Sequence record: SRR22947727_1819
Direction: 5' to 3' (one strand)
Length of the DNA stretch: 56,631 bases
Below, piece after piece: positions 1 to 56,631 of this stretch. Each line of letters opens with the position of its first letter. Position 1 is the stretch's first letter. Below the pieces are notes generated by a model. That model saw only the letters and a program-made list of their open reading frames with translations, had not been told where the DNA came from and ran no database searches. The position numbers and the translations under genes were made by a program.

Positions 1-51
1 CCATCGATTATTTCGGGGATAAACACTGCAGCTGACACAAAGGTATAAAAA

Positions 52-417
52 ATGGATGATAGCGAACAAATTAGAAATGTGATTCAACTTTATATTGATA
101 GCATGAATGAGTCTAACCCCGATAAAGTAAAACAAGTATTTCATAGCAATGCAAAGGTGGTTGGGTATCTTCATGGGGATTTTATGGAAATGTCAGTAGA
201 TGATTTTGCTGGTTTTGTAGAATCTCAACAGCCCTCACCAAAAGAAAAAGGTGAGGATGTAGTTTTTGAAATACTCTCATTAGAAAAAGAGGGTACAACA
301 GCATTAGTAAAAATTAGAGATAAATATTTAGGTATAACCTTTTTAGATACCTTATCTTTTATTAAGTTTGAGGGCGAATGGAGGCTTTATAATAAATTAT
401 TTAATGTTGAAAATTAA
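52..417 (+). CDS. NTF2/SnoaL-like fold protein (putative lumazine-binding family)
   Basis: 121 aa; IQLYIDS...FHSNA, DTLSFIKFEGEWRLYNKLF pattern typical of the Lumazine_bd_2/NTF2-like family. Confidence 0.75.
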   Translation: MDDSEQIRNVIQLYIDSMNESNPDKVKQVFHSNAKVVGYLHGDFMEMSVDDFAGFVESQQPSPKEKGEDVVFEILSLEKEGTTALVKIRDKYLGITFLDTLSFIKFEGEWRLYNKLFNVEN

Positions 418-471
418 CAAACTTTATTCATAAAAGAATTCAGGCTTATGATAATTAGAGAAAGAAAATAA

Positions 472-894
472 ATGAATGATAAATATATACAAGCAATAAT
501 TATAGGGGCCTTAATTGGTGGTTCAATTATCGTTGCAGAGCTTATTTCACAACCAAAAAGAAATAATATGGAATTGCATACTATTGAACTTCAAAAAGAT
601 ATAAAAGACATAGAAACTTTTGATGTAAAAGATGAAAATTTTCCTCTTTTTACATTAATAAAAGATTTTATTGATGTAAAAGATGAAAAGATTATCGTAA
701 AAGTTAATGCCAAAAATAAGAATTCAAATAAAGAATTAGAGATAAATGTTGAAGAAATTGTAGACGAAGTTCTGTCTGAGTTATCTGAGAATAAAAATAT
801 TCCTACGGATGATATTGAAAAGATTATCGCAAAAGCCCTTGAGGGTACTGATGGAAAGGTACGAATTGAAGTGTCAAGGAAGTTTGAAGATTAG
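472..894 (+). CDS. hypothetical protein with N-terminal membrane anchor
   Basis: 140 aa ORF, one hydrophobic N-terminal segment followed by an acidic/Lys-rich soluble region. Confidence 0.6.
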   Translation: MNDKYIQAIIIGALIGGSIIVAELISQPKRNNMELHTIELQKDIKDIETFDVKDENFPLFTLIKDFIDVKDEKIIVKVNAKNKNSNKELEINVEEIVDEVLSELSENKNIPTDDIEKIIAKALEGTDGKVRIEVSRKFED

Positions 895-927
895 AGTTAG
901 CTATTATTTGATTAGAAAGGATACCAA

Positions 928-1233
928 ATGGCAGAATTAGTCATTTTAAATTTCAAAGCTGCGAAAGGTAAGTTTGAAGATCTAGGTAATATCTTTAAAG
1001 CAGTGTTAGATGATACACGGGCGTTTGAGGGTTGCCTGAAAGTAGAGGTATTCGCAGATAGATCTACCTCTACATACACTCTTATTGAAGAGTGGGAATC
1101 TTTATCTCACCAGCAAAAATATCTTCAATGGAGAATTGAAACTGGCATTCGTGAGGCAACAAAAGATATAATTGAGGGTGGTTTTGACAAGGGGGTCACG
1201 GTCCATACTTGGGGTAAAAAAACAGATATTTAA
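928..1233 (+). CDS. antibiotic biosynthesis monooxygenase (ABM) family protein
   Basis: DTRAFEGCL, LIEEWESLSHQQKYLQWR; RBS AAAGGA upstream. Confidence 0.8.
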   Translation: MAELVILNFKAAKGKFEDLGNIFKAVLDDTRAFEGCLKVEVFADRSTSTYTLIEEWESLSHQQKYLQWRIETGIREATKDIIEGGFDKGVTVHTWGKKTDI

Positions 1234-1271
1234 TATCTTTTAATTTTTAAAACGTCTTGCAGAAAGAAAAA

Positions 1272-1697
1272 ATGAAATTTCTATATTGTGTATTATTAGT
1301 TTTTGTCTCGTTTAAATCGCATGCAGCAAATTTAGAAATCGAACTCCATGGTATTTCAAAGCCAGGAATACTTAATTTAGCAATTTTTGACTCTAAAAAA
1401 GTCTTCGAAACATACAATGTTGATAAATCAGATCCACAGCCCGGTGTTATAAAGAAAGTAAGAGTGCAAGTCTCTAGTGGTTCATATGAAGATACCTACG
1501 AAATACCGAATGGAGCATATGCAATTAGCTTGTTTATAGATGTTAATGGAAATCAAGAATTTGATACTAATTTCCTAGGACTTCCCAAAGAGCAATATGG
1601 ATTCTCGAATAATGCAATGGGTACATTTGGCCCTCCCAAGTTTGAGCCTGCTTCATTCATTTTAAATGGATATAAAAAAATAAAAATAAACCTATAA
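1272..1697 (+). CDS. DUF2141 family secreted protein
   Basis: Signal peptide, G-x-YAISLFIDVNGN, LGLPKEQYGFSNN, FGPPKF; start moved to ATG 1272. Confidence 0.85.
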   Translation: MKFLYCVLLVFVSFKSHAANLEIELHGISKPGILNLAIFDSKKVFETYNVDKSDPQPGVIKKVRVQVSSGSYEDTYEIPNGAYAISLFIDVNGNQEFDTNFLGLPKEQYGFSNNAMGTFGPPKFEPASFILNGYKKIKINL

Positions 1698-1715
1698 GGC
1701 AAGGGTTCAATAGAT

Positions 1716-1913
1716 ATGCTTTGTATCAAAACCAAAGTTCCAAAAAATATTTGTGAAATTGATGACGAACTTAAAGCAATCTACCATTCAACTAACTCGT
1801 TCTGCATATGGGTTTTTAAATGTAGAGAAGATAGAAATAGTTTTATGGACCAAACTATTGGAATGAAAAAACAACAAAGAGACAATTTTTACAATGCAAA
1901 TTATCAGCTTTAG
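1716..1913 (+). CDS. small hypothetical protein (4 Cys)
   Basis: 65 aa ORF co-directional with and filling the gap after the upstream genes. Confidence 0.55.
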   Translation: MLCIKTKVPKNICEIDDELKAIYHSTNSFCIWVFKCREDRNSFMDQTIGMKKQQRDNFYNANYQL

Positions 1914-1940
1914 GGGCTGGCTGTAGCTATCCATTTTTTC

Positions 1941-2567
1941 TTAAACTAATCCAGTAAAGTAATCTATTGCCTGTTTTTCATTTATTACCTCAGCATATTT
2001 AGCCTGCATGTCAAATAGGTTGGCTTTGTGTGGGTTAGAGTGACGGTCACCGCACGCATCCGAGACTACAAATGTAGTAAATCCATTAGAGCAAGAGTCT
2101 ACACAGCTTGCCCTAACACATCCACTCGTTGTTAATCCCGTTAAAAATACACTGTCCACACCTAACGTACGCAGGGTAGATGCTAGGCTAGTTCCAAAAA
2201 AAGCGCTGGGGTATTGTTTAGTAATGATCAATTCATTTGCCTCTGGTGAAAGGCATTTCATCCACTTCCCTAAATTAGAGCCTTCCTTGAAAACCTCCAA
2301 TGCTTGAATTTTTTCATAAAATTTACCAGCATCAGCCATGCTTGATTGGTAAACAACACGCGTATATATTACAGGCACCAAAGCTTTACGCGCAGCTTCT
2401 CTGACTTTAACAGCGCTCTTCAGAGTATTATCAACATTTGCATATAGTGGGCTCTTTTCATTGAAATAAGCCTCGACAAAATCAATAAGTATAAGGGCAG
2501 GTGATTTACCAAACTTGAGATTAGTATTAAATACCTTTTTATAGTTTTCTATTGCCGATTCTTCCAT
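1941..2567 (-). CDS. isochorismatase/cysteine hydrolase family amidase (maleamate or N-carbamoylsarcosine amidase-like)
   Basis: Catalytic triad motifs LILID(F), ITKQYPSAFFGT, GLTTSGCVRA. Confidence 0.88.
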   Translation of the reverse strand: MEESAIENYKKVFNTNLKFGKSPALILIDFVEAYFNEKSPLYANVDNTLKSAVKVREAARKALVPVIYTRVVYQSSMADAGKFYEKIQALEVFKEGSNLGKWMKCLSPEANELIITKQYPSAFFGTSLASTLRTLGVDSVFLTGLTTSGCVRASCVDSCSNGFTTFVVSDACGDRHSNPHKANLFDMQAKYAEVINEKQAIDYFTGLV

Positions 2568-2584
2568 AAGATCACTTTATTTTT

Positions 2585-2609
2585 CATAAATATGTATACA
2601 AAAATACAT
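2585..2609. promoter_or_regulatory. putative GntR operator in divergent amidase/gntR promoter
   Basis: TGTATACA palindrome at 2593-2600 within CATAAATATGTATACAA; near-identical site at 3349-3365. Confidence 0.6.
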
Positions 2610-2653
2610 TTTTTGGACTAATATGCAAACATTGCTTTTAAAAAGGGTAGCCT

Positions 2654-3328
2654 ATGTCTGGTGCATCGGAGCGCGCATACGAAAAAATTCGTACTCTACT
2701 CATACAGGAACAGTATGCTCCTGGTTCACGTCTGAGCGAAAGTGAATTATCTCAAAAGTGTGGCGTCAGTAGGACTCCTGTTCGTGAAGCATTGCGTCGA
2801 CTGGCATTAGAATATTTTGTTCGTATTGAACCAAATAGAGGGGCTTTCGTAATAGACTGGAGCCGCGAGGATATCATTGATATGTTTGAAATGCGTTCGA
2901 TGATGGAAGGTTTAGCTGCCCGCAAAGCTGCGGAGCGCGCAACACCTAAACAAATACTAGGTTTATCTAAAATTGTAATAGATATTGAAGAAATTGCCAA
3001 TAAAGCAGGCAATGATATGATGAGTTCATTTCTATCTTTAAACCGTGAGTTTCATGAAATAATATTTGCAGCCTCAGGCAGCCCCCGTTTAAAGGAGACT
3101 ATCTCTCGTTTTGTTGAGCAAGCCGTAGTAGTTAGAACTGCTGCTCAATTTACACCTGAGGATGTGATGCGAAGTAATCAGCATCATAAAGAATTAGTGA
3201 ACGCAATTAAAATAAAAAATGGTGTCTTAGCTGAAAGCATAATGCGCGTTCACATACTAGCAGCTAGCAGTCGATACTATGATGGTTATATGCCGGGAGG
3301 TTTAAAAGGTGAAATCAAAACTGGGTAA
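2654..3328 (+). CDS. GntR family transcriptional regulator (FCD domain, FadR/VanR subfamily)
   Basis: wHTH LSESELSQKCGVSRTPVREAL; FCD His motifs NREFHEII, QHHKEL, MRVHI. Confidence 0.92.
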   Translation: MSGASERAYEKIRTLLIQEQYAPGSRLSESELSQKCGVSRTPVREALRRLALEYFVRIEPNRGAFVIDWSREDIIDMFEMRSMMEGLAARKAAERATPKQILGLSKIVIDIEEIANKAGNDMMSSFLSLNREFHEIIFAASGSPRLKETISRFVEQAVVVRTAAQFTPEDVMRSNQHHKELVNAIKIKNGVLAESIMRVHILAASSRYYDGYMPGGLKGEIKTG

Positions 3329-3336
3329 TAATGAAC

Positions 3337-3365
3337 TAGACTTTTACTCATAAATTGTATACAAT
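3337..3365 (+). promoter_or_regulatory. sigma70 promoter with overlapping GntR operator
   Basis: TAGACT(3337-3342)-N17-TACAAT(3360-3365); perfect palindrome ATTGTATACAAT 3354-3365 covers the -10. Confidence 0.65.
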
Positions 3366-3462
3366 AATATAATTAAATCACTACTAGCAAACATGGATAC
3401 TTCTTAATCTATCCAAATTATTTAAAAATTCATCCGTAAAGAGATGAAATTGGGAGAAAAAT

Positions 3463-6063
3463 ATGGCTGGGCATAAATTAGCAAACAAACAAACAAAATC
3501 ATTCAAAATTATAGCGATGTCTACTGCCGCCTTGTCGATGGTCTTATCTACAGCCCCCGCGAATGCTCAATCGAATGAAGCAAGCTTTGAGGATGAAATA
3601 ATAGTTACGGCTCGTCGTAAAGCTGAAAATATTCTTGACGTACCGGGATCTGTGACCGCTTTAACAGGGGCAACCCTTGAAAAAGCTGGCGTAGAAAGAG
3701 TTGAAGATTTTATCGGCCTAACTCCCGGAGTTACATTAGTAAACGCGGCAGAAGCAGGAGATACTCAGGTTAACATACGTGGTATTAATGGAGCAAGAGA
3801 CGCTGAAAACAGCTTCGCTTTCATTATTGATGGCGTTTTATATACCAACCCTGCAGCATTTAATCGTGAATATACAGATCTACAGCAAATTGAAGTTTTT
3901 AAAGGCCCTCAGGGTGCTATTTATGGAAGAAATGCCGCTGCTGGCGCAATCATTGTAACAACAGAAACACCGGGAAATGAAAATTCTGGAAGTTTTACTG
4001 CAAGTTATGCAGAAGATGATACAACGCTAATCAAAGGAAGCATTTCAGGTCCTTTATCGGATAACATGTCCTACAGAATCTCAGGTGATTATCGTACATC
4101 GGACGGATATTACCGCAATAGCTATTTAGGAGACTCTCCTACTATTGATGCGTCTGAAAGTTATAATCTCAATGGTCGACTTGTATACAGTCCTAACGAT
4201 CAACTTACTGTAGACGTTAAGGGAAGATACGGTGAAATAGACGCTAACTCAATCGTTTTTAATGCGAACTTTCATCTACCGACCTTTGCAGACATCACGA
4301 CCGTCACAGCCGCAAACCTTGACGTAAACGAGCATCCTTTTGTTTTCCAACCTAACGTCACATCTGATAACGACCAAACTGCAGTAGAGCTTTCGGCAAA
4401 GTTTGATTATGAAATGGATGGCTCCACGCTTACAGGTTGGGCACTGTATAGTGATATAGAAAACAACCTTGTCGCAGACGGAACATCAGCCGCATTCGGA
4501 TTTTTCAATGCAGACTCGGTATGCCAGCAAAGTGTAACTGATCTTGCGGGTTTCCCACTTCCATCACCAACTTTTTTTGGTGAGATACCAGTTGGTGTAA
4601 TTTTTGCGCCAAACGGTTCTTTTCTAGGGGCATACACTCCTTCCACATGTGATGGAATACAAGAGCAGCTTCGCAATCAATCTGACATTAGTGCTGAATT
4701 GCGCCTAGCATCAAATACTAACGGTCCATTAAGTTGGATGGTTGGTGGCTATTTGTTAGATATTGATAGACAGGTGGGCGTTTCAACAAATCGAGATGGC
4801 GGCGGTGCTGTAAATAGAGGTCTTTACCAATTAAATGGTGATAACCGGACTGTTGCACTCGCATATGATGACTTTGATAGTTCTGTCTATGCAGTGTTTG
4901 GTTCAGCTGATTACGCAATGTCAGATACACTTGAGGCATCTGTAGCCTTAAGATATGATGTTGAGAAACGCGAGGTTTCCAGTCTTGTGCCTACAGGGGC
5001 GCGGCAGAGTTTTATTGATCTTGACTTTAACCCCGCAACAGCTGATCCACTCAATGCTGGACTTTCTCCATTGGTGAACCCCGCTGGTATTATTCCAGAC
5101 AAAGAGGAAACCTTTAAACAATTACAGCCGAAATTTTCACTTACATGGGATGCTGCTGACAACACTACAGTTTATAGTAGTTGGGGGGTTGGCTTTAAAG
5201 CAGGAGGTTTTAATAACTCTGGGAGTGCCGCGACTGTTAATATATTTAACAATGGTTTGATTTCTTCCGTATCTGGCACTAACTTCGCTGCCCAAGTTGG
5301 AAGTGCACTACCTGTTATTTCAGACAACTATAAAAAAGAAAAATCAAGCTCTTTCGAAGCAGGGTTTAAAACCTCGGCTCTAGATGGTCGACTTAAAATG
5401 ACAGCTGCAGGTTATTATACTGATGTCACAGACATGCAATTCTTTGAATTCTTTGTGGGTGGATTTGGACTTTTACGAGTAGTGTCTAATATAGACGAAG
5501 TTGAGATTATGGGTGCTGAGTTTGGAGCGGAGTTATCTGCAACAGATAATTTAAACCTATATTTTGGAGCTAATGTAACTGATAGTGAAATAAAATCTAA
5601 TAGCTCTCGTACAGACACAGTAGGAAATAAGTCTCCCTACACACCCGACTACACTCTCAATTTCGGTGGGGATTTTAGTTACCCGATTACGGATGGAATA
5701 AATTTCTTAGTGAGGGCTGATGCACAAATCATCGGGCCAACATGGTTTCATACTGTACAAGGTGGTGACAGAGCAACTATATTTAATCCGTTATTTGAAA
5801 TAGGAAATCCAGCTGCAGGTTTTGGTCCTGGTGCAGGTTTTCTGGGTACAGGTAACTTCGTTAATTCTCAGAGAGATAGTTATCTGACACTTGACATGCG
5901 AGCAGGTTTGAAAACCGATACTTGGTCAATAACAGCTTTCGCACAAAATTTAACAAATGAAAATATTCTTGAGGAAGTTATTCCTGCTCCAGAGTTTGGG
6001 GGGTCTTTTCTAGCACCAGGAGCACAACAACGCTTTGGTGTCGAAGTAGCATATAATTTTTAA
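3463..6063 (+). CDS. TonB-dependent receptor
   Basis: Signal peptide, TonB box DEIIVTARR, plug motif IEVFKGPQGAIYGRNAAAGAI, C-terminal YNF. Confidence 0.95.
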   Translation: MAGHKLANKQTKSFKIIAMSTAALSMVLSTAPANAQSNEASFEDEIIVTARRKAENILDVPGSVTALTGATLEKAGVERVEDFIGLTPGVTLVNAAEAGDTQVNIRGINGARDAENSFAFIIDGVLYTNPAAFNREYTDLQQIEVFKGPQGAIYGRNAAAGAIIVTTETPGNENSGSFTASYAEDDTTLIKGSISGPLSDNMSYRISGDYRTSDGYYRNSYLGDSPTIDASESYNLNGRLVYSPNDQLTVDVKGRYGEIDANSIVFNANFHLPTFADITTVTAANLDVNEHPFVFQPNVTSDNDQTAVELSAKFDYEMDGSTLTGWALYSDIENNLVADGTSAAFGFFNADSVCQQSVTDLAGFPLPSPTFFGEIPVGVIFAPNGSFLGAYTPSTCDGIQEQLRNQSDISAELRLASNTNGPLSWMVGGYLLDIDRQVGVSTNRDGGGAVNRGLYQLNGDNRTVALAYDDFDSSVYAVFGSADYAMSDTLEASVALRYDVEKREVSSLVPTGARQSFIDLDFNPATADPLNAGLSPLVNPAGIIPDKEETFKQLQPKFSLTWDAADNTTVYSSWGVGFKAGGFNNSGSAATVNIFNNGLISSVSGTNFAAQVGSALPVISDNYKKEKSSSFEAGFKTSALDGRLKMTAAGYYTDVTDMQFFEFFVGGFGLLRVVSNIDEVEIMGAEFGAELSATDNLNLYFGANVTDSEIKSNSSRTDTVGNKSPYTPDYTLNFGGDFSYPITDGINFLVRADAQIIGPTWFHTVQGGDRATIFNPLFEIGNPAAGFGPGAGFLGTGNFVNSQRDSYLTLDMRAGLKTDTWSITAFAQNLTNENILEEVIPAPEFGGSFLAPGAQQRFGVEVAYNF

Positions 6064-6082
6064 ATTGAATTATTGTATTGGG

Positions 6083-6106
6083 TGTTGAGAGCTATCGCTC
6101 TCAACA
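6083..6106 (+). other. intra-operon stem-loop (mRNA stabiliser or partial terminator)
   Basis: TGTTGAGAGC-TATC-GCTCTCAACA, perfect 10-bp stem right after the TBDR stop, no clean U-tract. Confidence 0.65.
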
Positions 6107-6116
6107 AACTTCTTTG

Positions 6117-7037
6117 ATGATTAAAACACAGAATATTGAAATTGTTGATGTAACAGCCCGCGATGGCCTGCAAAATGAATCTGTAATTTTTACGACTGAG
6201 GACAAAATAGATCTCATTAATAGATCGATAGAAACAGGCGTAAAACGCTTAGAGGTTGCAAGTTTTGTACACCCGAAATATGTTCCCCAGATGGCAGACG
6301 CTGAAGCTGTTATCAATAATCTTCCAGAAAAAGATAATTTGACATATATAGGTCTTGCAATGAATGAACGGGGCGTAGATCGGGCGCTCAATACAAAAAT
6401 AGATGAAATAGGCTTAGTGGTTGTTGCAACAGATACATTCGCAAAAAAAAATCAAAACCAAACTCGGGATAGTTCTATTAAGATGGCCTCCTCAATGGTA
6501 AAGAAAATTAAGTCTGAAGGACGTAAGGTAAATGTAACGATAGCCGCTTCTTTTGGCTGCCCATTTGAAGGAGAGGTTGAGATAGGTACTGTTGTTGAGA
6601 TGGCTCAACAAATTGCTTTTTCTAACCCTGATGGAATTTCAATTGCTGATACTATAGGTGTTGGAGATCCTTGGAAAGTTAAAGAACTTTTTTCACAGCT
6701 AAAAAGTGAATTGCCAACTATGCCGCTTCGTGCACACTTTCATAATACTAGAAATACTGGGTTAGCTAATGTATATACTGCAATTGAATGCGGGGTTAAC
6801 AGTATAGATGTTTCCATTGGTGGCATTGGAGGATGTCCTTTTGCTCCATCTGCAACAGGCAATGTACCTTCAGAGGATGTTGTATATATGCTCGGCCGTA
6901 ATGGAATTGACACTGGTTTGTCTTTAAACAAGTTAATTAGCACCTCTCAATGGTTGAGTAAAAAAATGGGTAAAACATTACCAGGCATGGTAAGCCGTGC
7001 AGGTAGTTTTCCTGAAAATTTAAGTCGAGCAATATAA
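6117..7037 (+). CDS. hydroxymethylglutaryl-CoA lyase family (DRE-TIM) enzyme
   Basis: DVTARDGLQNE, HFHNTRNTG, GGIGGCPFAP; start moved to ATG 6117, downstream of the hairpin. Confidence 0.9.
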   Translation: MIKTQNIEIVDVTARDGLQNESVIFTTEDKIDLINRSIETGVKRLEVASFVHPKYVPQMADAEAVINNLPEKDNLTYIGLAMNERGVDRALNTKIDEIGLVVVATDTFAKKNQNQTRDSSIKMASSMVKKIKSEGRKVNVTIAASFGCPFEGEVEIGTVVEMAQQIAFSNPDGISIADTIGVGDPWKVKELFSQLKSELPTMPLRAHFHNTRNTGLANVYTAIECGVNSIDVSIGGIGGCPFAPSATGNVPSEDVVYMLGRNGIDTGLSLNKLISTSQWLSKKMGKTLPGMVSRAGSFPENLSRAI

Positions 7038-7054
7038 TAATATAGGATAGGTTT

Positions 7055-9109
7055 ATGAGTTACAGATTAGGTGTTGATGTTGGAGGAACATTCACGGACC
7101 TCCTATTGTTTGATGATAAAACAGGAGCCTCTCATAAAACTAAAGTGCCTTCTACTCCTGACGACCCTTCGCGCGCAGTTGTTGGTGGCACAAAAGATAT
7201 TTGTAACATCGCTGGAATAGAGCCCAATAAAATTGATTATTTTTTACATGGAACAACTGTCGCAACCAATGCCATGCTTGAAGGTAAAGGAGCCCGTGTT
7301 GGATTGATTGTAACCAAAGGGTATCGTCAAATAATGCAAATTGCGCGATCTCTTGTTCCTGGCGGTCTTGCAGCATGGATTATCTGGCCTAAGCCAGAGC
7401 CACTAGCAGCATTAGAGGATACAATTGAAGTTTCAGGTCGAATGAGTGCTCACGGAAAAGAAATCCGCAAGGTTGATAAAGATCAAGTTGAAAAAGCACT
7501 TAAAAAATTAAAAAAACAAAACCCAGAAGCCATAACAATATGTCTTATGAATTCTTACACAAATGGAAAACACGAAAAACAGGTTGCCCGAATTGCAAAA
7601 AAAATATTCCCTGATTTATCAATTTCTATAAGTCATGAAATACTACCCGAAATGTTTGAATACGAGAGAACGCTAACCACCGTTGCAAACTCCGCAGTAA
7701 GACCAGTTGTTGGAAATTATGTTAGGAATCTTGAAACTGAACTACGTAAAATGGGCATGAGTGGTCAATTGAGTCTTTTGCGTTCAGATGGGGGTCTAAT
7801 GAGTGCCGCAAAGTCGCAGGTCTCTCCTGTTAATTTACTTATGTCTGGACCGGCCGGTGGAGTTACAGGGGCTTTATGGGTAGCAAAGTCAGCTGGGTAC
7901 AAAAACATATTAACCCTTGATGTTGGAGGAACTTCAACTGATGTTGCACTAATTGAAAATTTTGAGCCACGTCTAGTGCGTAATACTTCTGTTGGCGATC
8001 TGGCTGTTAGAGCTTCCTCTTTGGATGTTAAGACAGTAGGTGCTGGTGGAGGCTCAATTGCTCATGTTCCAGAACTAACAGGGGCTCTCAGGGTAGGACC
8101 TGAAAGTGCGGGTGCAGTGCCTGGTCCAGCTTGTTATTCAAAAGGAGGGGATTTACCAACAGTAACTGATGCTAATGTTGTCTTGGGTTACCTTCCAGAA
8201 GAACTTCTAGGCGGAGCATTTGAACTAGACCGTAAAGCAGCAAAAAAAGCAGTTAAAAAGGTAGCAGATGCGTTAGGGTTAGATGTATACACTGCTGCTG
8301 CGGGGATCATAGATATTGTTAACGAAAACATGTTTGGCGCTTTAAGAATGATATCTGTGCAACAAGGCTACGACCCCAGAGATTTTGCCTTAATGGGCTT
8401 CGGAGGGGCTGGATCACTGCACTCAAACGCAGTTGCTAAGCTTATGGGGTCTTGGCCGGTCATAGTACCACGCTCGCCAGGCGTATTATGCGCCGTTGGC
8501 GACGCCACCACGCGTTCAAGAGCCGAGCTTTCTCGATCTCACTCTAAAAAAAGGTCTCAGACTAACTCAGATGAGATAAACAATATACTTAAAGAAATGG
8601 GCGAACAGGTATCAGCTGAGCTTTTAGCTGAAGGTACAAAAAAGAAAGATATTAGCATCTCATTCCAAGCAGATGTTCGTTATCATGGACAGGCATTTGA
8701 AATACCTATGACAGTAAATATAAAAGGTTTTTCAAATTTAGGGCTTGGAAAACTTTGTGATGCTTTTGATGCTGAACATAAAAGAATGTTTACATTTAAT
8801 ATGGACGCAGAACATGAAATTGTAAATCTTCGAGCCGTAGCACTTGGTAAGTCATTGGAATTACCCGCTCAAAAAGTTAAACGGGGGGACGGAAATCCAA
8901 AAGCAGCCAAGATGCGCACAACAGAAATATATATAAATGGTAAAATGAAAAAAGCAGGTGTTTATGACCGCGATAAATTATGTGCAGGTGACAAAATAAA
9001 AGGCCCCGCAATAATTATCGAGATGGACTCAACGGCCTTAGTTCACGCTGATTGTTCAGCAAAAATTGACAAATTCGGTAATATTATCATCAACCCAAGC
9101 AAGAAATAG
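7055..9109 (+). CDS. hydantoinase/oxoprolinase subunit A (ATP-binding)
   Basis: GVDVGGTFTD, HGTTVATNA, SGPAGG, DVGGTSTDV, GAGGGSIA, GPESAGAVPGP. Confidence 0.93.
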   Translation: MSYRLGVDVGGTFTDLLLFDDKTGASHKTKVPSTPDDPSRAVVGGTKDICNIAGIEPNKIDYFLHGTTVATNAMLEGKGARVGLIVTKGYRQIMQIARSLVPGGLAAWIIWPKPEPLAALEDTIEVSGRMSAHGKEIRKVDKDQVEKALKKLKKQNPEAITICLMNSYTNGKHEKQVARIAKKIFPDLSISISHEILPEMFEYERTLTTVANSAVRPVVGNYVRNLETELRKMGMSGQLSLLRSDGGLMSAAKSQVSPVNLLMSGPAGGVTGALWVAKSAGYKNILTLDVGGTSTDVALIENFEPRLVRNTSVGDLAVRASSLDVKTVGAGGGSIAHVPELTGALRVGPESAGAVPGPACYSKGGDLPTVTDANVVLGYLPEELLGGAFELDRKAAKKAVKKVADALGLDVYTAAAGIIDIVNENMFGALRMISVQQGYDPRDFALMGFGGAGSLHSNAVAKLMGSWPVIVPRSPGVLCAVGDATTRSRAELSRSHSKKRSQTNSDEINNILKEMGEQVSAELLAEGTKKKDISISFQADVRYHGQAFEIPMTVNIKGFSNLGLGKLCDAFDAEHKRMFTFNMDAEHEIVNLRAVALGKSLELPAQKVKRGDGNPKAAKMRTTEIYINGKMKKAGVYDRDKLCAGDKIKGPAIIIEMDSTALVHADCSAKIDKFGNIIINPSKK

Positions 9110-9118
9110 GAGAGTAAA

Positions 9119-11023
9119 ATGGCGGCTAATCTCATTGAAACCAATAAAAAGAAACTTCGCTCAGCTAACGTTGATCCTATTACTTTAGACCTAATAGAGA
9201 ATGCAATTCGAAACGCTCGCGTTGAAATGGATGCTACTCTTTTTCGTACAGCCTTGTCCCCAGGGATACGTGAACAAGGAGATGCATTTCCTTTAATTGC
9301 AAACCGAGATGGAAAAATGGTTGTTGGGCAATTTGGATCATTTATTGACGGGTTTTTGAAAACGCATGAAGGAGATATAGAGGAAGGTGATGTAATATTA
9401 CTTAACGACCCTTACTCATGCGAAGGAGCTATAAGCCACAACAATGATCAGCTCGTTATTATGCCAATATACCGAAAGGGAAGAATTATCTCATGGGCTG
9501 CCATGTTTGGTCATATGACTGACATCGGAGGAAAAGTTCCCGGATCTCTCCCCAATGATGCACAATCAATATTTGAGGAAGGCCTAAGAATGCCTCCTGT
9601 TAAATTATATCGAAAAGGGGAGTTTCAAGAAGATATCCTTAAAATTGCTATGCACCAAAGTCGCATGCCAGAATGGTATAAAGCTGATCTCCATGCAATT
9701 GTAGCCGCTTGCAAAGTAGCAGCCTTAAGGGTTGAAGAAATTTGCGAGCGCTTCGGTGATGATATTTACAATTCGGCACTTGATGAATTATTAGCTCGCA
9801 ATCATCGTGCGATGAAACATCTTATAATGACGTCAATAGGAGAGAAGCCGGTTAGCTTTGAGGATTACATTTGTGATGATGGTAATGGCAATGGGCCATT
9901 CAAAATCAAATGCACTATGCACAGAAAAGGTGAAAAGGTCTACCTGGATTTTGATGGTACAGACCCCCAATCAGAATACTCTATTAATTTCTTTCTAAAT
10001 GAAAATATGTTTAAAATGTTCTTTGGTATTTACATGATCATGGTTTTTGACCCACAAGTACTTTTTAATGACGGTTTTTATGATCTTGTAGAAGTTAAAA
10101 TTCCTCAGGGTTCATTATTAAAACCTAACTACCCAGCTGCATTATCCTGTAGAACTCATGCCTTGGGTCGTATTTTTGATATTCTCGGTGCTCTTTTAGG
10201 CCAAAAAACTCCTGATTTCATGTGTGCAGCGGGATTTTCTTCTAGTCCGCATTTAATGTTCTCTGGTTTTGATGAAAACGATGATTGGTTTCAACTTTTT
10301 CAAATCGGATTTGGGGGAATACCAGGTAAACCTTTTGGAGATGGTCCTGATGGTCACTCTTTATGGCCTGGTTTTACCAATGTTCCGAATGAGTTCCTAG
10401 AGCGTTATTTTCCAATGGTAATTGAAACATATGAGTCTCAAATAGACTCTGGAGGAGCAGGTCATTTCCGAGGGGGTAATGGCATTAATATGGTTTATAG
10501 ATTTACCCAAGATGGTCAGATTTCTATTCACGATGACCGTTGGTTCATTCCTCCATGGGGAGTTAATGGGGGCTTACCAGCAGAAAGGTCATTCAAGAAA
10601 CTTGAAAAAGCTAATGGGAAAAAAGTGGTATTAGGCGCAAAGGTAGATCGTATTGATGTGGAAGCAGGAGATCTCTTGCATTATGTAACATGGGGCGGAG
10701 GAGGTTGGGGCGACCCCTTAACCCGCGATCCTGTTCTATTGTCAAAAGAGCTTAAACAAGGCTTAATTTCCAGGAAAGGGGCTAGAGACTATGGCGTAGT
10801 TCTGTCTAGTAGTGGAAAGGTCAATGTCAAAGAGACCAAATCGCTTCGTAAAGAAATGTCAAAAGCACGAGGGAAGATTAAAATCTTCGATTATGGTCCA
10901 GATATAGAAACATTACGTAAAAATTGTCTCAAAGAAACTGGCCTCCCAGCACCTTTACAACCCGTATGGAAAAAGAAAGGTCACAAAAAGGGCTCTAGTA
11001 GAACTAGAGGTGCAGTGACCTAA
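9119..11023 (+). CDS. hydantoinase/oxoprolinase subunit B
   Basis: LLNDPY, SHNND, GHMTDIGGKVPGS, DSGGAG, GGGGWGDP. Confidence 0.93.
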   Translation: MAANLIETNKKKLRSANVDPITLDLIENAIRNARVEMDATLFRTALSPGIREQGDAFPLIANRDGKMVVGQFGSFIDGFLKTHEGDIEEGDVILLNDPYSCEGAISHNNDQLVIMPIYRKGRIISWAAMFGHMTDIGGKVPGSLPNDAQSIFEEGLRMPPVKLYRKGEFQEDILKIAMHQSRMPEWYKADLHAIVAACKVAALRVEEICERFGDDIYNSALDELLARNHRAMKHLIMTSIGEKPVSFEDYICDDGNGNGPFKIKCTMHRKGEKVYLDFDGTDPQSEYSINFFLNENMFKMFFGIYMIMVFDPQVLFNDGFYDLVEVKIPQGSLLKPNYPAALSCRTHALGRIFDILGALLGQKTPDFMCAAGFSSSPHLMFSGFDENDDWFQLFQIGFGGIPGKPFGDGPDGHSLWPGFTNVPNEFLERYFPMVIETYESQIDSGGAGHFRGGNGINMVYRFTQDGQISIHDDRWFIPPWGVNGGLPAERSFKKLEKANGKKVVLGAKVDRIDVEAGDLLHYVTWGGGGWGDPLTRDPVLLSKELKQGLISRKGARDYGVVLSSSGKVNVKETKSLRKEMSKARGKIKIFDYGPDIETLRKNCLKETGLPAPLQPVWKKKGHKKGSSRTRGAVT

Positions 11024-11024
11024 T

Positions 11025-12230
11025 ATGTCTAGACAAACATCTGAACGACAAGGTCCATTAACCGACATTAGGGTAATTGAAATGGGGCAACTTATAGCTG
11101 GTCCATTTTGCGGTCAGTTATTTGCAGATATGGGCGCAGACGTTATTAAAGTTGAACCCCCCGGAAAGGGAGACCCCATGAGAACCTGGGGACGAGAAGG
11201 GTATCCTCTTTGGTGGAAAGTATGCGCACGTAATAAACGCTGTATAACTGCAAATTTACGTGAAAAAGACGGTCAAGATATTATCAAGAAACTTGTAAAA
11301 GAAGCTGATTTTATATTAGAAAACTTTAGACCCGGCACCATGGAAAAATGGGGCTTAAGTTATGAAGACCTTAAAGTTATAAACCCCAGAATCATAATGA
11401 TCCGGGTTTCGGGCTATGGTCAAACGGGTCCATATTCAAAACGTCCCGGCTATGCCTCAGTCGGAGAGGCAATGGGTGGTGTACGCTATCTTATGGGTGA
11501 CCCTGACCGTAAACCTAGTCGTGCGGGTATATCCTTAGGTGATACGCTTGCTGCTACTTACGCCACAGTTGGTGCTTTGGCTGCTTTGCACCATAGAGAG
11601 AAAACTGGAGAAGGGCAGGTTATTGACGCGAGCATATACGAATCCGTGCTTACAGTTATGGAAAGTCTAGTGCCAGAGCATACTATTGAGGGCTTCACGC
11701 GTGAACGGTCAGGTTCGTATCTGCCTGCAATTGCGCCTTCAAATATTTATGATGGCAAAGATGGCATGGTCATTATAGCGGCAAACCAGGACACTATCTT
11801 TGCTCGTTTGTCAAAAGCCATGGATATGCCATCTCTTGCAGACAATCCCCGATACGCCACTCACACCGCGCGTGGTACCCATCAATTAGAGTTGGACGAT
11901 ATTATTCAAAAATGGGCTAATGATAAAACAATAAGCGAAATAGAAGAAATAATGATTAGAAATGCAGTTCCTGTTGGTAAAGTTTATAGAGCTAAAGAGA
12001 TGATTGAAGACCCTCATTTTAAAGCACGCCAATCCTTAATCGATTTACCAAGTGAAAGGTTTGGGTCTATAAAGATGCAAAATGTTTTCCCAAAAATGTC
12101 AAAAACCCAAGGAGAAGTCCGTTGGACTGGCCCAGAAAAACTTGGTTCTCACACAGAAGAGGTTTTAACGGAACTTCTTGACCTGACCTCCGAACAAATA
12201 GAAAAACTTAGAAAGAGTAATATAGTTTAA
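11025..12230 (+). CDS. CaiB/BaiF class III CoA-transferase
   Basis: IAGPFCGQLFADMGADVIKVE, RNKR, ENFRPG, SGYGQTGP, catalytic Asp in SLGDT. Confidence 0.92.
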   Translation: MSRQTSERQGPLTDIRVIEMGQLIAGPFCGQLFADMGADVIKVEPPGKGDPMRTWGREGYPLWWKVCARNKRCITANLREKDGQDIIKKLVKEADFILENFRPGTMEKWGLSYEDLKVINPRIIMIRVSGYGQTGPYSKRPGYASVGEAMGGVRYLMGDPDRKPSRAGISLGDTLAATYATVGALAALHHREKTGEGQVIDASIYESVLTVMESLVPEHTIEGFTRERSGSYLPAIAPSNIYDGKDGMVIIAANQDTIFARLSKAMDMPSLADNPRYATHTARGTHQLELDDIIQKWANDKTISEIEEIMIRNAVPVGKVYRAKEMIEDPHFKARQSLIDLPSERFGSIKMQNVFPKMSKTQGEVRWTGPEKLGSHTEEVLTELLDLTSEQIEKLRKSNIV

Positions 12231-12443
12231 ATTATTTACTCCAGACTATAACTGACAAATTAAAAACAAAAGTAATGGTTCAACTAAATATCTTGACAAA
12301 GTATTTTTGTAGGCCAAGTTTATTATCAGAGTTTTAACTCTTATTTCTAAAAGAATGCTAAGTTAGGTCTGAAAGGAACTTCCAGTCAAATCTCGTTGAA
12401 CCCTTAATATTCTGCGATATGTTATAAATATGGAGAATAAATC

Positions 12444-12800
12444 ATGTATGAACTACTTGAGGATATGATTGGAAATGCAGTCAATATATTTTTTGATCTT
12501 GATTATAATTTTTATAATTTTTTAAACGATATATTTCTTTATATTATATTTGCGGTAATTCTCATTGAGGGGAAAAACTACATAGTCAAAAAAAATATTG
12601 CTTCTGAAATAGACACTGTATTAGACGATATAGAAGAAAAGCAAATAAAGGCTCGTCTTAAAAAAATAATAAAAGAAAATTCAAACTTTAGTGACAAGCA
12701 ATCATTATTCCATCTATTCTTTTCCATATTGATAATTTTAGTTTTTTCATACTTTATATGGACATTTCTAGAGAGCGGTGCACTATTTTTCCAATCTTGA
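12444..12800 (+). CDS. hypothetical membrane protein (2 TM)
   Basis: 118 aa, GGAG RBS, two hydrophobic segments. Confidence 0.6.
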   Translation: MYELLEDMIGNAVNIFFDLDYNFYNFLNDIFLYIIFAVILIEGKNYIVKKNIASEIDTVLDDIEEKQIKARLKKIIKENSNFSDKQSLFHLFFSILIILVFSYFIWTFLESGALFFQS

Positions 12801-12880
12801 AAACATCTCAATAATTTTTGGCAAAAAACACTTGAAAATATAATAACTTTAGAGAAAGTATTTATTAAAGGAGAAAAATC

Positions 12881-13498
12881 ATGAAAAAATATATATTTGC
12901 ATTATCATTACTTACTGCATCAAGCGTAGCAATAGCAGGACATCATGAAAATGATGCACCTAAAAATGGTAACACTGCTGAATGGCAAATAAAAGCTTAT
13001 ACATCTGCAGCACCAACATTTATTGGTGATAATGCTTCTGTTATTGGTTCATCAGGCGACGTTTTAAGAAAAGGAACGAATGGTTGGACTTGTCAAAGTG
13101 GGAATCCACGACCTATCCCAACGGGGGGATGGAAAAGCGCTCACCAAGCTATGGCTGTGTGTCATGATGATGAAGGCATGAAGTGGATGATGGCTTACAT
13201 GACAGGCAAGAAGCCAGTAATGACAAGAGACAGCTTTATGTGGATGCTAAATGGCGATATGGGAGAAGATAATACAACTCCTGGGGTGTTCAATAAAGAG
13301 GATTCAACACCCGGAGAATGGATTGAGTCTGGTCCGCACCTTATGTTAATGCCTAAAGACCCGGCAAACCTTAAGAATTTTTCAACTGATTTTTCAACGG
13401 GCGCGCCATACGTTATGTTTGCAGGAACTGATTATGCGCATTTAATGATTCCGGTTGAAGGTTATTATAAATATCAACCAAATTCTGGTCCAAAATAA
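12881..13498 (+). CDS. secreted hypothetical protein, Met/His/Cys-rich
   Basis: AAGGAG RBS, signal peptide AIA|GHHE, motifs GTNGWTC, CHDD, GPHLMLM, HLMIP. Confidence 0.8.
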   Translation: MKKYIFALSLLTASSVAIAGHHENDAPKNGNTAEWQIKAYTSAAPTFIGDNASVIGSSGDVLRKGTNGWTCQSGNPRPIPTGGWKSAHQAMAVCHDDEGMKWMMAYMTGKKPVMTRDSFMWMLNGDMGEDNTTPGVFNKEDSTPGEWIESGPHLMLMPKDPANLKNFSTDFSTGAPYVMFAGTDYAHLMIPVEGYYKYQPNSGPK

Positions 13499-13522
13499 AA
13501 CTAACTTTTAGAGGAAATTAAA

Positions 13523-13960
13523 ATGAAAAAGATTTTGTTGGCTATTGCCCTATTTATATTTTCAACTCCCGCATTTGCAGGAGACCATGAAGTATCGGAT
13601 AGTTTAAACTTGAAAAAGCGGCAGGCAGATGCCCTTATGACAGTTACAAATGTTGATCTCGGAGATGACATTACAACCATAAGCGCAACAGGTAAAATGG
13701 GCGTCTACGGAACTGTGTATGCTACTTACAATTTAAGTTACGTTACGAGTACAAGTGGTTTTGTTACGGGAGTTGGGCGCGGTGCTTTAGATGGGGATAA
13801 CGTAGTTGGAGGAGCGTTCAGAGGGATATGGACCCGTGATGGCTCCATGGTAAAAATTCGTCAAATAGTACAAATAAGTGATGGCACCCAGAATTTAGAC
13901 GTTATTGATATTGATATGCTCAAAGATACATTCGTTATAAAAGCGTACTCCTTAAAATAA
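13523..13960 (+). CDS. secreted hypothetical beta-rich protein
   Basis: GAGG RBS, signal peptide AFA|GDHE, alternating beta-strand pattern. Confidence 0.75.
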   Translation: MKKILLAIALFIFSTPAFAGDHEVSDSLNLKKRQADALMTVTNVDLGDDITTISATGKMGVYGTVYATYNLSYVTSTSGFVTGVGRGALDGDNVVGGAFRGIWTRDGSMVKIRQIVQISDGTQNLDVIDIDMLKDTFVIKAYSLK

Positions 13961-13966
13961 AACTTT

Positions 13967-14009
13967 TATGGGTTAAAATTGAATAAAAAAAATTCATTTT
14001 TAACCCATA
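13967..14009. terminator. long inverted repeat or terminator after the two-gene secreted-protein unit
   Basis: TATGGGTTAAAATTGAAT-A7-ATTCATTTTTAACCCATA, 18-bp arms with one mismatch. Confidence 0.65.
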
Positions 14010-14033
14010 CAGTTTCAATATAAAAGGAATGCA

Positions 14034-14405
14034 GTGGCTATAGATTTTAAAAATAAAAGTTTTTTCAAATTAAAGCAAAATGAGGAGTATTCAGAAAAAG
14101 TTTCACATATTTTAATAGATGGTGAGAGTATTCTAGATTCCTATAAGTCCATGCGTGATGGCGTTATATTCACTAGTAAAAGAATAATCTCAGTAAATGT
14201 GCAAGGAATAACTGGTAGTAAAAAAGATTTTACCTCATTACCTTATAAAAACATCATTGCATTTTCCATAGAAACAGCTGGAACATTTGACTTAGACGCA
14301 GAACTCGAAGTCTGGTTCTCTCAACTTGGAAAATGCAGATTTGAATTCAAAGGAAAAACGGACCTTGCCACTATATCAAAACATATAGCTGAAAATTCTC
14401 TTTAA
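14034..14405 (+). CDS. bacterial PH-domain protein (bPH_1, YvbH-like)
   Basis: RDGVIFTSKRII, QGITGSKKDFTSLPY, FSIETAGTFDLDAEL. Confidence 0.88.
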   Translation: MAIDFKNKSFFKLKQNEEYSEKVSHILIDGESILDSYKSMRDGVIFTSKRIISVNVQGITGSKKDFTSLPYKNIIAFSIETAGTFDLDAELEVWFSQLGKCRFEFKGKTDLATISKHIAENSL

Positions 14406-14432
14406 ATACATTGCCATGATTGCTGAATAGTT

Positions 14433-14801
14433 TCATTTACTTTGTTCGCTATCACCATCCTTTAAGCTTCCTTCATGTGAATGGTCATCTCTTAAGGAGT
14501 GAGAATTTAAATCTTCTCCCTTATTTTTTGAAAATCTATCAATGTATTTTGTTTGAAAGAAATAACCAAGCAATAAACTTAAGCCTGCCCAAGTAAGTAA
14601 TATAAAGCCTAGGTTAGTAGAAATACTAAACAGTTCGATTTTATAAAAAATACCTATTATAAATGCACCTAGGCCAGTAGCCAGAAAATACCCAAACCCA
14701 GTCCCCGCGACCGTAATAAGTGTTATCTCACATATTAATAATAAGACCCCTATAGTTACCCACCCCGTTGAGCCCAAGTTTGAGATAAAATCAGATATCA
14801 T
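14433..14801 (-). CDS. NfeD-like membrane partner of SPFH protein
   Basis: W-x3-G-x-LL-x2-E TM pattern; 4-bp overlap with the SPFH gene. Confidence 0.6.
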   Translation of the reverse strand: MISDFISNLGSTGWVTIGVLLLICEITLITVAGTGFGYFLATGLGAFIIGIFYKIELFSISTNLGFILLTWAGLSLLLGYFFQTKYIDRFSKNKGEDLNSHSLRDDHSHEGSLKDGDSEQSK

Positions 14802-15706
14802 TTACTTTTACTGCCCTTTACGGTTTCAGCTAATAATTCAATGCCTCCTAAAACTTTAGTTATTTCCGAAGGCATTATTAAAGTCTTTGTTGTATTAGAT
14901 GAAGCAAGCTCTGTGAGACCATCAACTTGTCTTTTCATTATTTCAAAGTTAATGGCGGCTTGCCCATGTTTCTTTATAGCATCACCAACAACTTTAGTTT
15001 GCTCTGCCTCAGCATCTGCTAGAAGTTTTACTTTATAAGCTTCAGCATCAGCTTTTACCTTAATGGCATCAGCTTCTTTTTCTGCTTTGTAGAGGTTAGC
15101 ATCGGCATTTAGTTCAATGGTTTCTTTCTGACCTTCCGCTTCTGCTACAGTAGCTCTTCTTTTTCTTTCAGCATTTAGCTGTTGTCTCTGGGCTTCTTTA
15201 GTTTCTTCGTCGAGCTGTACATCTAATATCTCAGCTCTTGTAACCTCAATCCCCCATATTTCAGCAGCTTTTTTTAACTGCTCATACACTTGAATATTCA
15301 TTGAGTCCCTCGAAGATTGCAGTGCATCTAAATCTAATTTTCCGCCCTCTGATCTTATAATGGATTTAGAAGTTTGCTCAATTGCATTAGCCACATTGTC
15401 AATTCTATAAACTGACTTTTCTGCATTTGTAACGCGATAGAAAACAGCAGAAATTAAATCAACTTCCACATTATCCTTTGTTACAACTGATATGCGTAAT
15501 TCTTCTAATTGTGTTTCTAGAATATCAACTTTACTAGATACCTTATCTATAACCGGTACAATGAAATTAAGTCCCGTTTTAAGTGTTTTGGTATATTTAC
15601 CAAATCTTTCAACTACATATTCTTGAGTTTGAGGTACAATTTTAATACCACTTTTAATGAAAAAACCGATTAAAATTGCTAAAGCAATAAATGTAAACGA
15701 AGGCAT
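14798..15706 (-). CDS. SPFH/band 7 (stomatin-like) protein
   Basis: IVPQTQEYVVERFGKY, GLNFIVP, TKDNV, WGIEVTRAEI, AERKRRA coiled coil. Confidence 0.92.
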   Translation of the reverse strand: MPSFTFIALAILIGFFIKSGIKIVPQTQEYVVERFGKYTKTLKTGLNFIVPVIDKVSSKVDILETQLEELRISVVTKDNVEVDLISAVFYRVTNAEKSVYRIDNVANAIEQTSKSIIRSEGGKLDLDALQSSRDSMNIQVYEQLKKAAEIWGIEVTRAEILDVQLDEETKEAQRQQLNAERKRRATVAEAEGQKETIELNADANLYKAEKEADAIKVKADAEAYKVKLLADAEAEQTKVVGDAIKKHGQAAINFEIMKRQVDGLTELASSNTTKTLIMPSEITKVLGGIELLAETVKGSKSK

Positions 15707-15783
15707 AGTAATTCCCTTAACTTTGAATTTTTTTTGTTACTTTATGTACTTTAAGCTCAAAAAAAACAAATGATTTGTTGAGT

Positions 15784-16209
15784 TTACTTAAAAGTATCAT
15801 TGATATCGCCGAAGGCTTTTTCCATTTCTTTCAAGCCTTCTTCCATCTCTTTTATTCCCTGAAGCATCTTATTCACACAACCAACGTAGTCATTTTCAAT
15901 AGCAAAGGCTTCCATATCAGCTGCTGTCATTCCATTAAAAGGCTCTCGTACTAAAGCAGCAATTTCTTCCTTTGTTTTATCAAAATTAGCGAAGCCTACT
16001 TTCATACCATTACAAAGAAGCGCATCAATTGCTGGTGGAATATCATCTCCCTCCGGTAAGTTATCATCATCAAAAGAAATATCAGGAAACATCGCTTGAA
16101 GTGAAGCTTCAGCCGTTTCTTCAGAAGTACTATCAAACCTGGACTCATTAACTGAGCAGCCACCGATTAACATTATCATTAAAACACTACTTGTAATTTC
16201 TTTAAGCAT
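15784..16209 (-). CDS. hypothetical lipoprotein
   Basis: Lipobox IGGC after a hydrophobic stretch; acidic helical body. Confidence 0.65.
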   Translation of the reverse strand: MLKEITSSVLMIMLIGGCSVNESRFDSTSEETAEASLQAMFPDISFDDDNLPEGDDIPPAIDALLCNGMKVGFANFDKTKEEIAALVREPFNGMTAADMEAFAIENDYVGCVNKMLQGIKEMEEGLKEMEKAFGDINDTFK

Positions 16210-16277
16210 GAACTTCTTCCTATATTTATGGGCTATAGTACAACTAAATTATTATTACACTTATTGCCATAACTAAA

Positions 16278-16324
16278 TTGACAGAGTGTTAAATATCTTT
16301 TACATATGTTAAAAATATTTAACA
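16278..16324 (+). promoter_or_regulatory. promoter with tandem XRE-type operator
   Basis: TTGACA 16278-16283, then 38-bp near-palindrome TGTTAAATATCTTTTACA-TA-TGTTAAAAATATTTAACA (16287-16324). Confidence 0.7.
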
Positions 16325-16334
16325 GGATTTTACT

Positions 16335-16568
16335 ATGAATTTTTCGTATAAAGAGAAAACTTTAATAGAAATAACTTCATATAAGTATAGCTATTGGGCT
16401 CTTTCAGCTACTATATGGTTTGTAATCTTTCAGCTTTTACTCAATACCCCATTCTCCAAATCCTTTAATACTCCTCAAGGGCTTTTTTATTCGTTGCTTT
16501 TATTTGTTATTTTAGCTGAGCTCATTAGTTATATCGCCCAGCTTTATCATTCACTTAAAGGAAAATAA
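16335..16568 (+). CDS. small membrane protein (partner of XRE regulator, possibly truncated)
   Basis: 77 aa, two TM segments, abuts the HTH gene. Confidence 0.55.
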   Translation: MNFSYKEKTLIEITSYKYSYWALSATIWFVIFQLLLNTPFSKSFNTPQGLFYSLLLFVILAELISYIAQLYHSLKGK

Positions 16569-16569
16569 T

Positions 16570-16776
16570 GTGAAAAAAATAATATTTAACAACGTTAAAG
16601 TTCTTAGGGAAAATAACGGAGGGATATCGCAACAAAAGTTAGCCGAAGCCATTGGAGTAACCCGACAAACAATAATTGCAATTGAAAAAAATAAATATTC
16701 CCCCTCACTAGAAGTTGCCTTCAAAATAGCGCTTGAATTTGATGTCACCTTAGACAAAGTCTTTTTTTATAAATAA
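16570..16776 (+). CDS. XRE/Cro-C1 HTH transcriptional regulator
   Basis: ISQQKLAEAIGVTRQTIIAIEKNKYSPSLEVAFKIA. Confidence 0.92.
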   Translation: MKKIIFNNVKVLRENNGGISQQKLAEAIGVTRQTIIAIEKNKYSPSLEVAFKIALEFDVTLDKVFFYK

Positions 16777-16826
16777 AGTAAAGTATAGCGTACCGAAGAC
16801 TATGATAGCAAAAAAGAGTACTATTA

Positions 16827-17006
16827 ATGAATGAGACCTTGTTATTCCTAATAATATTAGGCGCTATAATTACAAAGCCAGGAAGAACCTTAATTAAAGG
16901 CTTACTAATAGTTATTGGTACAATCTTTGTTAGTTTTTGGATGCTTCTTATCCTCTTGCTACTCATCATAGCTATAATTGCCATCATAGCACTGGGTATA
17001 ATTTGA
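16827..17006 (+). CDS. 59-aa very hydrophobic small membrane protein (absent from ORF track)
   Basis: Manual translation MNETLLFLIILGAIITKPGRTLIKGLLIVIGTIFVSFWMLLILLLLIIAIIAIIALGII*; fills the gap between two + strand genes. Confidence 0.55.
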   Translation: MNETLLFLIILGAIITKPGRTLIKGLLIVIGTIFVSFWMLLILLLLIIAIIAIIALGII

Positions 17007-17020
17007 TGTTAGGAAAAAAT

Positions 17021-17458
17021 ATGAAATTAAAGCATCTGTTTCAAAATGCTATCATTACTTTAGGTGGGTTAGCAATAGTTTCCTGCAGCGGAGGCGAAAA
17101 CATAGAAACCCCATCAACCCTGCCAGAGACGCCGCCGCCCACTCACGTAAAATCGACCGAACTTATTCTGAGAGGGGAGGCCTTTTATGAAAAGTTTTCC
17201 AATAAACCCTTCAGTGGTAGGGTCACAGGCCTTGAGCAAGGTGAGTTATTGAATGGAATTAGACAAGGAAATTGGCTTTTTTATTACGATTCAGGCCAGC
17301 TCTTACTTAAAGTAAACTACGATAACGGAAAGAAAAATGGTAGAGAAATAACCTATTATGAAAACGGTATGATTCTATCAGAAGGGGAATATAAAAACGG
17401 CAAAAGAGTATTACCTACTTGGAGTATATATGATGAAAGCGGGAATCTCATTTTATAA
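17021..17458 (+). CDS. MORN-variant repeat (YwqK-like) lipoprotein
   Basis: AGGA RBS at ATG 17021, lipobox IVSC, repeats GNWLFYYDSGQL / GREITYYENGMI. Confidence 0.78.
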   Translation: MKLKHLFQNAIITLGGLAIVSCSGGENIETPSTLPETPPPTHVKSTELILRGEAFYEKFSNKPFSGRVTGLEQGELLNGIRQGNWLFYYDSGQLLLKVNYDNGKKNGREITYYENGMILSEGEYKNGKRVLPTWSIYDESGNLIL

Positions 17459-17460
17459 GC

Positions 17461-17724
17461 AAATTTAAAGTATTTGATATCATTTTAACTATTGTTGGGA
17501 TTTATTTATTGCTAAAATCTGATATCTTAGCAGGGGTAGTATTTTTTGATCGGCTTACTCCATTTATACCAAGCAGCAAATGAAGAGCAATCATCCATAA
17601 ACTCAATTTATGGGTTAGTATGTTCTTAATTATAGTTACTTTTAGCGCATTTGCTGCAGATAGTTATATGAAACAATCTCTCGAAAAATCATATGAAATC
17701 AACAAAACTGAGGCAAAAACATAA
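17461..17724 (+). pseudogene. frameshifted remnant of a membrane protein gene
   Basis: Three consecutive frames give continuous TM-like text (FDIILTIVGIYLLL.. / FLIGLLHLYQAA.. / LWVSMFLIIVTFSAFAA..*); no start codon. Confidence 0.45.
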
Positions 17725-17756
17725 AAATCCTCATGAAAAACTTATACAGCGTCAGT

Positions 17757-18194
17757 TTATTTTCGTTTATATCCGTCAATGATCGACCTATGGTCATCGG
17801 TAAAGTCATTCATTGCTTTTTTTAGATCTTCGCTGGAAGAACCTAAAACTTGAAAATTTATAATTTCAAATGTTTCTAGAAATTCATCCCGGTGTGCGGC
17901 CTGTAAGAAACTATTCACATGAAACAACGCTGCGGGGTCATCCTTGTAAACCTCCAAGAGTGAAACCTTAGTTCTGTCTTCTGATATAAAATATTTATAG
18001 TAAATGGTTCCAGGTTCTGTTCTTTCAACAGTTTCCGATAAATATGCTACAAATTTATCTAAGTTTTCTGCTTTCTCAGGTGCTACATTCATATCGAGGT
18101 AAAATATAATTGATTTATCCTGATGCTGGTCTGCATAACTCAATATGGGCGATATCATCAAAAACGTAACAACTGTCAAAAATATTTTCTTCAT
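17757..18194 (-). CDS. secreted ABM-domain (dimeric alpha-beta barrel) protein
   Basis: Signal peptide SYA|DQHQ, TEPGTIYY, LLEVYKD..A..FH. Confidence 0.75.
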   Translation of the reverse strand: MKKIFLTVVTFLMISPILSYADQHQDKSIIFYLDMNVAPEKAENLDKFVAYLSETVERTEPGTIYYKYFISEDRTKVSLLEVYKDDPAALFHVNSFLQAAHRDEFLETFEIINFQVLGSSSEDLKKAMNDFTDDHRSIIDGYKRK

Positions 18195-18263
18195 AATTAT
18201 CCTCTATATCCTCATATGATTTATCAAAACATAATGACTATTCATTTATGGGGTCAATAGTTT

Positions 18264-18479
18264 TTATTTAGGCAATAAGAATATGTCCTCTACTTTACAT
18301 TTTAAAATCGTTGATATTTTTAACGCAAGTACGGTAGAGGGTACATAAACTCCATTTTCAACAGCATTTATACTTTTGCGTGAAACGCCTGCAAGTTCGG
18401 ATAATTCTTTCTGCGTGAGCCCTGCTGACCTTCTTAACTCTTCTAAATTATTAAGAAGATTTTTATGATTTTTACCCAT
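18264..18479 (-). CDS. XRE/Cro-C1 HTH transcriptional regulator
   Basis: LTQKELSELAGVSRKSINAVENGVYVPSTVLALKI; start reassigned to ATG 18479, which overlaps the upstream stop. Confidence 0.9.
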   Translation of the reverse strand: MGKNHKNLLNNLEELRRSAGLTQKELSELAGVSRKSINAVENGVYVPSTVLALKISTILKCKVEDIFLLPK

Positions 18480-18678
18480 TGCGGGCCTCTTTGTAATCCC
18501 CAATAGAAAAACAAACCAATAGGACACCAAATATCAGCCAGGCGAAAGATGCAATTTGATAGATCATTGTATTAGCCGTTTGAATGCTCCAATTAGAATA
18601 ATCTTGTATAGAAAAAATTAAAAGAGAGCGTTTAATGTGTGTCATTGTTATGGTGCTCTTATTTCTCAAAGCTTTCAA
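18472..18678 (-). CDS. small membrane protein or remnant in XRE cassette
   Basis: One C-terminal TM segment; stop overlaps the HTH start; start uncertain. Confidence 0.4.
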   Translation of the reverse strand: MKALRNKSTITMTHIKRSLLIFSIQDYSNWSIQTANTMIYQIASFAWLIFGVLLVCFSIGDYKEARNG

Positions 18679-19060
18679 CAGCTTTAGTTATCTCCTCGCT
18701 CTCATTTGGGTAGATATAGCCAGCAACCAAAAGACCAATGCCGATAGAGGATACCAAAAATCCAACTGACTTTAAAATAGGTATGCTTAAAAAGCCAAAA
18801 CCACCTAAACCAAATCCTATAAAAATTAATATAACGCCTCCTTTTCGTAAATCTGTGGGTTTTTTCTCTGCATTTAATTGATCAACTATTTCTCTGACTT
18901 GGTCTGGGTCTTTAATTGCTTGAGCGATATTCACCAGAGTTTCATTTTTGTTTTTATTTATTTTACTTACGTAGTGAAAAACCACCCAAAGAATCAGCGC
19001 GGGGCTTAATATAGCCATATAAGCCGATCCGATAGCTAAAGCCTTTATAGCTTCCTCCAT
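18659..19060 (-). CDS. DUF6249-like membrane protein
   Basis: AAGGAG RBS at ATG 19060; TM, linker, then DLRKGGVILIFIG and two more TM segments. Confidence 0.7.
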   Translation of the reverse strand: MEEAIKALAIGSAYMAILSPALILWVVFHYVSKINKNKNETLVNIAQAIKDPDQVREIVDQLNAEKKPTDLRKGGVILIFIGFGLGGFGFLSIPILKSVGFLVSSIGIGLLVAGYIYPNESEEITKAVESFEK

Positions 19061-19102
19061 TTTATTCTCCTTAAAAATTATTGACATCCGCCAAAATTAA
19101 AA

Positions 19103-19120
19103 TGTAACGTATACTTATCA
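19103..19120. promoter_or_regulatory. possible XRE operator
   Basis: TGTAACGTATACTTATCA, imperfect 18-bp palindrome of the same size and style as the 16287 half-units. Confidence 0.4.
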
Positions 19121-19164
19121 TAAAAAAAAGAGAAGTAAAGGTTACGCGTTAAAAAAATATTATC

Positions 19165-19371
19165 ATGAATAAAATAAAATTCTTCCTCTTCTGGGTTTTT
19201 GGTTTTTTCCTACTTCTGTCTTTTGATCTCTTTGTTGAAGCTTTTGTATTTGAATGGCTGGAGTGGAACGGAACAAATAAAAATGATTGGTTTTTTGCAT
19301 TGTGGTGGGGGACAGTAGTTATATGGTTCCTTTATGGCCTTATTCATTTTTATAAAACTTTTAAAAAGTAG
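19165..19371 (+). CDS. small aromatic-rich membrane protein (2 TM)
   Basis: 68 aa, FEWLEWNGT..NDWFF loop between two TM segments. Confidence 0.65.
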   Translation: MNKIKFFLFWVFGFFLLLSFDLFVEAFVFEWLEWNGTNKNDWFFALWWGTVVIWFLYGLIHFYKTFKK

Positions 19372-19412
19372 CACACCTCAACACATCTCTGAGTTTTATT
19401 AGGAAGTTCGTA

Positions 19413-20261
19413 ATGATTACAGCAATAGACCACATTATCATTGCGGTAGAAAACCTCAAAGAGGCTGAAGCCAACTATGAATTATTATTAGGCCATCCTC
19501 CTGTTTGGAGGGGAACTCACAAGCACCTAGGAACAGAAAATTCATTATTCATATTCAAAAACACATATTTAGAATTACTGGCGCAAAAAGGTAGCGGCAT
19601 GGGAGCAGAGTTAATAAAAAATACTCTTAAAGAAAAGGGTGAAGGCTTATTTGGGCTTGTCTTACAAACGGGAAATATTGATCAAGCAGCTCAAAAACTA
19701 AAAAAATATGACTGTATAGTTGGTCAGCCATTCGAAGGAAGCGGTAAAAACAATACAGACGGTAAAGTGAGAGCGTGGAAAAATCTTTTTTTAACTGATA
19801 AAGTTACCCGGGGGGTATTCTCTTTTTTAATCGAACATAAAAATGGTGGTCTACCCAAGGTAGATAGATATGAGCCCTCAATGATAAATAACCTAGATCA
19901 TGTCGTAATGACCACTTCTGATCCAGATGGTTTTATAAATACATACAAGGGCATATATAAAATTAGGCTCGCCTTAGACAAATATGTTGAATCTCTTAAA
20001 TCACGAGTGCTTTTTTTTAGGCTTAATAAAACAACCTTAGAAGTAGTAGTGACTGAAAAGTCTAAAGTGATGCCAGACAGCCTTTGGGGCTTAGCTTGGG
20101 GAGTGGACTCTATTAAAGAAACACGCAATAGACTCATCAGCAAAGATATAAAAGTTTCCTCTGTAAAAAAAGGTATGAAAGAAGGAACACTTGTTGCAAC
20201 AGTGAAATCAAACACACATAATGTACCCACATTATTAATAGAGCACATAAAGGAAAAATAA
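19413..20261 (+). CDS. VOC/glyoxalase-like protein (two domains)
   Basis: IDHIIIAVENL, YLELL, LDHVVM, TLEVV, LLIE. Confidence 0.85.
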   Translation: MITAIDHIIIAVENLKEAEANYELLLGHPPVWRGTHKHLGTENSLFIFKNTYLELLAQKGSGMGAELIKNTLKEKGEGLFGLVLQTGNIDQAAQKLKKYDCIVGQPFEGSGKNNTDGKVRAWKNLFLTDKVTRGVFSFLIEHKNGGLPKVDRYEPSMINNLDHVVMTTSDPDGFINTYKGIYKIRLALDKYVESLKSRVLFFRLNKTTLEVVVTEKSKVMPDSLWGLAWGVDSIKETRNRLISKDIKVSSVKKGMKEGTLVATVKSNTHNVPTLLIEHIKEK

Positions 20262-20323
20262 ATTTGTCTTTTATGCCAACAAAAAAGCGTTACACTTTAT
20301 AGTACTGACTTTAGGATGAAAAA

Positions 20324-20518
20324 ATGATCTCTCGAATTGAACGCTTATTAAATATTGATTCGGAAAAAGCTAAAATTTTAGCTTTAAAAATTAGTCAGAG
20401 AGTCGTGGCGTTAGAGGGCAGCTCAATGAGTAAAAAAAAGAAATTAAAAACTGTTCTCAAAGAACTCGGTTGGTCAAATAAAAATATCGAACATTTTGTT
20501 TATGGTCCGCCTAAGTAA
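20324..20518 (+). CDS. small basic hypothetical protein
   Basis: 64 aa, AGGA RBS, directly upstream of galU. Confidence 0.5.
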   Translation: MISRIERLLNIDSEKAKILALKISQRVVALEGSSMSKKKKLKTVLKELGWSNKNIEHFVYGPPK

Positions 20519-20552
20519 TAAGGAATATATTTCAAAAAGGCACGTGTAAATT

Positions 20553-21422
20553 ATGAAAAAAATCCGAAAAGCAGTACTGCCTGTAGCTGGTTTTGGCACA
20601 AGGGTTTTACCCGCCACTAAAACAATTCCAAAAGAAATGCTGCCAATAATTGACAGGCCGGCCCTACAATATGTCATAGATGAAGCTAAAGAAGCAGGAA
20701 TTGAGCACTTTGTATTTGTTACAGGCCGTAACAAAGGTGCAATAGAGGACTACTTTGATCGAGCTTATGAGTTAGAATATAGTCTTCGCGAAAAAGGTAA
20801 AACAGATATATATGATCAACTCAATAACGATACCCCTACACCTGGCTCCATGTCATTTGTTCGTCAACAAAGTGCAAAAGGGCTAGGTCACGCTATATGG
20901 TGTGCAAGGGAAATTATAGGCGGGGACCCCTTTGCTATTTTACTACCAGATGTACTTATAAAATCTAGAAAATCATGCTTGGCACAAATGATAGAAGCGT
21001 ACGAAAAGGTAGGAAGCAACATCATTGCTGTTGATTCAATTCCGAACGAACAAGTATCAAAATACGGGGTCATAAGCCCGCAGAAAAGAGATGGGAGTAT
21101 TATTCATATATCTGGAATGGTTGAAAAGCCTAACCCTGCATCAGCACCATCAAATCTAAAAATAACTGGGCGCTATATTCTACAACCAGAAATCATGAAT
21201 ATATTAGAAAATCAATTAGCTGGTGTTAATGATGAAATACAACTCACAGACGCCATGGTAACGCTCATGCAAAATCAAGAGTTTTACGCCTATGAATACG
21301 AAGGTCAGGATTATGATTGTGGCAGTAAGTTAGGCTATTTTGAAGCTGTATTAGCTTATGCTAAGGATCATACAGAAATAGGCGAACAAGCGCAATCAAT
21401 GATAAACCGTTTCAGCGAATAA
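20553..21422 (+). CDS. galU: UTP--glucose-1-phosphate uridylyltransferase
   Basis: KAVLPVAGFGTRVLPATKTIPKEMLP, GLGHA, VEKP, EIQLTDA. Confidence 0.96.
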   Translation: MKKIRKAVLPVAGFGTRVLPATKTIPKEMLPIIDRPALQYVIDEAKEAGIEHFVFVTGRNKGAIEDYFDRAYELEYSLREKGKTDIYDQLNNDTPTPGSMSFVRQQSAKGLGHAIWCAREIIGGDPFAILLPDVLIKSRKSCLAQMIEAYEKVGSNIIAVDSIPNEQVSKYGVISPQKRDGSIIHISGMVEKPNPASAPSNLKITGRYILQPEIMNILENQLAGVNDEIQLTDAMVTLMQNQEFYAYEYEGQDYDCGSKLGYFEAVLAYAKDHTEIGEQAQSMINRFSE

Positions 21423-21451
21423 ATTCAATTCAAGCTTACACATCGTAAAGT

Positions 21452-22405
21452 TTAATAATTCTTATACCAGTCTACGAAACTTTTTACTCCATCTTTAAGT
21501 GTAACTCTCGGAGCAAAATTAAAGTCTCGCACAGCTGCATTTATATCAGCATAGGTATGACTAACATCTCCATTTTGTTTTTCTAGAATCACTTTTTGGG
21601 TTGATGCTCCGCAGGCAATTTCAACAGCCTCAACTAGTTGCATCAATGTATTTGGACTAGAGTTGCCTAAATTATATAATGCATGTCCATTGCTTGGAGT
21701 GGACTCTAAAATTTGAGGGAGTATCTCTACAATATCATCTATATAGGTAAAATCGCGTATCATTTCCTTTGGTGAGAAAAGCTCTATTGTCTCTTTTTTA
21801 AAAATTTTATCCGTAAAGATATAATATGCCATATCAGGACGGCCCCATGGGCCATATACAGTAAAAAAACGAAGACCTGTCTGGTTAATGCCGTAAAGTT
21901 TACTATAACTTTGCGCTATCATTTCACCACTAATTTTTGTAGCGGCATATAGTGATGCCGGTGAATTTACGTTGTCCGTCTCTTTAAATGGCAGCCTAGA
22001 GCTATCTCCGTAAACTGAAGAAGAAGATGCATAGACAACATGTTTTAATGTTGGTCTATTACGAGCTAATTCCAATATATTTAAATGCCCCAATACGTTC
22101 GACCTTATATACGAGCGAGGCTTCTCTAACGAAAACCTTACACCGGCTTGAGCTGCTAAATGTAATATATAGTTTATTTCCTTATCTTGAGTAATACTTA
22201 CCAAAGCATCGTAATCTGCTATATCAACTTTATAAAATTCAAAGTTTTTATGAGACTGAAGATGACCTAAGCGGGCATTCTTCAAAGCCACTTCGTAGTA
22301 ATCATTGAGACTATCTAGACCAATTACCGTATACCCAAGCGATAAAAACCGTTTGGCTGCATGAAAACCAATAAATCCCGCTGCGCCTGTTATAAGAATA
22401 ATCAA
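21452..22405 (-). CDS. NAD-dependent epimerase (UDP-glucuronate 4-epimerase-like)
   Basis: TGAAGFIG, HLAAQAGVR, YAATK, LRFFTVYGPWGRPDMA. Confidence 0.92.
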   Translation of the reverse strand: MIILITGAAGFIGFHAAKRFLSLGYTVIGLDSLNDYYEVALKNARLGHLQSHKNFEFYKVDIADYDALVSITQDKEINYILHLAAQAGVRFSLEKPRSYIRSNVLGHLNILELARNRPTLKHVVYASSSSVYGDSSRLPFKETDNVNSPASLYAATKISGEMIAQSYSKLYGINQTGLRFFTVYGPWGRPDMAYYIFTDKIFKKETIELFSPKEMIRDFTYIDDIVEILPQILESTPSNGHALYNLGNSSPNTLMQLVEAVEIACGASTQKVILEKQNGDVSHTYADINAAVRDFNFAPRVTLKDGVKSFVDWYKNY

Positions 22406-22417
22406 GTTACTAGTTTT

Positions 22418-23032
22418 CTAATTATTGCCATCACTGCATTTACTGTTTGAGTTCATAGTTTTATCCAAAACCTTTACTTTAATATATCTAAGATCCATAA
22501 GTTTTTTTTCACCACGCACGCCCGGCCATATCCCTAAATAATCAATATCTGGTTCACTTTGTGAGGAAGCAGGAGTGAAATACAGAACATAGTCTCTCCA
22601 GACATTTGTTAATTTACGGGTTTTCCATCCGCTATCTCCTGCTCCTGCAGTAAAATAACCCATATCAAATTCATCCAATGCATATGCCCTGCTTTTTCGT
22701 GCACTGACGGTCATTGATAATGCTCTCCCCCCCAAAACTCTTTCATAATCAGGACCTAAAACAGCAAAAATACCGGCTGAGGCTTGCGCATTTACCCTAG
22801 GCACATGTGATGAAGCTGTAATATATGCTGGGGAAGACTGCGAGGCGGCCATAAAAGTAAAGCTTGTACCAGGAGATGAAGTTAGGTTTTTTAATTCTTT
22901 GCCCTGAGCAATAAACCCGTTTTCTACTATGCATTCGTCACTTACTTTAATCTCGGTTGAGTGCATCATTGCGATCAAAATACTAGTAGCTATAAAAGTA
23001 GCTGAAAGTGTATAAAAATAAAAGTCTTTCAT
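22418..23032 (-). CDS. hypothetical membrane-anchored protein (possible carbohydrate-binding beta-sandwich)
   Basis: N-terminal TM segment; GDSGW..LT..W.DY..F and DYLGIWP; co-oriented with the epimerase. Confidence 0.6.
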   Translation of the reverse strand: MKDFYFYTLSATFIATSILIAMMHSTEIKVSDECIVENGFIAQGKELKNLTSSPGTSFTFMAASQSSPAYITASSHVPRVNAQASAGIFAVLGPDYERVLGGRALSMTVSARKSRAYALDEFDMGYFTAGAGDSGWKTRKLTNVWRDYVLYFTPASSQSEPDIDYLGIWPGVRGEKKLMDLRYIKVKVLDKTMNSNSKCSDGNN

Positions 23033-23131
23033 TGTTATTACCTAATCCCGAAAAATCTTTTTGTTAAGCACTTATTAAAACAAGTGAATTTCAGGCTTTT
23101 ATATAGTTACTACCTGATGTAGATAATAACA

Positions 23132-24583
23132 ATGCTCGATCTGCGTCCTGTATTTTTTATTGTTGGCTTAATGATCTCCACATTGGGTATAGCAATGTTT
23201 ATTCCGATGATTGTTGATCTTTTATACAACGATTACTCTTGGAGAGCTTTTGGCATCTCTGGGATCTTAACTGCACTTTTTGGTGGTTCATTAGCCCTAT
23301 CTACTTACACACCCAATCCTGATATGCGAGCACGCGAAGCTTTCTTATTAACGGTGCTAAGCTGGGTATCTTTATCTATATTCGCAGCAGTTCCTTTCAT
23401 CATGGAACCATTAAAGTTAAGCATTACAGATGCTTTATTTGAGGCAACCTCAGGAATAACAACAACAGGTTCAACTGTGTTGCTGGGACTTGATGATATG
23501 CCAAAGGGCATACTTATGTGGAGATCCATCCTTCAATGGATTGGAGGTATAGGTATTGTTGTAACCGCTATGGCAGTTCTACCCATGCTAAAAATCGGCG
23601 GAATGCAACTATTTCGACTCGAGAGCTCAGATATGGGTGAAAAAATATTACCAAAGGCAGCCTCTCTTGCTGCTGGCATAAGCGGAATTTATTTTACACT
23701 TACAATACTATGCATGTTTGGTTACATCGCAACAGGAATGAATGGTTTTGACGCCATTTCTCATGCAATGACAACATTAGCAACTGGTGGATTCTCTACC
23801 TCAGATACATCAATGGGTGGTTTCATGGACAATGGAGCGGATCTTATTTGTATCTTTTTTATGATGGCAGCCGCAATTCCCTTTGGTGTATATTTACTAA
23901 TTATTACCAGGGGCGACTGGGTAGCACCATTTCGTGACAGCCAAGTAAGGGCCTTTATAGCTTTGATATTGACACTTATATCTCTTGTTACTTTATACTT
24001 ATGGCTAAATTCTGAATTAACAGGCAGCAGAGCCCTAAGGTTGTCGGCATTTAACGTTATATCAATTGTTACGGGCACAGGCTTTGCCACTGCAGATTAT
24101 AATACTTGGGGGCCATTTGCTGTTAGTGCTTTTTTTGCCTTTATGTTTATTGGCGGCTGCGCTGGCTCTACAGCATGCTCAATTAAAATTTTCCGTTACC
24201 AAGTCGCATTTGAAGGGTTAAGGTCTTATCTCTTTAAAATGCCTCGGCAACACTCTGTAACACCATTAAGGTATGGAGGTAAAATTTTACCAGAAGCAGT
24301 ATTGTTTTCAGTTATGGGCTATTTCTTTTTATTTTTTATGACCTTCGCATTTGCAGCCATATCACTTTCTATTATTGGACTCGACCCCATAACAGCTTGG
24401 TCGGGGGCGGGAAGTTCACTGGCAAATGTTGGCCCAGGCCTTGGAAGCATCATCGGTCCGTCGGGGTCTTATCAGGTTCTTCCTAACGAAGCCAAATGGG
24501 TTTTGATGACAGCAATGATTGTAGGACGTTTGGAAATTGTTACGGCCCTTGTTGTTTTAACTCCAAGTTTTTGGAGAAGCTAG
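23132..24583 (+). CDS. trkH: Trk system potassium uptake membrane protein
   Basis: FEATSGITTTGST, TLATGGFS, TGTGF, GGCAGST, NVGPG, GRLE. Confidence 0.95.
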   Translation: MLDLRPVFFIVGLMISTLGIAMFIPMIVDLLYNDYSWRAFGISGILTALFGGSLALSTYTPNPDMRAREAFLLTVLSWVSLSIFAAVPFIMEPLKLSITDALFEATSGITTTGSTVLLGLDDMPKGILMWRSILQWIGGIGIVVTAMAVLPMLKIGGMQLFRLESSDMGEKILPKAASLAAGISGIYFTLTILCMFGYIATGMNGFDAISHAMTTLATGGFSTSDTSMGGFMDNGADLICIFFMMAAAIPFGVYLLIITRGDWVAPFRDSQVRAFIALILTLISLVTLYLWLNSELTGSRALRLSAFNVISIVTGTGFATADYNTWGPFAVSAFFAFMFIGGCAGSTACSIKIFRYQVAFEGLRSYLFKMPRQHSVTPLRYGGKILPEAVLFSVMGYFFLFFMTFAFAAISLSIIGLDPITAWSGAGSSLANVGPGLGSIIGPSGSYQVLPNEAKWVLMTAMIVGRLEIVTALVVLTPSFWRS

Positions 24584-25476
24584 ATTTCCTCTAAGGGAAA
24601 GATATAAGTAGCATCACAAAACTCACAATTAGCACTTATGGCTCCAGCTTCCGCCATATCCTTTAAAGCGCTCTTATCAAATGATTTCAAAGTTTTTTCT
24701 AGTCTTTCGCGAGAACATTTACATCTAGCTTCCACCGCTGCGGTATCAACAACACGAACTCCATTTTCATGAAAAAGTCTGTAAAGTAATGCCTCTTGGC
24801 TTAAATTTGGATCAAGTAATTCTGAGTCGGTAATAGTATTAAATAGAGCTCTAGCTGTATCCCATTCCTCATCAGTATGTCCTCGCGTCTTATCTCCTGC
24901 GATTTTTTGGATCATAAGCCCGCCACCGCGCCGCTGAGAGTCTAAGCCTGGCACCTGAAGAATTCCACAGGCAAGTCTTATTTCAGTTGGTATTTGCTCT
25001 GAGTGTTTAAAATAATGCTCTGCACAATCAGATAGTCTTTCGCCTTCAACTGCTGTTAATCCTTGATATTGATCCATATCAGCCCCTTGATCTATGGTCA
25101 TAGAAAAAGTACCGCCTCCCAATAATTTATTTGCGCCCAAATGATTATTATCTAACTTTAATTCTTTAAGCTTTTCATCATCCCACCTTGCATACCCTCT
25201 TATATGGCCGTCAGTCGTACAATCACTCATCAACAGGCTAACAGCGCCTGTGTTTGTACCATGACACTGTATTACAAGACGCCCTTTAAATTTTAAAGAT
25301 TGAGCCACAAGTGATGACAAAAGCATTGCCTCCCCTAACAAGTTCGCAACTAAATCGGGGTATCGAGATCCAAGGGCTTTATCTAAAGCGGCGCCTAACT
25401 TTACTATGCGCCCACGAACAGGCTGAGCATCAAGTTGATAAACCGTTACAATATTATCTGGTATTTTATCTATCAT
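24580..25476 (-). CDS. hslO: Hsp33 redox-regulated chaperone
   Basis: YQG, YFKHSEQIPT, CKCS and CEFC zinc motif; start probably ATG 25476. Confidence 0.93.
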   Translation of the reverse strand: MIDKIPDNIVTVYQLDAQPVRGRIVKLGAALDKALGSRYPDLVANLLGEAMLLSSLVAQSLKFKGRLVIQCHGTNTGAVSLLMSDCTTDGHIRGYARWDDEKLKELKLDNNHLGANKLLGGGTFSMTIDQGADMDQYQGLTAVEGERLSDCAEHYFKHSEQIPTEIRLACGILQVPGLDSQRRGGGLMIQKIAGDKTRGHTDEEWDTARALFNTITDSELLDPNLSQEALLYRLFHENGVRVVDTAAVEARCKCSRERLEKTLKSFDKSALKDMAEAGAISANCEFCDATYIFPLEEI

Positions 25477-25540
25477 GAATTGCAAATGAAGCATGGATTA
25501 AGGCTTTGCAAGTATTTAGGGGGTCTTAGGAAATAATTAT

Positions 25541-26416
25541 TTATAAATTAAAAGCTATAACCTCTTTTACTATTGAATTAATTATTAGATTTATGTGACT
25601 CTCAAGCCTTTCAAAGCTAGATTTTTTTTCTAAGGTTATAGGGTTGAGGTACAGGTCACGATTAATTTCAATTTGTATTGTATCGATATTCTCATGTGGC
25701 TTACCATAGTGTTCAGTAACAAAACCACCTGCATATGGATAATTACGGCTAACACTGTAGCCTAAGTCTTGGAAACACTTTTCAACCAACGCAACTATTT
25801 TTGGGGAACAAGATTTTCCGAATCTATCACCTAAAATAACATCAGATCTCCGAGAACCCATCGAGTTGAAACCTGGCATAGAGTGACAATCTATTAACAA
25901 AGCTCTTCCGAACAAGGAAAGAGATTCGCCAATTAGACACTGTAAGGCCTTATGATAAGGGTGATATAACTCTTTAATTCTAACTTTTGCTGCAGAAAGG
26001 GATAATGGTTCAGAATAAATATTTATAGAATCAGAAAGCATAGTAGGAACAACACCCATGCCAATTTCTGCCCTTGGAGAAGCTATCTTTCCATCAGTTC
26101 GCCAAAAGCTTGGTAGCTCATCTGAAGCTCTATTAACATCAACAAAACACCTAGGAAAATTAGCGACTATAAGCGGCGCCCCCAAATCAGGTGCTGAGGC
26201 AAAAAGGTTTGTTATGAAGGCATCCTCATTACGTCTTAAGTGCCTAACTTCTAAATCTGATCTTTCTAGAAGTGCATCAGGGTATAAACTTCCGGAGTGG
26301 GCAGAGGCAAAAATAATACCACCCCTCCATTTCTTAGCCCTATTTATAATAGCTGGGGGATAAAATTTATTAATACAATTTTGCTCAAATTGTTTTTCTT
26401 TTATTTGCGTATTCAT
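25541..26416 (-). CDS. N-formylglutamate amidohydrolase
   Basis: SAHSG, ED, RCFVDVNR, LIDCHSMP, NYPYAGG, QIEINR. Confidence 0.9.
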   Translation of the reverse strand: MNTQIKEKQFEQNCINKFYPPAIINRAKKWRGGIIFASAHSGSLYPDALLERSDLEVRHLRRNEDAFITNLFASAPDLGAPLIVANFPRCFVDVNRASDELPSFWRTDGKIASPRAEIGMGVVPTMLSDSINIYSEPLSLSAAKVRIKELYHPYHKALQCLIGESLSLFGRALLIDCHSMPGFNSMGSRRSDVILGDRFGKSCSPKIVALVEKCFQDLGYSVSRNYPYAGGFVTEHYGKPHENIDTIQIEINRDLYLNPITLEKKSSFERLESHINLIINSIVKEVIAFNL

Positions 26417-26490
26417 TATATTTTTATATTACATAAATACTTCTTTAATAAGAATTAAATTTCATGTTAAAGAGATATTAGAGGTAAAAA

Positions 26491-26850
26491 ATGGCTACTA
26501 TCTTGTACGCAGAAGATGATGACGCAATGAGAGCTTTTTTTGAGAAAGCATTGGAGAAAGATGGACATCAAGTAATTTCTTGCTCTGATGGCCAGAAAGC
26601 TTTGCGTGCATTGAAATTTGCTGAGGGTGCTTTTGACTTATTGCTAACTGATATAATGATGCCCGAAATTGATGGAATAGCGCTTGCTAAAAAGGCAGCA
26701 AAGATCTCACCAGGAATAAAAATCATTTTTATTACAGGTTTTGCTTCAGTCGCGATAAATGATAAAGAAATAGATGAACAAATTGTTCTTTCTAAACCTG
26801 TTCATTTAAGGCAACTCGTAAATGAAGTTAATAAGCTTATTGCAGCATGA
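26491..26850 (+). CDS. cpdR: single-domain response regulator CpdR
   Basis: AEDDDAMRAF, LLTDIMMPEIDG, FITGFASVA, LSKPVHLRQLV; synteny with N-formylglutamate amidohydrolase and tRNA-Val. Confidence 0.8.
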   Translation: MATILYAEDDDAMRAFFEKALEKDGHQVISCSDGQKALRALKFAEGAFDLLLTDIMMPEIDGIALAKKAAKISPGIKIIFITGFASVAINDKEIDEQIVLSKPVHLRQLVNEVNKLIAA

Positions 26851-26866
26851 AGAGTTTAAATAAGTC

Positions 26867-26895
26867 TTGAAAACGATAATAAGCAACTCTATACG
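26867..26895 (+). promoter_or_regulatory. sigma70 promoter of tRNA-Val
   Basis: TTGAAA-N17-TATACG about 25 nt upstream of the tRNA. Confidence 0.45.
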
Positions 26896-26919
26896 CCGGA
26901 GATTATATCCTTAAGGTTA

Positions 26920-26994
26920 GCGCGATTAGCTCAGCGGGAGAGCACTACATTGACATTGTAGGGGTCACTGGTTCAATCCCAGTATCGCGCACCA
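26920..26994 (+). tRNA. tRNA-Val(GAC)
   Basis: Acceptor GCGCGAT/ATCGCGC, anticodon arm CTACA-TTGACAT-TGTAG, GGTTCAATCC T-loop, encoded CCA. Confidence 0.96.
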
Positions 26995-27023
26995 CTAATG
27001 TAAACAGTTTTAGGAAAAACCAA

Positions 27024-27656
27024 ATGAGTCAATTACTAAAATCACTTCAAAACAATAGAGTTGTTCCCCTAGTAGAATCAAACAACCCGACAACCGCTCT
27101 CAAAGTGTCAGAAGCCCTGCTTAAAGGAGGCCTGAATGTTTTAGAAGTTGTACTCCGTACGGATCAAGCATTAAATTGCTTAGAGGCTATAGTAAAAGAG
27201 TTCCCACAAGCGCACGTCGGTGCAGGCACCGTGCTTAATGCAGACCAAAGTCAAGAGGTTATCCGTCGTGGCGCAAGTTTTATAGTTTCTCCCGGACTAG
27301 ATGTTTCTTCAATTGAAGTAGCGCATGCCGCAGAAATTACTATACTTCCTGGTGTTGCAACAGCCACAGAATTACAGAAAGCATTGAACCTAGGACTCAA
27401 TACGGTAAAATTATTTCCAGCATCGCTTGTGGGTGGGCCAAAAATACTAAAAGCTTTCTCTTCTGTTTTTCAAGACATGCAGTTTATGCCTACAGGAGGA
27501 GTTAATCCAAATAACCTTCTTGAATACCTCTCTATACCATCGGTACTAGCTTGTGGGGGGTCTTGGCTAACTCCTGGAGATGCAGTTGAGTCTAAAAATT
27601 ACGACGCAATAACAAAGTTAGCTTTAGAAGCTATTAAGCTTACTCAATTAAAATAG
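27024..27656 (+). CDS. eda: KDPG/KHG aldolase
   Basis: LEVVLRT, VGAGTV, FIVSPG, PGVATATE, VKLFPA, PTGGV. Confidence 0.93.
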   Translation: MSQLLKSLQNNRVVPLVESNNPTTALKVSEALLKGGLNVLEVVLRTDQALNCLEAIVKEFPQAHVGAGTVLNADQSQEVIRRGASFIVSPGLDVSSIEVAHAAEITILPGVATATELQKALNLGLNTVKLFPASLVGGPKILKAFSSVFQDMQFMPTGGVNPNNLLEYLSIPSVLACGGSWLTPGDAVESKNYDAITKLALEAIKLTQLK

Positions 27657-27677
27657 GTAACGACTTTTAAGCATTAA

Positions 27678-27754
27678 TGGCGCGCTTGGGAAGACTTGAA
27701 CTCCCGACCTTTCGGTTCGAAGCCGAACGCTCTATCCAACTGAGCTACAAACGC
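27678..27754 (-). tRNA. tRNA-Arg(TCG)
   Basis: Reverse complement GCGTTTGTAGCTCAGTTGGATAGAGCG-TTCGG-CTTCGAA-CCGAA-AGGTC-GGGAGTTCAAGTCTTCC-CAAGCGCGCCA; anticodon TCG at 27720-27718. Confidence 0.93.
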
Positions 27755-28229
27755 ATAAAATTGATTATTTCTTTGTCTGATTAAACCTCTAAAATATCAA
27801 AGTCTACAACAAAAATAGTTATATTATGCTTAACCTTATAATTTAAAATTAATATACATTAATAAAAAACACTAGTTACTTAATTAGGTAAATAGAAAAA
27901 CTAATAAGAAATTATTTTATAAATTAATTTTCTTACCTCTAAAAAAGGGGATTAAATATAAAGTCACAACAAAGAAAAATATAATTTTGTACTTAAAAAC
28001 AAAAACTTTTTATACTTTAAACACTATCATTAGTGATAGTTATTTTAAAAATAAAAAAGCTATCACAAAGTTGAGAGTTAATTAAAGATTCTTTTTTTTT
28101 CAAAAAAAATGTTTATATTCAGTTGTTTATAATCAATTTTATTGTATTTAAATTTAATTGCTGGTCTCTTTTCTCCAAAAAATATTTTTCTTAATATAAC
28201 AATAATGCATCAATCTACATGTATTCCCG

Positions 28230-28268
28230 TTGACAGGTCAGATTGTCGCGCATAATCTCATCAGATTA
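28230..28268 (+). promoter_or_regulatory. proteorhodopsin promoter with overlapping palindrome
   Basis: TTGACA(28230)-N17-TAATCT(28253); TAATCT-CATC-AGATTA inverted repeat 28253-28268. Confidence 0.6.
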
Positions 28269-28296
28269 ATATCAAAACGAAATGGGAGATCCTTTA

Positions 28297-29022
28297 ATGG
28301 AAAAATCACTAATGTTAGACCCGTCTGATCTTGTCGGCGTATCCTTCTGGATTATGTCAGCTGCTATGCTAGCTGCTACATTCTTCTTTTGGGTAGAAAG
28401 AGATCGCGCAGAAGGTAAGTGGAAAACTTCACTAACAGTTGCTGCTATGGTTACAGGTATAGCTGCTTTGCACTATTTCTACATGCGCGGCGTATGGATA
28501 GAAACAGGCGAAAGCCCAACTGTATTCCGTTATGTTGACTGGTTACTTACTGTTCCACTACAGATTACAGAATTCTTCTTAATCTTATCAGCTATTGCTG
28601 TTGTTAGAGCTCAACTTTTCTGGAAATTACTTGTGGCGTCCGTTGTGATGCTAGTTACAGGTTTCCTAGGTGAAGTTGGTCAAATGGAAGGTGGAAATGC
28701 CGGGCATCTGTGGCCAATGTTTATAGTTGGTACACTAGCATGGTTGTACATAATCTATGAAATATTTGCAGGTGAAGCATCAAAAATTAATGCTGCTTCT
28801 GGAACAGCTGCTTCGCAGAAAGCGTTTAGTGCCTTACGCCTAATCGTAACTGTAGGCTGGTCTATTTATCCTCTCGGATATATATATGGCTACGCAGGCG
28901 GTGGAGATGTAGATACACTTAACCTTATCTATAACCTCGCTGACTTTGTTAACAAAATTGCATTTGGTGTAGTGATCTGGGCAGCAGCCACATCAGTTCC
29001 TGCAAAGAAAGCAAAGAAGTAA
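28297..29022 (+). CDS. proteorhodopsin, DTE proton pump, Gln105 (blue-tuned)
   Basis: RYVDWLLTVPLQITEF, His in ALHYFYMR, retinal Lys in LADFVNKIAFG; GGGAG RBS before ATG 28297. Confidence 0.96.
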   Translation: MEKSLMLDPSDLVGVSFWIMSAAMLAATFFFWVERDRAEGKWKTSLTVAAMVTGIAALHYFYMRGVWIETGESPTVFRYVDWLLTVPLQITEFFLILSAIAVVRAQLFWKLLVASVVMLVTGFLGEVGQMEGGNAGHLWPMFIVGTLAWLYIIYEIFAGEASKINAASGTAASQKAFSALRLIVTVGWSIYPLGYIYGYAGGGDVDTLNLIYNLADFVNKIAFGVVIWAAATSVPAKKAKK

Positions 29023-29068
29023 ACTCAGTTCTGAGTAAGTGGTCAAATAGGCTGCTTTAAAAAACAAC

Positions 29069-29099
29069 GGTGAATGCGTGAAAATGCATTCACCTTTTT
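29069..29099 (+). terminator. rho-independent terminator after proteorhodopsin
   Basis: GGTGAATGC-N8-GCATTCACC-TTTTT. Confidence 0.8.
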
Positions 29100-29136
29100 A
29101 TATTAAAAATCTGTTTTACAAAAATGTACAAAAAAC

Positions 29137-29967
29137 ATGGCTAACACCATTCCAAATACTTGCATTGCTACCTTGCAGCACAAAAAATTCGCGCACTTTA
29201 TTGGTTTAGTAGTAGGTATTTTCTACCTAGCTCTTTATCAATATAATATAACAATATCAGTATGGGCTTCTTTACCTCTTTTTTTGATGGGAATTCCTCA
29301 TGGAGCCATTGAGACACAAGAAAAAATATCGCACATACCAGGTCTACACTATACTTTTCTATACTTAGTTTTCGGTATTCTAGTTTTTTGTTCCTGGTTA
29401 ATTTCACCTCATTATACCTTGGCTTTATTCCTTATTTTATCCGCCTTCCATTTTGGGCAGTCTGAAAAACACTATCCACTTATAGGTCTTTGGGTTGTGA
29501 GCGGCTCAATGTTATTTTACCCAACCGAAACACTAGGTATATTTTCATATTTAACCGGTGAGGAACTAAACGCTAGGAGCTTGCTAATGGTAGGTAGATT
29601 AGTAGCAGTTACTGTTGTTACTATATTAATCATCCAAATATCCACCAGACGTAAAGAGAAAATGCGAGCACTTATATTAATAGCTTTAATCGCATTATTA
29701 CCTCCGGTATCAGCAGTCGCAGTATATTTCTTTATATTTCACAGTCTTGGGGAAATGGCGAAAACTGCAGATCAGCATAATAGAATGCCTATGCAGATAC
29801 TTAAGCTCTATACACCCGCTGGAATTCCGGCACTAATTGGAGGCGTCATAGGCCTTTACTTTTTTTCAGGGAATCTAATTTCTTTGTTTGTGCTTTCAGG
29901 TCTAGCCGTAAGCTTTATAGTTCCCCATATGTGTCCTGTTGAAAAACTAACTAAGAATTTAGTTTAA
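29137..29967 (+). CDS. blh: Brp/Blh beta-carotene 15,15'-dioxygenase
   Basis: Multi-TM protein with four His motifs GIPHGA, FHFG, FHSL, PHM; adjacent to the rhodopsin. Confidence 0.82.
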   Translation: MANTIPNTCIATLQHKKFAHFIGLVVGIFYLALYQYNITISVWASLPLFLMGIPHGAIETQEKISHIPGLHYTFLYLVFGILVFCSWLISPHYTLALFLILSAFHFGQSEKHYPLIGLWVVSGSMLFYPTETLGIFSYLTGEELNARSLLMVGRLVAVTVVTILIIQISTRRKEKMRALILIALIALLPPVSAVAVYFFIFHSLGEMAKTADQHNRMPMQILKLYTPAGIPALIGGVIGLYFFSGNLISLFVLSGLAVSFIVPHMCPVEKLTKNLV

Positions 29968-30005
29968 ACCCTAATCAATGTGAATCTAACATTAAAGCAA
30001 TATAT

Positions 30006-31103
30006 ATGCCCTACTCAGAATCAACAGCCTTAAAAGTACTTTCCGGTATAAAAGATCCAAGAACGGGGAGAGATATAGTCTCTGCAGGAAAGCTAAGTGA
30101 TTTAATATATAAAGATGGCATACTACAAGCTATACTATCTATTGAGCCTGCACTGGTTGAAGGGTTTGAGCCAGTAAGAAAGCTAGCTGAAACTTCGTTG
30201 AAGCAAATTGATGGCGTTGATAAAGCACTTGTATTACTTACTTCTCACAAGTCTGCGCCTAAAATTAAAAAGTTAGAAAAAAAATCACCCCAAGGTAACC
30301 CCCATAAACCCAGAAGGCCTGAAGGATATCAAGGTGATAGTAAAATTAAATCTGTTATAGCGATAAGCTCTGCGAAAGGTGGTGTTGGGAAATCAACAAT
30401 AGCTGTTAATTTAGCGATAGCACTGGCAAAGCAGAACAAACAGGTAGGTCTTTTAGATGCGGATATACATGGCCCTAGTATTCCCATAGTTATGGGAATG
30501 CGAGGAACAAGAGCTTCAACTGAAGAGGTAGAGGGAAGAAGATTGATAAAGCCCAATCAGCAACATAATATTAAAGTTATGTCTATTGGTTTTTTAACAG
30601 ATAATGAAGGACCCATAATATGGCGAGGGCCTATGGTCCAAGGGGCAGTATCTAAAATGCTCTGGGATGTAAATTGGGGAGAACTTGATTATCTTGTAAT
30701 AGACATGCCTCCTGGTACTGGAGATGTCCAAATTGGACTAGCACAAGATATTAAACCTAATGGCGCCGTGATAGTTTCAACACCCCAAGATTTAGCATTG
30801 GCAGATGCACGCAAAGGGAAAGAAATGTTTCAAAAGGTAAATATACCAATACTTGGAATAGTTGAAAACATGGCTTCCTTTGTTTGTCCAGATTGCGATA
30901 GCATTCATTATATTTTTGGGAAGAATGGAGCAAAGAATGAAGCAAAAAAAATGAAAATACCTTATCTTGGCTCTGCCCCATTAGAGATTAGTATTCGTGA
31001 AAGTGGGGACAAAGGTATACCTATCGCCCTTCATGACAACGATATATCAAACATATTTTCTAAAATAGCTAAAAATACTGTAAAAGAACTAAATACTATG
31101 TAA
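30006..31103 (+). CDS. mrp: Mrp/ApbC Fe-S cluster carrier ATPase
   Basis: SAKGGVGKST, DADIHGPS, WRGPMV, DMPPGTGD, ENMASFVCPDC. Confidence 0.93.
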   Translation: MPYSESTALKVLSGIKDPRTGRDIVSAGKLSDLIYKDGILQAILSIEPALVEGFEPVRKLAETSLKQIDGVDKALVLLTSHKSAPKIKKLEKKSPQGNPHKPRRPEGYQGDSKIKSVIAISSAKGGVGKSTIAVNLAIALAKQNKQVGLLDADIHGPSIPIVMGMRGTRASTEEVEGRRLIKPNQQHNIKVMSIGFLTDNEGPIIWRGPMVQGAVSKMLWDVNWGELDYLVIDMPPGTGDVQIGLAQDIKPNGAVIVSTPQDLALADARKGKEMFQKVNIPILGIVENMASFVCPDCDSIHYIFGKNGAKNEAKKMKIPYLGSAPLEISIRESGDKGIPIALHDNDISNIFSKIAKNTVKELNTM

Positions 31104-31110
31104 CACTGAT

Positions 31111-32679
31111 TTAGCTAACCTGCCTTTCAGAGTCCCTCCAATATGGCTCACGCAATTGACGGCGTAATACTTTTCCTGAGGCATTACGAGGAAGGGCATT
31201 TACAATATCAACTGATTTTGGGCATTTATAACCCGCTATCTTAGTTTTAGCGTATGCAATAAAGTCCTTTTCGTTAAAATCAGCACCCGGCCGTAATACT
31301 ATTATAGCCTTTACTGCCTCACCCCATTTCTTACTGGGAACACCTATCACTGCTAAATCTATAATATCTAAATAATCAAAAAGTGCATTCTCAACTTCAG
31401 CAGGGTACACATTTTCACCTCCAGAAACTATCATATCTTTTAGTCTGTCGTGAATATAAAGGTATCCATCTGAGTCAAAATAACCAACATCTCCTGAATG
31501 AAACCAACCATCACGTATAGCATTTTCAGTTGCTTCTGGTCTTTTCCAGTAGCCTTTCATAACAAATTTAGACTTAATAATAATCTCACCGACTTCACCA
31601 TGTGGTACTTCATCGCCTTTATCATCTATACATTTAATTTTAGCATCAGGATAAGGTATACCACAAGAGCGAAGCTTACCCTTTTTAGGGTCATGAGCTT
31701 CTGGTAGCATATAAGTAGCAGCACCCGTGGTTTCTGTAAGCCCATAAACCTGAGTGAATTTACAGCCAAATATCTCTACAGCTTCTAACAATAAGCTTTC
31801 AGCAATAGGTGAGGCCCCATATGCCATGATATGGAATGATGAAAAATCTCTGCTCCTTATATTCGGAATCTGCACGAGCATTAAGATTACTGCTGGTACA
31901 AGAAACCCATGTCGAATTTTCTGCTGCTCAATTAAATCCAATATATGGTAGGGATTGATCTCTCTTAATATAACAGCCTTTGAACCTTGGATTAAACTAA
32001 GCAAACCTATATTAACCCCAGCGATATGAAAAAATGGCATTGCATCAAGAACTGGATCACCTACTTCATAGGCTGCCCAGTCTAACTCTCTTGCTTGCTC
32101 AAAGAAACTAAGGAAATTATCATTTGTTAGTTGAACCCCTTTGGGTAAACCTGTTGTTCCTGAGGTATAAAGCTGTAAAACATCATCATTTCCCTTATGC
32201 ATTAAACATGGGTCGTCTTTGCTACATCTTTCTCGCCATATCTCATAAGAGAGCCAATCATCATGCTGCCCATCTAAAATGAAAATATTTTTCAATTTTG
32301 GGCAATCCGCGACAATAGATTGAACTGCTTCGAAATATTCTTTACTAACAAATAGAGTAACAGCATCACTATCGCTTAAAATAAATTTTAGTTCGGGTGC
32401 GGCAAGTCTATTGTTCACTGCTGCCATAGTTGCTCGGCATTTATTCGCTCCAAATAAAATTTCCCAATAGAGGTCTGTATTCTTACCCAAATAGGCAATA
32501 CGGTCATTGGAGAGGACTCCAAGCGTAATTAATCCATTTGCGACTTGGTTAGAGCGATAGTCAAGAGCAGAGTAAGTGATCTCATTTCCTTCAAACCAAA
32601 TTGCAGTTTGCTTGCCTCGTAACTTTGACTGATATCTTGGAATATCAGCAAGAAACGGCATGGACTTTGTATCTATCAT
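31111..32679 (-). CDS. long-chain fatty acid--CoA ligase
   Basis: YTSGTTGLPKG, YGLTE, GWFHSGD, DRLKDMIVSGGENVYP, SGKVL. Confidence 0.92.
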   Translation of the reverse strand: MIDTKSMPFLADIPRYQSKLRGKQTAIWFEGNEITYSALDYRSNQVANGLITLGVLSNDRIAYLGKNTDLYWEILFGANKCRATMAAVNNRLAAPELKFILSDSDAVTLFVSKEYFEAVQSIVADCPKLKNIFILDGQHDDWLSYEIWRERCSKDDPCLMHKGNDDVLQLYTSGTTGLPKGVQLTNDNFLSFFEQARELDWAAYEVGDPVLDAMPFFHIAGVNIGLLSLIQGSKAVILREINPYHILDLIEQQKIRHGFLVPAVILMLVQIPNIRSRDFSSFHIMAYGASPIAESLLLEAVEIFGCKFTQVYGLTETTGAATYMLPEAHDPKKGKLRSCGIPYPDAKIKCIDDKGDEVPHGEVGEIIIKSKFVMKGYWKRPEATENAIRDGWFHSGDVGYFDSDGYLYIHDRLKDMIVSGGENVYPAEVENALFDYLDIIDLAVIGVPSKKWGEAVKAIIVLRPGADFNEKDFIAYAKTKIAGYKCPKSVDIVNALPRNASGKVLRRQLREPYWRDSERQVS

Positions 32680-32737
32680 AAAAAATTCCTACGCATAGCA
32701 TGACCTTAATCAAAAAGAATACTAATATCAATAATGG

Positions 32738-33577
32738 TCAGTTTAGACGGATAAAAGAGGTCTTAATCCAGTACCATAGCACACATAATAATTTAACGGC
32801 AGATTTATATTGCATGAGGGCTTTTTGCAAAGAAGCAGCTGTATAACTATTTTTTTGTGTGTGTCTCGTGCTGCTTGTTTTATTAATTTTATTTAAAACG
32901 AGTTTGGGTAGAGCGTCGATACAAATACCTAAGCCACGACAGTCTCCCCTATCTAAAATCTGTTTAGCAAGAGATTCCCTTATAGGAGATCCCGCACAAA
33001 TAAATGTATATCGAGCTTGATTTTTATAAATGAATTCGGCTGCAATATTTATTGCTAAATCATCACTGTAAATGTCAGTTGCAAGTTGGTGATAATTAAC
33101 CTTATCTAATAAATCACAAAATTTTAAGGGTTCTATAGATTTAGAATTATTATAAATTATGTTAATTGAATCTTCATTAGTAATTAAGTTGTCAAATATT
33201 TGTTGAACTAATTCAGCGCTATTTATTTGACCAATTGGAACGCCTGAAAACTTCGCAAAAAAATCTATAGGTTTTGAACTGCAAATATTTAACCAAGAAG
33301 TAGAATGTAACTTCATATATCTATCAGGCTGCTTGTTAATTTCAATAATTTGGTCCAATCCAGAAGTAAGAATATATCGAAAACCATGGTCTTTTGAAAT
33401 TCGTTTGATTTTGGTTAATAACTGCAAAGCAGTAAGAGAATCAAAGGTAACTTTCATAAAAGAATAGCGTTTTTGATTTATCTTCCAGTAGTCTTGATCC
33501 AATATAGGCTGAGATAATCTATTCATACCACGCGGTTGAGAGGGTAATATTTTTTTTATTGCACGCATGGTCCTCAA
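32738..33577 (-). CDS. degenerate WecB/TagA/CpsF (GT26) glycosyltransferase-like protein
   Basis: Eroded family motifs FRYILTSGLDQ, SAEL, FICAGSPIRESLA, GLGICID; the RAP..GLEW segment is not recognisable. Confidence 0.5.
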   Translation of the reverse strand: MRTMRAIKKILPSQPRGMNRLSQPILDQDYWKINQKRYSFMKVTFDSLTALQLLTKIKRISKDHGFRYILTSGLDQIIEINKQPDRYMKLHSTSWLNICSSKPIDFFAKFSGVPIGQINSAELVQQIFDNLITNEDSINIIYNNSKSIEPLKFCDLLDKVNYHQLATDIYSDDLAINIAAEFIYKNQARYTFICAGSPIRESLAKQILDRGDCRGLGICIDALPKLVLNKINKTSSTRHTQKNSYTAASLQKALMQYKSAVKLLCVLWYWIKTSFIRLN

Positions 33578-33672
33578 TTATGATAATTATAGATAATGTA
33601 GGACATACTAAAGTAAATGTGTTTATATTAAGTTTACAATTTACTACTTCCTGAAATTTTAAAAATAACCAA

Positions 33673-35490
33673 ATGACAATAAAAAATTTAGACAAAATTA
33701 AAGAACAAACTATCAGCTACCAATTAAAAAGTTTTGGGCGCTTGTGGCCTTACCTGTGGCCAGAGAGTAAACCTTCTTATAAAATAAGAACTTTATTTGC
33801 TATAATAGCCACGGTCGCGGGCCAATTTATTATTGTTGCCGCTCCATTCTTCCTAGGTCAAGCAAGTGACAGAATAGAAGTACAAATAAAGGAATTAGGC
33901 TTAGGTGCAGTAATAGGAAGTTCAATTCTATTTTTTATACTCGCTTATGGAGGTTTAAGGTTAATATCTATTATGCTATCTGAGGGACGTGAGTATATAT
34001 TCGCTCCAGTTGCTCAACATGCACAACGATCAATAGCAACTTTAACTTTTGCTCATTTACACAAACTATCACTGCGTTACCATCTTGAAAAACGTACAGG
34101 CGGTATCTCACGTGTAATAGAGAGGGGAATACGTTCTATTGATTTTCTTTTTAGGTTTTTGCTGTTTAATATAGGGCCAACTCTTCTTCAACTCACCCTT
34201 GCTGGTATAGCATTCTGGATAGCCTATAGCTGGGAATTTGCTCTAATAGCAGTTGGTGTAGTTACAACTTACATCTGGTTTACAGTTATTACTACTGACT
34301 GGAGACTCAAATTTAGAAGAGATATGAACACTAAAGATACTGAAGCTAATTCCAAAGCCATAGATAGTCTTCTAAACTATGAAACTGTAAAGTACTTCAA
34401 TGCCGAGCGGTATGAAACACAAAGATATGACAAAGCAATGGAAGGTTATCAAAGGGCAGCTATTTTATCTCGAACATCATTAGCAACTGTAAACATTGGG
34501 CAGAGCTTCCTAATGAATATAGGACTTGTTGGTTTAGTACTTTTAGCCACCCAAAGGGCTCTTATAGGTGAGATGACAACAGGTGATATCCTCACAATAA
34601 CTTTAGTTATGATGCAGGTCTATAGACCTCTAAACATCCTTGGTTTTGCTTATAGAGAAATAAAGCAAGCCCTCACTGACATGGAAAAGATGTTTGCCTT
34701 ACTTGACTTAAAACCAGAAATACAAGACTGCCCTGACGCAATAAAAATTCATGGCAAACAAGCGGATATTAAATTTACTAATGTGTTTTTTCGTTATGAA
34801 AGCGAACGGTCTATCTTAAAAGATGTTTCATTTACAATTAAGCCTGGTAATACGGTAGCGGTTGTTGGCCCTACTGGTGCAGGAAAATCTACACTTTCAA
34901 GAATACTTTTTAGATTTTATGACATAGAAGCGGGAACAGTAAGTATTAATGGAAGTGATATAAGGAAGGTCTCTCTTGAAAGCCTTCGCAAATGTATAGG
35001 GATAGTCCCTCAAGATACTGTTCTATTCAATGATACCATAGGCTACAATATTGGATATGCTAACCCTAAGGCAACCCAGGAAGAAATTGTAACAGTGGCA
35101 AAAAATGCACAGATACACCACTTCATCAAAAGCCTTCCCGGTGGCTATAAAACATTAGTTGGCGAAAGGGGGTTAAAGCTTTCAGGAGGGGAAAAACAAC
35201 GAGTAGCAATTGCTCGAACTTTATTAAAAAATCCTAGTATTCTGATTCTAGATGAAGCAACCTCAGCTCTCGATAGTGTAACTGAAGAAGGCATCCAATC
35301 TGCTCTTGAAGCTATTTCGACAAACAGAACTACACTTGTTATAGCGCATAGACTATCAACTATAGTAAATGCTGATAAAATCATAGTTATGGATAAAGGA
35401 AAAATAGTTGAACAAGGAAAGCACGCACAGCTCCTGAGAAAGAATGGCCTTTACAAAGAGTTGTGGGAGCAACAAAAGCGTAAAAACTAA
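33673..35490 (+). CDS. Atm1/ABCB7-type ABC transporter (TMD+NBD)
   Basis: HLEKRTGG, DSLLNYETVKYF, YRPLNILGFAYREIKQ, GPTGAGKS, LSGGEKQR, LDEATS. Confidence 0.94.
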   Translation: MTIKNLDKIKEQTISYQLKSFGRLWPYLWPESKPSYKIRTLFAIIATVAGQFIIVAAPFFLGQASDRIEVQIKELGLGAVIGSSILFFILAYGGLRLISIMLSEGREYIFAPVAQHAQRSIATLTFAHLHKLSLRYHLEKRTGGISRVIERGIRSIDFLFRFLLFNIGPTLLQLTLAGIAFWIAYSWEFALIAVGVVTTYIWFTVITTDWRLKFRRDMNTKDTEANSKAIDSLLNYETVKYFNAERYETQRYDKAMEGYQRAAILSRTSLATVNIGQSFLMNIGLVGLVLLATQRALIGEMTTGDILTITLVMMQVYRPLNILGFAYREIKQALTDMEKMFALLDLKPEIQDCPDAIKIHGKQADIKFTNVFFRYESERSILKDVSFTIKPGNTVAVVGPTGAGKSTLSRILFRFYDIEAGTVSINGSDIRKVSLESLRKCIGIVPQDTVLFNDTIGYNIGYANPKATQEEIVTVAKNAQIHHFIKSLPGGYKTLVGERGLKLSGGEKQRVAIARTLLKNPSILILDEATSALDSVTEEGIQSALEAISTNRTTLVIAHRLSTIVNADKIIVMDKGKIVEQGKHAQLLRKNGLYKELWEQQKRKN

Positions 35491-36020
35491 AGTTGTTCAA
35501 TTTTTCTTACGCTATCTTCAATACGCTCTATATTATTGACTTCTGTATGGATTCCCATCTCTAAAACTATCAGTTTTCCCTTTTGGGTAAGGTCAAGGCT
35601 TTTGCCATCATAATACTTTTCTTTGATTCTATAATATCTGTTTAATAGGTCTTTATGCTTATCCACCCTAATTAATAATTGCTCTTTAAGGGCACTTATA
35701 TCCATATTTTCTAGAGCATAAAACTTCACCATAAGATCATCTTTTATTGATGGCTGGCTAGCAGGTCTCTTAGACCATGTTCGCAAATAAATTTTACCTT
35801 CTTGAGTAAGGGTATGGATAATTCTATTGGGCTTCCCTTCCTGATTTACTTCTTCACTATTAACCAGTCCTTTTTCTCTAAGGCGGCCAAGCTCACGGTA
35901 TATTTGTTGGTGCGATGCTCTCCAAAAATATCCAATTGAAGCATCAAAGTTTTTTGCTAAGTCATAACCACTCATGGGCCGCTCAGTTAAGCAAACTAAT
36001 ATTGCTTCTGCTAATGCCAT
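35487..36020 (-). CDS. PadR family regulator with C-terminal Vir_act_alpha domain
   Basis: MSGYDLAKNF, FWRASHQQIYREL, GKPNR...LTQEG. Confidence 0.9.
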   Translation of the reverse strand: MALAEAILVCLTERPMSGYDLAKNFDASIGYFWRASHQQIYRELGRLREKGLVNSEEVNQEGKPNRIIHTLTQEGKIYLRTWSKRPASQPSIKDDLMVKFYALENMDISALKEQLLIRVDKHKDLLNRYYRIKEKYYDGKSLDLTQKGKLIVLEMGIHTEVNNIERIEDSVRKIEQL

Positions 36021-36086
36021 GATGAGTTCTCCTTGTGACTTACATATTTATTACATATGATACATCTAAAGAAAACAGGATTTAAT

Positions 36087-36965
36087 ATGACACTTCAAGA
36101 TAAAACAATATTTATGTCAGGTGGTTCAAGAGGCATCGGTCTTGAAATTGCCAAAAAATGTGCAGCAAATGGAGCTAATATAGCAATTGCAGCTAAAACT
36201 GCATCCCCGCACCCTAAGCTGAGCGGAACAATCTATACGGCAAGTAAAGAAATAGAAGCTGCAGGCGGAAAAGCACTCCCAATAGTTTGTGATATACGAA
36301 ATGAGGAAGCAGTAGATAATGCAATAAACTCTTGCATAAAAGAATTCGGAGGTATCGATATTTGTATAAATAACGCTAGTGCTGTTTCACCGACCCCAAC
36401 CACATTAACTCCCATGAAGCGTTACGACTTAATGAATGAGGTAAATGCGCGGGGGACTTTTATGCTAAGTCAAAAATGTTACCCCTATTTAAAAAAAGCT
36501 GTAAACCCACATATAGTTAATATAGCACCTCCTTTAGATATGGATAAACGATGGTTTAAAAATCATACAGCCTACACAATGGCAAAATATGGGATGAGCA
36601 TGTGCACATTAGGAATGGCTGAAGAGTTTCGGAAAGATGGAATTGCAGTAAACTCCCTTTGGCCGATGACTTCGATAGACACCGCAGCTGTTAGAAATAT
36701 ATTAGGGGGGGATAGCATGGCTAAAATGAGTCGACTCCCTACTATTATGGCAGACGCTTTATACGAATTAATTATTAAGCCCGCAGATGAAGTTACAGGA
36801 CAGTTTCTTATAGATGAGTTTGTCTTGGCTGAAGCAGGTGAAACTAATTTTAGTAAATACAATCAACCTAACTATGACGGACCTTTAGCTGCTGATTTTT
36901 TTATACCTAGCGAATGGGTAAATAGATCTGCCTCAAACGTTATGGAACATCCAGGATACTTATAA
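36087..36965 (+). CDS. short-chain dehydrogenase (HSDL2-like)
   Basis: SGGSRGIG, NNASA, YTMAKYGMS, NSLWP; AGGA RBS before ATG 36087. Confidence 0.9.
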   Translation: MTLQDKTIFMSGGSRGIGLEIAKKCAANGANIAIAAKTASPHPKLSGTIYTASKEIEAAGGKALPIVCDIRNEEAVDNAINSCIKEFGGIDICINNASAVSPTPTTLTPMKRYDLMNEVNARGTFMLSQKCYPYLKKAVNPHIVNIAPPLDMDKRWFKNHTAYTMAKYGMSMCTLGMAEEFRKDGIAVNSLWPMTSIDTAAVRNILGGDSMAKMSRLPTIMADALYELIIKPADEVTGQFLIDEFVLAEAGETNFSKYNQPNYDGPLAADFFIPSEWVNRSASNVMEHPGYL

Positions 36966-37384
36966 TGACAACCCTTAATGCTATTGAGCCTACCCCCGAA
37001 CAAATTAAGAAGTTTCTCTCTTATAAAAAAGCAGATGAGCCTGTTTATATGCTAAACCTTCTGAAATTTAAGAAAAAGGCAACTTACAAAAATGGCGAAG
37101 ACATATCTGGTCGAGAGGCTTATTCTCGTTATGCATCTGCTTTTTCTCAACTTGTTAAAGATCAAGGCATTGAGGGCGGCGGTACATGGGGAGGGAATAT
37201 GAACTCTTGGCTTATTGGGCAAGGAGAAGGTGAATGGGATGCAATAGGAATTTTTAAATACCCGAGCGCTGCGATTATGATTGAAACTGTTAGTTCAGAA
37301 GCGTATCGTAAAATACATAAACATCGCAGAGCCGGACTAGAAGGCCAATTATTAATTAGCTGTGATAATAACGGTGTATTTTGA
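36965..37384 (+). CDS. DUF1330 family protein
   Basis: PVYMLNLLKF, SGREAYSRY, WD....KYPS, HRRAGLEGQ. Confidence 0.82.
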   Translation: MTTLNAIEPTPEQIKKFLSYKKADEPVYMLNLLKFKKKATYKNGEDISGREAYSRYASAFSQLVKDQGIEGGGTWGGNMNSWLIGQGEGEWDAIGIFKYPSAAIMIETVSSEAYRKIHKHRRAGLEGQLLISCDNNGVF

Positions 37385-37423
37385 TAAAGTGATCAGTTTA
37401 CTTGGAATTAAGAAAGAAATAAA

Positions 37424-38122
37424 ATGTCAAATGTTACAATTAATATAATTAAAGGTGTTGCAACAATTACAATTGATGATGGCAAGGCAAATGCATTGGG
37501 TTCTATTGTATGGGCAGATTTAAATGCAGCAATGGATAAAGCTGAATCCGAAAAAGCTATTGTAATAATAACGGGCCGTGATGGAGTGATGTCAGGCGGG
37601 TTTGATTTAAAAGAAATGGGTGAGGGGCCTCAGGATGCACTGGTACTGACATCTAAAGGGTCTAAGTTTGCTCGAAGAATAATGTCTTTCCCAAGGCCAG
37701 TTATTATGGCCGCCCCAGGTCACACCATAGCGATGGGTGCCTTTCTTGCTCTGGCATGTGACTATTCCATGATAAAAGATGGTGATTACAAAATAGGCCT
37801 TAATGAAACACTCATTGGCATGACAATGCATAATTTTGGAATTGAAATGGGGCGTTATCATTTACCAAAATCTTATTTCAATCGTTGCGTTATAAATGGT
37901 GAAATTTTCGGTCCAAAAGCCTCAATGCATGCAGGGTTTTTTGATAAGGTAGTTCCTGCTGGTGAGTGGGAGGACTCTATACTTATGGTAGGAAAGTTAT
38001 TTGGACAAGTTAACCCTAAAGCTTTTCGTGAGACTAAGCTACGAAGCAGAAAAGAATTATTTAAAATACTGGATAAGGCAATTTCAGACGACCTCGACCG
38101 CACTAAAATTCACGCAATGTAG
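37424..38122 (+). CDS. crotonase/enoyl-CoA hydratase-isomerase family protein
   Basis: DDGKANAL, SGGFDL, GHTIAMGAFL, GLNE. Confidence 0.88.
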   Translation: MSNVTINIIKGVATITIDDGKANALGSIVWADLNAAMDKAESEKAIVIITGRDGVMSGGFDLKEMGEGPQDALVLTSKGSKFARRIMSFPRPVIMAAPGHTIAMGAFLALACDYSMIKDGDYKIGLNETLIGMTMHNFGIEMGRYHLPKSYFNRCVINGEIFGPKASMHAGFFDKVVPAGEWEDSILMVGKLFGQVNPKAFRETKLRSRKELFKILDKAISDDLDRTKIHAM

Positions 38123-38135
38123 AGCGGTTGATACT

Positions 38136-39041
38136 TTGCATCCAAAACCACAGCGTAAAAAGTACTTATTGAGGGATGGCGAGATGTCTGGAGTTCACTT
38201 CGGCTTCATCTCAAACCCTGTAAAACTTGTTATGCTCAATGCCAATGGCTTTAACGCATATAGTTATAAATCAATTCTACAGCCTTTGGGTTTTAATACT
38301 ATAGCGCTTGATATGCGAGGGCATGGCATGAGCAACTTACCGATAGATATACATAATTTAAAAAATTGGAATATTTTTAGGGATGATATAATTGAATTTT
38401 TTGACCGTTATATTAAAAATCCAGTCGTACTTGCTGGGCATAGTTATGGAGCTGTTTCTGGTATATTGGCAATGCCAGAAATAAAAAATAAAGTTACAGG
38501 GTTTGTCGGCTTTGACCCCGTACTCTTGCCTTGGCCGGCGAGGCTATTTAGTCATTTTTCTTGGTTCCGCGAAATAGCCAAACAGAAGCTTCCAGTAGCT
38601 AAACATGCGGGAAGGCGCAAATATAAGTTTGAAAGCTTTGAGGCAGCATTTGATCGATATAAAAAAAGAGGGGTATTTAAGGATTTTACGAATGATGCCT
38701 TAAAAAACTATCTCATTGGAGGATTAGTTTATGATGATGAAGGCGTGAAGTTATCTTGTAACCCTCTATGGGAGCAGGCAATATATGCGGCACAGGCTCA
38801 TAATGTATTTAATTCTATAAAATATTTACCCCAGAAAAATTCTGATATTATATTTGCAGGGAGAAGAGGGTCTGTCAGTTACCAGTCAGGACGCAATGCC
38901 TTTGAACGAAAATTAGGTAAAAATAGCGTTTCTTATAACTTAGAACTAGATCACATGTTTCCATTTAATAATCCAGATTTTGCGATATCTCGATTACAAG
39001 AAGCCCTTAGTAAATCTGCTTTAAATCCTCAAGCCGTCTAA
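38136..39041 (+). CDS. alpha/beta hydrolase
   Basis: NANGF, DMRGHG, GHSYG nucleophile elbow, DHMFP; start uncertain (TTG 38136 chosen to avoid a long overlap). Confidence 0.82.
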   Translation: MHPKPQRKKYLLRDGEMSGVHFGFISNPVKLVMLNANGFNAYSYKSILQPLGFNTIALDMRGHGMSNLPIDIHNLKNWNIFRDDIIEFFDRYIKNPVVLAGHSYGAVSGILAMPEIKNKVTGFVGFDPVLLPWPARLFSHFSWFREIAKQKLPVAKHAGRRKYKFESFEAAFDRYKKRGVFKDFTNDALKNYLIGGLVYDDEGVKLSCNPLWEQAIYAAQAHNVFNSIKYLPQKNSDIIFAGRRGSVSYQSGRNAFERKLGKNSVSYNLELDHMFPFNNPDFAISRLQEALSKSALNPQAV

Positions 39042-39944
39042 AATATTATTTTGTAAAACTTCGACTTGTCTTTCATTAGCTTTTATTAATTTGCGGCTTT
39101 TTAAATTAAATAAACACCCGGCACCAATCATTGAAAATATACAGTCTCCCGTAACAGAATTAACAATATGATGCACTATTTTACGTGTATATTTATCCCC
39201 TTCTATCAATCCTGAATAAAATCGATAAGCATCCCCCGCAACCTGAGCTTTATGGATAAAAATTTGGGCTTCCAATAATGCGCCTGAGTTTTCTCCATTT
39301 TTATATAATGGATCTCTAAATTCTGGGTAGCCGTCAAGCATATGTGCAAGTGTTTCTGTGGCTCGCCCCATTAAGGCTTGAGGGGTTATCTTTCCATCAG
39401 TCCCAGCTTCATGAAGTTGAAAAACACCTGCGCCTATTTGCTTTGCAGAAATTTTAATAAGCTCACTTTCATGAGGATTCCAAGATTCTGTTTCATGTTT
39501 TATATTTCTTAATTTAGCCTCAAGGGGCTGAATGATATTATAACGTTCTGCGGATTGAAAAAATCCTTTAGGCCAAATGGCGGCTGTTTCAGTACTTAAA
39601 TTGATATGTTCGACATTCTCAACTATGGTTGAGGCCACTCTTCCATCTAAATGATACATTATATGACAAATCTTTGCTGCTTTTTTTGAGATTTCCAAAC
39701 AACCAGACTCTATATATAATGGGTCGTCTGGTCGGGCTTCGTCTATATATCTAATATAAAAACTTTTGACCTTAACGGTTGTTAAAGATTGCTTTCGAAA
39801 AGCAAGGGGTAGCCCGGTACTGATAAAAAACATTTGACGGGCTTGCTGTACTTTAGTCATGTAGTGGCGCATATTAAGGTGCCCTAGACCGTCACACTCC
39901 CAAGCTGAACATTCACCCGACCATGTTTTAAAAAATTTACCCAT
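39021..39944 (-). CDS. double hotdog acyl-CoA thioesterase-like protein
   Basis: WECDGLGHLNMRHY (4HBT-type motif) plus a second degenerate hotdog domain. Confidence 0.75.
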   Translation of the reverse strand: MGKFFKTWSGECSAWECDGLGHLNMRHYMTKVQQARQMFFISTGLPLAFRKQSLTTVKVKSFYIRYIDEARPDDPLYIESGCLEISKKAAKICHIMYHLDGRVASTIVENVEHINLSTETAAIWPKGFFQSAERYNIIQPLEAKLRNIKHETESWNPHESELIKISAKQIGAGVFQLHEAGTDGKITPQALMGRATETLAHMLDGYPEFRDPLYKNGENSGALLEAQIFIHKAQVAGDAYRFYSGLIEGDKYTRKIVHHIVNSVTGDCIFSMIGAGCLFNLKSRKLIKANERQVEVLQNNILDGLRI

Positions 39945-40061
39945 ATAGTTTCCTTATACATTTTAGCTCATTCAAACTATCTATTATTTAATAAAAATAT
40001 TGAAAAATTATTTGTTAGAATTCAATAGTTGATAGACTTAGTTAAATTGTTTAAAGGCGCT

Positions 40062-40089
40062 CTTGAAATTAGTTTTTTTAACCTCATAT
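40062..40089 (+). promoter_or_regulatory. putative RpoH (sigma32) promoter
   Basis: CTTGAA-N14-CCTCATAT upstream of sapC. Confidence 0.55.
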
Positions 40090-40118
40090 TGATTATTATA
40101 CTAAAATAAGGGACTACC

Positions 40119-40907
40119 ATGGCCGATAAGAAAGAAAATGCGACTGTATCTGGAAATGTAATGTTTTATCAGAACCCACAACCGCTCACAAAAGACAAGC
40201 ATCAAAAGTTTGGTGTTAGTCCAATAACAAAACCATTTGAATTTATGGCCGACCAACATTTTATGCCGCTTACTGCACCTGAATTCGGGGCAGCTGCAGC
40301 ATCATATCCTGTAATTTTCGCAGGCGAAGAGCGTTCTCCTTTAGCTGTAATGGGCGTAAGGACTGGTGAGAATTTATTTGTTAATGATGGTGAGTTTGAG
40401 CAAGACTTTTACTTACCAGCATTTGCTCGCCGCTTTCCCTTTGTATTGGCTAACGACAAGCCAAATGGCCGTTTTGTAGTTTGCGTTGATGAAGGTGCAA
40501 AGTGCGTTACAAATAAAAAACCACAACAAAAATTTTTCGATGGCGATGATACATCTGCTTTCACAAAAGAAGCTTTTCAGTTTTTACAAAATTTCGAACG
40601 GGACAGACAAGCAACTGAACGAATGATTGGGGTTTTTAAAGAGCTTGATTTATTTGAGCAGAAAGAAATGAACTTTCAAGGACAGAATGCAGATGGCTCT
40701 CCTGCGGAACAACAAAGAATCGCCGATTACTACGCTATAACTGAAGATAGATTAAAAGGTCTTTCTGCTGAAAAACTGAAAGAGTTTACGGATAATGGCT
40801 ACTTAGCTGTTGCTCACTCACACATGATTTCATTAGGAAACTGGCAACGGCTGGTTAATAAAACTCTCAGACGTGTTAATGAGGCAGCAGCAGCAGAGAA
40901 AAAGTAA
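40119..40907 (+). CDS. SapC family protein
   Basis: PLTAPEF..AA..YPVIF, GENLFV, YLPAFARRFPF, AHSHMISLGNW. Confidence 0.88.
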   Translation: MADKKENATVSGNVMFYQNPQPLTKDKHQKFGVSPITKPFEFMADQHFMPLTAPEFGAAAASYPVIFAGEERSPLAVMGVRTGENLFVNDGEFEQDFYLPAFARRFPFVLANDKPNGRFVVCVDEGAKCVTNKKPQQKFFDGDDTSAFTKEAFQFLQNFERDRQATERMIGVFKELDLFEQKEMNFQGQNADGSPAEQQRIADYYAITEDRLKGLSAEKLKEFTDNGYLAVAHSHMISLGNWQRLVNKTLRRVNEAAAAEKK

Positions 40908-40930
40908 GATCTATAATAGTGATTAAATAT

Positions 40931-40955
40931 AACCCACCTTGTGGTGGGTTTTTTT
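40931..40955 (+). terminator. rho-independent terminator
   Basis: AACCCACC-TTGT-GGTGGGTT followed by a T-run. Confidence 0.85.
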
Positions 40956-41094
40956 ATACTTTAGTTTTATACACAAAGTATGTATTTCTGGTTTATGACA
41001 ATTTCCTTATCGTGAACTAAAACACAGTGTGCTACTAATGAACATAGATTTATAACTAATATACGATTATAGATATAATAGGAAAGGGTAGATT

Positions 41095-43149
41095 ATGCGG
41101 GTATTAATTTTATCCTTAGTTATGATGCTAACTTCTTTTTCCGCACTAGCAGTTCAGTCTCCCTCGGTTGATACTGGGCGAGTAAAGGCCAGTTTAATAA
41201 GTAGTCATGACAGAGTTTTACCTGGTAATAAATTCTATATAGCTCTTCAAACAAAGCTGGATAAAAAATGGCACACTTATTGGCGAAATCCCGGCGACAG
41301 CGGGGAACCGGTTGATATTGAATGGGTTTTACCGCCGGGCATAACTGCAAGCGGGATTAACTGGATCCCTCCTAAAGTTATTCAAACAGGTCCAATAGTA
41401 AACTATGGGTATGAAGGATCACCTTTGTTTCCTGTTCAGTTTACAGTCAGCGAAGATATAAAATTAGACTCAGTTATTACTATAATTGGAAATTTTTACT
41501 ACCTTGTGTGTAAAGATATATGCATACCTGAAAATGGAAGTTTAAGTTTGTCAATTTCTATAGGCCCAACTTTAGTCGATTTATTACAAGCAGCAAAAAT
41601 TGAAGCGTCTCTTTCAAAGGTTCCTAAGAAAGGAAATATCGAGGGAGTGTTTAATATTATCGACGATAAAGTAAAAATGGAATTCAAAAACTTTTCCCAG
41701 GGGAAAATCTCCTCAGCTTATTTTTATCCCTATGAAAACGACATATTGATAAATAATGCAGAACAATCTGCTACAAAAAGCAATACAGGTCTAATTTTAA
41801 CTACAATCTCTTCAGCAAGTTCCAAAGATATTATTCCAGAAAAAGTAATAGGAGTTTTAACTTATAGTTTGGATGGGAAAGATAAAAGTGAAGAAGTAGA
41901 GTTAGTACCGCAAGTTATTATATCTAATCAAAAAATACAGCCAGAGCAAAACTCATTGAGTTTGTCTTTCCTAAGCGCTTTTCTTGGTGCTTTTCTTGGA
42001 GGGATTATATTAAACTTTATGCCTTGTGTTTTCCCAGTAATATCTATGAAAGCTCTGGCAATAGCAAAATTAGCCCATGGAGAAAAGACAGCTGTAAGAC
42101 GTGATGCACTGATGTATTCATTCGGGGTAATGATCACATTTCTATTTTTAGCAATTGCAATTATATTGGTAAAATCGAGCGGAGCTAAAATTGGTTGGGG
42201 GTTCCATCTCCAGTCCCCTGAAGTTGTGTCAGTTTTGGCAATTGTATTCTTTTTAGCCGGATTAAGTCTATTGGGTTTATTTGAGATAAACTCATTTCTT
42301 CAAAACTTTAGTGGCAGAGTAGTAGAGAGGTATAAAATGACAAATTCATTTTTTACGGGAGCTTTTGCTGTTATTGTTGCCACGCCCTGCACTGCTCCTT
42401 TCATGGCTGGAGCGTTAGGATATGCTTTTGTTGCTTCAAGCGCTATAACTGTAACCATATTAATATCCTTAGGGGCAGGCTTTGCTTCTCCTTTTTTACT
42501 GTTAGCCTACTTTCCACACATGGTTTCTAGACTACCCAAGCCAGGCCTTTGGATGATACATTTTAAAGAAGCATTATCATTCCCCATGTTTGCAGCTTCT
42601 ATATGGTTAGTTTGGGTACTTAATCAACAGGTAGGCTCAGACGGTACGGCCAAAATATTAATATCTTTTTTACTATTCGTTATAGCAATTTGGTTCATGA
42701 AGAACGATATCATATTTAAAAAATTATTTGTTCCAATATTATTGCTAATAGCATTTTTATTACCCCTATCTGGAAATAATGATGCCCTAAACAAGGGTGC
42801 CTTTTATAATTCTTATGCTGAAGAGTGGTCTTTAAAAAGAGTTGCAGAACTTAATAAAGAAGGCCGAAAAATATTTGTAGATTTTACTGCAGCTTGGTGC
42901 GTTACATGCAAATATAACGAAAAAATAATTTTAAATGACTCAAGAGTTAAGAAGTTATTTCAGGATACTAATACTGCATTTTTAATTGCAGATTGGACAA
43001 ATAAAAATTCTATTATAGCCAACGAACTAAATAAACATGGTCGAGCAGGAATACCGCTGTATTTGGTATATGATGGCATTTCAATAAAGCCAAAAATACT
43101 TCCTCAAACATTAAACTACAAAGTTATTAAAACTGCTATTTACGAATGA
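41095..43149 (+). CDS. dsbD: thiol:disulfide interchange protein, DsbD family
   Basis: WHTYWRNPGDSG, VCKDICIP, MPCVFP, TPCTAP, DFTAAWCVTC. Confidence 0.9.
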   Translation: MRVLILSLVMMLTSFSALAVQSPSVDTGRVKASLISSHDRVLPGNKFYIALQTKLDKKWHTYWRNPGDSGEPVDIEWVLPPGITASGINWIPPKVIQTGPIVNYGYEGSPLFPVQFTVSEDIKLDSVITIIGNFYYLVCKDICIPENGSLSLSISIGPTLVDLLQAAKIEASLSKVPKKGNIEGVFNIIDDKVKMEFKNFSQGKISSAYFYPYENDILINNAEQSATKSNTGLILTTISSASSKDIIPEKVIGVLTYSLDGKDKSEEVELVPQVIISNQKIQPEQNSLSLSFLSAFLGAFLGGIILNFMPCVFPVISMKALAIAKLAHGEKTAVRRDALMYSFGVMITFLFLAIAIILVKSSGAKIGWGFHLQSPEVVSVLAIVFFLAGLSLLGLFEINSFLQNFSGRVVERYKMTNSFFTGAFAVIVATPCTAPFMAGALGYAFVASSAITVTILISLGAGFASPFLLLAYFPHMVSRLPKPGLWMIHFKEALSFPMFAASIWLVWVLNQQVGSDGTAKILISFLLFVIAIWFMKNDIIFKKLFVPILLLIAFLLPLSGNNDALNKGAFYNSYAEEWSLKRVAELNKEGRKIFVDFTAAWCVTCKYNEKIILNDSRVKKLFQDTNTAFLIADWTNKNSIIANELNKHGRAGIPLYLVYDGISIKPKILPQTLNYKVIKTAIYE

Positions 43150-43176
43150 CTTTATACATGACTATGAGATTAAACG

Positions 43177-44763
43177 ATGAACATTAAATCTAATCACCTT
43201 AAGCTGAAGTATAAAAACCTTGAAAAGTTAGCTAAAGATGACTTGAAAATAAGCCATTTAATGAAAGCAGAATCTGATCGTCTTGAAAATTTCGTGCTGA
43301 GGGAAGGTCCCCTCAGAGCAGATTTCTCAAAACAATTAGTAAGTCAAAAGACACTAAAGTCCCTTAAAGAATTTGCAGCTGCATGTAACCTCGAGGAGTG
43401 GCGGGCTAAACTATTTGCAGGTGAAAAGATAAATGATTCTGAAAATAGAGCCGTTCTCCATATGGCTTTACGTGATATCGGCGGTTCAGATTCCGTGAAA
43501 GAAAATGTTCGGTCTATGCGAAAACGCATGGAAAAATTTGCAAATAACATAAGGGCAGAAGGAAAGTTTAATTCAATAGTGCATATTGGCATTGGTGGCT
43601 CAGACCTTGGGCCACGCCTAGTCGCTGATGCTTTCCGAGCAACCGCAGATATAAAATTTGATTTACGGTTTGCAGAAAATATCGATGGGGCATCCATAAA
43701 CGATGCATTAGATGGCTTAAATCCCAAGAAAACATTGATCATTGTAGTTTCTAAATCCTTCACTACACAAGAAACACATATGAATGCCGAAGCTGCTTTT
43801 AAATGGCTTGAGTCCGAGCTTGGGGTAAACGCAGGGAAACATTTAGTAGCTGTTACAGCAAATAGGCAGGGCGCAATAGACTTTAAAGTTCCCGAGGAAC
43901 AAATCTTTGATTTTTGGGACTGGGTTGGTGGTCGATATTCTGTGTGGAGCTCGGTTGGCTTATCCCTTCAAATAGCATTTGGCCCATCTCTGTTTGGAGA
44001 ATTTTTAAAAGGCGCATCAAAAATGGATTTACATTTTCGTGACCAACCCTTGCATGAAAACTTACCAGTTATGATGGCTATTATAGGTATCTGGAATCGA
44101 AATTTTTTGAATTATAGCTCTCTTGCTGTAATCCCATACTCAAGAAACATACGAAAGTTACCGGCCTTCTTACAGCAACTCGAAATGGAATCTAATGGAA
44201 AGCAGATAAATAGAGAAGGTGTTTATACGGGAATTACTTGTCCAATTATTTGGGGGGATCAGGGAACAAATGGCCAGCACGCTTTCTTCCAGTGGCTACA
44301 CCAAGGTACGCCAGGCGCACCTGTTGATTTTATAGCGGTTTTAAAAGACTCTAGTGGAAGACCTGAGCATCATGCCGCCTTACTAGCAAATTGTTTTGCT
44401 CAATCAGAAGCATTAATGTTGGGTAAATCCAAAGAACAAGTTCTTCAAGAAATAGGCGATGGATTTAAGTCTGATATCATTGCACAACAAAAAACATTCC
44501 CTGGGAACCGGCCATCTACAACAATTACTTTAGATAATCTTACCCCATACTCTCTTGGCCACTTAATAGCTCTTTATGAGCACAAAGTTTTTGTTCAAGG
44601 CGTAATTTGGAATATTAATAGTTTTGATCAATGGGGAGTGGAGTTAGGTAAAGTTTTAGCATCTAATATACTTCAGGAAATGCAAACCGGAACAGAAGGT
44701 AAACATGATGCAAGTACATCAAAATTAATTGAGCTATTCGTTAATAGTATGAAGAATTCCTAA
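43177..44763 (+). CDS. pgi: glucose-6-phosphate isomerase
   Basis: IGIGGSDLGP, SKSFTTQET, WDWVGGRYS, MESNGK, FDQWGVELGK. Confidence 0.97.
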   Translation: MNIKSNHLKLKYKNLEKLAKDDLKISHLMKAESDRLENFVLREGPLRADFSKQLVSQKTLKSLKEFAAACNLEEWRAKLFAGEKINDSENRAVLHMALRDIGGSDSVKENVRSMRKRMEKFANNIRAEGKFNSIVHIGIGGSDLGPRLVADAFRATADIKFDLRFAENIDGASINDALDGLNPKKTLIIVVSKSFTTQETHMNAEAAFKWLESELGVNAGKHLVAVTANRQGAIDFKVPEEQIFDFWDWVGGRYSVWSSVGLSLQIAFGPSLFGEFLKGASKMDLHFRDQPLHENLPVMMAIIGIWNRNFLNYSSLAVIPYSRNIRKLPAFLQQLEMESNGKQINREGVYTGITCPIIWGDQGTNGQHAFFQWLHQGTPGAPVDFIAVLKDSSGRPEHHAALLANCFAQSEALMLGKSKEQVLQEIGDGFKSDIIAQQKTFPGNRPSTTITLDNLTPYSLGHLIALYEHKVFVQGVIWNINSFDQWGVELGKVLASNILQEMQTGTEGKHDASTSKLIELFVNSMKNS

Positions 44764-45606
44764 TTAAATTCCAAGATTTTTTTTCTTCGGTAGCTCAGTG
44801 AATTGTCCTTGACGTTTTTGCTTTGTAGAAACCATGGCCTCTGTCATCTCGGAAGGGGAAAGCATAGACATATTCCAAACGGCTATATTATCTAATGTAT
44901 CCATGGTAGTATGGTCGCGAGAGTATGTTATTATTCGTTTGCACCCATAAACTGCTAGTGGTGGTTTGGTTGCTATTTCTTTTGCTATAGCCATAACTGA
45001 GCTAATCATTTTTTCTTTATTTTCATAAACATTATTGAAAAGACCCCGTTCTTTACATTCCACTGCAGGCATTTTCCGGCCGGTATATGCTAGTTCACGT
45101 ACTACACCTTCGGGCATATGATTAAGTATACGAGGAAAAGTACCTACATCAGCGGTCATTCCTACATTTATTTCAAATATTGTAATAAAACTATCATTAG
45201 TACCAAAACGCATATCACAGGCTGTTATAAGATCTACCCCTCCACCATAACAACCCCCTTGAATTGCCGCGATTACGGGTATCCTACATTGTTCAATTGC
45301 GGTGAAACTATTTTGCAAGGGTAATACATTATTATTATAAAATTCTAAGCCGTATTGCGGACTGTTTTTATCACTACTACCGCCTATATCGCTAGCAAAC
45401 ATTCCAATATCTATTCCAGCAGAAAAGACTGGCCCTGTTGATGATATAACTATAACTCTAGCTTTTGAGTTATCGTCAATATCACGAATTATTGCAGGTA
45501 ACTCTGTCCAAAAATCCTTAACCATAGCATTACGTTTCTCGGGGCGGTTCATGACAACATGTGCAATATTATTGGAGAAGGACACTTCAAAACACTTATA
45601 TTTCAT
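44764..45606 (-). CDS. crotonase family protein (dienoyl-CoA isomerase-like)
   Basis: NRPEKRNAM, FSAGID, GGCYGGGVDLITACD, E..VGMTADVGT. Confidence 0.88.
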   Translation of the reverse strand: MKYKCFEVSFSNNIAHVVMNRPEKRNAMVKDFWTELPAIIRDIDDNSKARVIVISSTGPVFSAGIDIGMFASDIGGSSDKNSPQYGLEFYNNNVLPLQNSFTAIEQCRIPVIAAIQGGCYGGGVDLITACDMRFGTNDSFITIFEINVGMTADVGTFPRILNHMPEGVVRELAYTGRKMPAVECKERGLFNNVYENKEKMISSVMAIAKEIATKPPLAVYGCKRIITYSRDHTTMDTLDNIAVWNMSMLSPSEMTEAMVSTKQKRQGQFTELPKKKNLGI

Positions 45607-45656
45607 TAAATCTCTTTCTTTATTTTATGTGATTCCGATAAAGTGTCATAAGTAAA

Positions 45657-47837
45657 TCAGCGACTAAACTTATTATAAAAGGTTTCATTAGCTTTGGACA
45701 TTTCTCGAAGAAGCGGTGGGACCTCATATTGTGGTCCATATGCCTCAAGTAATTCATCCGCTCTGGCAACAAAAGCTTTAGCGCCAATCGTGTCTATGAA
45801 ACTAATTGCACCCCCTGTAAAAGGAGCAAACCCCCAACCAAAAATAGACCCTAAGTCAGCTTCACGTGGGTCATGTACTATTCCCTCGGCCATAGTGCGC
45901 GCCGCTTCAATCGCCTGCGCATACATTAGTCTATCTTTTACATCCTGTACATTTGGCTGTTCTTGCAAAATACCGTCGAGTGCAAATTGATCCAATTCAC
46001 TCCAAAGGTGCTTTTCTCGCCCTTCATATACATAAAAGCCCTTACCGTTTTTTCTACCAAAACGTTCAGCCTCGAACATTGTTTTTACTATAGCATCACC
46101 TTTACCTTCAACATATTGACTGCCAAGGTCATTCTTGCTTTGCAACATAACCTTATGAGCTAAGTCTATTGCTACCTCATCTTGTAAAGACAATGGGCCA
46201 ACTGGCATACCCGCCATTTTAGCAGCATTTTCAATTAAGGCAGGTTTTACTCCCTCAGAAAGCATATTAAATCCTTCCTGTATGTATCGCATCACACATC
46301 TATTAGCATAGAATCCTCTTGTATCTTCAACTACAATAGGGACCTTTCGAATCTTTGAAACAAAATCTATCGCCCTGGAAATCGCATAATCACAGGTCTT
46401 TTTACCTTTGATGATTTCCACAAGCATCATCTTGTGTACGGGGCTAAAGAAATGGATACCTATAAAATTATCAGGGCGTACCGATGCAGTTGCAAGGTCT
46501 GTGATAGGAATTGTTGAGGTATTAGAACCAAATATTGCTGCTTTATCAATAAATTTTTCAGCCCTTTTTGTGATCTCAGCTTTTAATTCTGAGTTTTCAA
46601 AGACTGCCTCCACGACCAAATCGACTCCGTTAAGCTTAGAGTAATCTGTTGTAGCGTAAATTCGGTTTGTAACAGCTAAAGCTTTTTCCTCTGTTGTTTT
46701 TTTGCGTTTAACTCGTTTAGCCTGCTCGTCAATTGCAAATTGCTTACCCTTATCTGCACTCTCCTGATCCCGGTCTATTAGTACTACCTCGATACCCGCC
46801 ATAGCAGATACATATGCAACGCCAGCGCCCATGAACCCAGCACCGATAATGCCTACTTTATTAATTTCACCTTTAACCTGACCCTCGGGCCTGGCCTCTC
46901 CTTTTTCTAAAGCTTGCTTGGAAAGAAATAAAGAACGTACCATATTTCCTGACTCAGGCTTTAACATTAAGTCGCAAAAATAGCGGCTTTCTATGCGAAG
47001 CGCAGCATCCATTGGCACAAGAGAGCCCTCATAAACGGATGCAATTATATTACGCATAGCTGGATAATTTCCGAAACTTTCTTTGCTAACCATTGCATTT
47101 GCACCTGCAAACATTTGATAACCCTGTGCAGTATAAGGGGCTCCGCCAGGAAACTTAAACCTGTCCATATCCCAAGGTTGTTTTGCCTTAGGGTTTGCTT
47201 TAATCCATTTTTTTGCCTCAATTATTAATTGGGCGCTTGGTACTGCTCCGTGGAAAATACCCATTGCATGTGCCTCAGATGCTGACAGTTGTTTACCTTG
47301 CAAAAGCACTGCAGACGCGGCCATTAAACCCACTAGGCGCGGTAATCGTTGAGTTCCGCCAGCTCCTGGAAGCAAACCAATCAAAGCCTCTGGCAAACCA
47401 ACTTTAGCGGTTTTATTGTCTGATGAAACAAAACGGCCTGTGCATGCCATCACAAATTCAAAGCCCCCTCCTAAAGCAAGTCCATCTAAAGCAGCGGCTA
47501 CAGGTTTTCCACAAGTTTCCAAATTTCGAAAAAGCATATTTAACTTAAAAACATTCGTAAAAAGTTTTTCTTTAGCGGCCTCAGGGTCCTTTTTCATTGA
47601 TCCGTGCGCAATCGATAGGTTGCCACCCATCTCTTCCAAGTCGGCTCCAGCACAAAAAGCTTTTTTACCAGAAGTTATAACAGCGCCCTTAATGGTATCG
47701 TCTGATTTTATCATCTCTGTGAATTCTGCGATCTCATTCATAGAGCTAACATTTAAAACATTCATAGACCGGCCCGGCATATCAAATGTTACCACTAGAA
47801 TACCATCTTCATCTTTATCTATATTGAAATTTTTCAT
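45657..47837 (-). CDS. fadJ: fatty acid oxidation multifunctional enzyme (enoyl-CoA hydratase/3-hydroxyacyl-CoA dehydrogenase)
   Basis: FCAGAD, ALGGGFE, GLPE, GAGFMGAG, SNTST, HFFSPV. Confidence 0.9.
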   Translation of the reverse strand: MKNFNIDKDEDGILVVTFDMPGRSMNVLNVSSMNEIAEFTEMIKSDDTIKGAVITSGKKAFCAGADLEEMGGNLSIAHGSMKKDPEAAKEKLFTNVFKLNMLFRNLETCGKPVAAALDGLALGGGFEFVMACTGRFVSSDNKTAKVGLPEALIGLLPGAGGTQRLPRLVGLMAASAVLLQGKQLSASEAHAMGIFHGAVPSAQLIIEAKKWIKANPKAKQPWDMDRFKFPGGAPYTAQGYQMFAGANAMVSKESFGNYPAMRNIIASVYEGSLVPMDAALRIESRYFCDLMLKPESGNMVRSLFLSKQALEKGEARPEGQVKGEINKVGIIGAGFMGAGVAYVSAMAGIEVVLIDRDQESADKGKQFAIDEQAKRVKRKKTTEEKALAVTNRIYATTDYSKLNGVDLVVEAVFENSELKAEITKRAEKFIDKAAIFGSNTSTIPITDLATASVRPDNFIGIHFFSPVHKMMLVEIIKGKKTCDYAISRAIDFVSKIRKVPIVVEDTRGFYANRCVMRYIQEGFNMLSEGVKPALIENAAKMAGMPVGPLSLQDEVAIDLAHKVMLQSKNDLGSQYVEGKGDAIVKTMFEAERFGRKNGKGFYVYEGREKHLWSELDQFALDGILQEQPNVQDVKDRLMYAQAIEAARTMAEGIVHDPREADLGSIFGWGFAPFTGGAISFIDTIGAKAFVARADELLEAYGPQYEVPPLLREMSKANETFYNKFSR

Positions 47838-47863
47838 TTTTATCTCTACTCAAATTTGGAAAA

Positions 47864-49075
47864 TTAAATACGTTCTATTATTGTAGCCGATCCCATACCG
47901 CCGCCTACACATAATGTAATTAATGAGGTCTCTTTGTCAGAGCGCTCAAGCTCATCAACCATTGTTCCTAAGATCATAGCTCCGGTTGCGCCAAGGGGGT
48001 GGCCCATTGCAATTGAGCCGCCATTTACATTTATTTTACTGTGATCAATATTGTGGGCTTGCATGAAGCGAAGAACTACAGAAGCAAAAGCCTCATTTAA
48101 TTCATATATATCAATATCATTCACTTCCATACCAGCACGTTTAAGGGCTTTTGCGGCAACAAACTCAGGTCCTGTTAACATAATTGTTGGCTCACTTCCA
48201 ATTTCAGCAAAGCTTTTTATGCGCGCCCTTGCTTTCATACCTAGAGCTTCGCCCATCTCTTTTGTGCCTATTAATACAGCTGCAGCACCATCAACAATAC
48301 CCGAGCTATTTCCTGCATGATGGACATGCTTTATTGATTCAAGGTCGGGATATTTTTGAAGGGCCACAAAATCCATACCTGGCATAATTTTTCCCATAGC
48401 TTCAAATGACGGGTTTAAAGAGCCTAATGACTGCATATTGGTTTCTGGTCGCATATGTTCATCGTGAGATAACAAAGTGACTCCTAGCTGATCTTTAACT
48501 GGAACAATTGACTTTTTAAAACGGCCCTCATCCCAAGCTTTTTTTGCCCGCTTCTGGGATTCAACTGCATACGCGTCACAGTCATCTCGTGAAAATCCAT
48601 ATTTAGTAGCGATTAAGTCAGCTGAAATACCCTGCGGTACAATTTGATGATCAAAAGCAATAGTAGGGTCCACTCCCATTGCTCCGCCGTCACTGCCCAT
48701 AGGAACTCTGGACATGTGCTCAACGCCACCCCCAATCGTAATGTCTGCCATTCCTGCCATAACTTTTGATGCCGCCATGTTAACGGCTTCAAGGCCAGAA
48801 GCACAAAAACGATTAATGGTAACTCCAGGTGCAGACTGGTTATAATTAGCCGTTATAGCTGCAGAGCGGGCTATATCTGCCCCTTGCCCAGCTACCGGTG
48901 AAACACAACCCATAATAATGTCATCAACTTTCGATGTGTCGAGATCATTGCGAGTTTTTATGGCTTCAAGTTGCTGAGTTAGCAATGAAAGAGCGGTTAT
49001 TTCATGCAAGCTACCATTTTTCTTTCCTTTCCCTCGCGGGCTTCGAACCGCGTCAAATATATATGCATCCACCAT
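47864..49075 (-). CDS. acetyl-CoA C-acyltransferase (thiolase)
   Basis: [29 protein letters not shown]. Confidence 0.94.
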
Positions 49076-49116
49076 ACTAGTCTCCTAAATTTCTAAATAA
49101 TTCTTGTACTATTTTA

Positions 49117-50274
49117 TCAAAGGCTACGAGCAATAACCATTTTCATGATTTCATTTGTTCCGCCATAAATTCTTTGAACTCGGCTATCACGATACATTCG
49201 ACCTATGCGATATTCATTCATAAACCCATATCCACCGTGAAGTTGTAGGCAACGGTCTATCACTTCACACTCTTTATCTGTTACCCAATATTTTGCCATT
49301 GATGCAGTAACTGTATCTAGTTCACCTCTCAGGTGTTTGGCGGCACAGTCATAAACAAATGTCTTTGCAATCTGAACTAGTGTTTTACATTCAGCTAATT
49401 CAAATTGTGTATTTTGAAAAGACATGACAGACTTCCCAAAAGCCTTTCGTTCTTTAACATATTCAACCGTCACCTCTAAGGCTGCCTCCATTTGGGCGGC
49501 ACCCTGGACAGCAATATTTAACCGTTCCTGTGGTAACTCTTGCATTAATTGTATAAAACCGTGCCCCGTTTCTGACCCCAACAAACTATCGGCAGGCACT
49601 TTCATATCATCAAAAAAAAGTTCGGCGGTGTCTTGTGCATCCATACCTACTTTATCTAATATACGACCCCTTCTAAATCCTTCAAGATCATCAGTTTCAA
49701 TTACAAATAATGATTTAGAATACTTACCCTCTCCTCCGGTGTCAGCTACAACAATAATTAAATTCGCTGTACCCCCATTAGTAATAAAGGTTTTTGAACC
49801 ATTTATCACCCAACCGTTACCATCTTTTTTAGCGTTAGTTTTTACATTTTGAAGATCTGATCCAGTGCCAGGTTCGGACATAGCAATAGCACCTACAAGT
49901 TCACCCGTCGCCATCTTTGGCAACCATTTTTGCTTTTGCTCTTCTGTTCCGTAATGTAGAATATAAGGAGCCACAATAGCATTGTGCAAAGAAAGGCCAA
50001 ACCCATCAACGTTTGCTTTTATCAATTCTTCTTGGATAATCATCTCATGGCGATAATCTCCACCACCGCCACCATATTCTTCAGGAATAGCACAATTCAA
50101 AAGGCCCATGTCGCCAGCCATTTTCCAATATTTACGGTCTACTTTTTTATTTTTTCTAAACTCTTCTGAGTGGGGCGCCATTTCTTTGGCATAAAATTTA
50201 TGGACAGCGTCCCTAAACATATTGATATCTTCCTCGGCGTACCAATCAGGGTTTTTAAAGTCTAATACGGGCAT
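49117..50274 (-). CDS. acyl-CoA dehydrogenase (LCAD-like)
   Basis: AMSEPGTGSDL, KTFITNG, LPQERL, QLHGGYG, IYGGTNEI; start probably ATG 50274. Confidence 0.93.
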   Translation of the reverse strand: MPVLDFKNPDWYAEEDINMFRDAVHKFYAKEMAPHSEEFRKNKKVDRKYWKMAGDMGLLNCAIPEEYGGGGGDYRHEMIIQEELIKANVDGFGLSLHNAIVAPYILHYGTEEQKQKWLPKMATGELVGAIAMSEPGTGSDLQNVKTNAKKDGNGWVINGSKTFITNGGTANLIIVVADTGGEGKYSKSLFVIETDDLEGFRRGRILDKVGMDAQDTAELFFDDMKVPADSLLGSETGHGFIQLMQELPQERLNIAVQGAAQMEAALEVTVEYVKERKAFGKSVMSFQNTQFELAECKTLVQIAKTFVYDCAAKHLRGELDTVTASMAKYWVTDKECEVIDRCLQLHGGYGFMNEYRIGRMYRDSRVQRIYGGTNEIMKMVIARSL

Positions 50275-50288
50275 AACTTTTCCTTTAT

Positions 50289-52082
50289 TCAAAATGCAGA
50301 GGCTTTAAGCGCCATTATAGGCTCAGAACCTGTTTTTATTTTTTCAAAATGCGCATCAAGCATTGGCAACATCCGCAAAACAAAATATCGACCAGTAATT
50401 ATTTTATTACTATAAAACTCATCATTTGAACCACCATCAATTTTTGATTGTGCCACAACCGCCATCTTAGCCCACATATAAGCAAGTGTAGTAAGCCCCA
50501 TCATATGCATATAATCAACAGAACCAGATCCAGCATTATCAGGGTTCTGCATTCCATTTTGCATCAACCACATAGTGGCCTTTGAAAGACTGTCTTTCGC
50601 CTTCTTGAGCCCCTCCATAAATTCTAATAAATTTTCATTGGAAGAGTTTTCATTCAAAAAATCATCCATTTCTGCATTTAAACTCATCAATGCTCGGCCA
50701 CCATTTTTAGCTAGCTTACGTCCGACTAGGTCTAGTGCCTGGATACCATTTGCTCCTTCATATATAAGAGTTATTCTTGTATCTCTTACAAATTGACTCA
50801 TACCCCACTCTTCAATAAATCCGTGCCCTCCAAATATTTGCTGGCAATCAATGGTGGCAGTTAAAGCCTTATCAGTCAGATAGCCTTTGATTACAGGGGT
50901 TAACAAGCCTAAGTAATCATCAGCTTTCTCTCTGAATTTTTCATTCGGGTGAACTGTCTCCAGGTCCTCCATCAAAGCAGACCAGTATATAAGAGCCCTT
51001 GCGCCTTCATTAAAGGCTTTAGTCTCCATTAACATTCTACGTACATCGGGGTGAACAATTATAGGGTCTGCAGGGCCGTTTGTATTTTTTGGGCCCGTTA
51101 GAGATCGGCCTTGTGTTCTATCTTGAGCATAAGCAACTGCATTTTGATAGGCCACATCCGATTGAGCCAAACCTTGCATTCCTACATCAAGGCGAGCCCG
51201 ATTCATCATCACAAACATTACACGCAACCCCTTATCTTCTTCGCCTACAAGGTAACCCTCCGCTTCATCGTAATTCATTACGCAGGTAGCATTTCCATTT
51301 ATTCCCATTTTATGTTCAATAGCACCGCAAGATACAGTATTTTTTTCTCCTACCTCACCCCTTTCATCCAACTTAAATTTTGGAACTATAAACAAAGAAA
51401 TTCCCTTTACCCCCGGAGGCGCTCCTTCAATTCGCGCTAAACACAGATGGATAATGTTTTCAGACATATCGTGTTCACCCGCGGAAATAAATATTTTCTG
51501 ACCCGAAATTTTATATGAACCATCTGCTTGTGGTATTGCCTTAGTTTTTAACAATCCAAGGTCTGTTCCGCAATGCGGTTCTGTAAGGTTCATAGTACCA
51601 GTCCATTGCCCAGATACCATTTTTGGAAGAAACGTTTTCTTCTGTTCTTCTGTTCCGCCAATTTCAATAGCTTTTGCGGCCCCATTTGTTAGGCCAGGAT
51701 ACATAGAGAAAGATGTATTAGCTGCAGACTGCATTTCTCCTGCTGCGATACCCCAAACCCCCGGCATGCCCATTCCACCGTATTCTGGGCTCGCAGACAA
51801 GCCTAGCATACCATTTTCGACCATCATTGCGTATGCCTCTTTAAAGCCTGTTGGAGTTGATACTGAGCCATCTCTGTGGCGGGTACAACCCTCTTTATCA
51901 CCAATGACATTTAAAGGCGCTAGAACCTCGGAAGCGAACTTTGCACCATGGTCAATTATTGCATCTAAGGTTTCTATGTCCGCTTCAGCGAATTTTTTAT
52001 ACTTTGTTAGCTCGCCAATATTTAACATTTCCTGCATTATAAATTTCATATCACGAACAGGTGCATTATATACGGGCATCAT
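50289..52082 (-). CDS. acyl-CoA dehydrogenase (long type with C-terminal domain)
   Basis: TMNLTEPHCGTDL, KIFISAGEHD, EHKMG, FGGHG, IYEGANGIQ; GGGAGG RBS before ATG 52082. Confidence 0.93.
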   Translation of the reverse strand: MMPVYNAPVRDMKFIMQEMLNIGELTKYKKFAEADIETLDAIIDHGAKFASEVLAPLNVIGDKEGCTRHRDGSVSTPTGFKEAYAMMVENGMLGLSASPEYGGMGMPGVWGIAAGEMQSAANTSFSMYPGLTNGAAKAIEIGGTEEQKKTFLPKMVSGQWTGTMNLTEPHCGTDLGLLKTKAIPQADGSYKISGQKIFISAGEHDMSENIIHLCLARIEGAPPGVKGISLFIVPKFKLDERGEVGEKNTVSCGAIEHKMGINGNATCVMNYDEAEGYLVGEEDKGLRVMFVMMNRARLDVGMQGLAQSDVAYQNAVAYAQDRTQGRSLTGPKNTNGPADPIIVHPDVRRMLMETKAFNEGARALIYWSALMEDLETVHPNEKFREKADDYLGLLTPVIKGYLTDKALTATIDCQQIFGGHGFIEEWGMSQFVRDTRITLIYEGANGIQALDLVGRKLAKNGGRALMSLNAEMDDFLNENSSNENLLEFMEGLKKAKDSLSKATMWLMQNGMQNPDNAGSGSVDYMHMMGLTTLAYMWAKMAVVAQSKIDGGSNDEFYSNKIITGRYFVLRMLPMLDAHFEKIKTGSEPIMALKASAF

Positions 52083-52590
52083 TGCCTCCCTTTTTAAAAT
52101 TGTCATTTTCGAACGAAAAATCATCAGTCATAGTTTCTTTAAATTTGGCCTCATAAGCCTCAGCAAGATCAAAAATTCCATCGCCGTCTGATGAGTTCTC
52201 AATATTTTTTGTAATAGCTAAACAGATATACTTTAAATCCTCAGTAATAACATCTATATCTTTTCTTCTTCGCTTTAATGAAGTTATGGCTTTTTCAAAA
52301 TTGGTCTTACGTTCTAGCAATTCAGAGCGACCTATAATCCGGCCATCCGTCACATCCATAACCTCCTTAATGTCATCTAATCTAAAACCAATTCGCTTAG
52401 CACGCATTATTCTTTCAAAGCGCACATAATCTTCATGATCGAATATCCTAGCTCCAGAGTTTCTAGATGGCTTGAGCAGCCCTTTATCTTCATAGAACCT
52501 TATCGTACGAGGAGTTACATTAAATTTTTTAGCAAACTCACATATACCCCACTTAAATTTTTGAGACTTACTTTCTAATACTTTACCCAT
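52066..52590 (-). CDS. MerR family regulator (LiuR-like)
   Basis: ICEFAKKFNVTPRTIRFYEDKGLL, RAKRIGFRLDDI; first gene of the beta-oxidation operon. Confidence 0.88.
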   Translation of the reverse strand: MGKVLESKSQKFKWGICEFAKKFNVTPRTIRFYEDKGLLKPSRNSGARIFDHEDYVRFERIMRAKRIGFRLDDIKEVMDVTDGRIIGRSELLERKTNFEKAITSLKRRRKDIDVITEDLKYICLAITKNIENSSDGDGIFDLAEAYEAKFKETMTDDFSFENDNFKKGGNDARI

Positions 52591-52596
52591 AAATAC

Positions 52597-52630
52597 AATT
52601 TAGTTAACGTTAACGTTAACGTCAACTAAA
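52597..52630 (-). promoter_or_regulatory. LiuR-type operator within the operon promoter
   Basis: 32-bp near-perfect palindrome TTTAGTTAACGTTAACGTTAACGTCAACTAAA (52599-52630); minus strand reads TTGACG-N17-TAAATT-N6-ATG. Confidence 0.8.
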
Positions 52631-52712
52631 TAATAATTCTATTTAAATACTTATTGGATCATTTTACATCTAGAGAGCTTATTGGTAAAAATATATTGGG
52701 TTAAAATAAATT

Positions 52713-52904
52713 GTGAGTGATATTCTAATTATAAAAGCAAAATATTTAGAATCAAAAAAATTAGGTTATTTGGAGATGTTCCTCGATACAGATAAAACCC
52801 TAAATCATGCCAATGTAATTTACGAAATTTTAGGATTTGAGGGCACTAAGCGTTATTATGAAAACCCCATGCAAGAAACTCGATACATGACACTTGTATT
52901 TTAA
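52713..52904 (+). pseudogene. C-terminal remnant of a GNAT acetyltransferase
   Basis: GYLEMFLDT...A..IYEILGF....YYENP....YMTL matches a GNAT C-terminus; the acetyl-CoA-binding motif is missing. Confidence 0.6.
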
Positions 52905-52912
52905 ACATTTTA

Positions 52913-53614
52913 CTACCCACCAGCTATATCAGAAATAATATTCAATGCTGTTTTTCTTGGATCCTTAGCTTGAGTGATCGAGCGGCCAATAACTAAATGT
53001 GATGCCCCTAAATTTAAAGTTGCCCCAGGAGTAGAAACTCTTTTTTGGTCGTTTAAATTATCACTTGGCATTCGAATGCCAGGGGTAACAATCAAAAAAT
53101 CTTTAGGAACAGCGTTCCTTATTGCAGATGCCTCAAGAGGGCTAGCAACAACACCGTCTACGCCGCACTCTAGCGCCTGATTTACCCGCCTCATTACAAG
53201 TTCCTTTGCGCCTTGGTGGTATCCGATTTCCTTTAAGGCTTCGTTATCTAAAGAGGTTAAAACCGTTACTGCAAGAATTTTAAGGTTACTATCGCCTCTG
53301 CCAGCAACAGCTGATTTCATAACCTCAGGCCTTGCATGAACTGTAAGTAAGTCTGCCTTTAGCGCGCTTACCGATCTAGTCGCTTTTTCTACTGTTGCTC
53401 CAATATCATGAAATTTAAAATCATAGAATACATTTTTACCCATAGCCTTTAATTCTTGGCCGAGCTCCACACCTCCAATTGAGAGGAGCTGCAGGCCAAT
53501 TTTATAACTTACTATACACTCACCAAGCTTATTGACTAAACTCTTAGCTTCGCCAACACTAGGCAAATCCAAAGCTAAATATAATCTTTCGTCTGAGATT
53601 TTTTGATCTACCAT
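52913..53614 (-). CDS. pyrF: orotidine-5'-phosphate decarboxylase
   Basis: LALD, DFKFHDIGATV, VTVLTS, VTPGIR, VIGRSI. Confidence 0.96.
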   Translation of the reverse strand: MVDQKISDERLYLALDLPSVGEAKSLVNKLGECIVSYKIGLQLLSIGGVELGQELKAMGKNVFYDFKFHDIGATVEKATRSVSALKADLLTVHARPEVMKSAVAGRGDSNLKILAVTVLTSLDNEALKEIGYHQGAKELVMRRVNQALECGVDGVVASPLEASAIRNAVPKDFLIVTPGIRMPSDNLNDQKRVSTPGATLNLGASHLVIGRSITQAKDPRKTALNIISDIAGG

Positions 53615-53616
53615 AA

Positions 53617-54453
53617 TTAATCAATCTTTCGATATCTTTGTGAATTTTTTGACATCAATTTTTGTGCGAATTTATTTGGCAAGATTCTACCTAACATTGC
53701 GATAAATCTATTTACTTTTCCTGTTATAAAAACTGCATGATTATTTTCACACGCGCTAACCCCCAAACGCGCACAAACATCAGCATCCATTAACATAAAA
53801 GAAGGAAGTTTATTTATTCCTTCCCTTGTGCCATTAACATCATGAAATTCAGTCAAAGTAAAACCTGGGCATAATGCAGATACGTTAACGCCACTTTCAC
53901 TAAGTTCAGCGTTTAAACTTTCTGAAAATTTTATCAAAAAGCTTTTGACTCCAGCATACAATGTGTGTCCTTTTGACCCCGGCATATGGCCGGCTAAAGA
54001 TGCAACATTTATAATTCGGCCAAATCCATCATCTACCATTTTTGGAGCCAAAGCCCTTGCAAGTTCACAAGGCGCAGTCATCATTAACTGAATAAATTTA
54101 CTGTGATCACTCCAACTACTGTCTAAGTAAACACCAGGGTGTCCGTATCCTGCATTATTTACAAGACCCGAGACTTTCAGACCATTAGCCTCTATGCTCT
54201 GTAATAATTTCTGCGTTGCACTCTTCTCAAAAAAATCAACTTCAAATATGTGGCTTGTAGTTCCATATTTTTTTTCTAACTCCCTGCCTAAGTCTATCAT
54301 TGGCTTAGTCCGCCGCGCAGTTAAAATAAGATCCCACCCTATTTCAGCATACCGTTCAGCAATTGCTTTACCAATACCTGCTGAAGCGCCTGTTATCAAA
54401 CAAACATGTCTCTCCGAATGCACATTACTTATATTCATGTCTAATATCTTCAC
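53617..54453 (-). CDS. short-chain dehydrogenase/reductase
   Basis: TGASAGIG, NNAGYG, YAGVK, LCPGFT. Confidence 0.9.
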   Translation of the reverse strand: MKILDMNISNVHSERHVCLITGASAGIGKAIAERYAEIGWDLILTARRTKPMIDLGRELEKKYGTTSHIFEVDFFEKSATQKLLQSIEANGLKVSGLVNNAGYGHPGVYLDSSWSDHSKFIQLMMTAPCELARALAPKMVDDGFGRIINVASLAGHMPGSKGHTLYAGVKSFLIKFSESLNAELSESGVNVSALCPGFTLTEFHDVNGTREGINKLPSFMLMDADVCARLGVSACENNHAVFITGKVNRFIAMLGRILPNKFAQKLMSKNSQRYRKID

Positions 54454-54529
54454 TTAACTGAATTTTTTATTATTTAATTTAGTATTTTTATATGATAACT
54501 CGAATTATCAATAATGTCTAAGGTCAATT

Positions 54530-54823
54530 ATGCGTAACATCACGATGATACTAAGTCTTTGCTTAACGGCCTGCATTACCTCTCCAAACCCAGAAAAATA
54601 TCTTGAGTTAACATGTGAAAATTTGGCCGACCTTAGCCGCGCTTACTCTGAAAATATATCGCAATATAAACTGTTCAATGACGATGATATTAACGAGTGG
54701 GGTAGAACCAATAGAAGGCAAGAAGACGATAGAACGTCTGGCAGAGGAAAAGCGCCAATGGATCTAGAAGTAAAAGAAGAATTACGCTCCATACGTTCAG
54801 CAGCAATAATGAATGATTGTTAA
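54530..54823 (+). CDS. hypothetical lipoprotein
   Basis: Lipobox LTAC; Y..LTC..L and a terminal Cys suggest a disulfide. Confidence 0.6.
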   Translation: MRNITMILSLCLTACITSPNPEKYLELTCENLADLSRAYSENISQYKLFNDDDINEWGRTNRRQEDDRTSGRGKAPMDLEVKEELRSIRSAAIMNDC

Positions 54824-54824
54824 T

Positions 54825-55610
54825 ATGGATGCACCCATAATTCGCATTAGTTTTTTTCTATTAGTATTTGTATTTTTTGCATGGCTTGAAGCCCAATATC
54901 CAAGACGTAAGCAAATTGTAAGTTTAAAAAAAAGATGGATAACAAATTTTTCAATGTCTTTGATAAGCCATGTTTTTTTACAACTTATTCTTCCGTTAAG
55001 TGCTGTTTTTATAGCAATTTTAGCGTCAGATAAAAATATTGGGTTATTTAATCACTTAAATTGGCCTGTTTTTATCGAAGGGGTGTTAATAATTTTATTA
55101 CTAGATTTATCCATGTATATCCAGCATGTTTTAAGTCATAAAATTCCAATTATTTGGCAAATTCATAAAGTGCATCATGCCGATAGAGAGTTAGATACCA
55201 GCACGGCCGTCAGGTTTCATCCCTTAGAAATATTTTTATCAATTTTCTACAAAGGGTCTGTAATTTTAATTTTAGGTCCAAGCGCTTTATTAGTTTTACT
55301 CTTTGAAATTATTTTAAGTAGCTCCGCAATTTTCAATCACGCTAATTTAAGGCTTCCGGTAGTCATTGATGAGGCGATCAGAAAATTAATAGTTACGCCA
55401 GATATGCACCGTCTTCATCATTCTGTTATAAAACATGAAAGTAATAAAAATTATGGATTTAACTTTTCATTTTGGGATAGAATTTTTGGTACCTATTTGA
55501 AACTTTCACCTGAATATCACAAAAAAATGGCCCTTGGACTTAAAAACCATCAAACTATAAATACCAATCAGTTGATGTGGAATCTTTGGCTTCCATTTTT
55601 TAAAAAATAA
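54825..55610 (+). CDS. sterol desaturase / fatty acid hydroxylase family protein
   Basis: His boxes QHVLSH, HKVHH, FNHAN, HRLHH; WDRIFGT. Confidence 0.9.
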   Translation: MDAPIIRISFFLLVFVFFAWLEAQYPRRKQIVSLKKRWITNFSMSLISHVFLQLILPLSAVFIAILASDKNIGLFNHLNWPVFIEGVLIILLLDLSMYIQHVLSHKIPIIWQIHKVHHADRELDTSTAVRFHPLEIFLSIFYKGSVILILGPSALLVLLFEIILSSSAIFNHANLRLPVVIDEAIRKLIVTPDMHRLHHSVIKHESNKNYGFNFSFWDRIFGTYLKLSPEYHKKMALGLKNHQTINTNQLMWNLWLPFFKK

Positions 55611-55672
55611 AAACTCTTATGGCTTTAATCATAAATATTAGGCTATAGCCCTGCTGGAAAATGGAGTTACAA

Positions 55673-56631
55673 ATGAATAAAATTAAAAAAGTGGTTTTAG
55701 CTTACTCTGGCGGATTAGATACTTCGATTATCCTAAAATGGCTACAAGAAGAAAAAGGTTATGAAGTAGTGACTTTTACTGCAGATTTGGGACAAGGAGA
55801 AGAACTTGAACCCGCAAGAAGAAAAGCTCAAGCACAAGGCGTTAAGGAGATTTTTATCGATGATTTACGTGAGGAGTTTGTAAGAGATTATGTATATCCT
55901 ATGTTCAGGGCTAACGCACTTTATGAGGGTTTATATTTGTTGGGCACATCTATAGCGAGGCCACTAATATCAAAGCGGCAAATTGAGATAGCGCACGAAG
56001 TTGGAGCGGACGCCGTTTGTCATGGCGCCACAGGCAAAGGAAACGACCAAGTACGATTTGAATTAGGCTATTATGCATTGGATCCAGAAATAAAAGTCAT
56101 TGCGCCATGGCGTGAATGGGACCTTAATTCTAGAACAAAATTAATAAACTATGCTGAAACTCATGGAATAGAAATTGCCACAGACAAAAGAGGTGAAGCG
56201 CCATTTTCTGTAGACGCTAATTTACTTCACACCTCATCTGAAGGTAAAGCATTGGAAGACCCGTCAGTTGAAGCACCTGAGTTTGTTTACCAACGAACTG
56301 TCAGTCCAGAAAATGCTCCTAATAAACCGACCTATATAGAGATTGGTTTTGAACGAGGTGATGCAGTTTCGTTAAATAATAAGCTTTTTTCGCCAGCAGA
56401 AATGCTAACGCAATTAAATCAACTCGGAGGAGGAAATGGAATTGGTCGCCTTGATTTACTTGAAAATAGGTTTGTAGGTATGAAATCGAGAGGCATCTAT
56501 GAAACACCTGGCGGAACAATACTACTTATGGCGCATCGTGGAATAGAGCAAATTACATTAGACAAAGGAGCCATGCACTTAAAGGATGAGCTCATGCCAA
56601 AATATGCAGAATTAATCTATAATGGCTATTG
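55673..56631 (+). CDS. argG: argininosuccinate synthase (3'-partial, runs off the window; absent from ORF track)
   Basis: Manual translation [24 protein letters not shown]..., [32 protein letters not shown]. Confidence 0.96.

Follow-up and report, generated by a model that had tools for sequence, protein, structure and literature searches.

A conserved seven-gene cluster from a marine Hellea bacterium with possible roles in the catabolism of a five-membered cyclic ureide or imide

The window analysed here is the whole 56,631-nt stretch SRR22947727_1819 from a marine Hellea bacterium, which contains a set of seven genes spanning positions 1941-12230. The open reading frame list together with Pfam and NCBIfam profiles placed all seven genes where the original prediction had put them. 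The genes and sites are as follows:

1941..2567, minus strand: isochorismatase-family cysteine amidase, 208 aa (PF00857, 127 bits), divergent from gntR
2593..2600, no strand assigned: operator copy 1, the palindrome TGTATACA, in the 86-nt amidase/gntR divergent promoter region
2654..3328, plus strand: GntR-family regulator with FCD effector domain, 224 aa (PF00392, PF07729)
3337..3365, plus strand: promoter-like site of the receptor operon, its -10 hexamer overlapping operator copy 2
3356-3363: operator copy 2, TGTATACA, upstream of the receptor gene
3463..6063, plus strand: TonB-dependent outer-membrane receptor, 866 aa, with plug and beta-barrel domains
6083..6106, plus strand: stem-loop (perfect 10-bp stem, then a T-rich tail) in the spacer that separates the receptor and lyase genes
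6117..7037, plus strand: HMG-CoA-lyase-type (DRE-TIM) acyl-CoA lyase, 306 aa (PF00682, NF004283; open reading frame 6078-7037)
7055..9109, plus strand: hydantoinase/oxoprolinase A subunit (HyuA), ATP-binding, 684 aa (PF05378, PF01968, PF19278)
9119..11023, plus strand: hydantoinase/oxoprolinase B subunit (HyuB), metal-binding and hydrolytic, 634 aa (PF02538, 479 bits)
11025..12230, plus strand: class III (CaiB/BaiF/Frc-type) CoA-transferase, 401 aa (PF02515, 409 bits, positions 1-366 of 366)

The genes flanking the cluster are small open reading frames without relation to it. As predicted, spacers within the enzyme operon are near zero, with 17 nt between the lyase gene and hyuA, 9 nt between hyuA and hyuB and 1 nt between hyuB and the CoA-transferase gene. 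Two small corrections concern the start of the lyase gene and a hairpin between it and the receptor gene. The lyase open reading frame opens at a TTG at 6078, but to judge from homology and from the hairpin with its perfect 10-bp stem at 6083-6106, the most likely start is the ATG at 6117, so that the spacer between receptor and lyase genes would be about 53 nt with a terminator-like stem-loop inside. This stem-loop is possibly a partial terminator setting the ratio of receptor to enzymes. The receptor itself scored under every siderophore, haem and B12 receptor cut-off in the NCBIfam profile search.

The amidase/gntR divergent region and the region upstream of the receptor gene had been predicted to share an operator, and this proved to be real. 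TGTATACA is present in four copies in the 56.6-kb window, all within the cluster, against an expectation of 0.98, and none of 100 shuffles reached four. Across 1.43 Mb from 80 loci seeded with HyuB (47 of them with full flanks), 84 of 90 TGTATACA sites lie no more than 260 nt upstream of a cluster gene, which places the gene arrangement above chance. Such a site within the same distance was found in 43 of the 44 related loci with a gntR homologue, and only 2 of the 36 loci lacking one have TGTATACA anywhere. The operator also precedes gntR in related loci and is kept across orders. The receptor promoter is a consensus match only, and the number of such matches in the sequence was not above that in shuffles. 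The GntR/FCD protein is presumed to be the repressor of the cluster; it would repress both promoters via TGTATACA until the substrate or a pathway intermediate binds it.

A synteny survey showed that the five enzyme genes, the receptor gene and gntR are co-conserved across orders. The HyuB proteins of the other 79 HyuB-seeded loci share 66-83% identity with the present one. Genes for HyuA, HyuB, CoA-transferase and lyase occur together in 37 of the 47 full-flank loci; the amidase gene accompanies them in 30 of these 37 (30/47), and all seven genes are found in 20 of the 47. Of the 80 loci, 45 have a receptor homologue, defined by an identity of 35% or more across half or more of the length. 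Gene order is shuffled among loci from Caulobacterales, Sphingomonadales, Kordiimonas, Iodidimonas and Steroidobacteraceae-type Gammaproteobacteria. When the lyase was used as seed, hyuA or hyuB lay close by within the fetched locus in 41 of 80 loci, and pairs of lyase and CoA-transferase genes also exist without hyuAB close by.

Variants of the cluster carry additional genes. An extra hydantoin/allantoin-racemase homologue is found in 25 of the 80 HyuB-seeded loci, mostly labelled as Sphingomonadales genera; among solved structures it comes closest to allantoin and hydantoin racemases (3qvk, 6e-22; 5lfd), with no maleate isomerase among these best relatives. Gammaproteobacterial loci have a second isochorismatase-like gene and a molybdenum-enzyme subunit. 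Specifically, a MoCoBD gene of the xanthine dehydrogenase/aldehyde oxidase family (716-749 aa) comes directly after hyuB in three loci from Burkholderiales and, in four of the Gammaproteobacterial loci, after the second amidase gene. Distant HyuAB paralogues in three other genomes likewise adjoin isochorismatase-like genes, and HyuAB followed by a cysteine amidase is thus a recurring pair. Lastly, close HyuAB homologues from Burkholderiaceae (HyuB identity 73-76%) occur in two other contexts without CoA-transferase and lyase, the amidase being found in locus L017 only. One comprises an AMP-forming CoA ligase, an enoyl-CoA hydratase, an Amidohydro_2 protein and an FAD oxidase, the other a MoCoBD protein and a Zn-ADH, suggesting that ring opening by HyuAB can supply other downstream chemistry.

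Alignments showed that both Hyu subunits, the amidase and the lyase have kept the catalytic residues that were checked. The hyuA gene is present once in G001, the nearest genome. The ATP-site motifs of HyuA, D8VGGTFTD, D289VGGT and G353AVPGP, agree with those given for CapA in PMC8453981. The HyuB tetrad Asp55-His107-Asp110-His132 aligns with Asp41-His99-Asp102-His124 of CapB, and its first metal ligand is Asp, as in lactamase and hydantoinases, while that of acetone carboxylase is Glu (residues as given in PMC8453981). The best solved relatives of HyuAB are a fused N-methylhydantoinase (7hk5), which is distant at 458 bits for HyuA and 215 bits for HyuB, and caprolactamase. HyuA and HyuB scored 539 and 224 bits against the NCBIfam CapA and CapB models, far under the equivalog cut-offs of 1000 each, and the acetophenone carboxylase models scored lower still, at 306 and 128 bits. 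These profile scores place HyuAB in no characterised clade. Shared superfamily membership and the carboxylase matches might suggest that HyuAB is instead an ATP-dependent acetone/acetophenone-carboxylase-like enzyme yielding a beta-keto or dicarboxylic acid, followed by CoA activation and cleavage, with the amidase as an unrelated passenger. We consider this the least probable of the explanations weighed here, given the lower scores of the carboxylase models, the Asp ligand of HyuB, the absence of a gamma-subunit gene and the co-conservation of the amidase in 30 of the 37 full-flank loci with the other four enzyme genes.

Among solved structures, the amidase is closest to N-carbamoylsarcosine amidohydrolase 26st (1.4e-42), 3ot4/3uao (6e-35), 4l07 (2.3e-30) and 1nba (1e-21), of which 3uao/3ot4 and 4l07 are the maleamate amidohydrolases NicF and Ami. 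Asp29, Lys117 and Cys150 are all present, and in the alignment Cys150 falls on the residue changed from Cys to Ala in mutant chain 4l08_B. N-carbamoylsarcosine and maleamate are both of the form HOOC-X-Y-CO-NH2 and arise by the opening of five-membered rings. Since the nearest solved relatives act on these two compounds, a five-membered imide or ureide is favoured. The maleamate amidohydrolases of nicotinate and nicotine catabolism, as second- and third-best solved relatives with an aligned catalytic Cys, also deamidate the product of an opened N-heterocycle. However, the present cluster lacks the dioxygenase, deformylase and maleate isomerase of those routes, and the extra sphingomonad gene resembles hydantoin racemases rather than maleate isomerase.

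A plain lactam, once opened, offers neither a primary amide nor a carbamoyl group, and the lactam substrates entertained in the original prediction fit the amidase poorly. CapAB (PDB 6YRA) and OplAB-type lactamases have the fold, ATP motifs and Asp-His-Asp-His site in common with HyuAB, but their lactam product would give the amidase nothing to act on. A related proposal is a lactam formed by molybdenum-dependent hydroxylation of an oxindole- or pyridone-like N-heterocycle, in parallel with anaerobic indoleacetate breakdown. In that pathway a class III CoA-transferase acts after IaaCE. IaaCE is a characterised HyuAB-type opener of the ring amide of 2-oxoindoleacetate, the acid then entering CoA-dependent metabolism (PMC8453981), and the MoCoBD genes after hyuB or the second amidase gene would suit such a route. 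This proposal nonetheless appears decidedly improbable: a molybdenum enzyme is confined to the beta- and gammaproteobacterial variants, being absent from the Hellea, Caulobacter and most sphingomonad clusters, and the MoCoBD gene showed no neighbouring Fe-S or FAD partner subunit. In addition, aromatic-ring degradation genes are not co-conserved, and the conserved amidase would again lack a substrate. Compared with the indoleacetate pathway, the present cluster has the amidase and an HMGL-type lyase in place of mutase and beta-oxidation genes.

The names of the top solved relatives, N-methylhydantoinase (7hk5) and N-carbamoylsarcosine amidohydrolase (26st), and the racemase homologue in 25 of 80 loci would agree with classical hydantoin use, in which N-methylhydantoin from creatinine or a 5-substituted hydantoin is converted into an amino acid, NH3 and CO2. 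HyuAB would open the ring, the CSHase-like amidase would take the carbamoyl group off, and the racemase would join in sphingomonads, leaving the CoA-transferase and lyase to process either the side chain of the resulting amino acid or a second substrate related to the first. We regard this as unlikely. The creatinine branch has, in the same order, an ATP-dependent HyuA/HyuB-type amidohydrolase with ATP motifs and metal tetrad and an isochorismatase-family N-carbamoylsarcosine amidohydrolase with a D-K-C triad. The relation is distant, however (HyuA 458, HyuB 215 and amidase 149 bits), no creatinine deaminase is encoded in the cluster, and the creatinine branch is without the CoA-transferase and HMG-CoA-lyase-type enzyme found here alongside a TonB-dependent receptor and GntR. 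Pseudomonas sp. NS671, which has a hyuE racemase, employs a carbamoylase, HyuC, that is not known to be an isochorismatase-family enzyme. Its hyuABC(E) system provides an ATP-dependent precedent for HyuAB followed by carbamoyl removal (PMC8453981), to which the sphingomonad racemase homologue adds a further likeness, but it is without a CoA-dependent module.

The original prediction had set creatinine use aside for want of a sarcosine oxidase. This holds within the window, but two soxB genes of G001 pass the curated cut-off. Sarcosine could therefore be used there, and the argument against N-methylhydantoin is weak; on the other side, no control genome reached the soxB cut-off, Caulobacter vibrioides included, although a C. 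vibrioides strain (L019) carries the cluster. A stronger objection is that no known hydantoin route has a role for the CoA-transferase and lyase, which are co-conserved and have 1-17 nt spacers to hyuAB.

The lyase belongs to the HMG-CoA lyase subfamily NF004283 (305 bits, cut-off 246), and its best solved relatives are the HMG-CoA lyases 1ydo, 6nds, 2cw6, 2ftp and 1ydn. It keeps all residues aligning with R41, D42, E72, H233, H235, C266 and N275 of the human enzyme, and its gene is the sole HMGL-type gene in G001. With only 185 bits against 1ydn, the Brucella enzyme (PMC6689899), it looks like a divergent paralogue and not the alphaproteobacterial housekeeping enzyme. The nearest NCBIfam models of the CoA-transferase are all for dicarboxylate transferases (succinate-glutarate, 293; succinyl-CoA:mesaconate, 248; formyl-CoA, 238; oxalate, 235 bits), every one below its cut-off, and its solved relatives are 4ed9, 10uh and human SUGCT 9br7.

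The lyase score and residues, the succinate-glutarate model and the human succinate-hydroxymethylglutarate CoA-transferase among the top solved relatives point towards a six-membered glutarimide-type ring. This would yield 3-hydroxy-3-methylglutarate or a close analogue through imide opening, glutaramate deamidation, succinyl-CoA:HMG transfer and HMG-CoA cleavage to acetoacetate and acetyl-CoA. It is improbable, as the amidase relatives take amides four atoms from a carboxylate and not five, the racemase homologue resembles enzymes of five-membered rings, the lyase is divergent, and we know of no natural HMG-imide. The (R)-citramalyl-CoA lyase of Chloroflexus is of the HMGL family. Human SUGCT with HMG-CoA lyase, and the established succinyl-CoA:(R)-citramalate CoA-transferase and (R)-citramalyl-CoA lyase (EC 2.8.3.20 and 4.1.3.46; PMC8307300), show the same pairing of a class III dicarboxylate CoA-transferase with a lyase that converts a 3-hydroxy-3-substituted acyl-CoA into acetyl-CoA and a carbonyl compound, whereas the present CoA-transferase is far under all equivalog cut-offs.

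The same two enzymes could also be imagined to work in the condensing direction, taking glyoxylate from an allantoin-type ureide with acetyl-CoA to malyl-CoA and malate. Allantoate and ureidoglycolate are N-carbamoylglycine derivatives, as is N-carbamoylsarcosine; the best solved relatives of the racemase homologue are allantoin racemases, Gammaproteobacterial loci have two amidases, and G001 has no PuuE, AllC or any allantoinase over cut-off. This is nevertheless very improbable. Malate synthase is already present in G001, where no OHCU decarboxylase was found and hence no sign of its own allantoin synthesis; a PuuE-type allantoinase model matches in C. vibrioides, with one of the control genomes over cut-off; the cluster lacks ureidoglycine or ureidoglycolate enzymes; and allantoinases are not known to need ATP.

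We give an even chance to the cluster being a catabolic regulon, inducible by its substrate, for a small cyclic ureide or imide that has a five-membered ring and yields a carboxylate. Candidate substrates include substituted succinimides and maleimides as well as hydantoin-like rings. The naming of the best solved relative of HyuAB as N-methylhydantoinase supports such a ring, as do the racemase homologue of sphingomonad loci and the second amidase and molybdenum-enzyme subunit of Gammaproteobacterial loci; the dicarboxylate CoA-transferase models and the co-conservation of operator and gene set across orders in differing gene order also speak for this explanation. So do the gene families with their intact active sites, the recurring pair of HyuAB and cysteine amidase, the Asp ligand of HyuB and the established citramalate enzyme pair.

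The predicted route of ring opening, deamidation, CoA activation and C-C cleavage stands as the most economical reading, with its step order and substrate putative. The TonB-dependent receptor would scavenge the ring compound and HyuAB would open the ring amide at the cost of ATP, so that the product would have a carboxylate and, four atoms away, a primary amide or an N-carbamoyl group. Its hydrolysis by the cysteine amidase would release ammonia (and CO2 if carbamoyl), and the class III transferase would place the resulting C4-C6 (hydroxy)dicarboxylate on CoA from a donor that may be succinyl-CoA, for example. By analogy with malyl-, citramalyl- or HMG-CoA, the lyase would cleave the 3-hydroxyacyl-CoA to acetyl-CoA and a 2-oxo acid or ketone.

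Several points weigh against this explanation. Hydrolysis of imide or hydantoin rings does not chemically need ATP. The Hellea and Caulobacter versions of the cluster contain no hydratase, which an unsaturated ring of the maleimide type would have to obtain from another source, and imides that are already hydroxylated are not known as abundant natural products. A hydantoin ring would give an amino acid, leaving the CoA-transferase and lyase without an obvious substrate. The Burkholderiaceae HyuAB contexts and the lyase and CoA-transferase pairs without hyuAB were also counted against it.

Overall, the gene identities, the regulated unit, its co-conservation and the position of HyuAB outside characterised clades were upheld, while the lactam option and the sarcosine-oxidase argument were not; the siderophore, citrate-imide and glutarimide substrates of that prediction are speculative. 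The original prediction had known of no characterised pathway with this combination, and literature searches likewise found no published description of the cluster. Judged from its sequence, it is a tightly regulated gene set common to many aquatic and soil bacteria.

The HyuB protein of the window is 100% identical to that of a Hellea sp. metagenome-assembled genome (locus L002), and the nearest genome, the Hellea-type G001, measures 1.8 Mb and is 97% complete. Seven open reading frames make up the cluster, and the ORF listing (coordinates) and the Pfam and NCBIfam matches (domains) bore out the original prediction for all seven genes. The lyase gene is present as foreseen; its start is most likely ATG 6117 rather than TTG 6078.

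1941-2567, minus strand: isochorismatase-family hydrolase (amidase; domain match)
2654-3328, plus strand: GntR/FCD regulator (PF00392 and PF07729)
3463-6063, plus strand: TonB-dependent receptor (domain match)
6117-7037 (likely), plus strand: HMG-CoA-lyase-type enzyme (domain match)
7055-9109, plus strand: hydantoinase A, HyuA (PF05378, PF01968, PF19278)
9119-11023, plus strand: hydantoinase B, HyuB (domain match)
11025-12230, plus strand: class III CoA-transferase (CoA_transf_3 domain)

The enzyme genes are separated by gaps of 17, 9 and 1 nt. A perfect 10-bp stem-loop with a 4-nt loop and a T-rich tail is located at 6083-6106, between the receptor stop (6063) and the lyase start codon, and may act as a partial terminator or mRNA-stability element that uncouples receptor and enzyme levels. 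Both flanks were scanned and were found to contain small unrelated ORFs (an NTF2-like protein, an ABM domain protein, a DUF2141 protein and a bacterial PH domain protein), so the cluster is self-contained in this genome, as had been proposed. The upstream NTF2-like ORF (52-417) was also considered as kin of a SnoaL-like gene pair found in sphingomonad loci, and the comparison showed no relation. Base composition gave no signal of horizontal transfer, the cluster GC of 0.41-0.42 being found elsewhere in the window.

HyuA contains the motifs D8VGGTFTD, D289VGGT and G353AVPGP, corresponding to the A-subunit ASKHA ATP motifs DxGGTxTD, DxGGT and GxxPGP listed in the caprolactamase paper (PMC8453981), together with its three Hydantoinase_A domains. 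The metal tetrad of HyuB (Asp55, His107, Asp110 and His132) aligns with Asp41, His99, Asp102 and His124 of CapB, the metal-site residues given for caprolactamase in the same source. Motifs and metal site place the pair in the hydantoinase/oxoprolinase A-B family, which comprises both ATP-dependent cyclic-amide hydrolases and ketone carboxylases. HyuAB could thus be read as a carboxylase on family grounds; the first metal ligand is nevertheless Asp55, as in the lactamase and the hydantoinases, whereas acetone carboxylase has a Glu at this position (PMC8453981). Scores of 306, 206 and 128 bits fall short of the acetone/acetophenone carboxylase cut-offs of 1250-1500, and no gene for the small third (gamma) carboxylase subunit was found in or beside the operon. 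The caprolactamase CapAB equivalogs NF050156 and NF050157 were likewise not reached (539 and 224 bits against 1000-bit cut-offs). The original prediction had named placement of HyuAB inside a characterised clade as evidence against it, and as far as curated models show the pair belongs to no such clade. Among solved structures it is closest to a fused protein named N-methylhydantoinase, at a distant 458 bits for HyuA and 215 bits for HyuB, and to caprolactamase (6yra).

The amidase (PF00857) shows the features of an isochorismatase-like cysteine amidohydrolase, its triad Asp29-Lys117-Cys150 aligning with those of solved relatives. Specifically, Cys150 aligns with the Cys-to-Ala position of 4l08_B, a mutant maleamate amidase chain. 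The protein scores far below every cut-off of the NCBIfam equivalogs RutB, BiuH, PncA and YcaC. Among solved structures its four best distinct relatives, represented by five chains of which two are an enzyme and the mutant form of it, comprise N-carbamoylsarcosine amidohydrolases and the maleamate amidases NicF and Ami. In both N-carbamoylsarcosine and maleamate the amide carbon is four atoms from the carboxylate, the pattern left when a five-membered hydantoin or imide ring is opened. The amidase relatives thus argue for a five-membered ureide or imide, and a plain lactam would leave the amidase no amide to remove.

A classical hydantoin or N-methylhydantoin route draws on several of these similarities: the cluster encodes an amidase resembling N-carbamoylsarcosine amidohydrolase, and sarcosine oxidase is encoded elsewhere in G001. 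No deaminase is present in the cluster, and the similarity of HyuAB to N-methylhydantoinase is distant. Creatinine use had been dismissed earlier for want of a sarcosine oxidase, an argument that has to be amended because G001 harbours two soxB genes (sarcosine oxidase beta subunit; contigs C3 and C75), both over the curated cut-off. The better argument against creatinine or N-methylhydantoin is that the CoA module, made of the class III CoA-transferase and the HMG-CoA-lyase-type enzyme, would have no role. As a separate observation, two soxB genes in a 1.8-Mb Hellea-type genome suggest active use of methylated amines.

At 305 bits the lyase passes the NF004283 cut-off of 246, which places it in the HMG-CoA lyase subfamily of DRE-TIM enzymes, and it is the sole gene of HMGL type in G001. 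When aligned to human HMGCL (2cw6), it retains all seven catalytic residues (Arg-Asp, Glu, His-x-His, the GGCP-loop Cys and Asn), at the positions of R41, D42, E72, H233, H235, C266 and N275. Against true bacterial HMG-CoA lyases, from organisms named in PMC6689899, the protein reaches 185-225 bits at most. The CoA-transferase covers profile positions 1-366 of 366 of the class III domain (409 bits) and reaches no NCBIfam equivalog cut-off; its closest counterparts are dicarboxylate CoA-transferases, namely the succinate-glutarate, mesaconate and formyl/oxalate enzymes and human SUGCT, with every one of these models below cut-off. A glutarimide route passing through HMG would be in keeping with the lyase subfamily and with the nearness to SUGCT; the amidase relatives point instead to a five-membered ring. 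The receptor was compared with siderophore, haem and B12 models, among which a TonB-siderophore subfamily scored best (145 bits against a cut-off of 223.5) and the others far lower.

Taken together, we propose that the cluster directs import, ATP-dependent ring opening, deamidation, CoA loading and cleavage of a five-membered cyclic imide or ureide, an explanation to which we give roughly an even chance of being correct. A small compound of this kind would be scavenged by the TonB-dependent receptor and opened by HyuAB at the cost of ATP, ammonia would be released by the amidase, and the resulting (hydroxy)dicarboxylate would be put on CoA and split into acetyl-CoA and a carbonyl compound. For CoA loading and cleavage the models are the established pair of citramalate CoA-transferase and citramalyl-CoA lyase (PMC8307300) and SUGCT with HMG-CoA lyase. 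This proposal has three weak points: ATP is not chemically needed, the Hellea cluster is without a hydratase for an unsaturated ring, and a hydantoin would yield an amino acid for which the CoA module has no obvious use.

In order to survey the synteny of the five enzyme genes and the receptor, species-representative genomes were scanned with a HyuB pattern, which gave more than 590 relatives, the best 80 being retained as loci. Many of these contigs end early, and 47 have full 10-kb flanks. Gene presence was scored by tblastn at a minimum of 35% identity over at least half the length, and among the best 80 of at least 590 HyuB relatives hyuA was found in 73, the CoA-transferase in 64, the lyase in 59, the amidase in 50, the receptor in 45 and gntR in 44. 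In the full-flank loci (47 within the best 80 of at least 590), hyuA, hyuB, the CoA-transferase and the lyase occur together in 37, of which 30 also hold the amidase and 20 all seven genes. The genes are thus co-conserved across orders, as the original prediction required. Gene order and strand vary among the Hellea, Caulobacter, Erythrobacter and Parasphingorhabdus types, which argues for a set kept by selection rather than inherited as a block. HyuB is the best-conserved protein (66-83% identity) and the regulator the least (36-55%), again among the best 80 of at least 590. One contig under a Synechococcus MAG name (L065) carries a complete Erythrobacter-type cluster, with a 66% identical HyuB and Erythrobacter gene order; an associated heterotroph probably contributed this contig as a binning contaminant.

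Seven full-flank loci have neither CoA-transferase nor lyase: one Caulobacteraceae MAG (L033) and six Burkholderiaceae, assigned by label or genus. The Burkholderiales hyuAB genes occur in two contexts, the first with an AMP-forming CoA ligase, an enoyl-CoA hydratase, an Amidohydro_2 protein and an FAD-linked oxidase, the second with a MoCoBD protein (xanthine dehydrogenase/aldehyde oxidase family), a Zn-dependent dehydrogenase and a LacI regulator. With the lyase as seed, a second scan gave 80 loci that partly overlap the HyuB-seeded set and brought in Kordiimonas, Iodidimonas and Steroidobacteraceae-type Gammaproteobacteria; hyuA or hyuB lies near the lyase in 41 of these 80 fetched loci. 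In Aquidulcibacter-type loci, lyase and CoA-transferase pairs without hyuAB adjoin a receptor, an SsuA-type sulfonate ABC transporter and RuvAB. These neighbours were considered as a clue to the acid and rejected, the sulfonate transporter/RuvAB context telling nothing of it.

Accessory genes in other lineages offered clues to the substrate. A three-gene insert between receptor and gntR was found in 25 of the 80 HyuB-seeded loci (the best 80 of at least 590), mostly labelled as Sphingomonadales genera, and consists of one gene of the Asp/Glu/hydantoin-racemase family and two SnoaL-like genes, as in Erythrobacter dokdonensis (L059, 4442-6071). The best solved relatives of the racemase homologue are allantoin and hydantoin racemases (6e-22 and 3.5e-14), a similarity suggestive of a ring whose stereocentre bears an exchangeable proton. 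Maleate isomerase was also considered for this gene and rejected, none being among its solved relatives. An allantoin-to-glyoxylate route, which would accommodate the allantoin racemase similarity, is a weak rival. G001 has a malate synthase of its own, and no OHCU decarboxylase, PuuE or AllC was found in that genome; the allantoicase search matched no control genome and was hence uninformative.

Steroidobacteraceae-type loci carry a second isochorismatase-like gene directly after hyuB, about 30% identical to the first, and in four of them this second amidase is followed by a MoCoBD gene coding for 720-750 aa. The MoCoBD family also directly follows hyuB in three Burkholderiales loci. Loci with a 716-720-aa MoCoBD protein are as follows.

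L117, 13253-16049: MoCoBD locus
L018, 11893-15065: MoCoBD locus

Such genes would fit a lactam generated by a molybdenum enzyme, a rival set against the lack of an amide for the amidase in a plain lactam; no Fe-S or FAD subunit gene was seen beside the MoCoBD gene, which is unusual for that enzyme family. A LeuCD-like aconitase-family pair lies between CoA-transferase and amidase in at least two loci (L009, which is the same as L133, and L022), and a short-chain dehydrogenase family occurs within the fetched flanks of twelve. From these extras, some lineages apparently require hydration, isomerisation or redox chemistry for which the Hellea cluster has no gene.

Distant HyuAB paralogues in three other genomes of the same class (G321, G002 and G301) also adjoin isochorismatase-like genes, so HyuAB followed by a cysteine amidase is a recurring two-step unit. 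In each of these genomes (loci L171-L176) a distance of 15-18 kb separates two paralogue pairs, both of which have an isochorismatase-like gene close by. The G321 island, the only one whose neighbour genes were scanned, also encodes an amidase-signature enzyme, a luciferase-like monooxygenase, an Amidohydro_1 protein, a polysaccharide-deacetylase-like protein, a CobW-type GTPase and ABC transporters, and looks like a separate, likewise uncharacterised N-heterocycle catabolic island.

The regulator combines an N-terminal winged helix (PF00392) with a C-terminal FCD domain (PF07729), as expected of FadR/FCD-type GntR proteins, the operator consensus of which is a palindrome of TnGT-N-ACnA type. 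The sequences TTGTATACAA and ATGTATACAA at the two promoters of the cluster form a predicted operator of this type. More specifically, the palindrome TGTATACA occurs at 2593-2600 in the amidase/gntR divergent region and at 3356-3363 upstream of the receptor, the latter copy overlapping the -10 of a promoter-like site. The window contains four copies where 0.98 would be expected, all of them within the cluster; a count of four was not attained in any of 100 shuffles. The other two are intragenic (4182-4189 in the receptor and 8284-8291 in hyuA) and may be auxiliary operator sites or chance. Among the best 80 of at least 590 HyuB relatives, TGTATACA lies no more than 260 nt upstream of a cluster gene in 43 of the 44 loci with a gntR homologue, and occurs anywhere in just 2 of the 36 without one. 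Of its 90 copies in the 1.43 Mb of these best 80 loci, 84 occupy such upstream positions. As many of these genomes are 60-70% G+C, the AT-rich TGTATACA is, on sequence grounds, a conserved operator and the candidate GntR site, in line with the shared operator proposed earlier. We infer that GntR acts as a repressor.

Seventeen public runs from 13 studies, labelled as marine or seawater metagenomes (one with a coded organism name), each contain 81% or more of the words sampled from the 10-kb stretch; one of the 17 is possibly the sample of origin. Across these studies the Hellea version is near-identical. A HyuB match at E ≤ 1e-200 was found in 34 of 401 sampled genomes of the class, a figure that over-counts the cluster since in the three examined (G321, G002 and G301) the context differs. 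Coverage was examined in four runs. In the RNA-labelled runs X8 and X12 contig coverage of cluster and flanks is as flat as in the DNA run of the same study, making DNA carry-over possible; X18, from another study, gave short pieces only, those listed lying within 6762-11495, and some depth in 21 of 30 bins. These runs provide at most a weak hint of transcription.

The combination matched no NCBIfam equivalog (June 2026), no solved structure (PDB 2026) and no description in the openly available full texts searched. All parts belong to known families; the arrangement is new and matches no pathway found in the curated models or literature searched. The cluster is retained in the streamlined 1.8-Mb G001, and for a genome of this kind to keep a 10-kb regulon the substrate would have to be abundant; it is probably a significant part of dissolved organic nitrogen and carbon that has so far been overlooked. 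We also put forward, as a decidedly long shot, that receptor-rich aquatic bacteria use the cluster as a hitherto missing route for mineralising maleimide- or succinimide-type fragments (hematinic acid, methyl-ethyl-maleimide) from the destruction of chlorophyll, bilin and haem by light and oxygen. An ATP-driven opening of the imide would then be followed by deamidation of the maleamate type, CoA transfer and DRE-TIM cleavage, in which LeuCD-like hydratases could optionally assist. If true, this would constitute a globally distributed, previously unrecognised sink for a class of dissolved organic nitrogen. Once named, the substrate would place a further pathway on the maps, assign a role to thousands of genes annotated as 'hydantoinase/oxoprolinase family', 'CaiB/BaiF' or 'isochorismatase family', and supply both a new ATP-dependent ring-opening biocatalyst and a ready-made biosensor in GntR and its predicted TGTATACA operator.
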